Source: an uncultured Planctomycetota bacterium
GTDB lineage: Bacteria > Planctomycetota > Planctomycetia > Gemmatales > Gemmataceae
DNA length: 64,000 bases
Direction of reading: 5' to 3'
Assembly (NCBI GenBank): GCA_963849325.1
Contig: CAWKHF010000002.1
Span: 320,001 to 384,000, forward strand
The position numbers were made by a program, and so were the translations under genes. Positions 1 through 64,000 of this stretch are shown piece by piece. Under the pieces are notes generated by a model. The model searched no databases, had not been told where the DNA came from, and was given only the letters and a program-made list of their open reading frames with translations. How positions within the stretch are numbered: position 1 is the first letter of the stretch; each line of letters opens with the position of its first letter.

Positions 1-162
1 CACTTCGACGCCCGCCTCCGCGCCGCCCGGCTCTACGAGCGCTACCAGAGCGAACGCAGCCACGCCATCGAGATCTACAAGGAGATCACCACGCACGAGA
101 CCGATCCCAAGCGCATCGAGGAAGCGCAGAAGCGGCTGACGGAATTGAGCGGCAAAAAGTGA
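1..162 (+). CDS. 3' end of a helical (TPR-like) protein, partial
   Basis: Frame 1 is open from the window edge: HFDARLRAARLYERYQSERSHAIEIYKEI...ELSGKK, stop TGA 160-162. Confidence 0.6.
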   Translation, partial: HFDARLRAARLYERYQSERSHAIEIYKEITTHETDPKRIEEAQKRLTELSGKK

Positions 163-169
163 CGAGGTT

Positions 170-185
170 GAGCCGCTTGCGGCTT
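170..185. repeat. REP-like palindrome family C (AGCCGCttGCGGCT), single unit
   Basis: Same unit recurs at 14979, 24021/24051 and 31067/31088. Confidence 0.7.
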
Positions 186-272
186 AGCGTCCAGCCGCGC
201 GCTTCATCCAATCACCGCCCAGTCCTCGTCATCCGTCAACGGCTCATGCCCAATCCATACTTTAACAATAGT

Positions 273-785
273 TCATTTGGGGGTGGGGAGGACGAGGCTA
301 CTCGTACTGAGGCACCAAGGGTAGGGCCCAGTAGCGCTCGAAGTCGCAGGAGGGGAGGGCACCACCGCGCGGCTCGTCGCCGGAGCGACCGCCTTGAAAC
401 GACCGTTCCATACATCGTCCTTGCTGTTCACCTCGTGACACTTCAGATCGCGGATAATTAACGCCCCCTCGTCGATGCGAAAGCGGCAGCTGAACGGCGC
501 GTCGAAGAACGGTCGAGCGGAATCGTCGTCTTCCTCGTATTCGAGGCTGGTGACGACGCCGTAAAGAACGCCGTCCTTGGTCATGCTGTAGTCGGCGTGG
601 AGGGTGCAGGGCTGTTCGCCGACGAACGCGGCGTGCAGCCGATTGTCCTCGACGATCAGGGTGACGTGACTCTTGCCGATCTTGCGTTCCCACTTGCCGA
701 TCGGCTTGGGAATCTGCTGCGCGTGCAAGGCGCCCAGGCTCGCCAACCAGACCGCCAGCGTCAGGGTGAGTTTCGCCATCGCCAT
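273..785 (-). CDS. Secreted hypothetical protein
   Basis: Signal peptide ending ALHA-Q, GAAGGAGG RBS upstream, beta-rich body. Confidence 0.75.
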   Translation of the reverse strand: MAMAKLTLTLAVWLASLGALHAQQIPKPIGKWERKIGKSHVTLIVEDNRLHAAFVGEQPCTLHADYSMTKDGVLYGVVTSLEYEEDDDSARPFFDAPFSCRFRIDEGALIIRDLKCHEVNSKDDVWNGRFKAVAPATSRAVVPSPPATSSATGPYPWCLSTSSLVLPTPK

Positions 786-860
786 GCCTCCTTCTGGGGG
801 ACCGGATCAAACCGGGCGGGAGGTTACGGAGTCGGCGGACGAAAAGCAAGGCGGACTCGG

Positions 861-1263
861 TCACGGTTTATCGGCCTGGGTCGTTAGCGCGTCGAGGACG
901 TTTTCGACGCCCTCGGTGGTACGGGCCAATTGCACGGCCCGGATGCGCTGCGCGAGGTCGGTCACGCTGCCGCGCAGCTCGACCACGCCTGGCCCGACCG
1001 TCCGCACCTGCACGTCGGACCCGCTCATGTCCTTGTCCCAACGCAACCGCACGCGCGACACGGCTATCCGGGCTTGATTCGCTAACGCAGCCGCGTACCG
1101 CGCCCCAGCCGTTGTGCAGTCGGCCGCGAATGCCCTCCGTGAGGCCGTCGAACTTGGCGGCAGTCCGATGGCAGACGCGCGCCAGCCGGTCGGCATCCTG
1201 ACTGCAACCGCAAGCCGCCAACGTCAACCCGAGGACCAGCCCCACTTTGCCGTGTCCGCCCAT
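861..1263 (-). CDS. BON-domain lipoprotein (one frameshift near 1060)
   Basis: Lipobox LAACGC in ORF 868..1281; BON motif VELRGSV...RAVQLARTTEGVENVLDAL in ORF 861..1196. Confidence 0.8.
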
Positions 1264-1359
1264 CTTGCGCACTCCTGGCACCGAGTCCTGATTCGCCGCC
1301 CAGCGGTGCCGAGTATGGCGCGGCAGGCGACGGCAGACAAGGGCAGAACAGAGGCCACG

Positions 1360-1433
1360 TCCGAGCCTGAAGCGTAAGCGAAGTCACGACAACCGAAGGT
1401 TATCGTTCTCTTCGCTTACGCTTCAGGCTCGGA
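1360..1433. repeat. REP-like inverted repeat family A (TCCGAGCCTGAAGCGTAAGCGAAG)
   Basis: Perfect 24-bp arms 1360-1383 and 1410-1433; 4 copies in the window. Confidence 0.9.
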
Positions 1434-1495
1434 GGAGCTTGACAGTCCGCCCCCTCGCCCGCCATGCTGAGGGCGTCCTGCACGGGAGGTTTACC

Positions 1496-1861
1496 ATGAG
1501 CAAGCCAGACCTCAAGGTCTACGCCGAGTCCGACATCCCGGCCCTGCTCCAGGAACGGCACCTGGACGGCTGGTATCTGGAAGACGGTTGGCTGCGGCGC
1601 AAGTACAACACCGACGGTTGGCCGACGACGCTGATGCTGGTCAACGCCATCGGCTACCTGTGTGAGGCGGCGTACCACCACGCCGACTTGAGCGTCACCT
1701 GGGGCAAACTGTGGGTGAAGCTGAAGACGCACTCGGCGGGCGGCATTACCGACAAGGATTTCGCCCTCGCTCAGAAGATCGAGGAAGTCGCACTATGGCG
1801 GCCGCAGCCGGGCGGCCCGCTCGAAGGAACGCCGCACCCGTTCGTCCACAGTAAGAAATGA
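1496..1861 (+). CDS. Pterin-4-alpha-carbinolamine dehydratase family protein
   Basis: EAAYHHADL...LKTHSAGGITDKDFALA motif; GGGAGG RBS before ATG 1496. Confidence 0.9.
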   Translation: MSKPDLKVYAESDIPALLQERHLDGWYLEDGWLRRKYNTDGWPTTLMLVNAIGYLCEAAYHHADLSVTWGKLWVKLKTHSAGGITDKDFALAQKIEEVALWRPQPGGPLEGTPHPFVHSKK

Positions 1862-1885
1862 TTCGCCGCTGGCGGCGAGAAAGCC

Positions 1886-2931
1886 ATGCTCAAGGTTGGT
1901 TCCCTGGAATTGCCCTCGCGTTACTTGCTGGCGCCTCTGGCCGGCTACACGAACCTGTCGTTCCGCCTGGCGGTGCGCGCCTGGGCGGACTCGGCCTGGC
2001 GACGACCGACCTCGTCAACGCCCGCGCTCTGCTGCAAGCCAGCCGCAAGACGATGGAGTTGATCCAGACCTGTCCCGAGGACCGGCCGGTGGCCGTGCAG
2101 ATTTACGGAACCAACGCCATCGAGATGCGCGACGCCGCCAGCTGGCTCGAAGACTACGGCGTTTCGGCGGTGGACATCAACATGGGCTGCCCGGTCCACA
2201 AGGTCGTTCGCGGCGGCGGCGGCTCGGCCATGATGTGCGATGCCGTCAACACCATCGAGCTGGTCCGCACCATCGTCGAGGGCGTGCGCCTGCCGGTGAC
2301 GGTCAAGATGCGCCTGGGCTGGGACGACGACAATCTGAGTGCTCCGTTCTTCGCCCGCGAGTTCGAGAAGGTCGGCGTCGCCGCCGTGACCATCCACGGT
2401 CGCACTCGCGCCCAGGGCTTTCGCGGCGGCGTCAACCTCGACGGCATCCGGGCCGTGGTCGAGGCGGTCCAGCGCATTCCCATCCTCGGCAACGGCGATG
2501 TGCGCACCCTCGCCGACGCCGAGCATATGCGTCGGACGACCGGCTGCGCCGGCGTGGCCATCGGCCGCGGCGCCCTGCTCAATCCGTGGATCTTCACTCA
2601 GCTTCAGCGTCAGGAGGCGACCGGCGCGGCGGGACCGCCGGCGACCTATCGGCAGCGGCTGGAGTTCATGGATCGTCACTTCCATTTGCTGGTCGAACAT
2701 CGCGGCGAACGCTTCGCCTGCCTGACCTTCCGCAAGGTGGCCAACTGGTATTGCCGCGTGCTGCGGCCGGGGCGCGACATTCAGCAACGTCTGATGGTGA
2801 TCGAGAGCGTGAAGGCATTCGAGCGGATCGTCGAGCAAATCGGCGATCTTCTGGAGCATCGCACCGGCCAGGATTGGCCCGACGCGGAGCTTCCCGTCCG
2901 CGTTCCGAGTGGCCCCGTCGAGCGCTGGTGA
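1886..2931 (+). CDS. dusB: tRNA-dihydrouridine synthase (frameshift near 1980)
   Basis: LAPLAGYTN N-terminus from ATG 1886, DINMGCP, TVKMRLGWD, IHGRTR, NGDV motifs. Confidence 0.9.
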
Positions 2932-2933
2932 GA

Positions 2934-3680
2934 TCAAACGCTCGGCGCTTCCAGAACGCGGCGCCATCGCTCCGGCACGCTGCGGAAGGCGCCTTGATAG
3001 GTGACTTCCAGAGGCGTCGGGACGTAGCGACCCGGCGCGAAGAACAACGGCATGTCGGGCAGCGCGTCGCCAACGGCGATCGGCTCGACGTAGGCCGTTT
3101 TCGTTAATCCCGCATGGTAGGCGGCCAGCGTCAGCGGTTTGTCGGCGGGCCGGCGATAGGAATCGTCCTCGATTTCCTCCCAGATCGATCCGTGAATGCC
3201 CTGCGGATCGCGCGGACCGGACGGCTGCAGATCGAGGATGAGCAAATGATAGCCGCGTAAGAGGGTCTCGGCCGCCTTCTCCACGAACGAGCGCAGTCGG
3301 TGACGACTGGCCTTGTTCCCCGGTGAAACGATCTCCACCATCGCCACGATCCGATCGCCGCTGCTGTGGCGCACGATCAGTGTGCTCTGTTTCTGTGTGT
3401 ACCGCTCCATCTCTGTTTGCGCGATGAAATGCACACGCGGCGGTGCCACTTCCGTGGTTACGCCCCCAGCCGCTTCCTCGGGGTCCGGTCCGATAGCAGG
3501 CGAATCGAATTGCAAGGCTAGGACATCCGGGCCGGCATCCCCCGCGATTTGCTCGCCGAGGGCGTAGTAATTCGACGGCAGCAATCCGTCGTTGAGGGCG
3601 TCGGCGATCTGACCAATCCAACGATTATGAAAATGGTGAAAAATGCCGGCGTTAACGCGGGTCCAGTCGTGAACGGGCAT
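2934..3680 (-). CDS. DUF4058-family protein (Uma2/restriction-endonuclease-like fold)
   Basis: MPVHDWTRVNAGIFHHFH start, PDV and VEIVSPGNK motifs, LPDMPLF C-terminal motif. Confidence 0.8.
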   Translation of the reverse strand: MPVHDWTRVNAGIFHHFHNRWIGQIADALNDGLLPSNYYALGEQIAGDAGPDVLALQFDSPAIGPDPEEAAGGVTTEVAPPRVHFIAQTEMERYTQKQSTLIVRHSSGDRIVAMVEIVSPGNKASRHRLRSFVEKAAETLLRGYHLLILDLQPSGPRDPQGIHGSIWEEIEDDSYRRPADKPLTLAAYHAGLTKTAYVEPIAVGDALPDMPLFFAPGRYVPTPLEVTYQGAFRSVPERWRRVLEAPSV

Positions 3681-3845
3681 GGCTCCTCCTCCTCGGGTGA
3701 TCCCGTTTGACTCTGCCTTCCGAGATTATACACCTCGCCCGCTCGTCGCCCCAAAAGGGTTGTGACCGATCCGCCGCCGGAGTATCTTGTCAATGTGTCC
3801 TCCGGCGCTCCCTATCTCCGCGACGACCTCCCAGAGGAACGTATC

Positions 3846-4049
3846 ATGAGTAGCGAAGTTTCCGTCGATCGCCAGCAGCAGAAGGTCACTGAATTCTTGC
3901 GTCTGCTGCCCTTGACCATGGAAATCGCCGGCCTGCCGAAGTCGGAGCTGGGCCGGCACTTCAACGACGGCCAAATGGAAGTGCGGGCCTCCACGCTGAA
4001 AATGGCCTACAAATACGCCCGCCAACTCATCCTCGACGTGGCGAAGTGA
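3846..4049 (+). CDS. Small hypothetical protein (67 aa)
   Basis: AGAGGA RBS, ATG 3846, genome-like codon usage. Confidence 0.7.
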   Translation: MSSEVSVDRQQQKVTEFLRLLPLTMEIAGLPKSELGRHFNDGQMEVRASTLKMAYKYARQLILDVAK

Positions 4050-4053
4050 GTAA

Positions 4054-4118
4054 GCCCGCCGATAGTCTTGCGGGCGGCCCGTCCGCAAGACTATCGGCGG
4101 GCGAGACGCCCGCGCTCC
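4054..4118. repeat. Inverted repeat with REP-like GCGGGCGAGACGCCCGCGCTCC unit between convergent genes
   Basis: 20-bp arms 4054-4073 and 4083-4102. Confidence 0.75.
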
Positions 4119-4144
4119 GCGTCGGGGTGAAACGGATGGGCGCC

Positions 4145-5246
4145 TCAAAAGATGACGCGGAATTTCGCCACGGCATCGGCATCGACCTCCAGGCCAAGGC
4201 CGGGCCGCGGCGGCGGCACCAGGCGTCCCTGCTCGATTCGCGGCGGCGCCGTGAACAGCGGATACAGCCACGGCATGTACTCCACGCTGGTCACGGCCGG
4301 CAGACCGCAGGCCAGGTGGACGCCGACCTCCGGCAGCAGGTGCGGCGACAACGGCCGATGATGCAGTTCGGCCAGGACCGCCACCTTCAGCCAACCCGTC
4401 AAACCGCCTAGCCGCGTCACGTCCGGCTGCACCACGGCCAGGGCGTCGCGCTCCAGGTACGAGCGAAATTCGTCGAGTCCAAACAGCATCTCGCCGCCGG
4501 CGATGGCAATTTCCAGTTTCGACGCCAGCCGAGCATGGCCATCGCACATCCTCGCAAGTGATCGGCTCCTCGAACCAATCGGCGCCGATCTCCTCCTCGA
4601 AGAAATGACCCATCGCCAGGGCGGTGCCGTAGTCGTAGCGCTCGTTGGCATCGACGCCCAGCCAAACGTCGTCGCCCAGTGCCTCGCGGATTCGCGTCAG
4701 CCGATCGGCGTCCGCCTCGGGGTCGGCGCCGACCTTGACCTTGATGCCCATCATGCCCTGGTCGAGGTACGGCCGCGAGGCGTCGAGGATCTGCTCGGGA
4801 CTCATCCACAGCCAGGCCGTGTCCGAGCCGTAGGCCGGGGCCGACTCGCGGGCGCCGCCGAGCAGCTTGTACAGCGGCAGGCTGGCCGCCTTGCCCTTGA
4901 GGTCCCACAGGGCCACGTCGATCGCCGAGTACGCCTGCTGTACCAGGCCGCGCCGGCCGACCGTCTGCAAGCGCCAGTACACCTTCGCCGCCAGCCGTTC
5001 GTGGTCCAGGGCGTCCTCGCCGACGACCAGCGGGGCCAGGTCGTCCTCGGCGATCGCCAGCAGTGCCCGGCCACTGCCCTGCAGGGCGTAGGCGAAGCCA
5101 AGTCCGCTCAGACCCGCGTCCGTGTGGACGTGGACGAGCAGGACGACGATGTGGTTGAGCCGGCCCGCGGCGGCCTCGGTCGGCGAGGCGCGCGGCCGGG
5201 ACAGCGGGACGTGCAAAAGCTGATTATCAACTCGGACGATCCGCAT
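4145..5246 (-). CDS. Mandelate racemase/muconate lactonizing enzyme family (frameshift near 4545)
   Basis: SAIDVALWDLKGK, KVKVG, VDAN, WFEEP, GGE, QPDVTRLGG motifs. Confidence 0.9.
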
Positions 5247-5259
5247 GGTCTCTCATTCC

Positions 5260-7230
5260 TCAGCCTTGATTCGCGGGTTCACTTCCCCGAAGGGGTCCAG
5301 GTTGGCGGGGGCATCGGGGGCGAGCGGCAGTAAGCCTTTGTCGGCCGGGGCACCGTCCGCCAAAATCGAACGCGGGGATCAGCCCGCGCAGCCGCTGGCC
5401 GACGACACTGTGCGGCCGGCCGTAACTGAAGTAGATCACCAGTCCAACCACCAGCCAGACCACCAGACGAATCCACGTATCCAGCGGCAAGAACAACATC
5501 ATAATCAAGTTGACGACGATGCCGAGCGGGCCGACCACGAACAACAGCGGCGTGCGGAACGGCCGCACCGCGTTCGGCCGGCGGATGCGCAGGAGCAGGA
5601 CAGCGGCGCAGACGATGACGAAGGCCATCAGCGTGCCGATGTTGACCATCTCCTCCAGCTTGGTGATGGGCGTGAAGGCGGCCACCAGCGAGATGAGGCC
5701 GCCGGTCAACATGGTCGAGCGGTGCGGCGTACGGAAGCGCGGATGGATGGCGGCGAAGATGCCCGGCGGCAGCAGGCGATCGCGGGCCATGGCCAGGAAG
5801 ATGCGCGCCTGGCTGAGAAAGGTAATCATCAGCACGCTGGTCATGCCGGCCAGGGCGCCGACGGAGATGAGCAGGGCGGCCCAGCGCAGGAAGCCGGCGT
5901 TGGCTTGCCCCGCCGCCTTCTGTCGAAACGCCGCCGCCACTGCCGCCTCGGAGCTGATCTCCGGGTACGGCACCATGCCGGTGATGACCGCGGCCACGCC
6001 GATGTACAGCACCGTACACAGCACCAGCGAAGCGAGGATGGCGATGGGCACGTCGCGCTGCGGCCGCTGTGCCTCCTCGGAGTGCGTCGAGATGGCGTCG
6101 AAACCGATGTAGGCGAAGAACACGATCGACGCCCCGAAAATGATGCCGGCCAGACCGTAGGGCATGAACGGCGAACGCACCGAGTCGTCGATCGACTCCA
6201 GACGCTGGTTCAGCCCCATCAGGCCGAGGATGCCCCATTTTTCCGTCGATTTCTCCGGGGCCTTCTCCTTGGCCCCGGCCAACACCTTCGCCACCAGCGC
6301 CTTGTCGTCGTCGTTTCTGCGGCAGGGCGGGTCCGTAAACCGTCTCCGCCTGCTGAACCATCTCGGCGGCCTTCTCCGCGGTGTGCTTGTGTTCGGTCAG
6401 CATGTGCTCGGCCACCTTCTTGCGGAGGGCCAGCTTGTAGACGGCGAAGCGCCTGGCTCGGCGATCTGCTGCGTCCGTTGCTTGGCCGCCTCGCCCTGCA
6501 AATGTTCCTCCTTCTCCACGACCTCCTTGGCCTGCGCCGAGATCAGCAATTCCTCCGGCAGCACGCGATCCGTGACCGGCACCTCGGTCCAGTTGCGGCG
6601 TGCTGACGAAGCCGATGCCGGCGGCGAGGACGAACAGCACCACGCCGACCTTGACGGCCACCAGCACGGCGTTGGTGGTGGCGCTCTCGCGGATGCCGAT
6701 GACGAGGATGACCGTCACGGCCAGAGTGATGAGCAGGGCCGGCAGATTGAACCAGGCACCGGCGGTGGAGAACGGGTCCGCAGCACAAGTGGGCCGGTAC
6801 CTGCAAGCCGAAAAAGAGCAGAAATTCATTGAGGTATTTCGACCACGACGCGGCGACGCAGGCGCAGGCCATGGCGTATTCGAGGACCAGATCCCAGCCG
6901 ATGATCCAGGCGAACAGCTCGCCGAGCGTGGCGTAGGCGTAGGTGTAGGCGCTGCCGGCGACCGGGGCCATGGAGGCGAACTCGGCGTAGCAGAGGGCGG
7001 CGAACAGACAGCCGATGCCGGCCACGACGAACGACAGCACGACGGCCGGACCCGGCGTCCTGGGCGGCGACGCGGCCGGTCATGACGAAGATGCCGGCGC
7101 CGATGATGGCGCCGACGCCCAGCGCGGTCAGGGAGATCGGACCGAGCACGCGGCGCAGGCGGTTCTCGCCCTCGACCTCCGCCTGCAGCATCTCCAGCGA
7201 TTTCGTGGCGAACAGTTGTTTCCAGAACAT
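5260..7230 (-). CDS. APC-family amino acid permease with large loop insertion (several frameshifts)
   Basis: GAIIGAGIF, ALCYAEFASMAPVAGSAYTY, FFAYIGFDA, RIFLAMARDRLLP motifs over three frames. Confidence 0.9.
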
Positions 7231-7243
7231 GGAATCCCTCTCG

Positions 7244-7332
7244 GTTTGACCCGTTCGTTTAGCCGCGACGCGCAGCGGAGCGCGAGGCTGTCGCACTCCG
7301 CTGCGCGTCGCGGCTAAACGAACGGGTCAAAC
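7244..7332. repeat. REP-like inverted repeat family B (GTTTAGCCGCGACGCGCAGCGGAG)
   Basis: 37-bp perfect arms 7244-7280 and 7296-7332; contains the dtd stop codon. Confidence 0.9.
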
Positions 7333-7774
7333 GTCCTTCGTATCGAGGATCAGAGTCACCGGCCCCTCGTTGACCAGCTCCACCTGCATCATCGCCCCGA
7401 AGCGGCCGGTCGCCACCGGCAGCCCGAGGGCGCGCACCGCGTTGACAAACGCCTCGTACAAGCGGCACGGCGATCTCCGGCGGAGCGGCGCCGACGAAAC
7501 TCGGCCGCCGGCCCTTGCGGCAGTCGCCGTACAGCGTGAACTGACTGACGACCAGCACGCCGCCGCCGACGTCGGCCACGCCGAGGTTCATCTTGCCGTC
7601 GTCGTCGTTGAAGATGCGCAGGCCGACCACCTTCTCCGCCAGCCATTGCACGTCGGCCGCCGTGTCGGTCGGGGCCACGCCCAGCAGCACGAGCAGGCCA
7701 CGCTCGATGGCGCCGAGCGTCTCGCCGTCGATGACGACGGCGGCCCGGCTGACGCGCTGCAAGACGGCTCGCAT
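7327..7774 (-). CDS. dtd: D-aminoacyl-tRNA deacylase (frameshift near 7460)
   Basis: [17 protein letters not shown] and, in the shifted frame, [12 protein letters not shown]. Confidence 0.95.
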
Positions 7775-7878
7775 GGAGTTCCCCTTCGGTCGATTGAACG
7801 ATGATTATAGCGACGACGGCACGCCGAGGCGCGATCCATTTCCGTTCGCCCAACTTTGACTGTTGAACGACAATAGAA

Positions 7879-9629
7879 ATGTCCGGTCTTCATGTTCTGG
7901 AAATGCTGGAAGACCGCACGTTGTTGTCCGCCGCGCCGGCCGTGTCGTACCTGCAAACGCCCTTGAACTTCCAGGCCAACGTCGGCCAGGCCGATCCCTC
8001 CGCTCAGTTTATCTCGCAGGGCAATGGCTACTCGCTGGCCCTGACCGCCACCGAGGCCACCCTCGCTGTGCTGCCTGTCTCCGCCGCCGCTCCACCGACT
8101 CCCGGCCAGACATCCCCGCCGCCGCCGACGACGCCGACGCTCATGCACATGCAGCTGGTCGGCGGCAACGCTTCGGCGCAGGGCACGGCCCTGGACGAGC
8201 AGACGGCCAAGACCAACTACGAGATCGGCAGCGATCCCAGCCAGTGGCGCATGAACGTGGCCAACTACGGCGAGGTGCAGTACCAGGGTGTCTACCAGGG
8301 GATCAATGTCGTTTACCACGGCAGCAATCAGCAGCAGTTGGAGTACGACTTCACGGTGGCGCCGGCGCCAACGCGAGCCGGATCCAGTTGCAGTTCACGG
8401 GCCAGCAAAGCATGTCCGTGGACGCGCAAGGGGACCTGGTGTTGCACACGGCGGCCGGCGACGTGGTTGAGCAGGCGCCGGTGGCCTACCAGATGATCGA
8501 TGGCGTGCGTCAGGCGGTATCGGTGCGTTACGTGCTGGAGGGGAACGGCCAGGTCGGTTTCGCCGTGGGCAGTTACGACCCTAGCCAGGCGCTGGTGATC
8601 GACCCGGTCCTCAGCTACTCCACCCTCATCGGTGGCAGCGACTTCGACGAGGGCTACGGAATCGCGTTGGACACCTCCGGCAACATCTACATCACCGGCG
8701 CAACCTACTCCTCCTCCTTCCCCGGCACCAACCAGACCAACGCGGGCAACAACGACGCCTTCGTGTCCGAGTTGGTCAGCGCTGCCGTTGTGACGGACGT
8801 GACCACGACGCTGGCGTCCAACAGCACCCTCGGCACCGGGAAGACGGTCACCATCGACGTGGACTTCATCGAGGCGGTCGATGTCAACACCACCGGCGGT
8901 ACGCCGACGCTGGCTCTCAACGATAGCGCGGGCTCGCTGGCCCACTACAGCGGCGGCAGTGGCACCAGCACGCTGCAATTCAGCTTCAGCGTGCCCGCCG
9001 GCGATACCGCCGCTCCGCTCGATTCCACGGGCACCGACGCGCTCGCTCTTAACGGCGGCACCATCACCGATGATCCCTCGGACGGCGACAGCAACGCGGC
9101 CACCCTCACCCTGCCATCTCCGGCGGGAAGCGGAGATGACCTTTACGCGGACAACATCACCATCGACGCCACCACGCCGACGGTGACGAGCGTGAGCACG
9201 ACCACCGCCGCCGGCACCTACGGACCCAACGCCACGGTCAACATCGACGTGAACTTCAGCGAGAACGTCCAGGTCACCGACACACCAACCTTGACGCTCA
9301 ACGACGGCCAGACGGCCAGCTACAGCAGCGGCAGCGGCACGAGTACGCTGGTATTCACCTACACGGTGGCCAAGGGAGACACCACCAACGGCGCCAACCT
9401 CGATTATGCGTCGGCCACGGCGTTGAGCGGCACGATCCACAACGCGGGCGGCGTGGCGGCCACGCGGACGCTGCCGATCCCTGGCTCGGACAGCGACACC
9501 TTCGGCACCACCGGCATCCTCATCGATGCCACCACGCCGACGGTGGCCAGGGTGGCCTCGACGCTACCCAAGCCGAACGGTGACGAAAAAAAGTTTCAAG
9601 AACCTTTTCCTATCCGAAAAGGTTCATGA
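7879..9629 (+). pseudogene. Truncated planctomycete surface protein (SBBP-associated N-domain, one SBBP repeat, Ig-like repeats)
   Basis: LEMLEDRTLLS motif, YQGVYQGI/LEYDF, LVIDPVLSYSTLIGGS, two GTPTL...YSSGSGTSTL.F repeats; homology stops at the start of a third repeat. Confidence 0.7.
9600..9625. repeat. Short inverted repeat GAACCTTTTC-N6-GAAAAGGTTC
   Basis: 10-bp perfect arms at the adhesin breakpoint. Confidence 0.65.
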
Positions 9630-9714
9630 CATTTTCTTTCCTCCGATTGATTCCTCCGGCGTAAAAGAACCGCACAAGAGAGCCACGAAGAACACGAATA
9701 TGAACCACTAAGAT

Positions 9715-9821
9715 TCTGTCCCCTACGGGTTGTGGCGGCACGTTTCCAACGTGCCGGAGGGCCGGAGAATCCAGCAGATCGGCACGTTGAAAACGTGCCG
9801 CCACAACCCGTAGGGGACAGA
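9715..9821. repeat. Long inverted repeat with internally palindromic REP-like arms (GGCACGTTTCCAACGTGCC)
   Basis: 42-bp arms 9715-9756 and 9780-9821, one mismatch. Confidence 0.9.
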
Positions 9822-9834
9822 CTTTAACTTTATG

Positions 9835-9901
9835 GGCGAACGGCCGGCGTAAGCCGGTTGGTGGGCGGGACGTACCAGCCGGCTTACGCCGGCCGTTCGC
9901 C
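9835..9901. repeat. Inverted repeat with CCGGCGTAAGCCGG arms
   Basis: 28-bp arms 9835-9862 and 9874-9901, one mismatch. Confidence 0.85.
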
Positions 9902-9968
9902 ATTTCCGTGGTGAAGATCTTTCCGGCGTAATACGGCCTCGCCGTCGTCCTCTTCGCCAACCTTTGTA

Positions 9969-9998
9969 TTGCGGCTTTCCCCCGACGCGGGCTACAAT
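9969..9998 (+). promoter_or_regulatory. Putative sigma70 promoter of dxr-rseP
   Basis: TTGCGG-N18-TACAAT about 70 nt upstream of dxr. Confidence 0.5.
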
Positions 9999-10066
9999 GC
10001 CTCCCATGCGGACCCTCGGATAAGGAACGTCCCCGCCGCCACCCCTCAGGTGCTTCGTGTCCACGG

Positions 10067-11263
10067 ATGTCAGCCACGCCAGCGTCTTCCCGCCGTCGTC
10101 TCGTCGTCCTCGGTTCCACCGGCTCGATCGGCACCAACTGCCTCGACGTCGTGGCCCACCTCGGCGAACGCTTCGAGGTGCTCGGCCTCAGCGCCCATTC
10201 CAGCGGCGACGCCCTGCTGGAGCAGGCCCAACGCCATCGACCGCGATGGGTGACGCTCACCGACCCCGCCGCGCCGCGGATCGACCCCGCCCGGCTGCCG
10301 CCCGGCTGCCGGTTGCTGCACGGCGCCGACGGCATCGCGGAGATGGTCCGCGATGCCGACGTGGACGTCGTCGTCAGCGCCATCGTCGGCGCCGCCGGGC
10401 TGATCGGCACCTGGGCCGCCCTCGAAGCCGGCAAGACCGTCGCCGTCGCCAACAAGGAAACGCTCGTCCTCGCCGGCGCCCTCGTCACCGACCTCGCCGC
10501 CCGCCGCGGCGGCCGACTGCTGCCCGTCGATAGCGAGCACAGCGCCATCTTTCAGGCGATGCAGGGCAGTCCGCCCGACGCCGTCGAGCGCATCGTCCTG
10601 ACCGGCAGCGGCGGCCCTTTCCGCGGACGCAGCCGAGCCGAGCTGGCCGACGTCACCGTCGCGGAGGCTCTGCGCCATCCGACCTGGCGCATGGGACCGA
10701 AGATCACCATCGACTCGGCCACGCTCATGAACAAGGCCCTCGAAGTCATCGAGGCACGCTGGCTGTTCGGCCTGCCGCCGGAGCGCATCGACGTCATCAT
10801 CCACCCCGAGTCGGTCATCCACTCTTTCGTCGAGTTCAAGGACGGCTCGGTGCTGGCCCAGCTATCGCCGCCGGACATGCGCCTGCCGATCCAGTACGCC
10901 CTGACTTATCCGGAGCGCGTGCCGGGTCCGGCGCGACGGCTGAACTGGCGCGAATTATCGGCCTGGCACTTCGAGCAACCCGACCACGAGACGTTCCCGG
11001 CCCTACAATTAGGGTATGAGGTGGCGCGTCGCGGCGGCACCTGCGGCGCGGTGCTCAACGCCGCCAACGAGGCGGCCGTCGAACGCTTCCTCAAGGGCGA
11101 CCTGGATTTCCTCGACATCCCGCGCGCCTGCCGCGCGGCCCTGGATCACCATCATTACAGCCCCACGCCGACGCTGGCCGAACTGAGCGCCTGCGATCGC
11201 TGGGCTCGACAGGAGGTAGGCCGTTGGACCAGCCCCAGACCCCGAAGCACTCCGACTCCGTGA
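10067..11263 (+). CDS. dxr: 1-deoxy-D-xylulose-5-phosphate reductoisomerase
   Basis: LGSTGSIG, ANKE, LPVDSEHSA, HPTWRMGPKITIDSATLMNK, NAANE. Confidence 0.98.
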   Translation: MSATPASSRRRLVVLGSTGSIGTNCLDVVAHLGERFEVLGLSAHSSGDALLEQAQRHRPRWVTLTDPAAPRIDPARLPPGCRLLHGADGIAEMVRDADVDVVVSAIVGAAGLIGTWAALEAGKTVAVANKETLVLAGALVTDLAARRGGRLLPVDSEHSAIFQAMQGSPPDAVERIVLTGSGGPFRGRSRAELADVTVAEALRHPTWRMGPKITIDSATLMNKALEVIEARWLFGLPPERIDVIIHPESVIHSFVEFKDGSVLAQLSPPDMRLPIQYALTYPERVPGPARRLNWRELSAWHFEQPDHETFPALQLGYEVARRGGTCGAVLNAANEAAVERFLKGDLDFLDIPRACRAALDHHHYSPTPTLAELSACDRWARQEVGRWTSPRPRSTPTP

Positions 11264-13794
11264 GACCGGCCGGCGAGCCTCGGAGCGCGGACGCGGCTCC
11301 GCTCGCCGACAGTGCCGCCGCCGCTGACGCCGGCCGCCTGGCTGATGAACAACGCCGTCTACCTGCTCATCTTCGGCCCTCATCGTCGGCGGTATCTGGT
11401 ACAAGCTCGGATTGGACAGCGTCTGGGCCGTCGCCAAGGTCGTCATCGGACTCGGCTTCGTCATTTTCATCCACGAGCTGGGCCACTTCCTGGCCGCCAA
11501 GTGGTGCGACGTCCACGTGCAGACGTTCAGCATCGGCTTCGGGCCGGCCCTGCCCGGCTGTAGCTTCCAGCGCGGCGAGACCACCTACAAGATCGGCGTG
11601 CTGCCGCTGGGCGGCTACGTCAACATGGTCGGCGAAGGGCCGGAGGCCGACGAGGACGAAGACTATCCGCGCTCCTTCAAGAACAAGACGCGTCGGCCAG
11701 CGCATGCTCATCATCTCGGCCGGCGTCATCATGAACGTCCTGCTCGGCTGCATCCTGTTCATCGTCGTCTACAATTACTCACGGCGTCGAGCAGGCGCCC
11801 GCCATCGTCGGCCGGGTCGATGCCGGCTCGCCGATGTGGGAGAAGGGCGTTGCCGCCGGCTCGGTCATCACCGAACTGAACGGCATCCGCAATCCCATCT
11901 TCAAGAACCTTCGCTTCGAGGTCATTCTCTCCGCGCAGGACCAGAAGATCCCCTTCACGTTCCAGATGTACGGGCCGGACGGTGAAAAGGCGGAGCAGCG
12001 CACGGTGGACCTGCTGCCGCGCCGCGAGGAGAACGATCTCAATCCCGTCGTCGGCGTCGCGCCGCCCAATCAGCTGCGCTGTATCCTCGAGCCGAAGAAA
12101 GACATCGGCCTCCTGCCCGTGACGCGCCACAGCCCGGCGGCCGCCGCCCGCTCCGTCCCCCTTCAGCCGGACGAGGTCATCGTCGCCGCCACCGACCCGG
12201 ACAACCCCGACCAGGTCAAGGAGATCAAGCACGACTTGCAGGCCGTGCACGTTCGATTACCGGGATTTCAGCAAGCGTCTCCGCGCCCTGGAAGGCCAAA
12301 AGCTGGTCATCCACGTCAAGCCGAAAGGCGCCGACGACAAGGCGAAAGCCGAATGAGCGCGACGTGCCGCTGGAAGGCTTCCAGTTCAACGACACCATCG
12401 TCGGCTGCACGGAGGCGCAGGATACTCGGAACGATTCGTACAACCCGTTCCAGGTCAGCGAATTGCCGCGCGATCCCCGTCATGAGAGCGGCGATCGGCG
12501 CGACCCGTTCGTCTTCCAGGCCCGTCAGCGGCAGTTGGCCGGCCTGCCGATGGTCGTGCAAGTCCGCCGCGGCGATCCCAACAGCTCTTCCCTGCACGAT
12601 ACGTCGTCGACCGGCGAGGTCGTCAACCTGTTCGTGCCGCCGGCCTTTCACGTCACGTTCGGCATGCGCATGAAGATGGGCAAGGTGGCGGCCTCCGCGA
12701 GGATTCCCCCGCCGCCCGCGCCGGCGTGCGGAAGGGCGACGAACTCATCAAGGTCGTCATGAAGGACGAGCACGGCGACACGCTCCGCACTTGGGAGGAG
12801 CTCGACCCCGAGCGTCTGCCGTTCGAGCTGGGGAGGGCGGCGGCGAGCAAGCCGGGCAAGAAGACGGTGCTCCTGACCGTCCGCCGCGAGCCGTCGCCGC
12901 CGAACCACACACCGGAAAATCACATCCTGCCGCCGGTCGAATGGGAGCAGCGCTGGGACAACGACGAGGAAGTGCCGCTCAGCACTTCCTCGCCGCTGGC
13001 GATCCCGCAACTGGGCGTGGCCTACTGGGTCCTCAGCCAGGTCGTGGAGGTCCACAAGGATTCGCCGGCCGCCGCGAGAAGGACGCGGCTGCAAAAGGAC
13101 GATACGATCAAGGAGATCCGCTACAAGACCCTGTCGGCGTACAACAAGGAGCCGGAGTGGAGCGAGGCCAGCCGAGCTGGAGTCCACGCGCCACGGCGAG
13201 ACGCAATACGACTGCTGGGCGCAAGCGTTCTGGATCGCGCAACTGAACGATTTTAAGGAAATCAAGGTCAAGGTGAACCGTCCGGGCGAGGAGATGAAGG
13301 ACGAAATCGCCCTGACGGCTCGTGAAGACCTGGACTGGCCGCTGGCCGGGCGCGGCATCCGCCTGTTGCCGGATTACAAGGTGCAGAAAGCCGACAACTT
13401 CGGCGAGGCCCTCATCCTCGGCGCCCGCTACACCAAAGAAATGATCGTCATCATGTACTTGCAGCTGAAGAGCCTGGCCACCGGCCGCGTCTCGTTCAAG
13501 CAGGTGGGCGGGCCGCTGGAGATCATGCGCATGGGCTTCTCGCAGGCCCAGGCCGGCAATTACGATCTGCTATTGTTTCTGGGCATGATTAGCATCAATC
13601 TGGCCGTGGTCAACTTCCTGCCCATCCCCATCCTGGACGGCGGGCACATGGTCTTCCTGATTTACGAGAAGCTGCGCGGCCGGCCGCCGGCCGAGAACGT
13701 CAAGGTGGTGGCCACCTACATCGGTCTGGCCATGATTGCTTTGCTCATGATACTGGTGTTCTACCAGGACATTCGCAAAATGTTCGGCATCTGA
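11224..13794 (+). CDS. rseP: RseP-like site-2 metalloprotease, enlarged PDZ region (multiple frameshifts)
   Basis: FIHELGH, FSIGFGP, LPLGGYV, AGVIMN, NFLPIPILDGGH; conserved position after dxr. Confidence 0.9.
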
Positions 13795-13821
13795 GGCCCG
13801 CACGAGGAGGCATTATCGGCT

Positions 13822-14103
13822 ATGAGTTGGAAGGACACCCTCGCCACTCCTGAGCCGACAATGGACAGACGCACCATGACACGCTCCGCTGCCCGTCGCT
13901 CCGCCGCCGTCCAGGCGGACAAATCCGCTCTACCGCCGCCGACTTCCGAACCACGCTCCGGCGATCCGTTCGTGGCGACGGAGACGAAATCCGGCATCCC
14001 CTGGTACTGGGGGCTGGTCCTTTTCCTGTGGGCCACGTCCTACTTTTTTCTGCTCTTGTACGAATGGCTGGCCGGTGTCTTGAAGTCGTTCGTCCGAGCC
14101 TGA
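13822..14103 (+). CDS. Small membrane protein
   Basis: GAGGAGG RBS; C-terminal hydrophobic helix IPWYWGLVLFLWATSYFFLLLYEW. Confidence 0.65.
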   Translation: MSWKDTLATPEPTMDRRTMTRSAARRSAAVQADKSALPPPTSEPRSGDPFVATETKSGIPWYWGLVLFLWATSYFFLLLYEWLAGVLKSFVRA

Positions 14104-14145
14104 AGCGTAAGCGAAGAGTGCTCTTCGCTTACGCTTCAGGCTCGG
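14094..14145. repeat. REP-like inverted repeat family A
   Basis: Arms separated by AGTGCT; supplies the stop codons of both convergent genes. Confidence 0.9.
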
Positions 14146-14962
14146 TTACGTTTTGTTCGCACTCGCGCATGTAGCGCAGGCTCTCCCGCGCGATCGTCTC
14201 CGGGTCGGGAGTGTAATCGAACACCTCGACCGAGACCCAGCCGTCGTACCGGCTCTCGCGCAGGGCGCGGAAGATGGGCACGAAATCGACGGCGCCGAAG
14301 CCGGGGCCGCGGCGGTTGGGGTCGTTGGCGTGGAAATGGCCGGTGCGCCCGGCGTGACGGCGGATGAGATCGGGGACCGGCGTCTCTTCCGATGACATCG
14401 CCTTGACATCCAGGTGTAGCACGAAGTTCGGATGGTCGATGCGGTCGAGGATCTCGACGGCCTCGGCGCAGGTGTTGATAAAGTCGGCCTCGGGCGGGGC
14501 CAGCGGTTCCAGGCACAGGCGTACTCCCGCGTCGCCGATGCCGGATCGGGCGCGGCGGAAGGTATCGACGGCGTAATCGACGGCCTGGCCGCGCGTCGCG
14601 CCGGCGGGAATGCGCCGCTGGGCCGGCGAGCCGAAGACGAGTAACTCGCCGCCGAGGTCGCCACAGCAGTGGGCCAGCGCCATCAGGTAATCCGCCGTCT
14701 TTTGCCGCACAGCCGCGTCCGGCGAGGTTAGGTGCAGCCCTTCGGTCTTGGCCAGGAGCCAGTGCAGTCCCAGCAACTTCAGGCCGTGTTCGTCCGCCTG
14801 CCGGCGCAGCTCGCTCCGCCGCTCGGCGGACACGTCGTGGACGGAGCCGGCCAGGGTGAACGGGGCGATCTCCAGCCCCTGATAGCCCAGGCCGGCGACG
14901 AAACGGCACACCCGCTCGTGGTCCCAGCCCTCGAACGTCTCGTTGCAGATGGCATATCTCAT
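14129..14962 (-). CDS. Sugar phosphate isomerase/epimerase (D-tagatose 3-epimerase-like TIM barrel)
   Basis: GLEIAP, CLEPL, LHLD, HFHAND, SVEVF metal ligands. Confidence 0.88.
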   Translation of the reverse strand: MRYAICNETFEGWDHERVCRFVAGLGYQGLEIAPFTLAGSVHDVSAERRSELRRQADEHGLKLLGLHWLLAKTEGLHLTSPDAAVRQKTADYLMALAHCCGDLGGELLVFGSPAQRRIPAGATRGQAVDYAVDTFRRARSGIGDAGVRLCLEPLAPPEADFINTCAEAVEILDRIDHPNFVLHLDVKAMSSEETPVPDLIRRHAGRTGHFHANDPNRRGPGFGAVDFVPIFRALRESRYDGWVSVEVFDYTPDPETIARESLRYMRECEQNVTEPEA

Positions 14963-14978
14963 GGAAGGTCGCCGCATG

Positions 14979-14994
14979 AAGCCGCAAGCGGCTT
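14979..14994. repeat. REP-like palindrome family C, single unit
   Basis: AAGCCGCAAGCGGCTT. Confidence 0.7.
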
Positions 14995-14998
14995 GACA

Positions 14999-16483
14999 CT
15001 ACTTGCTATCAATGGTGACGCGGTCCTCGCGCGAATCCGAGGTCAGGAAGGTCAACTCGACCGGGCCGTTCGCCTTCTCCATCGCGCGGTAGAATTCGGC
15101 CGGCTCCGTTACGCGGCGCTGGTTGACGCGGGTGATGACCATGTCGGGCTGGAGGCGCGCCTTGTCGGCGGAGCTGTTGGGCACCACTTCGCGGATGACG
15201 ACCCCTTCGGGAATGCTGCGCCAGCGCAGCGACAGGGTACTGGACCAGTCCACGCGCAGACCGCCACGCGCCGGCGGCCGCTTCGAGGCGATGACCGGGC
15301 CGGGCACGGCGTACTTGGCCAGCTTGACGTTGCAGACGCGCCGCGGTCCGTCCGGCCGAGCCGCCGCCTCGATGCGGACCTCGCTGCCGGCCAGATGCAT
15401 GCCGATCATCAGGAAGAGATCGTCGTTGCTATGTACCGGCATGCCGTTGATGGCCAGAACGTAATCGTCGTTGCGCAGCTCGCCGCGCTCAGCCGGCCCG
15501 CCGAACAGCACTTCCTGGAGCTGCACGAAACCATCGGGGACGTACTCGGGCGGCTTGAGGATGACGCCAAGGAAGCCGTACTCGACCTCCTCGCCGCGGC
15601 GTAGCACGTCGAGGATGCGGCGCGTGCCGGCGTCGAGCGGCACGGCGAAACCGCCGGGCGTCTCGCCGCCGCTGATGCCGGCCAGCGCCGACGTCAGGCC
15701 GACCAGCTCTCCTTGCAGGTTGAGCAGGGCGCCGCCGCTGCAACCGAGGTTCAGGCGCGTATCGGTCTGGACGAGCGTGCCGAAGCAGTGCAGCGGTAGG
15801 CGCGAACGGTCGCCGCGCTCGACCTCGCTGAGCACACCCGTCGAACGGCGGCGAAGGTTGCTGACGATGCCCCACGAGGCGCTAGGGCTGCCGTCGCGGA
15901 AGCCCGCCGCGAAGGGGTTGGACAGCGACAGCAGGAAATCGCCCTTGCGCAGTCGGCCGCCGTCGCCGAGCTTGAGCGCCTTGAGGTTCGGCACGCGGTC
16001 GAGCAGGCGCAGCACGGCCAAATCGCTGCGCGGGTCGGCCGCGTGGATGTCGGCCCAGCTGCCGCGACCGCCCGGCAGGCGAACGAAAATCTTGGTCGCC
16101 TTGCGTACGACGTGGGCCAGGGTGAGGACCAGGCCGTCCTTGTCGTCGAGGACTACGCCGCTGCCGTAGGACTCCGGCACGGTGGCGGGGTTGCTCAGGT
16201 CGAGGTTGACCAGCGCGGGGTCGGTGCGCGAACTCGGATGACCGCCGGGACGCTCGAAGCGGCCGAGCTGGCCCGGCACCTTCGGCCGGACGGGACCGAG
16301 CGCCCGATATTTGTCGCTGCGCGAGACGAGGATGCAGGCGATGGAAGGTTCGGCGCGCTCAATCGATTGGTGGACGGCCTCCTGCAGGGCCAGCACGTCG
16401 GCGAAGCGATTCCGTTCCTCGCTCCGGACCCATCCCGGCAGGAGGAGAACGGCCAGCGGAGCGAGACAGGCCATTGTGCGCAT
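14999..16483 (-). CDS. HtrA/DegP-like trypsin serine protease with two PDZ domains
   Basis: Signal peptide, GSGVV, TLAHVV, SDLAVL, NLGCSGGALLN, GFLGV PDZ start. Confidence 0.9.
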   Translation of the reverse strand: MRTMACLAPLAVLLLPGWVRSEERNRFADVLALQEAVHQSIERAEPSIACILVSRSDKYRALGPVRPKVPGQLGRFERPGGHPSSRTDPALVNLDLSNPATVPESYGSGVVLDDKDGLVLTLAHVVRKATKIFVRLPGGRGSWADIHAADPRSDLAVLRLLDRVPNLKALKLGDGGRLRKGDFLLSLSNPFAAGFRDGSPSASWGIVSNLRRRSTGVLSEVERGDRSRLPLHCFGTLVQTDTRLNLGCSGGALLNLQGELVGLTSALAGISGGETPGGFAVPLDAGTRRILDVLRRGEEVEYGFLGVILKPPEYVPDGFVQLQEVLFGGPAERGELRNDDYVLAINGMPVHSNDDLFLMIGMHLAGSEVRIEAAARPDGPRRVCNVKLAKYAVPGPVIASKRPPARGGLRVDWSSTLSLRWRSIPEGVVIREVVPNSSADKARLQPDMVITRVNQRRVTEPAEFYRAMEKANGPVELTFLTSDSREDRVTIDSK

Positions 16484-16587
16484 GGGCCGGTTCCTTGTTA
16501 GCGCCCACAACCGCAGTGTGGAGGAGAGGGCAGATTCTATGTTTGTACCGCGTGGAGGCGCGGTTTTCCAGTTCTTCCGACCATTCG

Positions 16588-16652
16588 CTGAGCCGCGACC
16601 GTCTCGGTGAGCATGGAAAAGAAAAGGCCGCGCCCTTACGGTCGCGGCTCAG
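16588..16652. repeat. REP-like inverted repeat (CTGAGCCGCGACCGT arms)
   Basis: 15-bp arms 16588-16602 and 16638-16652; related direct copies at 39110 and 39153. Confidence 0.75.
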
Positions 16653-16670
16653 AACGGTATCTGTGATGAC

Positions 16671-16717
16671 AAAAACACCGAAGGGAGTCCCGAGTATTCT
16701 CGGGACTCCCTTCGGTG
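16671..16717 (-). terminator. Intrinsic terminator downstream of csrA
   Basis: Perfect 19-bp stem 16676-16694/16699-16717 followed by U5 on the minus strand. Confidence 0.85.
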
Positions 16718-16886
16718 ATGAATCCGTATCACTCCCCTGTGATAACCCCACTGCTTCTTTCGCAAGCAAAGGCGACTGCCAGACCGCGAACACGCTTTCG
16801 ACGTGCCCCCGGTTGGCCGGTCCCGCGACGACATCGCGGGCCATTCTCCCAACGTCCGCTTGGGCGTTGGTGGAACGATTCGCCGG
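16718..16886 (-). ncRNA. Candidate structured RNA in the csrA 3' region
   Basis: At least six consecutive stems, two with CGAAAG loops, closing helix GGCGA/UCGCC, AGGGGA loop. Confidence 0.45.
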
Positions 16887-17084
16887 CTAGTGGGGCACGG
16901 TCGAGGCGCCCGGCGCGGGCGTCTCATTGTTCTTCAAGGGCAAAAGCTCCTGACGGTAGATCGGCACGTCACGCGGTGCCTCGATCCCCAGGCGGATTTT
17001 GCCCCGGTCGATGTCCACGACCGTGATACAGATGTTATCCCCGATATAAATCTTCTCACCCAGTTTTCGGCTCAGGACCAGCAT
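16887..17084 (-). CDS. csrA: Carbon storage regulator CsrA
   Basis: MLVLSRKLGEKIYIG...IRLGIEAPRDVPIYRQE; AGGAGG RBS. Confidence 0.97.
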   Translation of the reverse strand: MLVLSRKLGEKIYIGDNICITVVDIDRGKIRLGIEAPRDVPIYRQELLPLKNNETPAPGASTVPH

Positions 17085-17275
17085 ATCGCTACCCTCCTAC
17101 GAGCGAAGCAGTGGTATACTTGCATCCCAATTCTACGCCACGAATGGCGACGGCGATGTCAAGGGGGTGACATTTTTTGCCCCTAACCCCTCCCCCGTGT
17201 CGTGGAACATCCCTCATCCTGGCTTTGCTCGCTAGAGCCGGACATCCCGCACAATCCGTAAAATCCGCCATGAGA

Positions 17276-17291
17276 GCAAGTTATGCGCCAA
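17276..17291 (-). promoter_or_regulatory. Putative sigma54 (-24/-12) promoter upstream of csrA
   Basis: TTGGCGCATAACTTGC on the minus strand, exact GG-N10-GC spacing. Confidence 0.65.
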
Positions 17292-17385
17292 ATCGGCGCT
17301 GAGGCGGAGGCGAAGGCGGACAGCGGCTCACGCCTATCCGATGGGATCTCTTCCTGAGTTCGCGGTCGGTGGGACACTCGGTTTG

Positions 17386-18387
17386 CTATCCGCGCCGCCG
17401 GGCGAGGCCGGAGAGGAAGTGCCAGACGACCAGAGCCGCCCAGCGTGAACTTTGGCCATCGCGGTCGAAGGAGGGATTGATCTCGACCAAGTCGAAGCTG
17501 CTCACCGCCGTGTGCTCGCCGGCCAAGGCGGCGCAGGCGGCGAGTTCGTGTCCACAAAGGCCGAGCGGGTTGGGGGCGCTGACGCCGGGCACGTCCGCCT
17601 GCCGGACAACGTCGCTGTCGAGCGTCACGCACACCGAACATCCGCTGGCCGACAGCCGCTCGCACTCCTGGCGGAAGGCGTCGCCCAGACGGTCGCGGAC
17701 CTCGGCACACCAGCGGATGACACCGCCTCGGGCGTTGACGTAAGCGTGGTGTTCTCGGCTGACCGAGTAAGGCTGGGCGCCCAGGCAAACGTAGCGATCG
17801 CCGCGTAACGGACGATTCGGATGTTCGAGGGCTTGCCGAAACGGCGAGCCGCTGTGTCCCAGCCCGTCCGCGAGCGGACGGACGTCCAGATGTGCGTCGA
17901 GGTTGACGATCGCCACGTCGCGGCCGGCGTGAACGTAGCCGAGGTAATGTCCGTAGGCCGTCTCGTGTCCGCCACCCAGCACAATGGGGACGGCCTCGGC
18001 CTTCAACAGCGACGCGATCCCTTCCGCCAACGCCTGCTGACTTTCCTCCAGCCCACCGAGGATGCGCACATTCCCCAGGTCGAGTAATTCCAGTGCGCTC
18101 AGGTCCGTGCCTCTGGAGGCGTCCCAGGGTGTCAGCCGGTAGAGTCCGTGACGGATGGCGGCAGGAGCGGCGGCAGCCCCTGGCCGGCCCTGGTTGCGGC
18201 GCACACCCTCGTCTTGAGGAAATCCCAGCAGGACCGGACGTCCCGGCCGCAGCATCGGCGGACCCTCCCGCCAGAACTCGACGCACTCGCCCAGTCGCGG
18301 GTCATCCGGCCGGCGCGGACCATCCGGCGGCGCAACCGGCTCAAGCCGGGTGTACCACGCGCCCGCGCTTGACGACGCACTCGACAT
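17386..18387 (-). CDS. hutG: Formimidoylglutamase (arginase family)
   Basis: DEGVRRNQGRPGA, GGGHETAYG, NLDAHLD, SGSPF, PGVSAP, EINP. Confidence 0.92.
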   Translation of the reverse strand: MSSASSSAGAWYTRLEPVAPPDGPRRPDDPRLGECVEFWREGPPMLRPGRPVLLGFPQDEGVRRNQGRPGAAAAPAAIRHGLYRLTPWDASRGTDLSALELLDLGNVRILGGLEESQQALAEGIASLLKAEAVPIVLGGGHETAYGHYLGYVHAGRDVAIVNLDAHLDVRPLADGLGHSGSPFRQALEHPNRPLRGDRYVCLGAQPYSVSREHHAYVNARGGVIRWCAEVRDRLGDAFRQECERLSASGCSVCVTLDSDVVRQADVPGVSAPNPLGLCGHELAACAALAGEHTAVSSFDLVEINPSFDRDGQSSRWAALVVWHFLSGLARRRG

Positions 18388-19558
18388 GATTGATTCCGAA
18401 GTGATAAAAGAGTTCCCGATAATCGGCAACGTCACAGACGATGACGTCGCCCTGCTTGCCGGGCGTCAATGAGCCGAGGCGGTCGGCGCGGCCCAGCGCC
18501 GCGGCGGCGTGGAGCGTCAGGGCCGTCACGACCTCGCTGGGCCTCATGCCCATCTGTGTGCAGGCCATGGCGCCAACGAGCGGTAGGTTCTCAGTCATGC
18601 AGGTGCCGGGGTTGCAGTCGGTGGCCAGGGCCACGGTCACGCCGCGCTCGATCAGACGCCGCGCCGGCGCATACTCCACTCCCAGAGAGAACGCCGTGCC
18701 CGGCAGCAGCGTCGCCACCGTACCCGACGCGGCCAGGGCGTCGATGCCCGCCTCGCTGACGCGCAGCAGATGGTCCGCCGACACGGCCCCGACCTCCGCC
18801 GCCAGCTCGGCCCCGCCAAGCGGCGACAGTTCGTCGGCGTGCAGCTTGAGCCGCAAACCCAGGTCGCGCGCCCGCGTCAGGATTTGCCGCGATTCCGCCA
18901 CACTGAAAACGCCGGTCTCGCAGAAGACGTCGCAAAACTCGGCCAGGCGCTGCCGGGCGACCTCGGGCAACATGACGTCGCGGAGCGAACGGATGTAACC
19001 GGCTCGATCATCGCGGTACTCCGGCGGCACGGCGTGCGCCCCCAGGAAGGTCGGCACCAGCTCCCACGGCCCCTCGGCGTTCAGCTCGGCGATGGACTCT
19101 AGACACTTGATCTCGTCGGCTGGCGTCAGACCGTAGCCGCTCTTGACCTCGACGGTGGTGACGCCGAACCGCAGCAGCCGTCGCAGCCGTGGCCGCGCCA
19201 GCGCCTTCAGCTCCTCCTTCGATGCCTGCCGCACCTGGCGGACGGTGCGGAGGATGCCGCCGCCGCGCTCGGTGATTTGCTGATAGCTCATGCCTTGCAG
19301 GCGCTGCTCGAATTCGTCCACGCGCGAGCCGGCGAACAGCAAGTGCGTGTGACTATCGATGAAGCCCGGCAGCACGACCTTGCCGCTGGCATCGATCCAC
19401 GTCGCCTCCTCTTGCGCCACGGCCGGCATGTCCGCCGCTGGTCCCACCCAGTCGATGATGCCCGCGCGGATGATGACGGAGCCGTCCGCGAGGACAAGAC
19501 GATCGCCGGCCGACGCGATGCCGACCAACTGGGCCGCGTGATGGAGGACCGTAAGCAT
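18341..19558 (-). CDS. hutI: Imidazolonepropionase
   Basis: PGFIDSHTH, GGGI, EVKSGYGL, FLGAHA, DVFCE, LHADE, ATDCNPG. Confidence 0.96.
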   Translation of the reverse strand: MLTVLHHAAQLVGIASAGDRLVLADGSVIIRAGIIDWVGPAADMPAVAQEEATWIDASGKVVLPGFIDSHTHLLFAGSRVDEFEQRLQGMSYQQITERGGGILRTVRQVRQASKEELKALARPRLRRLLRFGVTTVEVKSGYGLTPADEIKCLESIAELNAEGPWELVPTFLGAHAVPPEYRDDRAGYIRSLRDVMLPEVARQRLAEFCDVFCETGVFSVAESRQILTRARDLGLRLKLHADELSPLGGAELAAEVGAVSADHLLRVSEAGIDALAASGTVATLLPGTAFSLGVEYAPARRLIERGVTVALATDCNPGTCMTENLPLVGAMACTQMGMRPSEVVTALTLHAAAALGRADRLGSLTPGKQGDVIVCDVADYRELFYHFGINHVECVVKRGRVVHPA

Positions 19559-19563
19559 GAAGA

Positions 19564-20697
19564 TCACTCGGTTGATCTCAATTTCACCCGCACGAACTTC
19601 GGACGGTAGACAGTGTCCTCGCGGAAGAGTCGGGCGAACTCCCACGTGTTCACGCAGTAGCTAACCAGCAAGCCTTCCCCGGCCGCCCACGGATGGGCCT
19701 TGCCCGCGTAGCAGAATACGCCCTTGTCCTTCGCCATTTCCGGGCACTGGTACAGGAGTACCGGGGCCGACCACGGGCCTTCCGGGGCGTCGGCGAAGCG
19801 GCCGACGATGCGGTCGCCCAGACCATTCTCCGTGTACACCGCGACGTAACTCTTCCGGCCCGGCAGCCGGCTGACGGAGAACTCCGTGGCCAGGCCGTCC
19901 GCCAGCGCAGCGGCGTCCGCCGGCTTATCGCTCCAGCCGTCCGCCGTGCGGTAACGCCACGCCGCGAAGTCCTCCGGCCGATCGGCTGGCACGCGCGCCA
20001 CGGTCAGCCGCCGCCTGCCGATCCCTTTCCCCTTCTCCACGTAACCGTAGACGTACAGGCGGTCGCCGTCTTGCAACACCGCCGAACCCCATGAGCGCTC
20101 GCGGCCGCGCCCGAACTCCGCGAACGGCAACAGATGTTGCTTCATCCGCCATTTCTCCGGTTCCGCGTTCGGATCCTCCACAATCGCCAGCCACTGACCG
20201 ACGTGCTTGAACCCGAAGGCGCCTTCGTCCCCGGTCTTTTCGATCTGCGGCAGGAAGACGAACAGTCGTTCGCCGGCCCGGAAGGCGGCCTGCGGCCAAA
20301 ACCAGCCCTTGCCGTCCGCCGGGGTGAACAGGGCCGCCGGCTTGTCCCCGTTCGTCTTTCCGGCCACAAAGCGTATCGCGTCCTTCTCTCCGCGTCCGCC
20401 CTGAAGGCCGACGGTGTTGTTCACCATCACCGCCCCGGCGCGCCGACCGTCTTTGACTTCGCCGAGCAGCGTGTCGCCGAACAGCCACAGCACGCGCCGG
20501 GGGCCGAGCACGGCCGAGTACGCACCGTCGCCGCCGATCCACCCCTTTCGACCGGCGAACTTCGCATTCCACTCCGGCGCCGGCTCCGCCTTGACGACGA
20601 CTGGAAGGCGGGGAGCGGGTGGCTCGGCCCGGCCGTCCGGCAAGGAGATCGCCGCCATCATCCACGCCGCGCCGACGATAGGCCAGGTCTTCGCCAT
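19564..20697 (-). CDS. Secreted DUF4185/DUF5005-like beta-propeller protein
   Basis: Signal peptide, WIGGDGAYS, WLFGDT, PEGPWS, YAGKAHP. Confidence 0.7.
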   Translation of the reverse strand: MAKTWPIVGAAWMMAAISLPDGRAEPPAPRLPVVVKAEPAPEWNAKFAGRKGWIGGDGAYSAVLGPRRVLWLFGDTLLGEVKDGRRAGAVMVNNTVGLQGGRGEKDAIRFVAGKTNGDKPAALFTPADGKGWFWPQAAFRAGERLFVFLPQIEKTGDEGAFGFKHVGQWLAIVEDPNAEPEKWRMKQHLLPFAEFGRGRERSWGSAVLQDGDRLYVYGYVEKGKGIGRRRLTVARVPADRPEDFAAWRYRTADGWSDKPADAAALADGLATEFSVSRLPGRKSYVAVYTENGLGDRIVGRFADAPEGPWSAPVLLYQCPEMAKDKGVFCYAGKAHPWAAGEGLLVSYCVNTWEFARLFREDTVYRPKFVRVKLRSTE

Positions 20698-20824
20698 GAG
20701 GTACTCCCGTTCGACAGCATTCGCCGCCCGCTCCGCCTATTCTAGACAGCGGAGGCAGGAGCGAAGAGAATGATCCTCGTCCATCGCTTGGGGCAGCGTT
20801 TCTCCCATGAGAAGGTGCGAATTC

Positions 20825-21883
20825 ATGCCGTGCTTCCGCCTTTGTTGCGGCACCTCGATCGTGCTGCTTTGTTGCACCGGCTGTCCGCGCTCCGTGTCGG
20901 AGCCGCGCGTTGTCCTCTACTGCGCCGAGGACGAGGAGTTCGCCGTCCCCGTGCTCGACGAGTTTCGCCGGAGCACCGGCCTGGCGGTGGCGCCGAAGTA
21001 CGACACGGAAGCCGACAAGTCCGTCAGCCTGTATCGGGAGTTGCTCAGCGAAAAGAACCGTCCGCGCTGCGACGTGTTCTGGAACAACGAGGTCCTGTCC
21101 ACGATCCGTCTTCAGAAGCAAGGACTGCTGGAACCTTACGACAGCCCTTCGGCCCGGCCTTACCGCGCCGAAGCGAAGGCAGAGGACCACAACTGGCATG
21201 CCTTCGCCACCCGCGCCCGTATCCTCATCGTCAACACTCGCCTTGTCGGCGTGAAGGACCGGCCGCGCAGCCTGCTGGATCTGACGGACGAGCGTTGGCT
21301 CGGCCGCGTGGTCATGGCCCGACCGCAGTTCGGCACCTCGGCGACGCAAGCCGCCTGCCTGTTCCAGGCGCTTGGGAGCGAACGGGCGAAGAAGTTTTAT
21401 CTCGACCTCAAGGCCAACGGCGTACAGATCGCGCCCGGCAACAAACAGGTGGCGGAGTGGGTCGGACGGGGACGAACACCGCTCGGCCAGGAAGTCGCCG
21501 TCGGCATCACCGACACCGACGACGCGATGGAGGAAGTGCGGGCCGGCCACGACGTCGCCCTCGTCTACCCCGACCGCGATGCGCCCGCCGACAGCCGTCT
21601 GGGCACGCTGTTCATCCCCAACACGCTCGCCATCCTCAAAGGCAGTCCCAACCCGGAAGGAGCGCGGCGGCTGGTCGATTACCTGCTGAGTGCCGAGGTG
21701 GAGAAACGACTAGCCGAGGGAGAGAGCCATCAGGTTCCGCTCAATCCCGAGGTGGAGGCGAAGCTGCCCCGCGCGATCGAAACGCCGAAGACGGTGCGCG
21801 CAATGCCAGTCGATTTCGCCCAGGCGGCGGAACGTTGGGATGAAGTGCAGACGTTCGTGCGTCGGGAATTCGCCCGGCCGTGA
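20825..21883 (+). CDS. ABC transporter substrate-binding lipoprotein (Fe3+-type)
   Basis: Lipobox-like CCTGC, CDVFWNNE, RARILIVN, ARPQFGT, LVDYLLS; no permease adjacent. Confidence 0.82.
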   Translation: MPCFRLCCGTSIVLLCCTGCPRSVSEPRVVLYCAEDEEFAVPVLDEFRRSTGLAVAPKYDTEADKSVSLYRELLSEKNRPRCDVFWNNEVLSTIRLQKQGLLEPYDSPSARPYRAEAKAEDHNWHAFATRARILIVNTRLVGVKDRPRSLLDLTDERWLGRVVMARPQFGTSATQAACLFQALGSERAKKFYLDLKANGVQIAPGNKQVAEWVGRGRTPLGQEVAVGITDTDDAMEEVRAGHDVALVYPDRDAPADSRLGTLFIPNTLAILKGSPNPEGARRLVDYLLSAEVEKRLAEGESHQVPLNPEVEAKLPRAIETPKTVRAMPVDFAQAAERWDEVQTFVRREFARP

Positions 21884-21898
21884 CGCAAGATCGAGGTT

Positions 21899-21946
21899 TT
21901 CGTTTAGCCGCGACGCGCGCTCCGCTGCGCGTCGCGGCTAAACGAA
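21899..21946. repeat. REP-like inverted repeat family B (internally deleted copy)
   Basis: TTCGTTTAGCCGCGACGCGC...GCGCGTCGCGGCTAAACGAA between convergent genes. Confidence 0.85.
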
Positions 21947-21947
21947 G

Positions 21948-23000
21948 TTATTTCTGTTCCCTCGACCGTCCGGCCAACATGCCGCAACCGCCGTGGATGT
22001 CCTGACCGCCGCTGTAACGGCGGACGACCGGCATCCCCAGCTCCGCCGTCAGCGCGTCGCGGAACGCCTGCAACTCCTCGGCCGACGGCGGCAGGAACTC
22101 ACCCGTCGCATCATTGACCTCGATCAGGTCCATTCGCACCGGCAGACCGGCGGTCAGCTCCGCCAGACGACGCGCATCCTCGGAGCGCGTGTTGATGCCG
22201 CGAAGCAGCGTCCACGCCAGGGTGATGCGATTGCCGGTCGCCGCGTGATACTCGCGCACGGCCGCCATCAGCTCGGGCAGGGGGTGCGTGTTCTCGACCG
22301 GCAACAACTCGCGGCGCTGGGCCGAGTCGGCCGCCGTCAGCGACACAATGAGACGATACGGCCGACGCTCGGCGGTGAAACGGCGAATCATCGGCACGAT
22401 CCCGACGGTCGAGATGGTGATGGCGCGGGCGTCGATGGCCAGGCCGCACGGGTCCGACAGGACCTGCGCCGCCCGCATCACGCGCTCGTAATTGAGCATC
22501 GGTTCGCCCATGCCCATGAAGACGACGCCGCGCACCGAGTACGGCGAATCGTCCCGCACCTGCATGACCTGATCGACGATCTCCCATGTCTCCAAATTGC
22601 GACGGAAGCCCATGCGGCCGGTGGCGCAGAAGACGCAGCCCATCGCGCAGCCGACCTGCGACGACACGCACACGATGTACTTCTCCTCGCCGGGCCGGTG
22701 GAGCAGGGGGATGCGCACCGCCTCGAACGGCTCGGTCCCGACGCCGCGGAAGAGGTATTTGGCAAAGCCGTCGGTCGGCGAGACGATTTTCTCGATCCGC
22801 GTCAGCTGCGGGATGCGTGTCGTTTGCCGGACTCGTTCGAGCAGGCGACGCGGCACCTCGGGCATCTGCTCGGGAATGCCGCCGTGCTGCAAGACGGCGG
22901 CCTGGAGACGGCGGGCAAGGCGGACGCTGACACCGTGAGGGGCCAAAAGCGCGTGCAGACTCTCGGCGGTGTGCTCCTTGAAAAGGATCGCTTCGTTCAC
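21948..23000 (-). CDS. RlmN/Cfr-family radical SAM RNA methyltransferase
   Basis: CVSSQVGCAMGCVFC, MGMGEP, ISTVG, GCGML; GTG start with GAGGG RBS. Confidence 0.88.
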   Translation of the reverse strand: MNEAILFKEHTAESLHALLAPHGVSVRLARRLQAAVLQHGGIPEQMPEVPRRLLERVRQTTRIPQLTRIEKIVSPTDGFAKYLFRGVGTEPFEAVRIPLLHRPGEEKYIVCVSSQVGCAMGCVFCATGRMGFRRNLETWEIVDQVMQVRDDSPYSVRGVVFMGMGEPMLNYERVMRAAQVLSDPCGLAIDARAITISTVGIVPMIRRFTAERRPYRLIVSLTAADSAQRRELLPVENTHPLPELMAAVREYHAATGNRITLAWTLLRGINTRSEDARRLAELTAGLPVRMDLIEVNDATGEFLPPSAEELQAFRDALTAELGMPVVRRYSGGQDIHGGCGMLAGRSREQK

Positions 23001-23013
23001 GACGTTCCCTCGA

Positions 23014-23138
23014 AAGAAGAACCTCACGCAAAGACGCAAAGAACGCAAAGAAGAAAAGAGACGAATAACGAATCATCGTCCCCTCTCTTTCTTTCTATTT
23101 ACTTTGCGTTCTTTGCGCCTTTGCGTGAGGTTCTTCTT
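23014..23138. repeat. AT-rich inverted repeat built from tandem CGCAAAG units
   Basis: AAGAACCTCACGCAAAGACGCAAAGAACGCAAAG ... CTTTGCGTTCTTTGCGCCTTTGCGTGAGGTTCTT. Confidence 0.85.
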
Positions 23139-23215
23139 GTCGGAAAGCCGCTTGCCGTCCGGCGGCGGGAGGTCCATGATGAAGCGAAGACGGTTCTTTT
23201 TCCGGGAGGTCGATC

Positions 23216-24007
23216 ATGCAAACCGAGATTTCCGCCCGAACGATCAGCTACGACGAAGGCGGCACGGGACCGGCCGTCGTGCTGTTGCACGCCTTCCCGC
23301 TGTCGCGCTCCATGTGGGCGCCGCAGATGGAGGCACTGCGGGACCATTATCGTGTGATCGCCCCGGACCTGCGCGGCTTCGGCGGCAGCAAGGACTTCGA
23401 CGAGCCGCCCGCGCTCGACCAGGTGGCCGACGACGTGGCCGGCTTGCTCGACGAACTGAAGGTCGGCGAGCGCATCGTGCTGGGCGGACTGTCGATGGGC
23501 GGTTATGCGGCGCTGGCCTTCGCCCGGCGACACCCCGGCCGCTTGCGCGGCCTGATTTTAGCGGACACCAAGGCGGAGGCGGACGACGCCGAGGGCAAGG
23601 CCAACCGCGAGCGCCTGATCGCCTTCGCCGCCGAGCACACCGGCCGCGACGTCCTGGAGCAAATGCTCGCCAAACTGGTCGCCCCGGAGACGATGGCCCA
23701 GCACGCGGAGGTGGTCGAGCGCATTCGCCACATCGCGGCGGACCAGACGCCGGCGGCGATCATCGGCGCCTTGAAGGCCATGCGCGATCGGCCGGACTCC
23801 GGCCCGTCGCTGTCAGCCCTCGCCGTGCCGACGCTGGTCGTGGTCGGAGAGAAGGACGTGCTCACGCCGCCGGCGGCCGCGGAGTCGCTGGCGGCGCGGA
23901 TTCGGGGAGCGAAGTTGGTGCGTATCGAGGGCGCCGGCCATCTGTCGAACCTGGAGAAACCCGAACTATTCAACGCGGCCGTGCGCTCGTTTCTCGCCGA
24001 GTTGTAG
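23216..24007 (+). CDS. Alpha/beta hydrolase
   Basis: LLHAFP, PDLRGFG, GLSMGG nucleophile elbow, GEKD, GH. Confidence 0.92.
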   Translation: MQTEISARTISYDEGGTGPAVVLLHAFPLSRSMWAPQMEALRDHYRVIAPDLRGFGGSKDFDEPPALDQVADDVAGLLDELKVGERIVLGGLSMGGYAALAFARRHPGRLRGLILADTKAEADDAEGKANRERLIAFAAEHTGRDVLEQMLAKLVAPETMAQHAEVVERIRHIAADQTPAAIIGALKAMRDRPDSGPSLSALAVPTLVVVGEKDVLTPPAAAESLAARIRGAKLVRIEGAGHLSNLEKPELFNAAVRSFLAEL

Positions 24008-24020
24008 GAACCTATTGTCC

Positions 24021-24070
24021 CAGCCGCTTGCGGCTTCGCGTATCGCTGCCCGCGAAGCCGCAAGCGGCTG
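24021..24070. repeat. REP-like inverted repeat family C (doublet)
   Basis: Perfect 20-bp arms 24021-24040 and 24051-24070. Confidence 0.9.
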
Positions 24071-24219
24071 TCGGGCTTCGCGATGGTAGCCCTTACATCG
24101 GCTGAGACGTTTTTACAAATCGCGCTCGCCGGCCTCCGTCGTTCCCCCGACGGCGAAAAAGAGCGAAGGTTCGGCAGGCATTCGAGTTAGAACACATTAA
24201 CACATTTGCACCCTTTCTC

Positions 24220-24235
24220 CGGCACGGGCCTTGCT
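24220..24235 (+). promoter_or_regulatory. Putative sigma54 (-24/-12) promoter
   Basis: CGGCACGGGCCTTGCT, exact GG-N10-GC; AT-rich AACACATT tandem repeat just upstream (24191-24206). Confidence 0.7.
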
Positions 24236-24245
24236 TAATGAAGAG

Positions 24246-24512
24246 ACGACCCGACCGATTGTGGAAGCGAGGGTCGGGTGCTCGCACGGTTAGCGAACGG
24301 TCTCCCCCACCGCTTCGCTCGCGGTATCCCCGTCCGTGCCGGGCCTGCGATGGTTGTCGGGAGGATCCCCCATCCTCTCGACATAGATCAGCGCGGCGCC
24401 CACCGAAGCGAGTACACCGACAACGCTTCTCTCATCCCCCTCCCTCCTTTTTGGCAAGTCACCGAACCCCCTTGAAGCCCTCCGCTCCCCCGCGGAGGGC
24501 TTCCCTCTTTTC
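24246..24512 (+). ncRNA. Candidate sigma54-dependent C-rich small RNA
   Basis: Promoter, five hairpins plus terminator, six C4-5 tracts, no credible ORF. Confidence 0.55.
24474..24512 (+). terminator. Intrinsic terminator-like hairpin
   Basis: Perfect 12-bp stem 24474-24485/24492-24503, loop TCCCCC, followed by CCTCTTTT. Confidence 0.7.
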
Positions 24513-24685
24513 CGCTCGCCGCACTTCGGAAAAGTGTATGCTTCCTCCGGCCGATCCGCGCTGGTAGAATGTGGCCTAGTCGCTTCGATCCGAAGATCGG
24601 AGAACACGGGACTCTTATCGACCTTGCGGAGCGTCGTCGCGCGGCCGGAAGAACGGCCGGCGCCTCCGACACCGATCCACGAACC

Positions 24686-25133
24686 ATGAATTTTCAAATT
24701 GACGTCTCTTCCGCCCTGCCGTGCCCCCCGGCCGACCTCCCTGCCACCTCCACCGCCGTACCGGAAACGGTCGATCTGCTGCGTCAGATCCTGGAGGTGC
24801 AGCGCGAGCAATTGTCTTACCAGCGGGCTGCCGCCGCGGCGCATGACGTGACCGCCCGCTGGCGCGCTCTTCCTGTCGCGCTGGCAGCAGGACTTTCCCG
24901 ATCTGGCCGAGGGCTGCCGCAAAGCTCTGCCACACCTGGAACGCAGCTATGGCCAACTTCTCCGCGACCTGACCGACAAGCTGACGGAAGAAGAGCACGG
25001 CCTGGATAACGACTTCACCCTACAAGAGTTCCTCGACCGCTTTGGGATGCGCCTCGCCCAACTGGGCACCATCCTCAACCTGGTCGCTCCCCTTGCGGAA
25101 GCCGCCGGCTCGTCGTCGGGCGAATCGGCGTGA
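24686..25133 (+). CDS. Helical hypothetical protein (frameshift near 24870)
   Basis: MNFQIDV...LLRQILEVQREQL joins FLSRWQQDFP...LQEFLDRFGMRLAQLG; extended -10 TGGTAGAAT at 24562-24570. Confidence 0.7.
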
Positions 25134-25150
25134 ACGAGTCGCAAATGGGC

Positions 25151-25203
25151 GAGCGGGGGCGTCAGCCCCCTGTTGCTTCCAACAGGGGCTGACGCCCCCG
25201 CTC
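25151..25203. repeat. REP-like inverted repeat family D (GAGCGGGGGCGTCAGCCCCCTGTTG)
   Basis: ~24-bp arms between convergent genes; half copy at 45942-45970. Confidence 0.85.
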
Positions 25204-25221
25204 AAATTATTGGAAACAAGG

Positions 25222-27983
25222 TCATTCTCCGTAGTCGCTGCCGGCCGACTCGCCGCGACTACGGACGCTCTCCGGGATGACGTACTCGCCGCCCTCAATG
25301 CTCTTGGTCGCCTCGGAACGCAGCTGTTCCATCAGCTTCTGATAGTACGTGCGCCGCCGGGTGTTCATCGTGTCCAGCCAGAGCGGGTTCGGGCCGTCCG
25401 CGTAGGCATACACCTCGTAGAACTCGCGGCGGTCGGGAACCTGCGGCTTCTCCATCAGCACGGCGACGTAATAGTGCTGGACGGGCTGATCCGCCAACAC
25501 CAAGGCGTCGCCCGGCTCCTTCAGGGTCAGAAGGCGCGTGACGAAGTCGGCCGACGGATGGGCAATGCGGTCGGCGGGCGGCTGATAGGGACGGAAATCC
25601 TGCGGCGTCGCCTTGCGGCCGATGAAGAACGCCGGCGGCCGGAGATGGGCCACGTTGGTCAACTCGAACACTTCGCCCTGCTTCTGCTCGCGCAGATACT
25701 TGATGGCGTCGGAGGCGTTGGCGTGCTGTTCCTTCAACTCCGACGCGATGCGGTCGGCCTCCTTGCGTGCCAGCCGACGGGCCTGCTCGAAGTACCAGGC
25801 TTTCTCGACCTGATCGCGCACCACCTCGAACTTCTGGGGGTGTGCCGGCTTGTCCTCGGAACGCCAGAACACCCACGTCTCGTCCCCGGAGCGCGAACGG
25901 AACTGCTGCGATCGCATCGGGCGATCCATGTCGAACTGTCGCTCAATCGGACTTAGCTCAAAGCTGTGGAACATCGCACTCACGAAGTCCGGCCGCTGCT
26001 GCGGCCCGCCGAACTGGAAGAAGGGGTTGTCCGCCGTCTCGTCGTAAGCGGTTTGCAGCTCTTTCAGGGCGGGGTCGGGATGGTCGATCATCTCCTGGCG
26101 CGTCTGGGCCTCGGCCATCGAATGGAAGTTCTCCAGGCCATAGTCGGCGACGACCTTTTTCAGATAATCGTCCAGCTTCCGATCCGAGTGAGAACTGATG
26201 AGCTTGTCCAACTCCTTGCGCAGGGCGAGGACGTTGGCCTCCATCGCTCGGCGGGCCATGTTCGTCTCGAAGCGCTCGACCATCTGGCCGCGCACGGCTT
26301 CCAGCGCTTGCGCGGAGTGCAGATAGCGCGTCGGCAGCGTGGCCGCCACCAGGGGCGAGGGACTGGTGCCGGCCAGCACGGTCGAGGCGAAGGCCGTCAC
26401 GGTCGCTCGTTCGTACAGTTCGTTGGTGGCCAGCAGGGTAATCGGCGCCGCCAGGGGTGAACCGCCGGTGCCGATGTCGCCCAGGAGCTGCCCGAGCACC
26501 GCCGCCGGCGCTTGCGCCTCGGCGGCGCGGCGGTCGTTCAGATCGACGCCCTGGCCGAAGCGGAAATGACTCTCGAACGACTTGCCGTCGTCCTTGTCGT
26601 ACTTGAGGGCGCGGCCGGCTTCCTCCTTGCGGTATTCCTCGTACTGAGTCTGGATGGCGGTCTCGACATCGCCGGGGACCGCGAGGTTGATGGCCCAGGC
26701 CACGCCGCCGCCGGCGGCGAAGGTGGACGCCGGGCCACCGAGGCGAAACAGCGGCAGCAATTCCGTCGCTTTCTTCGCCAGTTCGCGCGCGAACGGCCCG
26801 TCCGGTCGGTAGCTGAAATACTGCACCTTGATGCGTCGCGGCTCCTTGAAGCCCGGCTGGCGCCGCGTCGGCGACGGCTCGTCGTTCTGGTAGCGCGCGT
26901 ACAGGTTGCGCAGATCCTCCGCGTTCGGTTTGCGCTCGACCTTCGAGACGAAGTTCTCGACGGCGATCGGCAGCAGGTTCACGGCGAGCGTGGTGCGCTG
27001 CTCCTGGAAATAGCGGAAGAACTCATCCGGTGTGGCCACGGCCGGGCTGTGATGGATACCGTCAAACCGAGCGCGGAAATGGCGGACGCCCGTGCCGAAA
27101 CCGAGCACGGCCTCCTTGGCGATGGCCACGCGGTACTCGTCGGTCAGGGCGCGAAGCAGGTCGTTCGTGCCGAGGTTCTTGTGGATCTTGGTGCTGGCGC
27201 CGAAGAACCGGCGTACCCAATCGTGGTTCTCGAATTTGCTGTCCGGCTTGAGGAATTCTTCGTTTCCCCAGGCGCGGTTGACCTCGCGGCAAACGTCGGC
27301 GGGCGTCAGGACGATGCCGAGCCGGTCGGCCTCGTGCTTCCATACCAGAAAGTCGAGCAGATCGTCCACCTTGGGCGTACCGCCGAAGTAGTATTCGTCG
27401 CGCGGCTTCTCGGGGTTGAGAATCCAGGCCTGGAAGGCCAGCGCCGTGGCGATGGCGTCCACGGATCGGACCTGCTCCTCGTTCTTCTGCACGTCGGGGC
27501 GGTCCAGCAGTTTCTGCACGGATGCCAAGCTGTCCATGATCTGCCGATGCTGCTGCTCCGGCGGAGCAAACCGGAGCATCGGGTTGCGCAGACGCTGTCC
27601 ATCGCCTGCAAGGCCGTCTGCAGCGGGTTGTCGGAGACCTCGTTCGGCCCCTTCCTGTCCCGTTCGACCTTCTTGCGGATGTCGTTGACGGCGCTGTCCA
27701 GCGGCGTGGCGTAGACGATGCCGAAGAGAAGAAACTCACTGCCCAGCTGCCGCTGCATCTTGAGCCGGTCGAGGTCATCGGTATGGATCGACTTGCCGTA
27801 AAGGGACAGAACTTCCTCGCCGGAATGGCGCGTCAGTCCGATCCATTGCAGGATGTTGTGGAAGGGATCGGCGCCGCCGGAGGAGAAGCCGGTGAAGACG
27901 AAGGTGATCATGCAGAGCAGAATCAGAAGGGCAAAGTAGACCTTCTGCCGTTTGCGGAAGTGGCGGAATGGATGAAAAGCCAT
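25222..27983 (-). CDS. Large membrane-anchored periplasmic protein, SurA-N/PpiD-like (frameshift near 27585)
   Basis: PFRHFRKRQK plus TM helix ending ITFVF, EADRLGI, FKEPRRIKVQY motifs recall PpiD. Confidence 0.6.
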
Positions 27984-28131
27984 TGGCAATCCTCGCTTAA
28001 GGTCGCGCCTCCAGTCCGCCGAGCCGCTGCCGGACTTGACACCCGGCGCAAAGCTATAGTATGGGTGAAAGGCGGACTTCGCTCAAAGTGGTGATTGTAG
28101 CGACTCTGGTTGGCAACACAACAGCAACAGG

Positions 28132-28211
28132 AGGGGTCAGGGGTCAGGGGTCAGGGGTCAGAAAAACCGGCAACTTCATTTCTGACCCCTGACCCCTGAC
28201 CCCTGACCCCT
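28132..28211. repeat. Inverted heptamer arrays (AGGGGTC)4 / (GACCCCT)4
   Basis: Direct reading; lies immediately upstream of the topA start. Confidence 0.92.
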
Positions 28212-28230
28212 GCACAACAGGGAGACGGCC

Positions 28231-31062
28231 GTGCCCGCACGCAAGAAGCAAGCGACCCCCGACGAAGCTCCGCCGGCGACCAGCCGCAAGAAAGCGTCCC
28301 CGTCCGGCAGCCGTTCGCGTCTCAGCACCAAACCGCGAGCGACCAACGGCAAGGGCAAGCAAAGACCTGGTCATCGTCGAATCGCCGGCCAAGGCCAAGA
28401 CGATCAACAAGTATCTCGGGTCGAACTTCAAGGTGCTGGCCAGCTACGGCCACGTCCGCGATCTGCCGCGCCGCCGCCGGCCCGGCGAGAAGATCGCCGG
28501 CGTGGACATCGACAAGGGCTGGGTGCCGACCTACGTCGTCGTCGATCGCGCCGAGTCCAACGGCAAGGGCGCGTCGCGGCGGCGCACGGCCAAGGACATC
28601 CTCGCTGAGCTGAAGCGCGAGGCGGCGAAGTCGAACCACATTTACCTGGCGACCGACCCTGACCGTGAGGGCGAGGCCATCGCCTGGCACATCGAGGACG
28701 CCCTGGGATTGGACGACGATCCGCGCGTCTTCCGCATCACCTTCAACGAGATCACGCGCTCGGCAGTGCAGCACGCCCTGGCCCAGCCGGGCAAGATCGA
28801 CATGGACCGCGTTCACGCCCAGGAGGCGCGGCGCATCCTCGATCGCGTCGTCGGCTATCCGCTGAGCAATCTGCTGAGCAAGAAGGTGGCGCGCCGCTCC
28901 AGCGCCGGTCGCGTGCAATCGGTGGCCCTGCGCCTGGTGGTCGATCGCGAGCGCGAGATCGAGGCGTTCGTGCCGACCGAATACTGGAAGATCCTCGCTT
29001 TGCTGGCTCCGACCGGCACAGTCTCCGTAACCCCAAAGCCATTCTCGATAGTGCCGGCGCAAGCGAAGGGAACCACGGCCGAGGCGAAGACCGAGGAGGG
29101 GGCCGAACCAAAGACGGCCAAGCCCGAACTGCCGCCGGGCTCGTTCCTCGCGGAGTTGGCCGAGTGGAACGGCAAAAAGTTCGAGGCCGCCAATGAGGAG
29201 ATGGCCACGGCTATCGCCCGCGCCCTCGACCAGGCGAAGTACGTCGTCGCCAAGCTGGAGCAGAAGGACCGCGCCGAGAGACCGCAAGCGCCGTTCACCA
29301 CGAGCACTTTGCAACAGCAAGCGTTCCTGCGGCTGCGCTTCAGCGGCGACCGCACCATGAAAGCGGCCCAGAAGCTGTATGAGGGCGTCGATCTGGGCAG
29401 CGAGGGTTCGGTGGCCCTCATCACCTACATGCGTACCGACAGCACGCGCGTCTCCGCCGACGCCCTGCAAGCCGTGCGCGGCGCACATCGACAGCCAGTA
29501 CGGCTCGAACTATGTGCCGGCCAGCCCGCACACCTACGCCTCGGGAAAGAGTGCTCAAGAAGCGCACGAGGCGATCCGGCCGACCGACCTGACCTACACG
29601 CCGGATCGCGTCGCCCGGCTCGGCCTGCACGGCGATCAGTTGCGGCTGTACACGCTGATCTATCAACGGTTCGTGGCCAGCCAGATGGCCGCGGCCGTGT
29701 TCGCCGTCACCAACGTGGAAGTGCTGGCCACGCCGTCCGACGACGCCCAGGGGCCGCGCGGTCTGCTCAAGGCGCAGGGCAAGGTGCTCAAGTTCGACGG
29801 CTATCGCAAGGTGTTGCCGCCGGCCGGCAAGCAGGAGGACGCCACGCTGCCGGCCCTGAGCGAGCAGCAAAAGCTCGATCGGCTGGACCTGACGGCCAGC
29901 CAGCACTTCACGCAGCCGCCGCCGCGCTACAACGAGGCGTCGCTGGTCAAGGCGCTGGAGAAGGAGGGCATCGGCCGGCCGAGCACCTACGCCACCATCA
30001 TCCACAAGATCACCTCGCCGGAGCGCGGCTACATCGAGGTCAAGGACCGCCGCTTCTACGCCACCCAGATCGGCAAGAACGTGACCGACCTGCTCATCGA
30101 GCACTTCCCGAAGGTCATGGACCTCAAGTTCACCAGCCATCTGGAGGAGGAATTGGATCAGATCGAGACGAAGCAGGCGCACTACAACGAGGTGCTCAAC
30201 GAGTTCTGGGGTCCGTTCTCCGAGGCGCTGAAATCGGCCGAGGACAAGATGCCGTCCCATCGCGGCGTCGAGACAGGCGAGACGTGCCCGCAGTGCGGCA
30301 AAGCCGCTGGTGCGCAACTACAGCAAAAAGACGCACCGTTACTTCGTCGGCTGTTCCGGCTTCAAGGAGGGCTGCAAGTACATCAAGCCGGAGGAGGGCG
30401 ACGAAGCGCGGCCGCAGCCGGTCGAGACGGAGTACAAGTGTCCGACCTGCGGCAAGACGATGCTGGAGCGCATGGGCAAGAGCGGGCCGTTCCTCGGTTG
30501 CAGCGGCTACCCGGAGTGCAAGACGACGATGAACTTCGGTCCCGACGGCCAGCCGGTGCTGTCGGCGGTGCCGACCGAGCACACCTGCGAGAAATGCGGT
30601 CAGCCGATGGTGATCCGGCAAGGCAAGCGCGGCCCATTTTTGGCCTGCACCGGCTATCCCAAGTGCAAGAACGCCAAGGACGTGGACGGCCAGGGCAACC
30701 CGGTCAAGCCGATCGACACCGGCATCGCCTGCGAGAAATGCGGCTCGCCGATGACGGTCAAGAAGGGTTTCCGCGGCCCGTTCCTGGGATGCAGCAACTA
30801 TCCCAAGTGCCGCAGCACCAAGCCGATTCCGCCGGAGATGAAGGAACAGCTCAAGGATTTGTTGCCGGCGCGGCGCCGAAGAAAGACGCTGCCGGACGTC
30901 AAGGTTGAGGAGCCGTGTCCGGAGTGCGGCGGGCCGATGAAGCTACGTCACGCTCGCAAGGGCTATTTTCTCGGCTGCGCCAAGTATCCCAAGTGCAAGG
31001 GCACGCGCGAGGCGTCGCCGGAATTGCTCGAACAGTTGCAGGAAGCCGGCGCGACGCCGTGA
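28231..31062 (+). CDS. topA: DNA topoisomerase I with five C-terminal zinc ribbons (frameshifts near 28360, 29480, 30300)
   Basis: LVIVESPAKAK, GHVRDL, ATDPDREGE, SAGRVQS, ITYMRTDS, QEAHEAIRP, GIGRPSTY. Confidence 0.97.
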
Positions 31063-31066
31063 GGCA

Positions 31067-31102
31067 AGTCGCTTGCGGCTTGACGCCAAGCCGCAAGCGG
31101 CT
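31067..31102. repeat. REP-like inverted repeat family C
   Basis: AGTCGCTTGCGGCTT-N-AAGCCGCAAGCGGCT after topA. Confidence 0.8.
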
Positions 31103-31107
31103 CAATC

Positions 31108-31567
31108 TTACGTTCCCGGATACAGGCTGTTGATCGTTAATTCGACTTGTTCGCGGTCACCGCGGAAGGTGGCGGTGAAGAATTGAAGGAAGCCGGCGAA
31201 GCCGAGCAGAGGCAGATGGAGCTTCGTGGGAGTGAAACCACCCAGGCCGGCCACTCTCGCCGTTCCATTCCATCGGTGATGCGCAAGGCAACCGGAGCGT
31301 AGCGAAGCGGAGCGTTCGCCAGGGTCGCCGTGCCGCCTGGCCAGCGGGGGCGTGCGGTCAGATCCAGACCGATGCGCGCCGCCACGATCTTCGGGGAATA
31401 CCGTATCATCCGCGCCGGTATCGAGAAGTCCTTCCAGAGCGGATGCGTCCGCTCGGGCCAACCACGCGAAACGAGTAATCAAAGGGCGTGGACGGGACCA
31501 TCGCCCTCCGAGCGACACGACAGCGTGAGGAACAGCGATGATCTGTGTAGGGGAACAGAAGGCTCAT
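31108..31567 (-). CDS. Retropepsin-like aspartyl protease (several frameshifts)
   Basis: LLDTGADDTVFP catalytic motif and LLGFAGFLQFF motif. Confidence 0.75.
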
Positions 31568-31818
31568 CAAATGCAAGCTCACGTCGGGAGGATCGATATA
31601 GGCGTGGACGACTTGGCTGAAATGAATTCCCGCTGCCTCCAGCGTGGCATCGAGTTCTTCCAGCGTATCGCCGCTGGCCAGGATGCGCGTGCCGTCCGGG
31701 CTGAACGCCACGTGCTTCCCCCAGTACTTCGCCAATTCTTCCAGACGGGAACTTGACTCCGGTTCTCCTCGTAATGACTCAGATCGGGCGGTTCCATTCT
31801 CTCGCCGTTGCTGCTCAT
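31566..31818 (-). CDS. DUF5678-like small protein (frameshifted)
   Basis: L.KYWGKHVAFSPDGTRILASGDTLEEL; TGATG overlap with the protease start. Confidence 0.65.
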
Positions 31819-31908
31819 GAGATGGTCACTCCTGCAACGACGGTGACCGGGAAACGACTGCTCTCCTCGCCATTGTAACCTTCGACTCTCCTCCGGCCGC
31901 AGATCGAC

Positions 31909-32694
31909 TCATTCTCCGCCGCGACGCTCCCATTCATCCAGTTCGCGCAAACGGCGATCCGCATCGAAAACCGGCGGCGGCAGCGCCTCGGCCAAGCGCA
32001 GCGCCTCCGCTTCGCTCAGCCCTTGCTTCGCCGAGCCGGAGCCGCGGAAGATCGGCAGCCCGCGACGCAGGGCAATGATCTCGCGCCGTGTCCGTCCCTT
32101 CGGCGCATCCGGCCAGCGGCCGATGCGCTCGTGAAAATCGAAGAACACCGGCACGATCTCGCGGAGGTAGCGCCAGTAGCCGGGATTGTCGGTCTGGATG
32201 AAGAACAGGCCGCCGGGCACCAGCGCGCGGTACACGAGGGCGAGAAAGCTCGGCGTGATGAGACGCAAGTGGGCCTGGCCCGGCTCGTAGTACGGCTGCG
32301 GGTGATAGCAGTGGATTTCGGCGGCGCGGTGCGGCGGCAGATAGCGCTGGAGCAGGCGGACGGCGTCGGTGACGGCGAAGCGGATGTTCGTCAGGCCGCG
32401 CTGGTTGGCGCGGCGCGTGGCGTAGCGGATGACGACGGGCAGGACGTCGATGCCGAGGTGATCGTGGTCGCGGCGCCAGACGGCGCTGCCGAGCAGGAAG
32501 CGGCCGTTGCCGCAGCCGAGATCGACGACCAGCGGGGCGGAACGCCCGAACAGGGCGGACAAGTCGAGCGGGCCCTCGACGGGGAGTTTCTTGAGGGCGG
32601 TCTGCGTCCACTGGCCCGGGTCGAGGATTTCGCCGGCGAACGGCACGCCGAACTCGCGCTCGATGTGCCGGCGTTTCTTCTTGTCGTCCGGCAT
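31909..32694 (-). CDS. trmB: tRNA (guanine-N7)-methyltransferase
   Basis: VDLGCGNGRFL, LGID, LTNIRF, HPQP, LVPGGLFFIQTDN. Confidence 0.82.
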   Translation of the reverse strand: MPDDKKKRRHIEREFGVPFAGEILDPGQWTQTALKKLPVEGPLDLSALFGRSAPLVVDLGCGNGRFLLGSAVWRRDHDHLGIDVLPVVIRYATRRANQRGLTNIRFAVTDAVRLLQRYLPPHRAAEIHCYHPQPYYEPGQAHLRLITPSFLALVYRALVPGGLFFIQTDNPGYWRYLREIVPVFFDFHERIGRWPDAPKGRTRREIIALRRGLPIFRGSGSAKQGLSEAEALRLAEALPPPVFDADRRLRELDEWERRGGE

Positions 32695-32698
32695 GGCG

Positions 32699-33504
<806 letters not shown>

Positions 33505-33517
33505 GGTATGGATGATA

Positions 33518-34779
<1,262 letters not shown>

Positions 34780-34963
34780 GATGTTCTCGTGGGAACGGAG
34801 GTCCATCGGTGCGTACTGTAAGCCTAGCCGTGCGCGCGTCGAGGTCAAGCCGGCTGCCTGGGAGAAGGTTAACGAGGAGAGCTTCCGATTGGCGCGGCCG
34901 TTCCCACCTTTCCCCACTTTCGGGTCGGCGCACGGCAGGGTCTCGGATTTCGGCGCTTCCCGG

Positions 34964-34993
34964 TTGCGGCGCCAAGGATTCGCCGGATACAGT
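34964..34993 (+). promoter_or_regulatory. Putative sigma70 promoter of the RM/helicase island
   Basis: TTGCGG-N18-TACAGT, 30 nt before ATG 35024. Confidence 0.4.
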
Positions 34994-35023
34994 ATCACTA
35001 AAACTTCCACGCGAAGGATAGCC

Positions 35024-36310
35024 ATGCCTGCCGAAAAGTCGCTCGATGAACTGATCGCGCACAAGGCGATCGAATTTGCCGATCAGATCAAGAAGGCCGC
35101 CGGCATGGCGGACAAGGAAGAGGAAATCCGCATCGAGGTCGAGAAACAGCTGGCCTTCATCCAAAAGGAAGCCGGCGTCGAACTGCACGGCAAACACGAA
35201 TTCACCGTGGCCAAGGGCCGGGTGGATTCCGTCTATTCGCGCGTTCTGATCGAATACAAGAACCCCAGCGATCCCTCCGCTCGCATCGGTCCCAAGGCCG
35301 ACTCTCCCGGCAGCAAGAAGGTCGTCGAGCAGATCAAAAGCCGATTCCGCGGCATGAAGGACGAACACAGGCACCCGTTGGGCTCGCTCTTCGGCGTCGG
35401 ACTCGACGGCAAATACTTTATCTTCGTCCGTTTCCGCGATGGGGCCTGGCAAGTGCAGGAGCCGGCCGAGGTCAACCGTCACTCGGCCGAGCGCTTCCTG
35501 TGGGCGCTCTTCAATCTAGGCCAGAAGGGCAAGCCGTTCTCGCCGGAATACCTCGCCGGCGACTTCGGGGCCAACGAAGCCTCCATCGCCGTCCCCGGCG
35601 TCCATGCCCTCTACGACGCCATCCTCGCCGCCGACCACCCCAAGGCCCACACCTTTTTCAACCAGTGGAAGATCCTCTTCGGCGAGGTTTGCGGCTACGA
35701 CGTGGACAACCCGTCGGACAAGGTCAAGAAACTGGCCGATTCCTATGGCATCGCCTTGAAGGGCCTCAAGCCGGCCGAGCTGCTCTTCTCCCTGCACAGC
35801 TACTACGCGCTGTTCATGAAGCTGCTGGCGGCGGAGACCGTCGCCTTCTTCCACCGCGGACTACTCAAGAGCCAGGTGCAAAAACTGCTTCAGGCCGGCA
35901 CCAGCCAGAAGTTGAAACGCGAACTGGAAGAGCTGGAGGCCGGCAGCATCTTCCGTCACCTCAACATCACCAACTTCCTCGAAGGCGACCTGTTCGCCTG
36001 GTACACCTCCGTCTGGTCCGATGCCATTGAGAAGCTGGTCCGCGACATGATGACGCGCCTGGATAACTACAATCCGGGCACCCTTTCCGAAGACCCGGTG
36101 ACCAGCCGCGATCTGCTCAAGAAGCTCTATCAGCAGCTTTTCCCCAAAAGCGTCCGCCACGACCTCGGCGAATACTACACTCCCGACTGGCTGGCCGAGC
36201 ACGTCCTCAACGAGCTGGGCTACGAGGGCGACCCGGACAAGCGGTTGCTCGATCCGGCGTGCGGCTCCGGCACCTTCCTGGTCATGGCGATCAATCGCAT
36301 CAAGAAACTG
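35024..36310 (+). pseudogene. 5' half of a type IIG-like restriction-modification enzyme (nuclease plus N6-MTase), truncated
   Basis: GRVD...IEYK PD-(D/E)xK-like motif, LGEYYTP, LLDPACGSGTFL; no NPP(Y/W) motif or recognition domain follows. Confidence 0.8.
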
Positions 36311-36323
36311 ATGAGGCCGAATA

Positions 36324-39108
36324 GTGTCCAACGGATCTCCCACTACATCCTTCATCGAAGGCGCCGTCGTCCGCAGCACGAGCGCGCTGTACAAGCCCTA
36401 CGGCATAGGCCGGGTAATGAAGGTGCGCGCCGAGCAGGCCAAGGTCGAGTTCAATCCCTCCGTCTTCATGTCGCCGCCCTACCGCTCCGAAAATAAGATC
36501 CTGCACTTCGCGGAGATGGAGCGCGTCGATTCGCCGCTGGACCGGGCGCGAGGGGGACAGTGGGACGAACCGTGGCGGTTTGAGCTGAAGATGCAAGCGG
36601 CCCGTTTCCTCTGCGGCAACAAGGGCGGGCAGCTCGGCAACGCTCGCACGGAGATCCTACCCCACCAGATCTTCGCCGCACACCGCGTTGTTTCCAGCCC
36701 ACGACGCCGCTTCCTGCTGGCCGACGAGGTCGGCCTCGGCAAGACCATTGAGGCGGGCATGATCTGGCAGGCGCTGTATCAGCGCGGTCAGGCCAAGCGC
36801 ACTCTCATCATCACGCCGGCCGGACTGACTACGCAATGGCAGGAGGAAATGCAGGACAAATTCGGGGCGACATTTGAAATCTTCGGCCGCGACTTCCTCG
36901 CCGTCAACCCGCGCGCTGGAGCTACCGCGCGGCGGCCATCGCCTCGCTGGACCGTCTCAAACGCCCCGAACACAAACGCATCCTGCTCGAAAACCGCAAG
37001 TGAGACCTCATCATCTTCGACGAGGCCCATCGCCTCAGCGCCCTCGATTACGCCTCCGGCAAGGTCGAGAAGACGCTGAATTACCGCCTCGCCGAGGAAA
37101 TCCGCCAACATCATTACAGCGAGGCGTTGTTGCTGCTGACGGCCACGCCGCACCAGGGCGAGGAAAACCATAGCCGCTTCAAGAACCTGCTGTCCCTGCT
37201 CGATGAGGATCTCGACTTCAGCGCTCTGGAGCACATGCCGCTTTTCGCCGGCAGCGGCAAGAAGTTCACCGACTTCATCATCCGCACGCCCAAGAAGGAC
37301 GTGACCGACGCGCAGGGCCATAAGGTCTTCAAGGGCCGCAAGACGCATCGGCTGCGCTGCCGGCCCTATCCCGCCGAGGCGCGTTTTTATCAGGCCGTCG
37401 CCGACTACCTTCGCCACGGCTACCGCATGTTGGAGCGCGTCAACGATCCAACCCGCCGCGCGCGGCGGGCTTCTTGTTGACCACCTTCCAGAAACTGAAT
37501 GCCAGCTCGACAGCCGCCATCCGCGCCGCGTTGTCGGGGCGGCTCCAGCGCTTGCAAGGTGCACTCGACGCTCTGCCGGACTCGGAAGAAGAGGACGACG
37601 CCTTTGACGAACGTTACCAGGGCGAACAGGAAGAACAGGCCGTCCTCAAGGACGACCGCGAAATCCTCGACGACGAACGATCGACCCTGGAAGGACTGCT
37701 GGCCATGCCCGTCAAACGGGACCGCAAGCTCGACGAACTGGTGCGGCTGATCGACCACATCGGCCGGGAAAGTCCTCGCGGTTCGGAAGAGAAAGTCTTG
37801 ATCTTCACCGAGTACCGCGAAACCCAGCGCTATCTGGTGCGGGAGCTGGAAGCGAAGCACGGCGCGGGGTCGGTCGTCGTCATCCACGGCGGCATGAAAC
37901 TGGAGCGCACCGGCGAGGCGGAGCAGGACCTCGACCACCTATGGGCTCCGTTGTCCCGAGACGGCGCGATGGCGACGCCGGCGACCAAGCGCTCGAGCCA
38001 ACGGCTTTTCCGCGACCATCCGCGGGTGCGCTTCCTGGTCTCGACCGAGGCCGGGGGAGAGGGGATCAACCTTCAGTTCTGCCATGTCTGTGTCAATTAC
38101 GATTTACCGTGGAACCCGATGCGGGTCGAACAGCGCGTCGGCCGAGTTTATCGCTTCGGTCAGGACAAGGTTGTGCAGGTCTACCACCTGTTCAACAAGT
38201 CCACGATCGAGGAAGTGGTGCAGACGTACTTCGAGGACCGCTTGCGGCGTGCGGCGACGGCCCTCGCCAAGGTGACGGGCGAGGATGCGGAAGAAATCCA
38301 GGGCGCTCTCAGCGGCCAACTCGAAAGCGAAATCGAGCCGACGCGGATTTACCAGCGTGCCTTGGTCGAGGGCGACCTCAACCAGCAGACGCAGAAAGAG
38401 ATCGCGGAGGCGGTGGAACGGGCGCGGCGGGCGTATGAGATCGCGACGCGGAGCCTGTTCCGCGACGTATCGCGTTACTCGTTCGACCACTACCAGCGGG
38501 AACTGGCCGCAGACCTGACGTTGACGGACCTGGAGCACTTCACCGAACGGTTCCTGGCCGCCCATCGCCGTCAGTTGCAACGGAAGGAGGCGTTTGTCGA
38601 ATTTATCGTCCCGGACGTGCTTCAGTCCGCGGGACTGCCGCAACGGTATCGGCGGGCGACCTTCGACCGCGAAGGGGCCATTCAGCGTTCGGATGTGGAG
38701 TTCTTGGCGCTGGGCCATCCCTTCGTGGACGCCATGCTGGCTTGCGTGGGCTCCTATGATTTCGGTGGACTGACGGCGGTTCGCCACATCTCAGAGCCGA
38801 GCTTGGCGGGCCGAGCCGGACATTTATTCCTCTTCATCGTTCGCCGGCGGATCGCGCACGAAGACGGCGACGAATGCCTCTTTTAGTTCCATCCCGTCTT
38901 CGTCCGCGCGGATGGTCACGTCGATGAGGAAGCGGTTGGCCCCGCTGTGGAGCGAAGCGGGGACGATGCGGTTTCGCTCCCGGGGGACAGGGCCGATGTC
39001 CAGGCGGCCTTTGGACTGGCCAAGCAATACTTGGAGCGGCAGGCAGGGGTCTGGAGTTGGGAGGATGACGTTGAGTTCCTGGGATTGAGTTGGGTCCAGT
39101 TTGGCTGA
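36324..39108 (+). pseudogene. SNF2-family helicase (RapA/DrmD-like) with nonsense codons and frameshifts
   Basis: [55 protein letters not shown]; in-frame TGA 37001 and TAG 38884. Confidence 0.85.
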
Positions 39109-39109
39109 G

Positions 39110-39177
39110 CCGAGCCGCGACCGTTCGGGAGCGGAGTTTCTACGTCGAGATACCGAGCCGCGACCGTTCGGGAGTGG
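39110..39177 (+). repeat. Direct pair of CCGAGCCGCGACCGTTCGGGAG(C/T)GG REP-like units
   Basis: Copies at 39110-39134 and 39153-39177 at the island's right edge. Confidence 0.8.
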
Positions 39178-39231
39178 TACTCGATGGCCTCCCTTGTTGG
39201 TTCGCTCCGCGAGAAGAAGATAAGGAGAACT

Positions 39232-40415
39232 TCAAATCCCTCCGCCGGCGGCGAACTCCAGCTCGACGTTCGAGCGGCGCTCGCGTGTTCTCCTCGGCGT
39301 AGGCGTTCATGTCGTACAGCAGTGTCTCGGCATCGCCGCGCTGGGCCTGCGCCGCCAGACCGGCGCTCGACGCGCACGGGGATCGGCCGGCTGTGGTGGA
39401 TCAGATAACCGCCATGAAGAGGATCGTGCTGTGACGGCTGGGTTCGACCGCTCGTCGAGACGGCGCGGGTCAGCAGGGAATACTCGCCGGGTTCGGCCGC
39501 CTCCCAGAGATACTCCCACAACGTCCAGCAATAGGGCGTGCGCGGACCAATCAACTCGGCGTCGCTCCAATTCCGGCCGCCGTCGATACTGACCTCGACG
39601 CGCGCCACCGCTTCCTCGCCGGCCCAGGCCACGCCGAACAGGCGGTTGGTGCCGACGCCCAGTTCCGCCCCCGCCGAGGGACGAATCAGCTCCGACTTGA
39701 CGGCCATCGGCCCGACCACGACCGTTTCCAGGCCGCTCGGCGCGGCGCGGCGGACGGTGTACTTTACGCTCTGGTAATAGCCGTGGAAGGGGCGGTCGAG
39801 CACCTCGATGCGCCGCAGCCATTTCACTGATGAAACGCCGTACCAGCCAGGCACGAACAGCCGCAGAGGAAAGCCGTGACTGGCGCTGAGCAGTTCGCCG
39901 TTCATGTGCGTGGCCAGCAGCGTGTCGCGGTCGAGCGCCTTGGCCAAGGGAAGACTGCGGGCGAAATACATCGGCTCGGGGTGGTCCGACTCGCTGCCTT
40001 GGTCGCAGCCCTCGAACAGGATCTCGACCGCGTTGGGACGGATGCCGGCTTGCTCCAGGAGACGGAACAGCGGCACGCCCGTCCATTCGGCGTGGCCGAT
40101 CGCGCCGGCGCCCCATTGCACGCCGGCGGCCTTCTGTTGCAGGAAGGAGCGGCCGTTGCCGGCACATTCGACGGTGGCGAACACACTTCGCGGCGGCAGA
40201 GCGAGTAGCTGCTCCCAGGTCCATTCGGCGGGCCGAGCGACGCTGCCCTCGATGCGCAGCCGCCACGACGGCAAATCGATGACGGGCGCCTCGAAGTGAT
40301 TGCGAACGAAAAACAGGCAGTTGGGCGTGACCCAACCGCGAAGACCCTCCAGGGGCGTCTCGCTGTTCTCCGGCGCGGTCGTCACGACCTTGCGCGTCTC
40401 CCGATTGTCGGCCAT
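39232..40415 (-). CDS. Sulfite oxidase-family molybdopterin oxidoreductase (C-terminal frameshifts)
   Basis: FFVRNH, ECAGNGR, WTGV, FARSLP, HGFPLRL.VPGWYG..SVKWL. Confidence 0.92.
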
Positions 40416-40523
40416 ACTTTACCTCCCCATAGCGGCGAGCGAAGACGCCCCAAGTAACCGAGGTGGTGCGCCCTTAGCCCCTGCCTTATAATCTTAGCGA
40501 TGAAACCGAGGGCGAGGTGATCC

Positions 40524-41447
40524 GTGCCGGAATTGCCGGAAGTCGAAACCGTTGTCCGCGATCTGCAGCCGTGCCTGGTCGGCCGACGGCTGACGGCCGT
40601 GAAGCAGACTAGCCGGCACGCCCTGCGCCGGCCCTGGCGGCCGGCCTGGAGCGCCGAGGTCGCCGGGCGGCACGTCAAGGGAGTCGAACGGCGCGGCAAG
40701 TGGATCCTCGTGAGAATTGAAGGGGAAAAGACGCTCGTCTTCCACCTGGGCATGACCGGGCAATTGACCGTCACGCCGGCGGCCGCGCCCGTCGCCACGC
40801 ACACGCACTTGATCTTCCCGCTCGACGACGGCGAACAGCAATTGCGTTTCCGCGACATCCGCCGATTCGGCAGCGCTACCTTGTTCCGCGACCGACCGAC
40901 GCTGGAGGACTTTTTCGTCCAGGCGGGCCTGGGGCCGGAGCCGTTCGACCTGCCGGCCTCCTACTGGCGCGAGCGCTTGCGGGGAAGCCGGCGTTGTCTC
41001 AAGGCGGTGCTGCTCGACCAGGGCGTGGTGGCCGGCGTCGGCAACATCTACGCCGACGAATCGCTGTTCCAGGCCCGCTTGCATCCGGCCCGGCCGGCCT
41101 GCGACCTCGACGACGCCGAGGCCGACCGCTTACGCCGCGCTGTCGCCACCGTGCTGCGACGAGCCATCGAACAACGCGGGTCGAGCATCCGCGACTACGT
41201 CGGCGGTTCGGGGTTGCGAGGCGAATATCAAAACGAGTTCCGCGTCTACGGCCGTACCGGCGAGCCGTGTCCGCGCTGCGGCGCCGCCGTCGCCTGCCTT
41301 CGCCTCGGCGGACGTTCCTCCCACTTTTGTCCACAGTGTCAAAAATCAATCACCACGGAAAACACGGAAAACACGGAAAAAGATAAAAAAGATAAAAAAG
41401 GCAAAAATAACCGGAAACTCATTCGAGATAGATCGATGATTGATTGA
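40524..41447 (+). CDS. mutM: Formamidopyrimidine-DNA glycosylase
   Basis: MPELPEVE, RRGK, HLGMTG, GVGNIYADE, CPRC...CPQCQ; TATAAT at 40487. Confidence 0.97.
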   Translation: MPELPEVETVVRDLQPCLVGRRLTAVKQTSRHALRRPWRPAWSAEVAGRHVKGVERRGKWILVRIEGEKTLVFHLGMTGQLTVTPAAAPVATHTHLIFPLDDGEQQLRFRDIRRFGSATLFRDRPTLEDFFVQAGLGPEPFDLPASYWRERLRGSRRCLKAVLLDQGVVAGVGNIYADESLFQARLHPARPACDLDDAEADRLRRAVATVLRRAIEQRGSSIRDYVGGSGLRGEYQNEFRVYGRTGEPCPRCGAAVACLRLGGRSSHFCPQCQKSITTENTENTEKDKKDKKGKNNRKLIRDRSMID

Positions 41448-41484
41448 TCTGTCTTTTCTTTTTCCGTGTTTTCCGTGGTGATTG
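41347..41484. repeat. AT-rich inverted repeat of tandem 9-mers (CACGGAAAA)
   Basis: CACCACGGAAAACACGGAAAACACGGAAAAAGA ... TCTTTTTCCGTGTTTTCCGTGGTG. Confidence 0.88.
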
Positions 41485-41500
41485 GTTTTGAGAGAGTCGT

Positions 41501-43278
<1,778 letters not shown>

Positions 43279-43330
43279 GACCGCGCGTAGTCCGGTTGTA
43301 CTCTCTCTCCCCGTCAATTCTTGCGACGAT

Positions 43331-43346
43331 CGGTATCACTTTTGCT
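43331..43346 (+). promoter_or_regulatory. Putative sigma54 promoter
   Basis: CGGTATCACTTTTGCT, exact GG-N10-GC, 85 nt upstream of ATG 43430. Confidence 0.5.
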
Positions 43347-43429
43347 GCTTAAATCCTTTGGGGAGCGGGGGCGAAAGAGACGGATGGCCCCCGGACTCGG
43401 CTTGATTTCAACCGTGAAGGAGGCATCCC

Positions 43430-43783
43430 ATGCGCAAGCTCATGTTGACCGCGATCGTGTTCGCCGCCGCCCTGGGGACGATGGCCGTTACTCCCTCGAA
43501 GGCCAACGCCTGGTGGGGTCGTTGGGGGGCTGGCTATGGTAGCTACTACCCGGGCTATTCCTACTATTACGCTCCGGGTTATACCAGCTACTACAGTCCC
43601 TATACGACGTACTCCATGCCCTACTACTACACCCCCAGTTACTACTACGCCCCCGGATACTCCAGTTACTACTACACCCCCGGATACTCCAGTTACTATT
43701 ACGCCCCGACGTATCGTCGTTACAACTACTGGCCGGGCTATCGGAGCTACTACTATGCTCCGGGCGCCTATATCTATCCGTGA
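43430..43783 (+). CDS. Secreted Tyr/Gly/Pro/Ser-rich repeat protein
   Basis: AAGGAGG RBS, signal peptide ending ANA-W, repeats YYY(A/T)PGY(S/T)S. Confidence 0.88.
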   Translation: MRKLMLTAIVFAAALGTMAVTPSKANAWWGRWGAGYGSYYPGYSYYYAPGYTSYYSPYTTYSMPYYYTPSYYYAPGYSSYYYTPGYSSYYYAPTYRRYNYWPGYRSYYYAPGAYIYP

Positions 43784-43907
43784 GGGTGAAAAGAGTGGTG
43801 ACGTGCGGGGTGGGATGCCCGAGTCGTTCCCAGCGTGGCAGGCGTGCCTCCCCGCCTTTTCGAGCGTTGTCCTTTCGGCCGCGACGGCGCCTTGAAGGCT
43901 TCCAGAC

Positions 43908-44597
43908 TCAAGGCCCCGCTTCCGCTTCTGTTTTTTTGCGCTTTTGGGACGGGTCCGCCAACTCATGTACCTGCGGCAGGTCGCGCAGGCTTCTCAGACC
44001 GAACCGTTGCAAAAACTTCCGCGTTGTCGCGTACAGAACCGGCCGGCCCAGCGAATCGTCGCGGCCGGCGATGCGCACCAACCCTTTCTCCATGAGATGA
44101 TGCAGCATGTCCGCCGACTGCACGCCACGGATAGACTCGACGTTGGCACGGGTGATCGGCTGGCGATAGGCGATGATGGCCAGGGTCTCGCGGGCGGCGG
44201 CGGTCAGACGTAATTCGGTCCCGCTCCGCCGTAGACGCGCCAACCACGGATGATATTCCGGCCGCGTCAACAATTGAAAGCCGCCGGCCAATTCCTCAAC
44301 CTGAAAGGCCGTGCCGTCCCGATCGTACAGCGATTGCAAGCGCTCCACGAGGCGCCGCGCCTCGGCCGTGTCCGTCAGTCCCGCCACGGCGGCCAGTCGA
44401 CGCAGCGTCAACGGTTCGTCCGCCGCCAGAAGCGCCGCCTCGACCAGCGCCAGCCGAGGATCGCGGGCCGACTCGCCGGCTGCGGCCGCTTCCGCTTCCT
44501 CGACGCACAGCCGATAGACCGCCGGCAAACGGTGGTTGCGCGGGAGAGGCGTTCGATCGAATGGTTCCCATCCCCTTCTCAGCGGATGCCGCTGCAT
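43908..44597 (-). CDS. scpB: SMC-Scp complex subunit ScpB
   Basis: VEAALLA, LAGGFQLLT, ETLAIIAYRQPITRA, IRGV, GRPVLYATT..FL..FGL. Confidence 0.93.
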   Translation of the reverse strand: MQRHPLRRGWEPFDRTPLPRNHRLPAVYRLCVEEAEAAAAGESARDPRLALVEAALLAADEPLTLRRLAAVAGLTDTAEARRLVERLQSLYDRDGTAFQVEELAGGFQLLTRPEYHPWLARLRRSGTELRLTAAARETLAIIAYRQPITRANVESIRGVQSADMLHHLMEKGLVRIAGRDDSLGRPVLYATTRKFLQRFGLRSLRDLPQVHELADPSQKRKKTEAEAGP

Positions 44598-44624
44598 TGT
44601 TCCGTCGTCCTCCGCGCGTCCCGC

Positions 44625-44993
44625 TCAGCGGTCCCAGTAACTTTCCGCCACGCTTTCCAGCCAGCGAAACGTGTGCTCAATGACCTTGCGACGGGCCGTC
44701 TTGAAATTGGCGGCGGGCTTCAGGGCGTCGATGCCGCGATCGTACGTCGAGAGGTATTTCTGACCCCACTGCCGTACCGTGGCCGGCTTGGGCGGCGTGG
44801 CGTTGTAGCGTTCGCACAACAGCGCCAGGATCTCGACGCTGGGCATGAGCATGCTCTCGCCGTCCTCATCCAGCCGCATGCGTTCCGGGTCGGCCACGAC
44901 TTCGGTGATGGTAGCCACCAGCTTCGCGGTGAGCAGGGACAGATAATCCATCGCCCCGTCGTTACCGAAATTGTGTTCGGCGAAGGTCCCCAT
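44625..44993 (-). CDS. DUF4259-like protein
   Basis: MGTF...NFGNDGAMDYL N-terminus resembles the DUF4259 MG.WG...F.ND.A.D motif. Confidence 0.6.
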   Translation of the reverse strand: MGTFAEHNFGNDGAMDYLSLLTAKLVATITEVVADPERMRLDEDGESMLMPSVEILALLCERYNATPPKPATVRQWGQKYLSTYDRGIDALKPAANFKTARRKVIEHTFRWLESVAESYWDR

Positions 44994-45074
44994 GACTTCC
45001 TCCGTTCCCGGGTTGTCAAGTAGGAAGCGTCACGGGTTGTTATAGGAGATTGGCTCTCGCCAGCCCCCTCATTT

Positions 45075-45149
45075 AACCACGGATAACACGGATAACACGG
45101 ATAAAAAAGATAAACATAGTATTTTTATTTTTCCGTGTTATCCGTGGTT
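45075..45149. repeat. AT-rich inverted repeat of tandem 9-mers (CACGGATAA)
   Basis: AACCACGGATAACACGGATAACACGGAT ... TCCGTGTTATCCGTGGTT. Confidence 0.88.
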
Positions 45150-45153
45150 GAAA

Positions 45154-45912
45154 TTAGAACCAGCCTCCGGTGATGGGTAGCGTCTGTCCGGTGATGTAAC
45201 CACTTTCCTCACAGGCGAAAAACAGCACGGCATGGGCGACTTCCTCCGGCCGGCCGACGCGGCCGACCGGAATCTGTTGCTCGTACTGGGCCAGCACTTC
45301 CGGCTTGAGTCCGGCCAGCATCGGCGTCTGGATGACGCCGGGGGCGACGGCGTTGACCGTGATGGCGCGGCGGGCCAGTTCCTTGGCCAACACCTTGGTC
45401 AAGGCGATGACGCCGGCCTTGGCGGCGGCGTAGTTGGCCTGGCCGTGGAAACCGACCACGCCGGAGATCGACGCCACGTTGACGATCCGTCCGCCGTCGC
45501 GCAGGACCTCCGCGCCGAGCTTCGAGCAGTAGAAAACGCCGTCGAGGTTGGTTTGCAGCACACTCTGCCATTCGCCCGGCGTCATCTTCTTGACCGTGCG
45601 GTCGCGCAAGATGCCGGCGTTGTTGACGAGGATGTCGAGTCCGCCCAGCGTGTCGGCGATCTGCTTCATCAGGCCGGCGACGGCGTCGTAGCGACTGACG
45701 TCGGCCTCGAAGACGTGTACCGGCACGCCGTGGCGGCGCAGACGCTCGGCGGTTTCGTCGGCATCGCGGCGGTTGTGGCCGTCGGGGTCGGCGAAGTAGT
45801 TGACGGCGCAGGTGGCGCCGGAGGCGGCGAAGCCTTCGAGGATGGCCGCTCCCATGCCGCGCGAACCGCCCGTGACCAGGACGACCTTGTTCGGGAAACT
45901 GTAGCGGACCAT
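45154..45912 (-). CDS. FabG-like short-chain dehydrogenase/reductase
   Basis: TGGSRGMG, NNAGILRD, GQANYAAAK, NAVAPG, YITGQ. Confidence 0.92.
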   Translation of the reverse strand: MVRYSFPNKVVLVTGGSRGMGAAILEGFAASGATCAVNYFADPDGHNRRDADETAERLRRHGVPVHVFEADVSRYDAVAGLMKQIADTLGGLDILVNNAGILRDRTVKKMTPGEWQSVLQTNLDGVFYCSKLGAEVLRDGGRIVNVASISGVVGFHGQANYAAAKAGVIALTKVLAKELARRAITVNAVAPGVIQTPMLAGLKPEVLAQYEQQIPVGRVGRPEEVAHAVLFFACEESGYITGQTLPITGGWF

Positions 45913-45941
45913 CGCGGCTCCTTTCGTACCCTGGTTGCCTC

Positions 45942-45970
45942 GCAACAGGGGGCTGACGCCCCCCGCTCGC
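45942..45970. repeat. REP-like family D, single arm
   Basis: GCAACAGGGGGCTGACGCCCCCCGCTCGC. Confidence 0.7.
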
Positions 45971-46018
45971 CTTTGCTATGTTGTAGGAAAGGTTCCCTTG
46001 CCGGAGGATGCCGTCGTG

Positions 46019-46709
46019 ATGCGATCATTTGCCGTTCGATGCCGGTCCCGAGTCGGGAGGGCTTGCCTGGCCCTGACGTTGCTGATGTTGCCGGCCTGTG
46101 GACTATCGGACTATGAGTCGCTGGCTCTGCAAGCACAGGAGCGCGAGGAGCGTTTCCGCGAGGAAAAGAGGCTTCTGGACGAGCCGGTGAAAATTCCCAC
46201 GCACAAGGATAAAGACGATCACGATGTTGCGTTGGCCGACATGTTCTTCCGGCCGCCCAAGGGCATTCAGGCGGTGTACCAGCCGGAGAAGCGCGACGAT
46301 CTGCTCTGGCAATACTTTCCGGCTCGAACCGGCAGCGACTTTGCCCGCGTCGAAATCGCCTTTGCCGAGGACAACAAGGAGTTCGCCGCCGAGGTGCTGC
46401 CCCATTTCCAGGCTTCGGGGCCGTCCCAGCAGCGGGTCGATACCCTCACGCCCCCAGGCCGGCCACAGCTCGAATTCGCCGTTTGGGAGTTCGACAACGT
46501 CCAGGAGGGCTACTCGATCAATGTGCTGCGCGGCCAGCCGCAAGTCGCCATCGTGTATGTGTACAATCCGACGCGCCGCGCCAGCCTCAAGAGGGCGATG
46601 CAGTCTGTCTCTGGAATCGCTGGCCCTCGGCTCGCAAGCGGTGGGGGCCCGCATGAAGTTCAAGCAAAAGTCGCCCTGGCAATTGAAGGGCGGTCCCCCC
46701 GGCCGGTGA
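46019..46709 (+). CDS. Hypothetical lipoprotein (frameshift near 46605)
   Basis: Lipobox LPACG; C-terminus continues in ORF 46224..46709. Confidence 0.7.
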
Positions 46710-46730
46710 ACGGGGACGACGGCCCTCCGC

Positions 46731-47108
46731 TCACTTGTTGGGGTAGGGCTTCTGCCAGAAATTCTCGCCGCTAACGTTGAACTCCGGCGTCGTCTCGACG
46801 GTGCAATCGCCGTTGACCTTCACCTGGCAGGACAGCCGCATCTCGTCCTCGTGGCCGATGCGGGCGAACAGGGTGAGCGGATGGGCGTTGAGGTTGAAGC
46901 GCTCCATCACGGTTTTGTCGCTGAGGTTCTCCATGCCCTTTTTGACCAGGACGCGACAGGTGCCGCACAAACCCAGGCCCCGACAGTTGAGATAACGGTC
47001 CAGCCCCTTGTAGACGGCGATGCCGGCCTGGCGAGCCGCCTCGCGCAGGTTGGTGCCGGCCGGCACGTCGATTTCTTGTTTCTCTTTGACGAAGACAACC
47101 TTCGGCAT
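46731..47108 (-). CDS. 2Fe-2S ferredoxin
   Basis: CRGLGLCGTC...RLSCQ. Confidence 0.93.
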   Translation of the reverse strand: MPKVVFVKEKQEIDVPAGTNLREAARQAGIAVYKGLDRYLNCRGLGLCGTCRVLVKKGMENLSDKTVMERFNLNAHPLTLFARIGHEDEMRLSCQVKVNGDCTVETTPEFNVSGENFWQKPYPNK

Positions 47109-47203
47109 GGAAATTCCACCCTCGCAAGAGAGGACGATCGCGTTGTTGGCGCCTCCCCGCCGTCAGGGAGGTCGCCGGCCATTGTAGGGATCGCGGCCAG
47201 CAG

Positions 47204-48201
47204 ATGACAGGGTACACCGCGGAAGGAGTCTCGCCATTAACCGCCGCGAAGCCGGCACCATCCGCCTGGCCCACTTCAGCGACATCCACGTCACCGCGCC
47301 CGCCTGCGCCTGGCGCATGGGCGACTGGTTCAACAAGCGCATGTCGGCGTGGATCAACTTGCGCCTGCTCGGTCGGGGCCAGCACTTTCGCCAGACCGAC
47401 CGCATCCTGGCCGCGCTGCGGAGTGAATGGAGGCAGCGCGGCTTCGACCATGTCGTCTTCTCCGGCGATGCCACCGCGATGGGTTTCGAGGAAGAGGTGA
47501 ACAAGGCGGCGGCGCTACTGGGCGTCGGTGCGGCGGAGGGACCGCCGGGCCTGGCGGTGCCGGGCAATCACGATTACTGCACTCGCGCCGCCATGAGGGA
47601 CGGCCACTTCGAGAGGCACTTCGCTCCCTGGCAGGTCGGCGAGCGCGTCGCGGAGGCGGTGTATCCGTTCGCCCAGCGGGTGGGCCGGTTCTGGCTGGTG
47701 GGCGTCAACTCCGCGATGGCCAACCGCTGGGCCTGGGACGCCAGCGGCCGCGTCGGCGCCGAACAGCTGCAACGGCTGGAGACGCTGCTGCATCGGCTGG
47801 AAGATGGGCCGCGCATCCTCGTGACGCATTACCCGATTTGGCTGGCCAGCGGCAAACCGGAGAAGGCCCATCACGGCCTGCGCGACCTCGAGAAGCTGGT
47901 GTCCGTCGCCCGGGACGGCGGCGTCGTGTTATGGCTGCACGGCCACCGGCACGATCCCTATCATCACCCTTCCTCCGGCGGCGCTCCCTTCCCGGTCATC
48001 TGCGCCGGCAGCGCCACGCAGCGCAAACACTGGTCGTACAGCGATTACACCCTCACCGGGCAGCGTTTGCGCGTGCTGCAGCGCGTTTACGACGAGACCG
48101 AGGGACGTTTTCGGGATGGCCGGACGTTTGAACTGGATTTGTCGGAGTGCCAAAATAGTCCGAAGCGATCCACCGAGTATCTTTCCGAGCCTGAAGCGTA
48201 A
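47204..48201 (+). CDS. Calcineurin-like metallophosphoesterase (frameshift near 47255)
   Basis: AHFSDIH, SGD, PGNHD, THYP, HGHRH. Confidence 0.88.
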
Positions 48202-48237
48202 GCGAAGAGTGCTCTTCGCTTACGCTTCAGGCTCGGA
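48184..48237. repeat. REP-like inverted repeat family A
   Basis: Identical to the 14094 copy including the AGTGCT spacer; contains the upstream gene's stop. Confidence 0.9.
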
Positions 48238-48250
48238 GAGGAGATGAAGC

Positions 48251-49336
48251 TCACTTGACCCTCTGATCGATCACCTCGGGGTCGAACTCCGCGCCTCGGC
48301 GGTGGATGCGGAATTTGGTCTCCTCAATGTCATCCTCCGAGCGGCCCGGATGTTTCTTCGCCAGGTAGGCCTTTTCGAGTTTGAAGAGCTTCTCTTCCAG
48401 CTTCTCCGGCATGAAGGCCACGAAATGGCTGGGCGGCGTCGGCAGATGGACGCCGAGAATGGTCATGACGTCCCCCACGGACTGAGGCTTGTCATCGATC
48501 CAGTAGATGCGCTGGATCTTGCCGATGTCCTCTTCGAGCAGCTTGGCGGGGCGTGCGGACAGGTCGCGGATGAGGCGATAATCGCGGCCGTTGGCGTCCT
48601 CGCGGACGGGCACGGCGAGGATGGCGCCCAGACCCTGGAGCTGGCTGAGGTAATCGCGGCCGTTGCTGGTGTTGAACAGCATCGACCAGCGCAACATGCG
48701 TTTCTCGCGCTGGGTCAATTTGCCGTGTCCCTCGCCGCGACCATCGCCGGTGCCGGTGCCCTTGCCGTCGCCGCTGCCACCGCCCTCGCCGGTGCCGCCG
48801 CGGCCGTGACCGGGCGCCTTGCCGTCGGGCAGCTGGATGCGGATGTTCGCCTGGGCCAATTTCTGCAACGCCTGCGACGAGGCCGTCTCGCTGCGATGGA
48901 TGTAACGGACGGCGCTGTCGTCGAACTGGAACGGCTTGCGCGCGCCCGGCTCGACCTTCAGGTCCGGCCGTTTGACCGTCTCGGTGGGATCGCGGTGGGT
49001 CGGAGCTGCCTCGGCGGTGCCGGTTTCTTCCGGCGCCTTGCCGACGCCGGGTCCGTCGCCGACCCCGTGTGGGTTGCCGCCGCCGCCGCCCAGGTCCAGA
49101 CGCACCGCCTCGACTGGCAGCGATCGACTGGTGTGGTTGAATACCGAGTAGGCCAGCCAGGCCATCATCAGCGCGAACCCGAAAACGAGCAGGTGGAGGG
49201 CCACCGAGGTCGCGCCCGACAGGGGCAACTCGCCATGCTGGGAGTAGCGCTGCCAGAAACGCTCATCCGGCGGAACCAGCGACGATTTCTGGGATGGAGT
49301 GCCGGACGGGTCCGAGGTAGATGTGGTTTGCGCCAT
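48251..49336 (-). CDS. Single-pass membrane protein with Gly-rich linker (TonB-like S..LH anchor)
   Basis: SVALHLLVF TM helix, GGTGEGGGSGDGKGTG linker. Confidence 0.7.
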   Translation of the reverse strand: MAQTTSTSDPSGTPSQKSSLVPPDERFWQRYSQHGELPLSGATSVALHLLVFGFALMMAWLAYSVFNHTSRSLPVEAVRLDLGGGGGNPHGVGDGPGVGKAPEETGTAEAAPTHRDPTETVKRPDLKVEPGARKPFQFDDSAVRYIHRSETASSQALQKLAQANIRIQLPDGKAPGHGRGGTGEGGGSGDGKGTGTGDGRGEGHGKLTQREKRMLRWSMLFNTSNGRDYLSQLQGLGAILAVPVREDANGRDYRLIRDLSARPAKLLEEDIGKIQRIYWIDDKPQSVGDVMTILGVHLPTPPSHFVAFMPEKLEEKLFKLEKAYLAKKHPGRSEDDIEETKFRIHRRGAEFDPEVIDQRVK

Positions 49337-49553
49337 GATTGGACCTGCTCAAGCAAGAGGGGTTCGAGACTTCGCCGACTTTCTTCCTTCCTTTCACCTT
49401 AGCCGATGGCGGACGACAGGGGCAAGCGAAAATGTGCGCTGCGACGGGACTTTCCTGTCGAGGCGGAACAATCTTCGGTGGCAAACCGCGACGCACCGCG
49501 ATACGTTGAGAGGAGGTCGGAGTCAGACCGTTTGCCGTCGGAGAGGGTCCGTG

Positions 49554-51005
49554 ATGCATCCCACGCCCCGAGACTTGCAGCATCCGCTGTTGACGCGCCG
49601 CACGGCCTTGCAGGCAGGAGCGATCGGACTGCTTGGCCTGGGCAGCAATCACGTCGCGGCCCTGAGGGTCTCGGCCGCTCCGCATGACCTCGTTCGCAAT
49701 CACAAGGCCCGCTCGGTCATCTACATTTTTCTCTCCGGCGGTCTGTCTCAAATCGACAGCTTCGATCCCAAGCCGGACGCGCCCGCCGACATCCGCGGTG
49801 AATTTCGACCGCTCGCCACGCGGACGGCCGGCCTGCACGTCTGCGAACACCTGCCCCGGTTGGCCGAGCGCAGCCATCTGTGGTCGCTGGTCCGCTCGTT
49901 GACGCACCGAAGCAACGATCACTCGGCCGGCCATCAGATCATGCTCAGCGGTCGATCGCCGCTGCCGGAGGGCTTCAACCCCGCCGCGCCGCGGCCGAGC
50001 GATTGGCCGTGCATTGCCTCCGTGGCCGGCGCCATGACTCAGCCGCGCAACAATCTGCCGCCGGCCGCCGTCCTGCCGGAACGGCTCATTCACAACACCG
50101 GCCGCGTCATCCCCGGTCCGTTCGCCGGCATCATGGGCCGGGCACGCGATCCCTGGTTCATCGAGGCGTCGCCCTTTGACCCCCGAGCCTACGGCGCCTA
50201 CCCTGAATACGAGTTCGACCACCAGCAGCGTCCTCGCCCGGTCGGCCAGACAAAGGTCTTCCAGGCTCCCAGCCTATCGCTGCCCGAGGGACTCGGCGGC
50301 GGACGCCTCGATGGACGACTCGACCTCCTCCGCCACATCGACCGCCAGCGGCGCGACCTCGACGCCGGCGCCGGCTTCGATCACAACCGTCAGACGGCCG
50401 TCGCCCTGCTGACACAGCCGCGCGTCCGGCAAGCCTTTGACGTTACCCGCGCCGACCCGCGCACGCAGGACCGCTATGGCCGCAACGCCTTCGGCTGGTC
50501 GCTGCTCATGGCCCGGCGGCTGATCGAGGCCGGCGTCAACATGGTCCAGGTCAACCTCGGCAACAATGAGACCTGGGACACGCACGGCAACCTGTTCCCT
50601 CACCTCAAGGACAAACTGTTCCCGCCGACCGACCGGGCGGTGTCGGCCCTGCTCGACGATCTGCACGAGAGTGGATTGCTGGAGAGTACGTTGGTCGTCA
50701 TGGCCGGCGAGTTCGGACGAACGCCGAAGATTTCGCGGCTGTCGCAGTTCTACAAACTGCCCGGCCGCGACCACTGGGGCGCGGTGCAGACCGTGTTTTT
50801 CGCCGGCGGCGGCGTGCGCGGTGGCCGGGTCGTGGGTTCTTCCGATCGAATCGGCGGTCATCCCGCCACGGAGCCACAGACGCCGGAGAACATGGCGGCG
50901 ACCCTCTATCATTCCCTCGGCATCCCCGCGACCGCCATGTGGCACGATACCCTCGATCGCCCGCATCACGTCTACTTCGGCGAACCGATCGCCGGGCTGC
51001 TGTAA
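49554..51005 (+). CDS. DUF1501 protein
   Basis: TRR Tat-like motif, IFLSGGLSQIDSFDPKP, ARRLIEAGV, WDTH, GEFGRTP, GRDHW. Confidence 0.95.
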   Translation: MHPTPRDLQHPLLTRRTALQAGAIGLLGLGSNHVAALRVSAAPHDLVRNHKARSVIYIFLSGGLSQIDSFDPKPDAPADIRGEFRPLATRTAGLHVCEHLPRLAERSHLWSLVRSLTHRSNDHSAGHQIMLSGRSPLPEGFNPAAPRPSDWPCIASVAGAMTQPRNNLPPAAVLPERLIHNTGRVIPGPFAGIMGRARDPWFIEASPFDPRAYGAYPEYEFDHQQRPRPVGQTKVFQAPSLSLPEGLGGGRLDGRLDLLRHIDRQRRDLDAGAGFDHNRQTAVALLTQPRVRQAFDVTRADPRTQDRYGRNAFGWSLLMARRLIEAGVNMVQVNLGNNETWDTHGNLFPHLKDKLFPPTDRAVSALLDDLHESGLLESTLVVMAGEFGRTPKISRLSQFYKLPGRDHWGAVQTVFFAGGGVRGGRVVGSSDRIGGHPATEPQTPENMAATLYHSLGIPATAMWHDTLDRPHHVYFGEPIAGLL

Positions 51006-51049
51006 GGAAATTCGTCCGCACGGCGGATCGATCCGTCGGGAGGAAGATC

Positions 51050-51949
51050 ATGCGCAATCCGTATTGGGCGGTCCTTATGACGTTGGCCGGCCTCCTCGTC
51101 TCCGAGGGAAGGGCTGACCCGCCGACCGCCGACCCACTCGTGACGCTCAACAAGGAGTTCCGCAAGACTTACAGCCGTTCGCGCGCGGCCGCCCTGGCGC
51201 GCAGCGGTCCCGTGATCGTGGTCGATGGCGCGAAGCTCGTCCTGCTCCACGGCAAGGAGCGCTGGGAGGCGGAGGTCGATCTGTCGAAGTATCATCGCCT
51301 GAAGGCCGTCGCCCACGTGCCGCTGACGGTTTATCTTCTCCTAGGCGATGCCACGGAGGATGGGATCTCCGAGGAGGGTCTGGCCGAACTGCGCCGCCTA
51401 CGCGAGTTGATCGTCGCCGCGCGCGATGCGCCGGAGGAACGCGGCTTCCGCGCGGAACAGTGCCGGCGCCAACGGAAGCTCCTGACAGACAGCCTCGCCG
51501 CCGTGGAGGAGGCGCTGAAGCGGCGACGCTGCACCGAAAAGGAGCGCACGGCCTTCGCTCGCCGGATGGCTCCGCTGTTTCTGGACAACATCGCCGACGC
51601 CGCCCGCGTCCAGATCGATGCGTATCACTCCCGGGTGTCGGCATGGCGGGGACAACTGACGGCTGAGGAGTGGGGCAAGCTGTGCGTGGTCATCATGGGT
51701 TCGCAGATGCCGCGGAAGAAGAACCTCGCCGTGCAGTATTTCGCCCGCTTGCTGGGCGAGAGCGGCGAGGGGCGGCGCATCGTCTACGCCGAGGCTCTGT
51801 TCGACGAGAAGCGAGCGCTGAACCTGCTCGGCACCCACCGGCTCGACCGGGAAATCGCCACGGCGTTCTTCGATGATTCGCTGCGCATGGACCGCGATCT
51901 GTTGAGCGATGCCGCCGCCGAATATCTGCGGACACTGAAAATGGATTGA
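51050..51949 (+). CDS. Secreted helical hypothetical protein
   Basis: GGAGG RBS, signal peptide, intact 299-codon ORF. Confidence 0.75.
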   Translation: MRNPYWAVLMTLAGLLVSEGRADPPTADPLVTLNKEFRKTYSRSRAAALARSGPVIVVDGAKLVLLHGKERWEAEVDLSKYHRLKAVAHVPLTVYLLLGDATEDGISEEGLAELRRLRELIVAARDAPEERGFRAEQCRRQRKLLTDSLAAVEEALKRRRCTEKERTAFARRMAPLFLDNIADAARVQIDAYHSRVSAWRGQLTAEEWGKLCVVIMGSQMPRKKNLAVQYFARLLGESGEGRRIVYAEALFDEKRALNLLGTHRLDREIATAFFDDSLRMDRDLLSDAAAEYLRTLKMD

Positions 51950-51962
51950 GTTGGTACACCTC

Positions 51963-52025
51963 GTTCAGCCGCGACGCGCAGCGGAGCGCGTCGGTCCCGC
52001 GCTCCGCTGCGCGTCGCGGCTAAAC
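51963..52025. repeat. REP-like inverted repeat family B
   Basis: GTTCAGCCGCGACGCGCAGCGGAGCGCG...CGCGCTCCGCTGCGCGTCGCGGCTAAAC. Confidence 0.9.
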
Positions 52026-52047
52026 AATTGCTCCCGACGGCCGGATC

Positions 52048-53247
52048 CTAAATAACTCCCTCTTGGTGCAATTGGCTCAGACGCTCCGGCGTCAACCCCA
52101 GCAGTTGCGTCAGCACCTCGTCGGTGTGCTGCCCCAGCTGAGGCGGAGCGATCGGCTCGGGCATGGCTGTACCGCTGAGGTGAAACGGCGATGCGGCGAG
52201 GTCCAACGGTCGGCCCTCCGGGTCGCGGACGGTGACGCACAAACGTTGGGCCATCTCCGGCTGCGCGAACAGGTCCGCGTAGGTCCACACCGGCGCGTGC
52301 GGCACCTCGGCGCCGCGCAGCCGTTCCTCCCAGGCCGCCGTCGTGTGGGTGCGCATCAGCGACTCGACGAACGGCACGAGGATGTCGCGGTAGCGCACTC
52401 GCAGCGTGTTGGTGGTGAAGCGTTCGTCGGCGCCGAGGTCGGGGCGCTCGGCTACCTGACAGAAGCGCTGCCACTGGCCATCGTTGCCGACCGCCAGCAC
52501 CAGCCAGCTATCCGCCGTGGCGAAGAGCTGATAGGGCACGATCTGCAAGTGGGCGTTGCCCTGCCGCGGCGGCGCGACGCCGCTGGTCAAGTATGCCTGT
52601 ACCACGTTGACCTGAGCGGCGACGGCACAGTCGAGCAGGGCCAGGTCGATGGCGTAGCCGTGGCCGGAGCGATCGCGCGCCCGCAAGCACGCCAGCACGG
52701 CGACAGCGGCGTACAGGCCCGTCAGTACGTCCGTCACCGCGACGCCGGCCTTGCACGGCGGACCCTCGGCGGGGCCAGTGATGCTCATCCAGCCGCTCAG
52801 TGCCTGGATGGCGAAGTCGTAACCGGGCACGTCGCGCAACGGACTGGTGCGGCCGAAACCCGAAATGGAGCAGATCACCAGGCGCGGATGTTCCGCGTGC
52901 AATTGGGCCGGACTGAGACCGAGCCGATCGGCGCTGTCGGCGCGGAAATTCTCCAGCAGCACGTCGCTCCGCTGGGCCAGTTCGTGAAACAGATGACGTC
53001 CTTCGGGATGGGCCAGGTCGAGCGTGAGGCCGCGTTTGTTGCGGTTGCAGGAGAGGAAGTAGCCGCTCAGCGCCCCGGCGAACGGCGGACCCCAGCCGCG
53101 CGTCTCGTCGCCGCCGCCGGGACGCTCGATCTTCAACACCTCGGCTCCGAGGTCGCCTAGCACCTGGCCGCAGAACGGCCCGGCCAATACCCGCGAAGCG
53201 TCCACAACACGTATCCCCGCCAGCGGTCCCTGTCCGTCGGTCGCCAT
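52048..53247 (-). CDS. CaiB/BaiF family III CoA transferase
   Basis: PLAGIRVVD, LAGP, LGAEVLKIE, NRNKR, ENFR, PGYD. Confidence 0.95.
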   Translation of the reverse strand: MATDGQGPLAGIRVVDASRVLAGPFCGQVLGDLGAEVLKIERPGGGDETRGWGPPFAGALSGYFLSCNRNKRGLTLDLAHPEGRHLFHELAQRSDVLLENFRADSADRLGLSPAQLHAEHPRLVICSISGFGRTSPLRDVPGYDFAIQALSGWMSITGPAEGPPCKAGVAVTDVLTGLYAAVAVLACLRARDRSGHGYAIDLALLDCAVAAQVNVVQAYLTSGVAPPRQGNAHLQIVPYQLFATADSWLVLAVGNDGQWQRFCQVAERPDLGADERFTTNTLRVRYRDILVPFVESLMRTHTTAAWEERLRGAEVPHAPVWTYADLFAQPEMAQRLCVTVRDPEGRPLDLAASPFHLSGTAMPEPIAPPQLGQHTDEVLTQLLGLTPERLSQLHQEGVI

Positions 53248-53321
53248 GTCTCCCTCCGAGGACTTTCGTGCTTGGTGGCGATTTGCCCTGTGGTATTGTA
53301 AGAGTTGGCGGAAAAAACTTA

Positions 53322-53378
53322 TCCGAGCCTGAAGCGTAAGCGAAGTTGTCGTTCCTTCGCTTACGCTTCAGGCTCGGA
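53322..53378. repeat. REP-like inverted repeat family A
   Basis: 24-bp arms between divergent genes. Confidence 0.9.
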
Positions 53379-53423
53379 CAAACACTCTTTGTCCGCCCAC
53401 TCGAAGTGCGGAGGAGCAGGGAC

Positions 53424-54173
53424 ATGGATACGGTGGCGGCGCTGCAGGTGTACCGGGAAGTGGCCGACTGGTACGAACGGCAGGGGCAGCCGGCGATGCG
53501 CGATCGCTTCCTCATCCTGGCGGCGGAGGCGGCGTTCTCGGCGGGTAAGCCCGAAGAGGCGGAACGATTGCGCCAGCGCCTGCTGCAAGGCAATCCGCAT
53601 CACATGCTCAAACCGTTCAGCTCCTTCGCGCAGGCGCTACAATCCAGCAACATCCAGATCTACATCCACGACTTGCAAATGAACTATCCGCCGAAGACGG
53701 CGGACAGCCTCTTGCACAAGCTGCGCGGCGGTCCCGAGCCGACGGTCTCGATTCCACAGACGGCGCCTCTGATCGAGATCCGCGACGAGCCGACGCTGCC
53801 CCTGAGTGGCACGGCGGACTCGCTCAAGGTCTATCCGCTGCGGCCGGAGCCGGAGCCGACGGTCCCGCCCGCGGCCCAGGTGAAACCGACTCACCTCAAT
53901 CGGCCGATCCCGCCCGCCGCGCCGGCGCGTACGCCCACGCTTAACGCGCCGGTGCCTCGTGCTCAGCCCGTGCCGTCGCGCCCACTGGTGCCGCCGCGGC
54001 CTGCTCGTCCTGCCGTCGCACCGGCCGCTCCTCTTCCACCGAGCACGGAACCGGCCGCCCCAGGCGGCGCCTGGTTGACGCTCCTGCTATTCGGCATGAC
54101 CGTCACGGCCGGCATCGCCCTCGGTGTCTACACACTGGCCCGGCCGTTCTTGCCTCCGCAGTGGTTACCGTGA
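53424..54173 (+). CDS. Hypothetical protein: helical N-domain, Pro-rich linker, C-terminal TM anchor
   Basis: GGAGGAG RBS; MDTVAALQVY...; WLTLLLFGMTVTAGIALGVY. Confidence 0.75.
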   Translation: MDTVAALQVYREVADWYERQGQPAMRDRFLILAAEAAFSAGKPEEAERLRQRLLQGNPHHMLKPFSSFAQALQSSNIQIYIHDLQMNYPPKTADSLLHKLRGGPEPTVSIPQTAPLIEIRDEPTLPLSGTADSLKVYPLRPEPEPTVPPAAQVKPTHLNRPIPPAAPARTPTLNAPVPRAQPVPSRPLVPPRPARPAVAPAAPLPPSTEPAAPGGAWLTLLLFGMTVTAGIALGVYTLARPFLPPQWLP

Positions 54174-54415
54174 AATCGTCACGGGCCGTCCCGATCTTCC
54201 GCCGCCTCGGTATCGGCCGCGTGCCGCATGGCCTTGGCCCGGACGGGTCGGCCGTTGCTCGCCGGCGCCGGCGGCGCCGCGACTTCCGGGGCGGGTTGGA
54301 TGATGGTGGCGGCCGCCGGATCGAGCGCCGGCGCCTCCTTGCGGAAAAAGAACACCGCCACGACGATGACCAGACTCACACCGACGACCAGTCCGAACTT
54401 GGCATCGCGGGGCAT
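54165..54415 (-). CDS. Small membrane-anchored protein (3' end uncertain)
   Basis: MPRDAKFGLVVGVSLVIVVAVFFF. Confidence 0.6.
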
Positions 54416-54645
54416 GGACACAACTCCGTAAGGGGCGCGACAACCACTCTACTATCCCCCCTAACGTCGTCTCGGGCGGCTCGTTCTCCACGAAAAAACG
54501 ACATTTTCTCGGGAGGCAACACGGTAGAAGAGGCAGGTGGCGCATCAACGGAGCCGGCTGTAAGGTCGGCGTGGACGTTTCGCGCTCCCCTCCACCCGCC
54601 TGGGCGCTCCACAGGAGGGACGTGAGGATGTACGGCGGGCCATCG

Positions 54646-55335
54646 TCACACCCTTTCTTGATCGAGTTGTTCCAGACGGGCCAGCCATTGACCGAAGTGG
54701 GAGCAGCGCTGGCGCAGGATTGACAGACCGATGGCTTCGGTCAGCAACGGCCCGTGAATGTTCTCGTCATAATCATCAAAATGCTTTTGAATCCTGAATT
54801 TTGGATGACTATGCTGTCCGTGATTGATGCGCTCCGGCGTGTCGAATGGCTGGCACTCAGCGGCCAATGCCGTCAGGGCGCGATTTCTGCCCTCGAACCA
54901 GTCGGCGAACTGCTCGGGGGCCGACAGCACCAGGGCTTCGAATTCGTGAACCTGTAAGTAAGGAATAAAGCGAAGGTCGCCAATCTCCAGGGCGATGGCC
55001 TGCTCTAGTGTTAAGGCTTGCTCATAACAGTCCGACAGTTCCATGGCTTGAGCATAGCCCGGGAAGTCATGCGGTAAATGGTAAAGGTCCACCATCATCG
55101 AAAATCGAGCGTCCGGCGAAGGGATTTCTTTGAGCCAGCGCCGCATGTCTTCCAGGGCGTGCCGAAAGGTGTTGAACATGCCGCCCCGAGGGATCCGTCC
55201 GGCTCGACGGCCGTATGGGCCGGTGAATCGAGGCGGCCACAAGTAGACGTTGAACGCCGTCAAGTGCGATTGGAGCAATGTCAACGCGAACGTTGCTTCG
55301 GTCTGGCCTTCGACCGTCAGGTAGAGGTGCTTCAC
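54646..55335 (-). CDS. DUF4276-family protein (TOPRIM-like)
   Basis: LTVEGQTE, MVDLY, FIPYLQVHEFEAL, PERIN, CSHFGQWL; GTGA overlap with the ATPase stop. Confidence 0.88.
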   Translation of the reverse strand: MKHLYLTVEGQTEATFALTLLQSHLTAFNVYLWPPRFTGPYGRRAGRIPRGGMFNTFRHALEDMRRWLKEIPSPDARFSMMVDLYHLPHDFPGYAQAMELSDCYEQALTLEQAIALEIGDLRFIPYLQVHEFEALVLSAPEQFADWFEGRNRALTALAAECQPFDTPERINHGQHSHPKFRIQKHFDDYDENIHGPLLTEAIGLSILRQRCSHFGQWLARLEQLDQERV

Positions 55336-56450
55336 GCGAACGGCCCTCCCCCGACGACGTTCTTTTCCCACAACTGGGCGAGGGTATAATCCTGAAGCCA
55401 GTCCTTAAGTTGTTCTTCGTTCAAGCGCTTGAAGGTCGAAGCGCCGTCACGCCGATCCACGACGATGACGTCCTCCGGTGCGAAGCCGTCCAGCAGATTC
55501 GCCGATTGGGTGGCGACGATGACCTGGCAATGGTGGGAGACCGACCGAAGCATCCCGCCGAGTAGGTTCAGGCCAGCCGGATGCAGGCCCAATTCCGGTT
55601 CATCAATGACGATCAGGTCCGGCAGCAGTGCTTGCGGTTGCAGAAGCAAGGTCGCCAGTGCGATAAACCGCAACGTACCGTCGGAAAGCTGGTGCGCGCC
55701 GAACACCTCGCCGGTGTGCTTATCCTGCCAATTGAGGATAATGTCCTTTTCCTCGCGGCCGGTCGGTTCGAGGTCAAAGTCCGCCAGGAACGGCGCGATT
55801 TGGCGTACGGTTCCCAGAATGCGGCGATAAGCCGGGTTCCCTTCATCCCTACGGAACCGGTATAACAGCGCGGCGACGTTGCCCGCGTCCGGCATTAGCC
55901 AACGGTCGTTGCCGACGTAGCTGTAGCTCCGCGCCTGCGCCGTGGGCGACGTATCGTGAAAGTGGAAGACCCGGCAGCCATTCAGGAGATGACGAAAGAC
56001 CCCGGCCGTCTGACTGCCCCGATCCGCCTCGTCCCCGATGCGCGTTTCCAGATGTCCGACGCCCAGCGACAGTGGCGGCTTGTGCGATCCTGCCCAGTCG
56101 TGTCGCTTGAAATCCAGCGTCTCTTCCGCGAAGGCAAGGGTGTCGCCCGCGACGTGAAATAACCGCTGATGGTAGGTGTTCAGACCCTGGTCCGTGGCGA
56201 ACTCCAGCATTGCTTCCATTTGAGGCGTACGCTTGGGACCGTAATGCAACACCGATTGCGCTCGACCTGCCTCGGCGACATAGGTTTGCAAACGGCCGCC
56301 CATCATCTCGTTGAGCATCTTAAAGAACGAAACGAGATTGCTCTTGCCGGCCCCATTCGCTCCAATCAGAATGTTCCGAGGGCGCAGCTCGAGGTCCACC
56401 GCGTTGAGCGACTTGAACCCGTTCAGGATCACACGTCGAAGCATCGCCAT
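55332..56450 (-). CDS. AAA_21/ABC-type ATPase
   Basis: GFKS, IGANGAGKSN, LSDGT, IDEPELGLHP, ATQS. Confidence 0.92.
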   Translation of the reverse strand: MAMLRRVILNGFKSLNAVDLELRPRNILIGANGAGKSNLVSFFKMLNEMMGGRLQTYVAEAGRAQSVLHYGPKRTPQMEAMLEFATDQGLNTYHQRLFHVAGDTLAFAEETLDFKRHDWAGSHKPPLSLGVGHLETRIGDEADRGSQTAGVFRHLLNGCRVFHFHDTSPTAQARSYSYVGNDRWLMPDAGNVAALLYRFRRDEGNPAYRRILGTVRQIAPFLADFDLEPTGREEKDIILNWQDKHTGEVFGAHQLSDGTLRFIALATLLLQPQALLPDLIVIDEPELGLHPAGLNLLGGMLRSVSHHCQVIVATQSANLLDGFAPEDVIVVDRRDGASTFKRLNEEQLKDWLQDYTLAQLWEKNVVGGGPFA

Positions 56451-56599
56451 TCGCCGACCTCCTACACATCCCGAACGTCGAACAGGAGCCGTCGGAACTC
56501 TTCCTCAATCATACGCACCTTCCAGATCTGGTCGGAGTGGCGTAGGTTTTCGAGGTTGTTGACGTCGGGAACGGCGCATCGCCGGGCTGTTGTAGGTGG

Positions 56600-57085
56600 T
56601 CAACGGCCCTCGCGGACAGGTTCAACGACCAGACGCATCGGCCCGCCGCAACACTCGCAGAGGTTCTTCTCACTTCGGCGGATCGAGCAGATGTCGCACC
56701 AGTAATAGACTTCGTGCAGTTGGCCCTTGACGTAGCTGTGGACGGCCGTCACCCGCAAGAGTTGGCTGCCCGGCAAAAGCCGTCCCGTCAGACGCATCGG
56801 TCGATTCAGCAAGACAGGATCCTTGAAGAACAGACGCGAGCCGCTGTCTTTGACCAGCGGATAGACCTTGCCGTCGTCGCCGACCAGCGCCAGCCAGTGC
56901 GGCGCCGCGTCGGGATCGAGACGCGAGCCGGCCTTGGCCACGAGATCGGCCAACGGCACGACCTTGCCCGTGAAATACTCGCTTTTCGCTGGCGCTGTCT
57001 TGGAGTCGGTGGCTCCGGCGAGCAGGGGAAACAAACCGACAACGCCAGCGAAGACCAGGGTCGGACGACGAGCAAGGCAAGACAT
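56600..57085 (-). CDS. Secreted protein with C-terminal CxxC-x8-CxCC metal-binding motif
   Basis: Signal peptide; YYWCDICSIRRSEKNLCECCGGPM. Confidence 0.75.
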   Translation of the reverse strand: MSCLARRPTLVFAGVVGLFPLLAGATDSKTAPAKSEYFTGKVVPLADLVAKAGSRLDPDAAPHWLALVGDDGKVYPLVKDSGSRLFFKDPVLLNRPMRLTGRLLPGSQLLRVTAVHSYVKGQLHEVYYWCDICSIRRSEKNLCECCGGPMRLVVEPVREGR

Positions 57086-57107
57086 GGCGGTATCTCCGCA
57101 ACATTCG

Positions 57108-58590
57108 CTAGAGGTCTTTCCACAATTCGGAATGCTCCGCCTTCGCGGTCGCCGACGGCTGGTTGGCCGCATCCTTGGCCGGCTTCCGCGCCCGCTCCTT
57201 CTTGCGGCGTTTGGGCGCGGGCGTCGCGTCCACGGCAACCGCGTCGTCCACGGGCTCCGGCGACGTCTGGTCCTCGCGCGGTTTGCGGCGCAGGTACAGC
57301 TTGATCGGCACGTCGTTGAAGTGCAGATGATCGCGGATCGTCTTGATGAGGATAGCGCTGATAGGTGTTGTCGAACAGTTCCGGCCCGTTGGTGAACAGG
57401 ACGATGGTAGGCGGGTTGGTGCCGACTTGCGTGGCGTAGTAGATCTTCGGGCGACGGTTCTGCCGTAGCGGCGGCGGCGAGGCGGTCAGCGCCTGACGCA
57501 GCGCGCGGTTGAGGTCGCCGGTGCCGACGCGGGCGCTGACCTGCTTGTACAGATGTTGGGCCAGGTTCAAGACGGTGTACACGTTCTTGCCCGACTTGGC
57601 CGTGAGGAAGGCAATCGGCACGAAATCCAGGCTCGGAAACGTCGCTCGGATGTACTGGCCCATCTTGCTGGTCGGCATCGGCACCATCAGATCCCATTTG
57701 TTGACGACGAAGATGGCCGGCTTGTGCTGCTGCAAAATGTAGTCGGCCAGCTGCTTGTCCACCTTGCTGATGCGCTGCGCGGATCGAAGAACAGCAGGAC
57801 CACGTCGGCGCGGCGGATGGAACGCTCGGCGCGAGCCAGGCTGTAAAACTCGATGTCGTTTTGCAGGCTCTTCTTCTTGCGCACGCCGGCCGTGTCGATG
57901 GCGAGGAAAGTCAGGCCGTCGCGCTCGAAGCGAACGTCGATACTGTCGCGCGTGGTGCCGGGCACCTCGCTGACGATGACGCGCTCGCTCTGGGCCACGC
58001 TGTTGATGAAGGTGCTCTTGCCGGTGTTGCGGCGGCCGACGATGGCCAGCTTCATGGCCACTTCTTTCGGTGCTGGCTCCGGCGTCTCCGCATCCGGCAG
58101 CCGTTCCTGGATCCGCTTCAGCAACTCGTCCCGATTGCGGTTCTGCTCGGCGCTGACGCAGACGACCTTGCCGAAGCCCAGTTTGTAGAACTCGGCCGCC
58201 TGCGGGTCGAGGGCGTCCGTGTCGCACTTGTTGGCCACGCACACGATCGGCTTGTTGATCTGCCGCAGCCTCCGGGCGACGTCCTCGTCCAGTCCCAGGA
58301 TGCCGGCCCGGCCATCGACGACGAACAGGATCACCTGCGCCTGGTCGATGGCCAATGCGATTTGCCGTTCGATCTGCTCGGTCAGATTGTCCACGTCGGC
58401 GATGCCCATACCGCCGGTGTCCATCAGTTCGACATAGCGCGAACCGAGCGGCAGGAGCGTGGAGACCCGGTCGCGCGTGACGCCGGCCGTGGGATCGACG
58501 ATGGCGATGCGTCGCCCGGCCAGGCCAGTTGAACAGCGACGATTTGCCCACGTTGGGCCGGCCGACGATGGCCACCACGGGTACAGTCAC
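57108..58590 (-). CDS. der: Ribosome biogenesis GTPase Der (frameshifts)
   Basis: GRPNVGKS, DTGG, NKCD; second G-domain GRRNTGKS, DTAG, NKWD; KH-like PKIYYATQ. Confidence 0.96.
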
Positions 58591-58848
58591 AACGCTCTCC
58601 TCGGGTATGACTTGCCCATCGTGTGGGCCGGGATGCGCGAAAACGAGGTCAAACAGACATTGTGGCAAACGAGGCCGCCTTCGCCAACCCCATCTAGGTG
58701 CCAGCGGCAGGAGAAATAATTGGCCGTTTCACACTCCGGGCGAAACTTTTTCGGGATACGCCGGTTGAATGCCTATCACGTGTGTTTCTGCCACGATGGG
58801 TTCGGGTGGATTTCCTCCGAGCGAATTGTCCCAAGCGAGTATCCTGTC

Positions 58849-59256
58849 ATGCGAATGTTGCATCTCGGATTGGCGTTGGCCATGCTGTTCGGCTGGACGG
58901 TCTCCGTCGAAGCGGCCAAGGGCAAGAAGGGTTCGCGTCCCGTCAATGGGGTCGTCACGGCCGTGTCGAACGCGGACAAGAACAGCGGCAACAGCGGCAC
59001 CATCACGGTCCAGGTTCAGCCGAACAAGAAAAAGAACCAGGCCGCCGCGCCTGCCGCCGTCGAGAAAACCTTCAACGTCACCAGCGCGACCACCTTCCAG
59101 CTCGTACAGCGCGTCAAGGGGCAGAAGGGGCAGACCGAGACGACTGCGGCCGCGTTGAAGGACGTGACCAAGGGCACGCACTTGCTCATCCAGGCTAACG
59201 GCGACACGGCCCAGGCGGTGAAGATTGTGGCTGGCAAGAAGAAGAAGAACAAATAA
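58849..59256 (+). CDS. Secreted basic OB-fold-like (DUF5666-like) protein
   Basis: Signal peptide; GVVTAV..GTITV..KTFNVTSATTF..LKDVTKG..AVKI. Confidence 0.75.
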   Translation: MRMLHLGLALAMLFGWTVSVEAAKGKKGSRPVNGVVTAVSNADKNSGNSGTITVQVQPNKKKNQAAAPAAVEKTFNVTSATTFQLVQRVKGQKGQTETTAAALKDVTKGTHLLIQANGDTAQAVKIVAGKKKKNK

Positions 59257-59392
59257 CGCGGTACTTCTTTGCGGCGGCGGGGTTGAATCGGATGTAGAGC
59301 AGATGCTTCTGTTGTGGAACGAGAAGCGACATCCCGCCGTCAACCCTCGCGTTTCTCCTTCGCCCGCATTTTCGTTCGGAAAGGAGAGGGCC

Positions 59393-60240
59393 ATGTTGAT
59401 CCTTCGTGGTTCTCTGACCGTGGCTCTGGCCTTGGCCTTGGCCACCGCCGTCGTCGCCGCCCCCAACCGTTCGCTGTCCGCACGCCATCGCACGAATCGC
59501 TACACCATCGAGGGCACTGTCGTCCGCGTTCATCACCACCGCTCGCCGCGCAGTGCAGGGTGGATCGAGGTCCGCCGTCCCCAGCATCACCATTCCGCCG
59601 GTCGGAGCGGCACGTCGGCGGTCGCCGCCGCCGGCCGCAACCGCTCGGGGAGCCGTAGTCATGTGGTGAAGGTGCCGGTCAATTCCTCGACGCGCTTTCA
59701 GCGACGGGGCCGGAGTGTCAACGGCAATGCCATCGCCAGCACCCGGACGGCGCGTATCAGCTTCCACGCTCTGCGTACTGGCGAACGCGTTCGAATCATC
59801 CCCGGCTCCAGCCGGCGTCATGCCGCCCGCGTGGTCGAGATTATGCCGAACTCGTCGATCCGGTGCGGTATCGCCGCTCCTCCGCTACCGCAAACGGGTC
59901 GAACTACCGTCGGCGTCACGGATACCACCGAAACGCCCTCGTCGGCGGTTCCGTCCTGTCTCGTGCCGGCCGGCCGCAATCCACAAGGACGCTCCGCCGT
60001 AACGTGACGCGGACGATGGTGAGGAAGCCTGTGCGTCACACACTCATCGCGGGGCGGGCCACCCGGAAGGTGACGCAGCATCACCAACCCCATCCCGCCG
60101 GGCAGGCGCACACGGCCCAGATGGTGAAAAAGAACATCCACCAGGCGGCGGCCAAGCACGAGAAGGCCCACAAGCCGGCGCAGACCAAGCACACTCCTTC
60201 GGCCAAGCCGAAGCATCCGTCCGCGCATCGCAAGCGTTGA
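59393..60240 (+). CDS. Secreted basic OB-fold-like protein with His/Lys/Arg-rich tail (frameshift near 59865)
   Basis: AAGGAG RBS, signal peptide; GTVVRV..VPVNSSTRF..LRTGERVRI; tail in ORF 59863..60240. Confidence 0.65.
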
Positions 60241-60399
60241 CGGTGCGTCAAAAATCCAACCACCCCCCACGCGGGGCCGGGACAAGGCACGCTGCCTCCC
60301 GGTCCCGCTCTCATTTGCGGGACGAGTCGAGCCTCTTGCGTTTGCCGTCGCTCCCTGCCAAAATGGCCGCTGTCTTTCAACAACCCGCACGCTTCCAGG

Positions 60400-61847
60400 A
60401 TGCGTCTTGTGTTGTCCGACCTGTCCGCCTATTGGCCGCACTTGACGGCGGCAACCGCGCTGGACGCGGTGCTCATCGTCATCTTCATCCCCTGGGTACT
60501 GCTGAGTAAGAAGGACGCCACGGCCACCGTGGCCTGGTGCCTCGTCGTCCTGCTCATGCCGCTCTTTGGCGCCTTGCTGTTCTGGGTGTTCGGTTACAAC
60601 TACCTGCTGCACCGGGTCCGCCATCAGCGCGACGAACACGGCGGCCATCGGCGGCACCACCCCAACGCAGCCGAGGCCGTGCCGCCGGCCGAGGGCCGAC
60701 AAGAGCACCATCTGGATGAGTTGGCCGAGCGCGTCGGGGCCTATCCCGCGCGGGCCGGCAACGCGGTGACGGTATATCACGACACCGAACACGCCTTCGA
60801 TGCACTGCTCGACGACGTCGCCGCGGCGCGTCGCTACATCCACCTGGAGTATTTCATCCTGCGCGCGGACGCGACCGGCGAGCGCCTGCTGGAATGTCTG
60901 AGCCGCAAGGCCAAGGAAGGCGTCGAGGTGCGCCTGCTGTTCGACGCGATGGGGAGCCTGCACCTGAAGCGCCGGGCGCTGCGGCGCTGCGCGAGGCGGG
61001 CGGCCAGACGGCCGCCTTCCTGCCGCTCAATCCCCTGCACTCGCTGATCCGCGTCAATCTGCGCAACCACCGCAAGATCACCGTCATCGACGGCCGAATC
61101 GGCTTCACCGGCGGCATGAACATCGGCGACGAGTATCTCGGCAAGAACCCGCGCCTGGGCTACTGGCGCGACTCGTTCGTTCGCCTGGAGGGACCGGCCG
61201 TCGGCGATTTGCAGCGTATCTTCGCCGAGGATTGGGAGTTCACGTGCCGCGAGCCCCTGGCCGAGGAGAAGTACGCTCCGCCGCAGCCGCCCGTCGGCGA
61301 CGTGGCCGTGCAGCTGGCCGACTCGGGACCGGACCAGGACGTCAACACGATCCGCGAAATCTACTTCCTCGCCATCGTCGCCGCTCGCCGCCGGCTGTGG
61401 ATCGCCAGCCCGTACCTGGTGCCGGACAACGGCCTGTTCGACGCCCTCCGCGCCGCCCGCTACCGCGGCGTCGATGTCCGCGTCCTGACGCTGCTGCGGC
61501 CGGACCACTACATCTCGTACTATGCAGGGCTGTATTACGGCGCGCAGCTGTTGGACTATGGCGTGCGTGTCTACCTCTATCGCAAGGGCATGATGCACGC
61601 CAAGCTGATGCTGGTGGACGATCACTGGGGCATGGTCGGCTCGGCCAACCTCGATTACCGCAGTTTGCACCTGAACTTCGAGGTCGGCTGCATGCTGCAC
61701 GATGCGTCGCAGGTGGCCCAGCTGGAGGACGCCTACCGGCGCGACCTCGACGATGCAGTCCCTCTCGACCGGCAGACGCTGGCGCAACGTACCCTGGCGT
61801 CGCGCACCCTGGAGAATGCTTGCCGGCTGTTCACGCCGGCCCTGTAA
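60400..61847 (+). CDS. cls: Cardiolipin synthase (frameshift near 60985)
   Basis: Two N-terminal TMs, NHRKITVIDG and MHAKLMLVD HKD motifs, GSANLDYRS. Confidence 0.95.
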
Positions 61848-61878
61848 CCTTGGAAATCCCAAACCGGAAGGACGAGCG

Positions 61879-62613
61879 ATGAGCAGATTGACAGGCAAGA
61901 CGGTCCTGGTGACGGGCGGCGGCAGCGGCATCGGTTTGGCGTCGGCCCGCCTCCTTCTGGACGAGGGGGCGCACGTGGCCATCACCGGCCGCAACGAGGA
62001 GAAACTCCGCCGCGCCGGGCGGGAACTGGACGCCGGCGATCGGCTCCTCCATCGCGCCGCCGACGTTGCCGACGTGAGCCAGGTCCAAGCGCTCGTGGAG
62101 GACGTCACGCGCCGGTTCGGGCACATCGACATCCTGGTCAACAACGCCGGTCTAAACATCAAGGAGCGGAGCTTCCGCGAGCTGACGCCGGACAGCTGGC
62201 ACCGGCTGCTGGGAGCGAACCTGCACGGAGCGTTCTACTGCATGTATGCCGTGCTGCCGCAGATGCGTCAGCGGCGCGACGGGCTGATTATCAACATCAA
62301 TTCGATTTCCGGCAAGCGCTCCAATCCGCTGGGCGGCCTGGCCTACAACGCGGCCAAGTTCGGTCTGCGCGGCCTGGCGCTGGGGCTGGCGGCGGAGGAG
62401 AAGGACAACGGCATTCGTGTGTGCAGCATTTATCCGGGTGAGGTGAATACGCCGATCCTGGAGGCTCGACCGGCGCCGGTCAGTGAGGAGCGTCGCCGCG
62501 ACATGCTGCAACCGGAGGACGTGGCGGCGGCCGTGCTGCTCATCGCCACGCTGCCGCCACGCGCCAGCATTCCCGAGTTGGTCATCACGCCGGCCAACGC
62601 GGCCTACGTCTAA
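61879..62613 (+). CDS. Short-chain dehydrogenase/reductase
   Basis: TGGGSGIG, NNAG, YNAAK, IYPGEVNT. Confidence 0.93.
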   Translation: MSRLTGKTVLVTGGGSGIGLASARLLLDEGAHVAITGRNEEKLRRAGRELDAGDRLLHRAADVADVSQVQALVEDVTRRFGHIDILVNNAGLNIKERSFRELTPDSWHRLLGANLHGAFYCMYAVLPQMRQRRDGLIININSISGKRSNPLGGLAYNAAKFGLRGLALGLAAEEKDNGIRVCSIYPGEVNTPILEARPAPVSEERRRDMLQPEDVAAAVLLIATLPPRASIPELVITPANAAYV

Positions 62614-62616
62614 CAG

Positions 62617-62705
62617 AGGGTTTAGGGTTTAGGGAAAGAGGTCCGGAGGGCAAGCGCCGGGTACTGCCGGCTGTATTTCACCCTAAACCCTAAACCCTAA
62701 ACCCT
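62617..62705. repeat. Inverted TTTAGGG/CCCTAAA heptamer arrays
   Basis: AGGGTTTAGGGTTTAGGG 62617-62634; (CCCTAAA)3CCCT 62681-62705. Confidence 0.9.
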
Positions 62706-63465
62706 ATTTCGCTTCGCCCACGTCGAGGACGATGCAGGAGATGTTGTCGCGCGAGCCGGAGTCGAGGGCCAGCTGACCGAGGCCATCGGCGCATTCCTGG
62801 GCGATTTCCTTCTGCGCCATGAAATCGAGCAGCTGCTCGTCGGAGACGACGCCGCTGAGTCCGTCGGTGCAGAGCAGGAAGCGATCACCGGCCTGGACCT
62901 GCACGGCCTTGACCTCCGGACCTTCGCCGACCTCCGGCGAACCGAGGTACTTCCACAACACGTTGCGATAGCGATGCGTGCGCGCCTCGGCGGCGGAAAT
63001 GGTCTTGGCCTCGACCAGCGCCTGGGCGATGGAATGGTCGATGGTCAGCTGCTCGATCTTCTTGCCACGAACCTGGTAAGCTCGGCTGTCGCCCATGCCG
63101 GCGACGTAAAGGTTCGCGCTGCCCTTGCGCCATATGGCCACGACAATGGTCGTGCCCATGTTCTTCAGTTCGCGGTCGAGGGCGGCCATGGCCATGATTT
63201 CTTCGTTGGCCTGCACGATGGCGCGGCGGAGGATGGTGCGGGCCTCGTCGTTGCTGACGGCGCCGCTGAGGTATTTTTTCAGCTCGCGCGGCACGATCTC
63301 GATGGCCCGCTTGCTGGCGACCTCACCGGCCGCCTGACCGCCCATGCCGTCGGCCACCAGACACACCGTCATGTCCGGAAACGCCTTGACGTCGATGGAA
63401 TCTTCGTTGTTCTCGCGGTAGTTGCCCAGCAGCGTGGACTTGCCGATATTCAACGTCAGAGCCAT
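62704..63465 (-). CDS. PP2C-family Ser/Thr protein phosphatase
   Basis: RENNED, VADGMGG, MGTT, GDSRAY, DHS, LCTDGL, DNIS. Confidence 0.95.
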   Translation of the reverse strand: MALTLNIGKSTLLGNYRENNEDSIDVKAFPDMTVCLVADGMGGQAAGEVASKRAIEIVPRELKKYLSGAVSNDEARTILRRAIVQANEEIMAMAALDRELKNMGTTIVVAIWRKGSANLYVAGMGDSRAYQVRGKKIEQLTIDHSIAQALVEAKTISAAEARTHRYRNVLWKYLGSPEVGEGPEVKAVQVQAGDRFLLCTDGLSGVVSDEQLLDFMAQKEIAQECADGLGQLALDSGSRDNISCIVLDVGEAK

Positions 63466-63701
63466 GGCCACCTCGTACTTGCCGCGGCGTCGAAGGGCAC
63501 GCGCCGACGCCGCCGGTCGAAAAGGGCCGACAAAGATAGGCTGTATCCGTTCCCGGGACGCTCGCCGAACGGCCGAACTCCCCGCGATCATCCTAACGGG
63601 TTCGCGTCCGTTTGCCAGTCTTTCTCCACCGGCCGGACCATCTTCCTAACTATACGTCCGTCCGCACGGGGGAGCAACTGATTCGGACGGCCCGCTCTTG
63701 C

Positions 63702-63731
63702 TTGACCGTCTTTGTCCGCCCCCTTTATAAT
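63702..63731 (+). promoter_or_regulatory. Putative sigma70 promoter
   Basis: TTGACC-N18-TATAAT upstream of the GTG at 63836. Confidence 0.6.
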
Positions 63732-63835
63732 GCACGCGGATCGAGCCGGCGGCAAACCATCCAGGCGAAACGAATTTGCCCATTTCCGTTCGCGCCGCCG
63801 GAGGACGAGTTGGACCAGGGGAAAGAGAGGCTGCC

Positions 63836-64000
63836 GTGCCGGTGCAGATGGAGCTGAGGCGGATCATCATCAGCGAGATCCACGAACAGCAAGTCATCAT
63901 GCTCAAAGAGGTGGACGGCGAGCGCAGCTTTTCCATCATGATCGGCATTTTCGAGGCCACCAGCATCGACCGCCGCGTCAAGCACCTGCCGTCGCCGCGG
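63836..64000 (+). CDS. Bifunctional nuclease (DUF151) family protein, partial
   Basis: VIMLKEVDGERSFSIMIGIFEATSI...PSPR, runs off the window end. Confidence 0.85.
   Translation, partial: MPVQMELRRIIISEIHEQQVIMLKEVDGERSFSIMIGIFEATSIDRRVKHLPSPR

Follow-up and report, generated by a model that had tools for sequence, protein, structure and literature searches.

A conserved, structured small RNA gene with a sigma-54-type promoter and six C-rich motifs in the Gemmataceae

A stretch of DNA from an uncultured member of the Gemmataceae (Planctomycetota) raises the question of whether a gap between its protein-coding genes encodes an independent small RNA (sRNA) and, if so, what such an RNA would do. 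An earlier note, made from the letters of this stretch (64,000 nt; hereafter the window), had proposed a trans-acting sRNA with a sigma-54-dependent promoter, a series of hairpins, six C-rich motifs and a terminator. It had also named what would count against this proposal, that is, a promoter, stems and C tracts that are not conserved in relatives, a conserved open reading frame that explains the region, or, against novelty only, a match to a known Rfam family; all of these checks that were run came out in favor of the sRNA. Conservation, a covariance model and the fold define a gene of ∼265 nt at 24246–24512 (+ strand; predicted +1, A24246), which we designate type 1, and we are highly confident that it is a real sigma-54 sRNA gene. 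The whole statement, that is, a stand-alone structured sRNA gene plus pairing of its C-rich motifs with mRNAs, is one toward which we lean with modest confidence.

The proposed −24/−12 promoter, cGGCACG-GGCC-TTGCT (cGGCACGGGCCTTGCT; 24220–24235, + strand), is present at the coordinates first given for it. Its GG and GC doublets are spaced by exactly 10 bp in a TGGCAC-N5-TTGC context, as expected for sigma-54. It is the sole exact match to GGCACG-N4-TTGC across the window; when one mismatch is tolerated, the window contains 7 matches vs 9.2 expected. In the whole genome, 52 exact matches occur vs ∼33 expected (by arithmetic from a G+C content of 64.9%), so the motif alone is weak evidence and the weight rests on conservation: of 41 homologs, 39 have YGGCAY-N5-NTGC in their upstream region, and the promoter lies 26–27 nt ahead of the start of the covariance model (vide infra) in 34 of the 41, with a 4–5 nt spacer that varies freely. 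Counting 12 nt past the −12 C reproduces the predicted start, A24246. The genome encodes one rpoN (a single Sigma54_DBD match, 196.6 bits) and contains 23 matches to Sigma54_activat, at least 14 of which are near full-length (199–248 bits); no activator gene is located beside the type-1 RNA at any of the 32 loci inspected. A tandem repeat of AACACATT that had been described ahead of the promoter does occur in two copies (24191–24206, + strand), where it forms an A+T-rich spacer between the promoter and an upstream element, but it is not conserved in the 10 genus homologs.

The upstream element itself, ATGGTAGCCCTTACA...TTTTTACAA (24083–24121, + strand), was recognized in an alignment of the genus and by comparison across genera, and is a candidate enhancer or activator-binding site. 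In the window its core is TTACA-N16-TACAA (24093–24118); its general form across loci is (A/T)TTACA, 16–18 nt, and a T-rich TACAA. The loose pattern TTACA-N16-18-TACAA is found at 32 of 39 promoter-bearing loci but in no control window (0/39, with shifted windows or the opposite strand as controls), and in 29 of the 32 positive loci the element starts 125–131 bp (about 128 bp) ahead of the promoter GG. Genome-wide, the strict pattern has 10 matches; with the relaxed pattern, the element is located upstream of 10 of 594 promoter-like sites, three of which belong to C-rich RNA genes and the other seven of which lack the layout. The fixed phasing, ∼−150 from the start, has the look of a site for an enhancer-binding protein, and we regard it as a candidate for one; the element also resembles a −35/−10 pair (nTTACA, 16–18 nt, TACAAn), and a weak pair of this type is the alternative.

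The borders of the gene are apparent from its conservation. BLAST identifies a single copy in its own genome and homologs in all 10 other genomes of the genus (69–81% identity); among 30 more distant genomes none gives a full-length match, and two other genera give short matches to the terminator region only. When the flanks are included in the alignment, similarity upstream is low save for the promoter hexamers, begins abruptly at GACCCGACCGA (24248) and stops past the T tail. From an 11-sequence MAFFT alignment (81% mean column identity), RNAalifold derives a consensus of 59 pairs with compensatory changes in 15, and the covariance model built from this alignment recovers 24246–24514 in the window with 257 bits. 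In a second alignment, of 41 covariance-model matches aligned to the model, two-sided changes are found in 55 of the 59 pairs, and 89.9% of cells are paired vs 36–44% when the partners are slid (0/500 shuffles as high); the pair counts in this alignment are inflated because it is fitted to the model, and the independent MAFFT alignment agrees in direction.

The plus strand (24246–24515) has a predicted folding energy of −123.9 kcal/mol vs a shuffle mean of −93.7 (z = −5.79; 0/200 shuffles as good). In the 41-sequence alignment, helices longer than two pairs number eight; each is 76–99.5% paired, and in each at most one pair lacks compensatory changes. The inner helix of P1 (two pairs) has one compensatory pair. 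P1 (24249–24257/24271–24279, loop AUUGUGGAAGCGA; 8/9 pairs compensatory in the 41 sequences) is followed by P2 (24280–24285/24408–24413), which closes a multi-branch domain (24280–24413) that contains P3 (24292–24301/24309–24319, loop CUCCCCC), P4 (24320–24324/24334–24338, loop UAUCCCCGU), P5 (24346–24350/24391–24395) and P6 (24355–24365/24372–24383, loop UCCCCC), each on the plus strand and each supported by covariation. Six hairpins had been drawn from the single sequence; those at 24249–24279 (P1) and 24355–24383 (P6) and the terminator are retained, but for those at 24282–24296, 24309–24325 and 24405–24429 the covariation backs P2, P3, P4 and P5 in their place. Between the multi-branch domain and the terminator is a 61-nt linker (24414–24474, + strand), predicted to be single-stranded, with CGCUUCU (24424–24430), CAUCCCCCUCCCUCC (24434–24448) and GAACCCCCUUG (24464–24474); within the genus its segments CGCUUCUC, AUCCCCCUC and GAACCCCC are maintained, and they can be recognized in most of the 41 homologs.

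The 12-bp terminator with a UCCCCC loop that had been proposed was also found by a terminator scan (stem 24474–24503 with 12 pairs, 9 of them G-C; loop TCCCCC; tail CCTCTTTTCC), and it covaries. As an intrinsic terminator of 11–12 bp it comprises 24475–24485/24492–24502 (+ strand), the loop UCCCCC and the tail CCCUCUUUUCC, extending to 24512; 10 of 11 stem pairs have compensatory changes and 99.5% of cells are paired (41 sequences). The tails of the homologs are T-rich, and the terminator loop is C-rich (at least four consecutive C) in 35 of 41.

If the functional transcript came from the opposite strand, its loops would read GGGGGA, which contains GGA, and it could then be a CsrB-like sponge for CsrA, for which the genome has nine matches, one of them in the window 7 kb away; no CsrB-like RNA is known for this group. 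We consider this highly improbable: the plus strand carries both the T tail and the conserved sigma-54 promoter, the minus strand has no T run beyond P1 and its fold has a z of only −1.82, and the paired cells contain 149 G-U vs 88 A-C, a modest excess in the direction of the plus strand.

The P1 loop contains GGAAGCG (24263–24269, + strand), which is complementary to the linker segment CGCUUCU (24424–24430) and provides the first strand of a candidate pseudoknot. At least seven contiguous pairs can form between loop and linker in 33 of 40 homologs, with a mean of 6.95 vs 5.05 for shuffled linkers. Concerted changes of the two strands are seen in homologs L042, L045, L039, L035, L034, L037, L040 and L022; the combinations found across genera include CAGCGUG/CACGCUG, GGAAGUG/CACUUCC and GGAAGCA/UGCUUCC. 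Only 11 of the 40 homologs are individually significant (p ≤ 0.05), so we grade the support that these sequence comparisons give to the pseudoknot as moderate. If formed, it would probably fix the geometry of the RNA or gate the adjacent linker seed (vide infra).

Could the region instead encode a small protein, for example, from the ORF at 24238–24567 (109 aa) or the minus-strand ORF at 24290–24922? Open frames do occur in G+C-rich sequence. However, the alignment has 81 internal gaps, of which 48 measure 1 nt, 31 measure 2 nt and only 2 measure 3 nt; with 79 of 81 gaps of 1 or 2 nt, the coding interpretation fails. In addition, no plus frame of genus genome G004 stays open for more than 56 codons, the unconserved ATG at 24238 precedes the predicted +1, and there is no Pfam match. 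No conserved ORF explains the region, and we assign the small protein next to no probability.

A cis-acting leader or attenuator of a downstream gene requires somewhat more discussion. In 4 of 11 genus loci the next gene, in the same orientation, encodes alanine dehydrogenase, and a sibling RNA (type 4, below) precedes an operon. Nevertheless, the 64 ORFs that flank the RNA at 32 loci represent many unrelated families and are located on both strands, often opposite to the RNA; because the neighbors vary from locus to locus, the RNA is best described as a gene in its own right, not as a leader. The RNA is closed by a strong, conserved terminator, and the next ORF in the window (24686–25009) has a third-position G+C of 0.58 (the cut-off for our crude gene calls was 0.78) and no Pfam match. 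A leader is, therefore, very unlikely. The proposal of an independent gene is thus upheld: promoter, stems and C tracts are kept in relatives as the neighbors change.

C makes up 39% of the RNA and G 26%; the RNA contains five runs of at least five C in 269 nt vs 0.55 per kb in the genome (P = 0.0046 against shuffles of its own composition), and no run of four or more G. The six C tracts listed in the earlier note (24304, 24328, 24367, 24436, 24467 and 24487) are all present and predicted to be unpaired, with P(unpaired) of 0.78–1.0 vs 0.37 for the whole RNA. Among the 41 homologs the tracts are conserved in the loops and the linker; across genera the UCCCCC loops persist and the stems drift.

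The description of these motifs as anti-Shine-Dalgarno-like is only approximate: the conserved motif is UCCCCC and not CCUCC, the core of the 16S anti-Shine-Dalgarno sequence and the canonical 16S 3′ end of this genome, and UCCCCC fits G runs better than it fits canonical GGAGG. In the regions from −16 to −6 relative to crude starts (n = 3513), AGGAG is enriched 6.1-fold, GGAGG 3.8-fold and GGGGG 1.9-fold; GGGGGA is enriched 2.8-fold and occurs at 22 of the 3513. Ribosome-binding sites in this genome are thus mostly canonical, so UCCCCC would suit the G-run sites (GAGGGGG) of a minority of genes. In two members of the genus the linker has CCUCCUC in place of CCCCCUC; either can pair with GAGGGGG. 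A scan for seed matches gave 5–29 genes per set of 8-mer seeds, a noisy and uncontrolled count based on crude gene calls in one genome. At the starts of its nine csrA paralogs the genome has canonical AAGGAGG-type sites and no G runs. Neither Hfq nor ProQ was found in the genome, which is rated 84.69% complete.

By analogy with characterized sRNAs, the C-rich motifs probably pair with G-rich sites in mRNAs. In Xanthomonas, sX13 has three C-rich apical loops on stable stems, does not require Hfq, and represses by means of its C-rich motifs and G-rich motifs near the translation starts of its targets; in its host, G-rich motifs occur at the ribosome-binding sites of 5% of genes (PMC3771888). In Actinobacteria, likewise high-G+C hosts, the C-rich loops of 6C bind several mRNAs by G-C pairing independently of Hfq and ProQ (PMC6486639). 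In rhizobia, several hairpins of NfeR1 (αr14) display the same ultraconserved, unpaired pyrimidine motif on stems that diverge, and three copies of this motif serve, redundantly, as seeds for pairing with translation-initiation regions (PMC10746234).

The type-1 RNA shares with sX13 both the C-rich loops and a minority of genes with G-rich ribosome-binding sites; it differs in its six motifs, multi-branch core, candidate pseudoknot and siblings, and Rfam models detect no similarity between the two, provided that the release includes a model for sX13. The length of sX13 is about half that of the type-1 RNA, and, to our knowledge, sX13 has no sigma-54 promoter. From 6C the type-1 RNA differs in phylum, size and promoter type and in how many motifs it carries. 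The NfeR1 motif, CCUCCUCCC in three hairpins, is a true anti-Shine-Dalgarno sequence, in contrast to UCCCCC, and the NfeR1 promoter is of sigma-70 type with sites for LsrB and NtrC, in contrast to sigma-54 here. The type-1 RNA would be a further independent instance of C-rich loops in G+C-rich, apparently Hfq-less bacteria.

On this basis we suggest that the six unpaired UCCCCC-type motifs (four in hairpin loops, two in the linker) would serve as redundant seeds that pair with GGGGGA or GAGGGGG at or near the ribosome-binding sites of several mRNAs and alter their translation or stability; the pairing would be Hfq-free and proceed through G-C-rich duplexes.

To look for sibling RNAs, we scanned the genome for the upstream element in combination with the promoter, and for terminators whose loops are C-rich. 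Three further sigma-54 RNA genes with the same layout were identified (C6:545444; C2:73914, minus strand; C7:∼72380, minus strand), each with a related upstream element, a promoter and a C-loop terminator. Judged by sequence, the type-1 RNA is thus shown to be one of four sigma-54 RNA genes in the genome, and two of the others are also rich in C tracts. Type 2 (C6:∼545468–545650, + strand; ∼185 nt) is C-rich throughout, is found in 3 of 10 genus genomes and scores 30.7 bits with the type-1 model; type 3 (C2:∼73900–73625, − strand; ∼275 nt) is also C-rich throughout, is found in 8 of 10 and scores 17.5 bits; and type 4 (C7:∼72365–72085, − strand), with a C-rich 3′ end and a conserved purine-rich core, is found in 8 of 10 and scores 10 bits. 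Because their scores with the type-1 model are low, we regard the siblings as distinct types. None matches an Rfam family at gathering level (the best is mmgR, 21 bits vs 41). C or G runs also cluster at 27 other places in the genome; apart from the two known RNA genes, none of these has an upstream sigma-54-like promoter.

The sibling set also bears on a different function for the motifs. CsrB and RsmZ titrate CsrA, and CrcZ titrates Hfq/Crc; in the same manner, six UCCCCC motifs could act as a decoy that titrates a C-rich-binding protein or a G-rich regulatory RNA. Six short repeats placed in loops and linkers, and siblings that share the motif and the promoter layout but little else (30.7, 17.5 and 10 bits), are the hallmark of protein-sequestering RNAs, and they fit such a decoy equally well; the poor match of the motif to the canonical ribosome-binding site also favors it. 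However, no C-rich-binding protein is known or was identified here, CsrA proteins, of which the genome has nine paralogs, bind GGA and not C tracts, and the characterized sRNAs with C-rich loops considered here (sX13, 6C and NfeR1) all act by base pairing. We therefore consider the decoy unlikely and favor pairing with mRNAs.

Which regulator would control such RNAs? On the same strand directly after type 4 are genes encoding a 488-aa histidine kinase (two transmembrane segments, HisKA, HATPase_c) and then a response regulator with the architecture REC-Sigma54_activat-HTH_8; the order type-4 RNA, kinase, regulator is found in the 3 genus genomes in which the domains were checked. We compared 30 loci in other genera that encode homologs of the kinase. 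With at least 57% identity, a sigma-54 promoter is located 387–592 nt upstream in 5 of 8, two lack it (G004 and G075) and one is incomplete; at 42–53% identity, it is found in 1 of 22. The element upstream of type 4 (TTGTAACAA-like) is a variant of that of the other types. The candidate regulator scores 304 bits with the NCBIfam GlrR model, which has a cut-off of 763.

In Enterobacteriaceae, the glmY gene, with its sigma-54 promoter and activator sites, is located directly upstream of the genes for QseE/QseF (GlrK/GlrR), which control it (PMC8745638, PMC6075780). The order type-4 RNA, kinase, regulator is a glmY-qseE-qseF-like arrangement, so we propose, from its adjacency to one sibling, that the kinase–regulator pair activates all four RNAs; the likeness concerns that sibling, whereas the type-1 RNA has no such neighbors. 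In this scheme, an enhancer-binding response regulator of the NtrC family, for which the one encoded with the two-transmembrane kinase just downstream of type 4 is the best candidate, would bind the element ∼128 bp before the promoter and switch on transcription. GlmY is a protein decoy for RapZ (PMC7073468), not a C-rich pairing RNA, unlike our interpretation of type 1.

Qrr genes are sigma-54-driven, and their RNAs are ∼100 nt and Hfq-dependent, with a conserved seed that is not C-rich. The sibling sRNA genes Qrr1-4/5 of Vibrio are under the control of LuxO, an NtrC-type response regulator (PMC2632942). As in the Qrr/LuxO system, in which the regulon consists essentially of sRNAs, we find sibling sigma-54 sRNA genes with a candidate upstream site, for which the regulator here is a proposal; Qrr and the type-1 RNA have no homology. 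A broader proposal, possible but doubtful, is that one envelope-spanning kinase and its NtrC-type partner drive a sigma-54 regulon made up almost wholly of sibling sRNAs, an independently invented circuit like Qrr/LuxO or GlmY/QseEF, and that, throughout the family, its C-rich, multi-seed RNAs are the main regulators that act Hfq-free and post-transcriptionally on G-rich start regions. What emerges is an RNA gene family of high confidence, for which the promoter type and a fold are defined and a sensor–regulator pair is proposed, and the suggested circuit (kinase to sigma-54 activator to four RNAs) is testable.

Searches of Rfam 15 with the 64-kb window gave no match at gathering score, so no known family accounts for the type-1 RNA at threshold; this negative extends to the Qrr, GlmY/GlmZ, CsrB/RsmZ, RsaE and sX13 models insofar as the release includes them. 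The best match is 6C (RF01066; 28.5 bits vs gathering 47, E = 0.099), which covers only the terminator hairpin (24463–24507); ar14/NfeR1 (RF02344) scores 17.2 bits vs gathering 58.8. The earlier note knew of no such RNA in planctomycetes, and our search of the literature, supplementary files being outside its scope, likewise found no description of a small regulatory RNA from planctomycetes, of this kind or another. Both ingredients, that is, sigma-54-driven sRNAs and sRNAs with C-rich seeds, are well established, and the RNA is not of a new kind; its novelty lies in how these ingredients are combined, in its size, in its six motifs and candidate pseudoknot, and in its siblings.

The distribution searches used strict filters and many of the genomes are incomplete, so a genome without a match is to be read as one in which the RNA was not found and not as one from which it is absent. 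The sister family, the only other family of the order, gave no covariance-model match in 15 genomes, and six loci taken from the matches listed in public genomes for the degenerate pattern GGCAYR-N5-TGC-N10-16-GACCYGAYC (chance matches occur in many phyla) gave none. Within the family, 50 of 151 sampled genomes have a match to the model, spread over 36 of 90 genera; among the high-quality genomes the figure is 23 of 88. When the sampling was order-wide, 22 of the family's 135 sampled genomes had a match. The model thus already detects the type-1 RNA in a third of the family genomes searched. A search of sequencing runs listed no RNA data set with this sequence; the one run found, a soil library (X1) labeled metatranscriptomic but flagged ‘probably DNA’, yields two short contigs on the body of the RNA (word depth ∼42), which come from relatives and, as contigs, are uninformative on transcript ends, strand and level: one of 168 nt covers 24283–24450 with 8 differences, and the other, of 239 nt, fits 24259–24325. 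As a separate observation on the neighborhoods, PSCyt1/PSCyt2 domains adjoin one of the homologs.

The open reading frame bounding the gene-free gap that holds the type-1 small RNA gene (window 24246-24512, plus strand) lies at 24686-25009 on the plus strand. Its third-position G+C is just 0.58, under the cut-off of 0.78 that we used for crude gene calls, and it has no Pfam match. This ORF is unlikely to be a gene, and the non-coding sequence around the RNA may therefore reach ~25220. In four of the 11 genomes of the genus (loci L004, L007, L008, and L009), the RNA is followed by a same-strand alanine dehydrogenase gene and, in three of these four, preceded by an aldo/keto reductase gene; the upstream ORF at L004 has no Pfam match. 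At the other loci, the neighbors of the RNA vary.

Upstream of the RNA in the window, just 3' of the hydrolase gene, is a long, near-perfect palindrome (24020-24075; core GAAGCCGCAAGCGGC), with a second window site at 14978. The 15-nt core occurs 42 times across the source genome and is also found 5' of type-1 homologs from other genera (L038 and L041); the palindrome looks like a REP-like dispersed element.

The type-4 sibling RNA is located on contig C7 of the same genome (~72365-72085, minus strand; 6086-6400 in L170, the locus extracted from this region), 5' of the histidine kinase-activator operon. In this position, a purine-rich core, GGGGCUGGAACAGAAGAGGC, is conserved in five genera (L170, L176, L177, L179, and L180), together with additional GGA/AGAGG-type motifs; outside the source genus, the type-4 RNA is not C-rich. 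The type-4 sibling may belong to a different functional class, that is, an operon leader or a GGA-bearing RNA. Immediately after the activator gene, an exact GGCACG-N4-TTGC match (C7:68689, minus strand; L170 ~2690) is followed by an ORF of 185 aa that has no Pfam match. The gene 3' of the type-2 sibling (C6:545700-546300) starts with MAFSSSLDPVSIRPEVLAFFRDIKEHPDDDTPRLVFADWLQEHGD, as read from the DNA, and appears to resemble TIGR02996, the repeat-companion family of paralogs in Gemmata.

The source genome contains nine CsrA-family matches, one of which (window 16941-17084, minus strand) is ~7 kb from the type-1 RNA. Another of the nine, at C5:320684-320836, lies ~15 kb from rpoN; an enhancer-binding protein has its AAA+ domain encoded at C5:319577-320068, ~600 bp from this copy. 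All nine CsrA-family genes have canonical AAGGAGG-type start regions.
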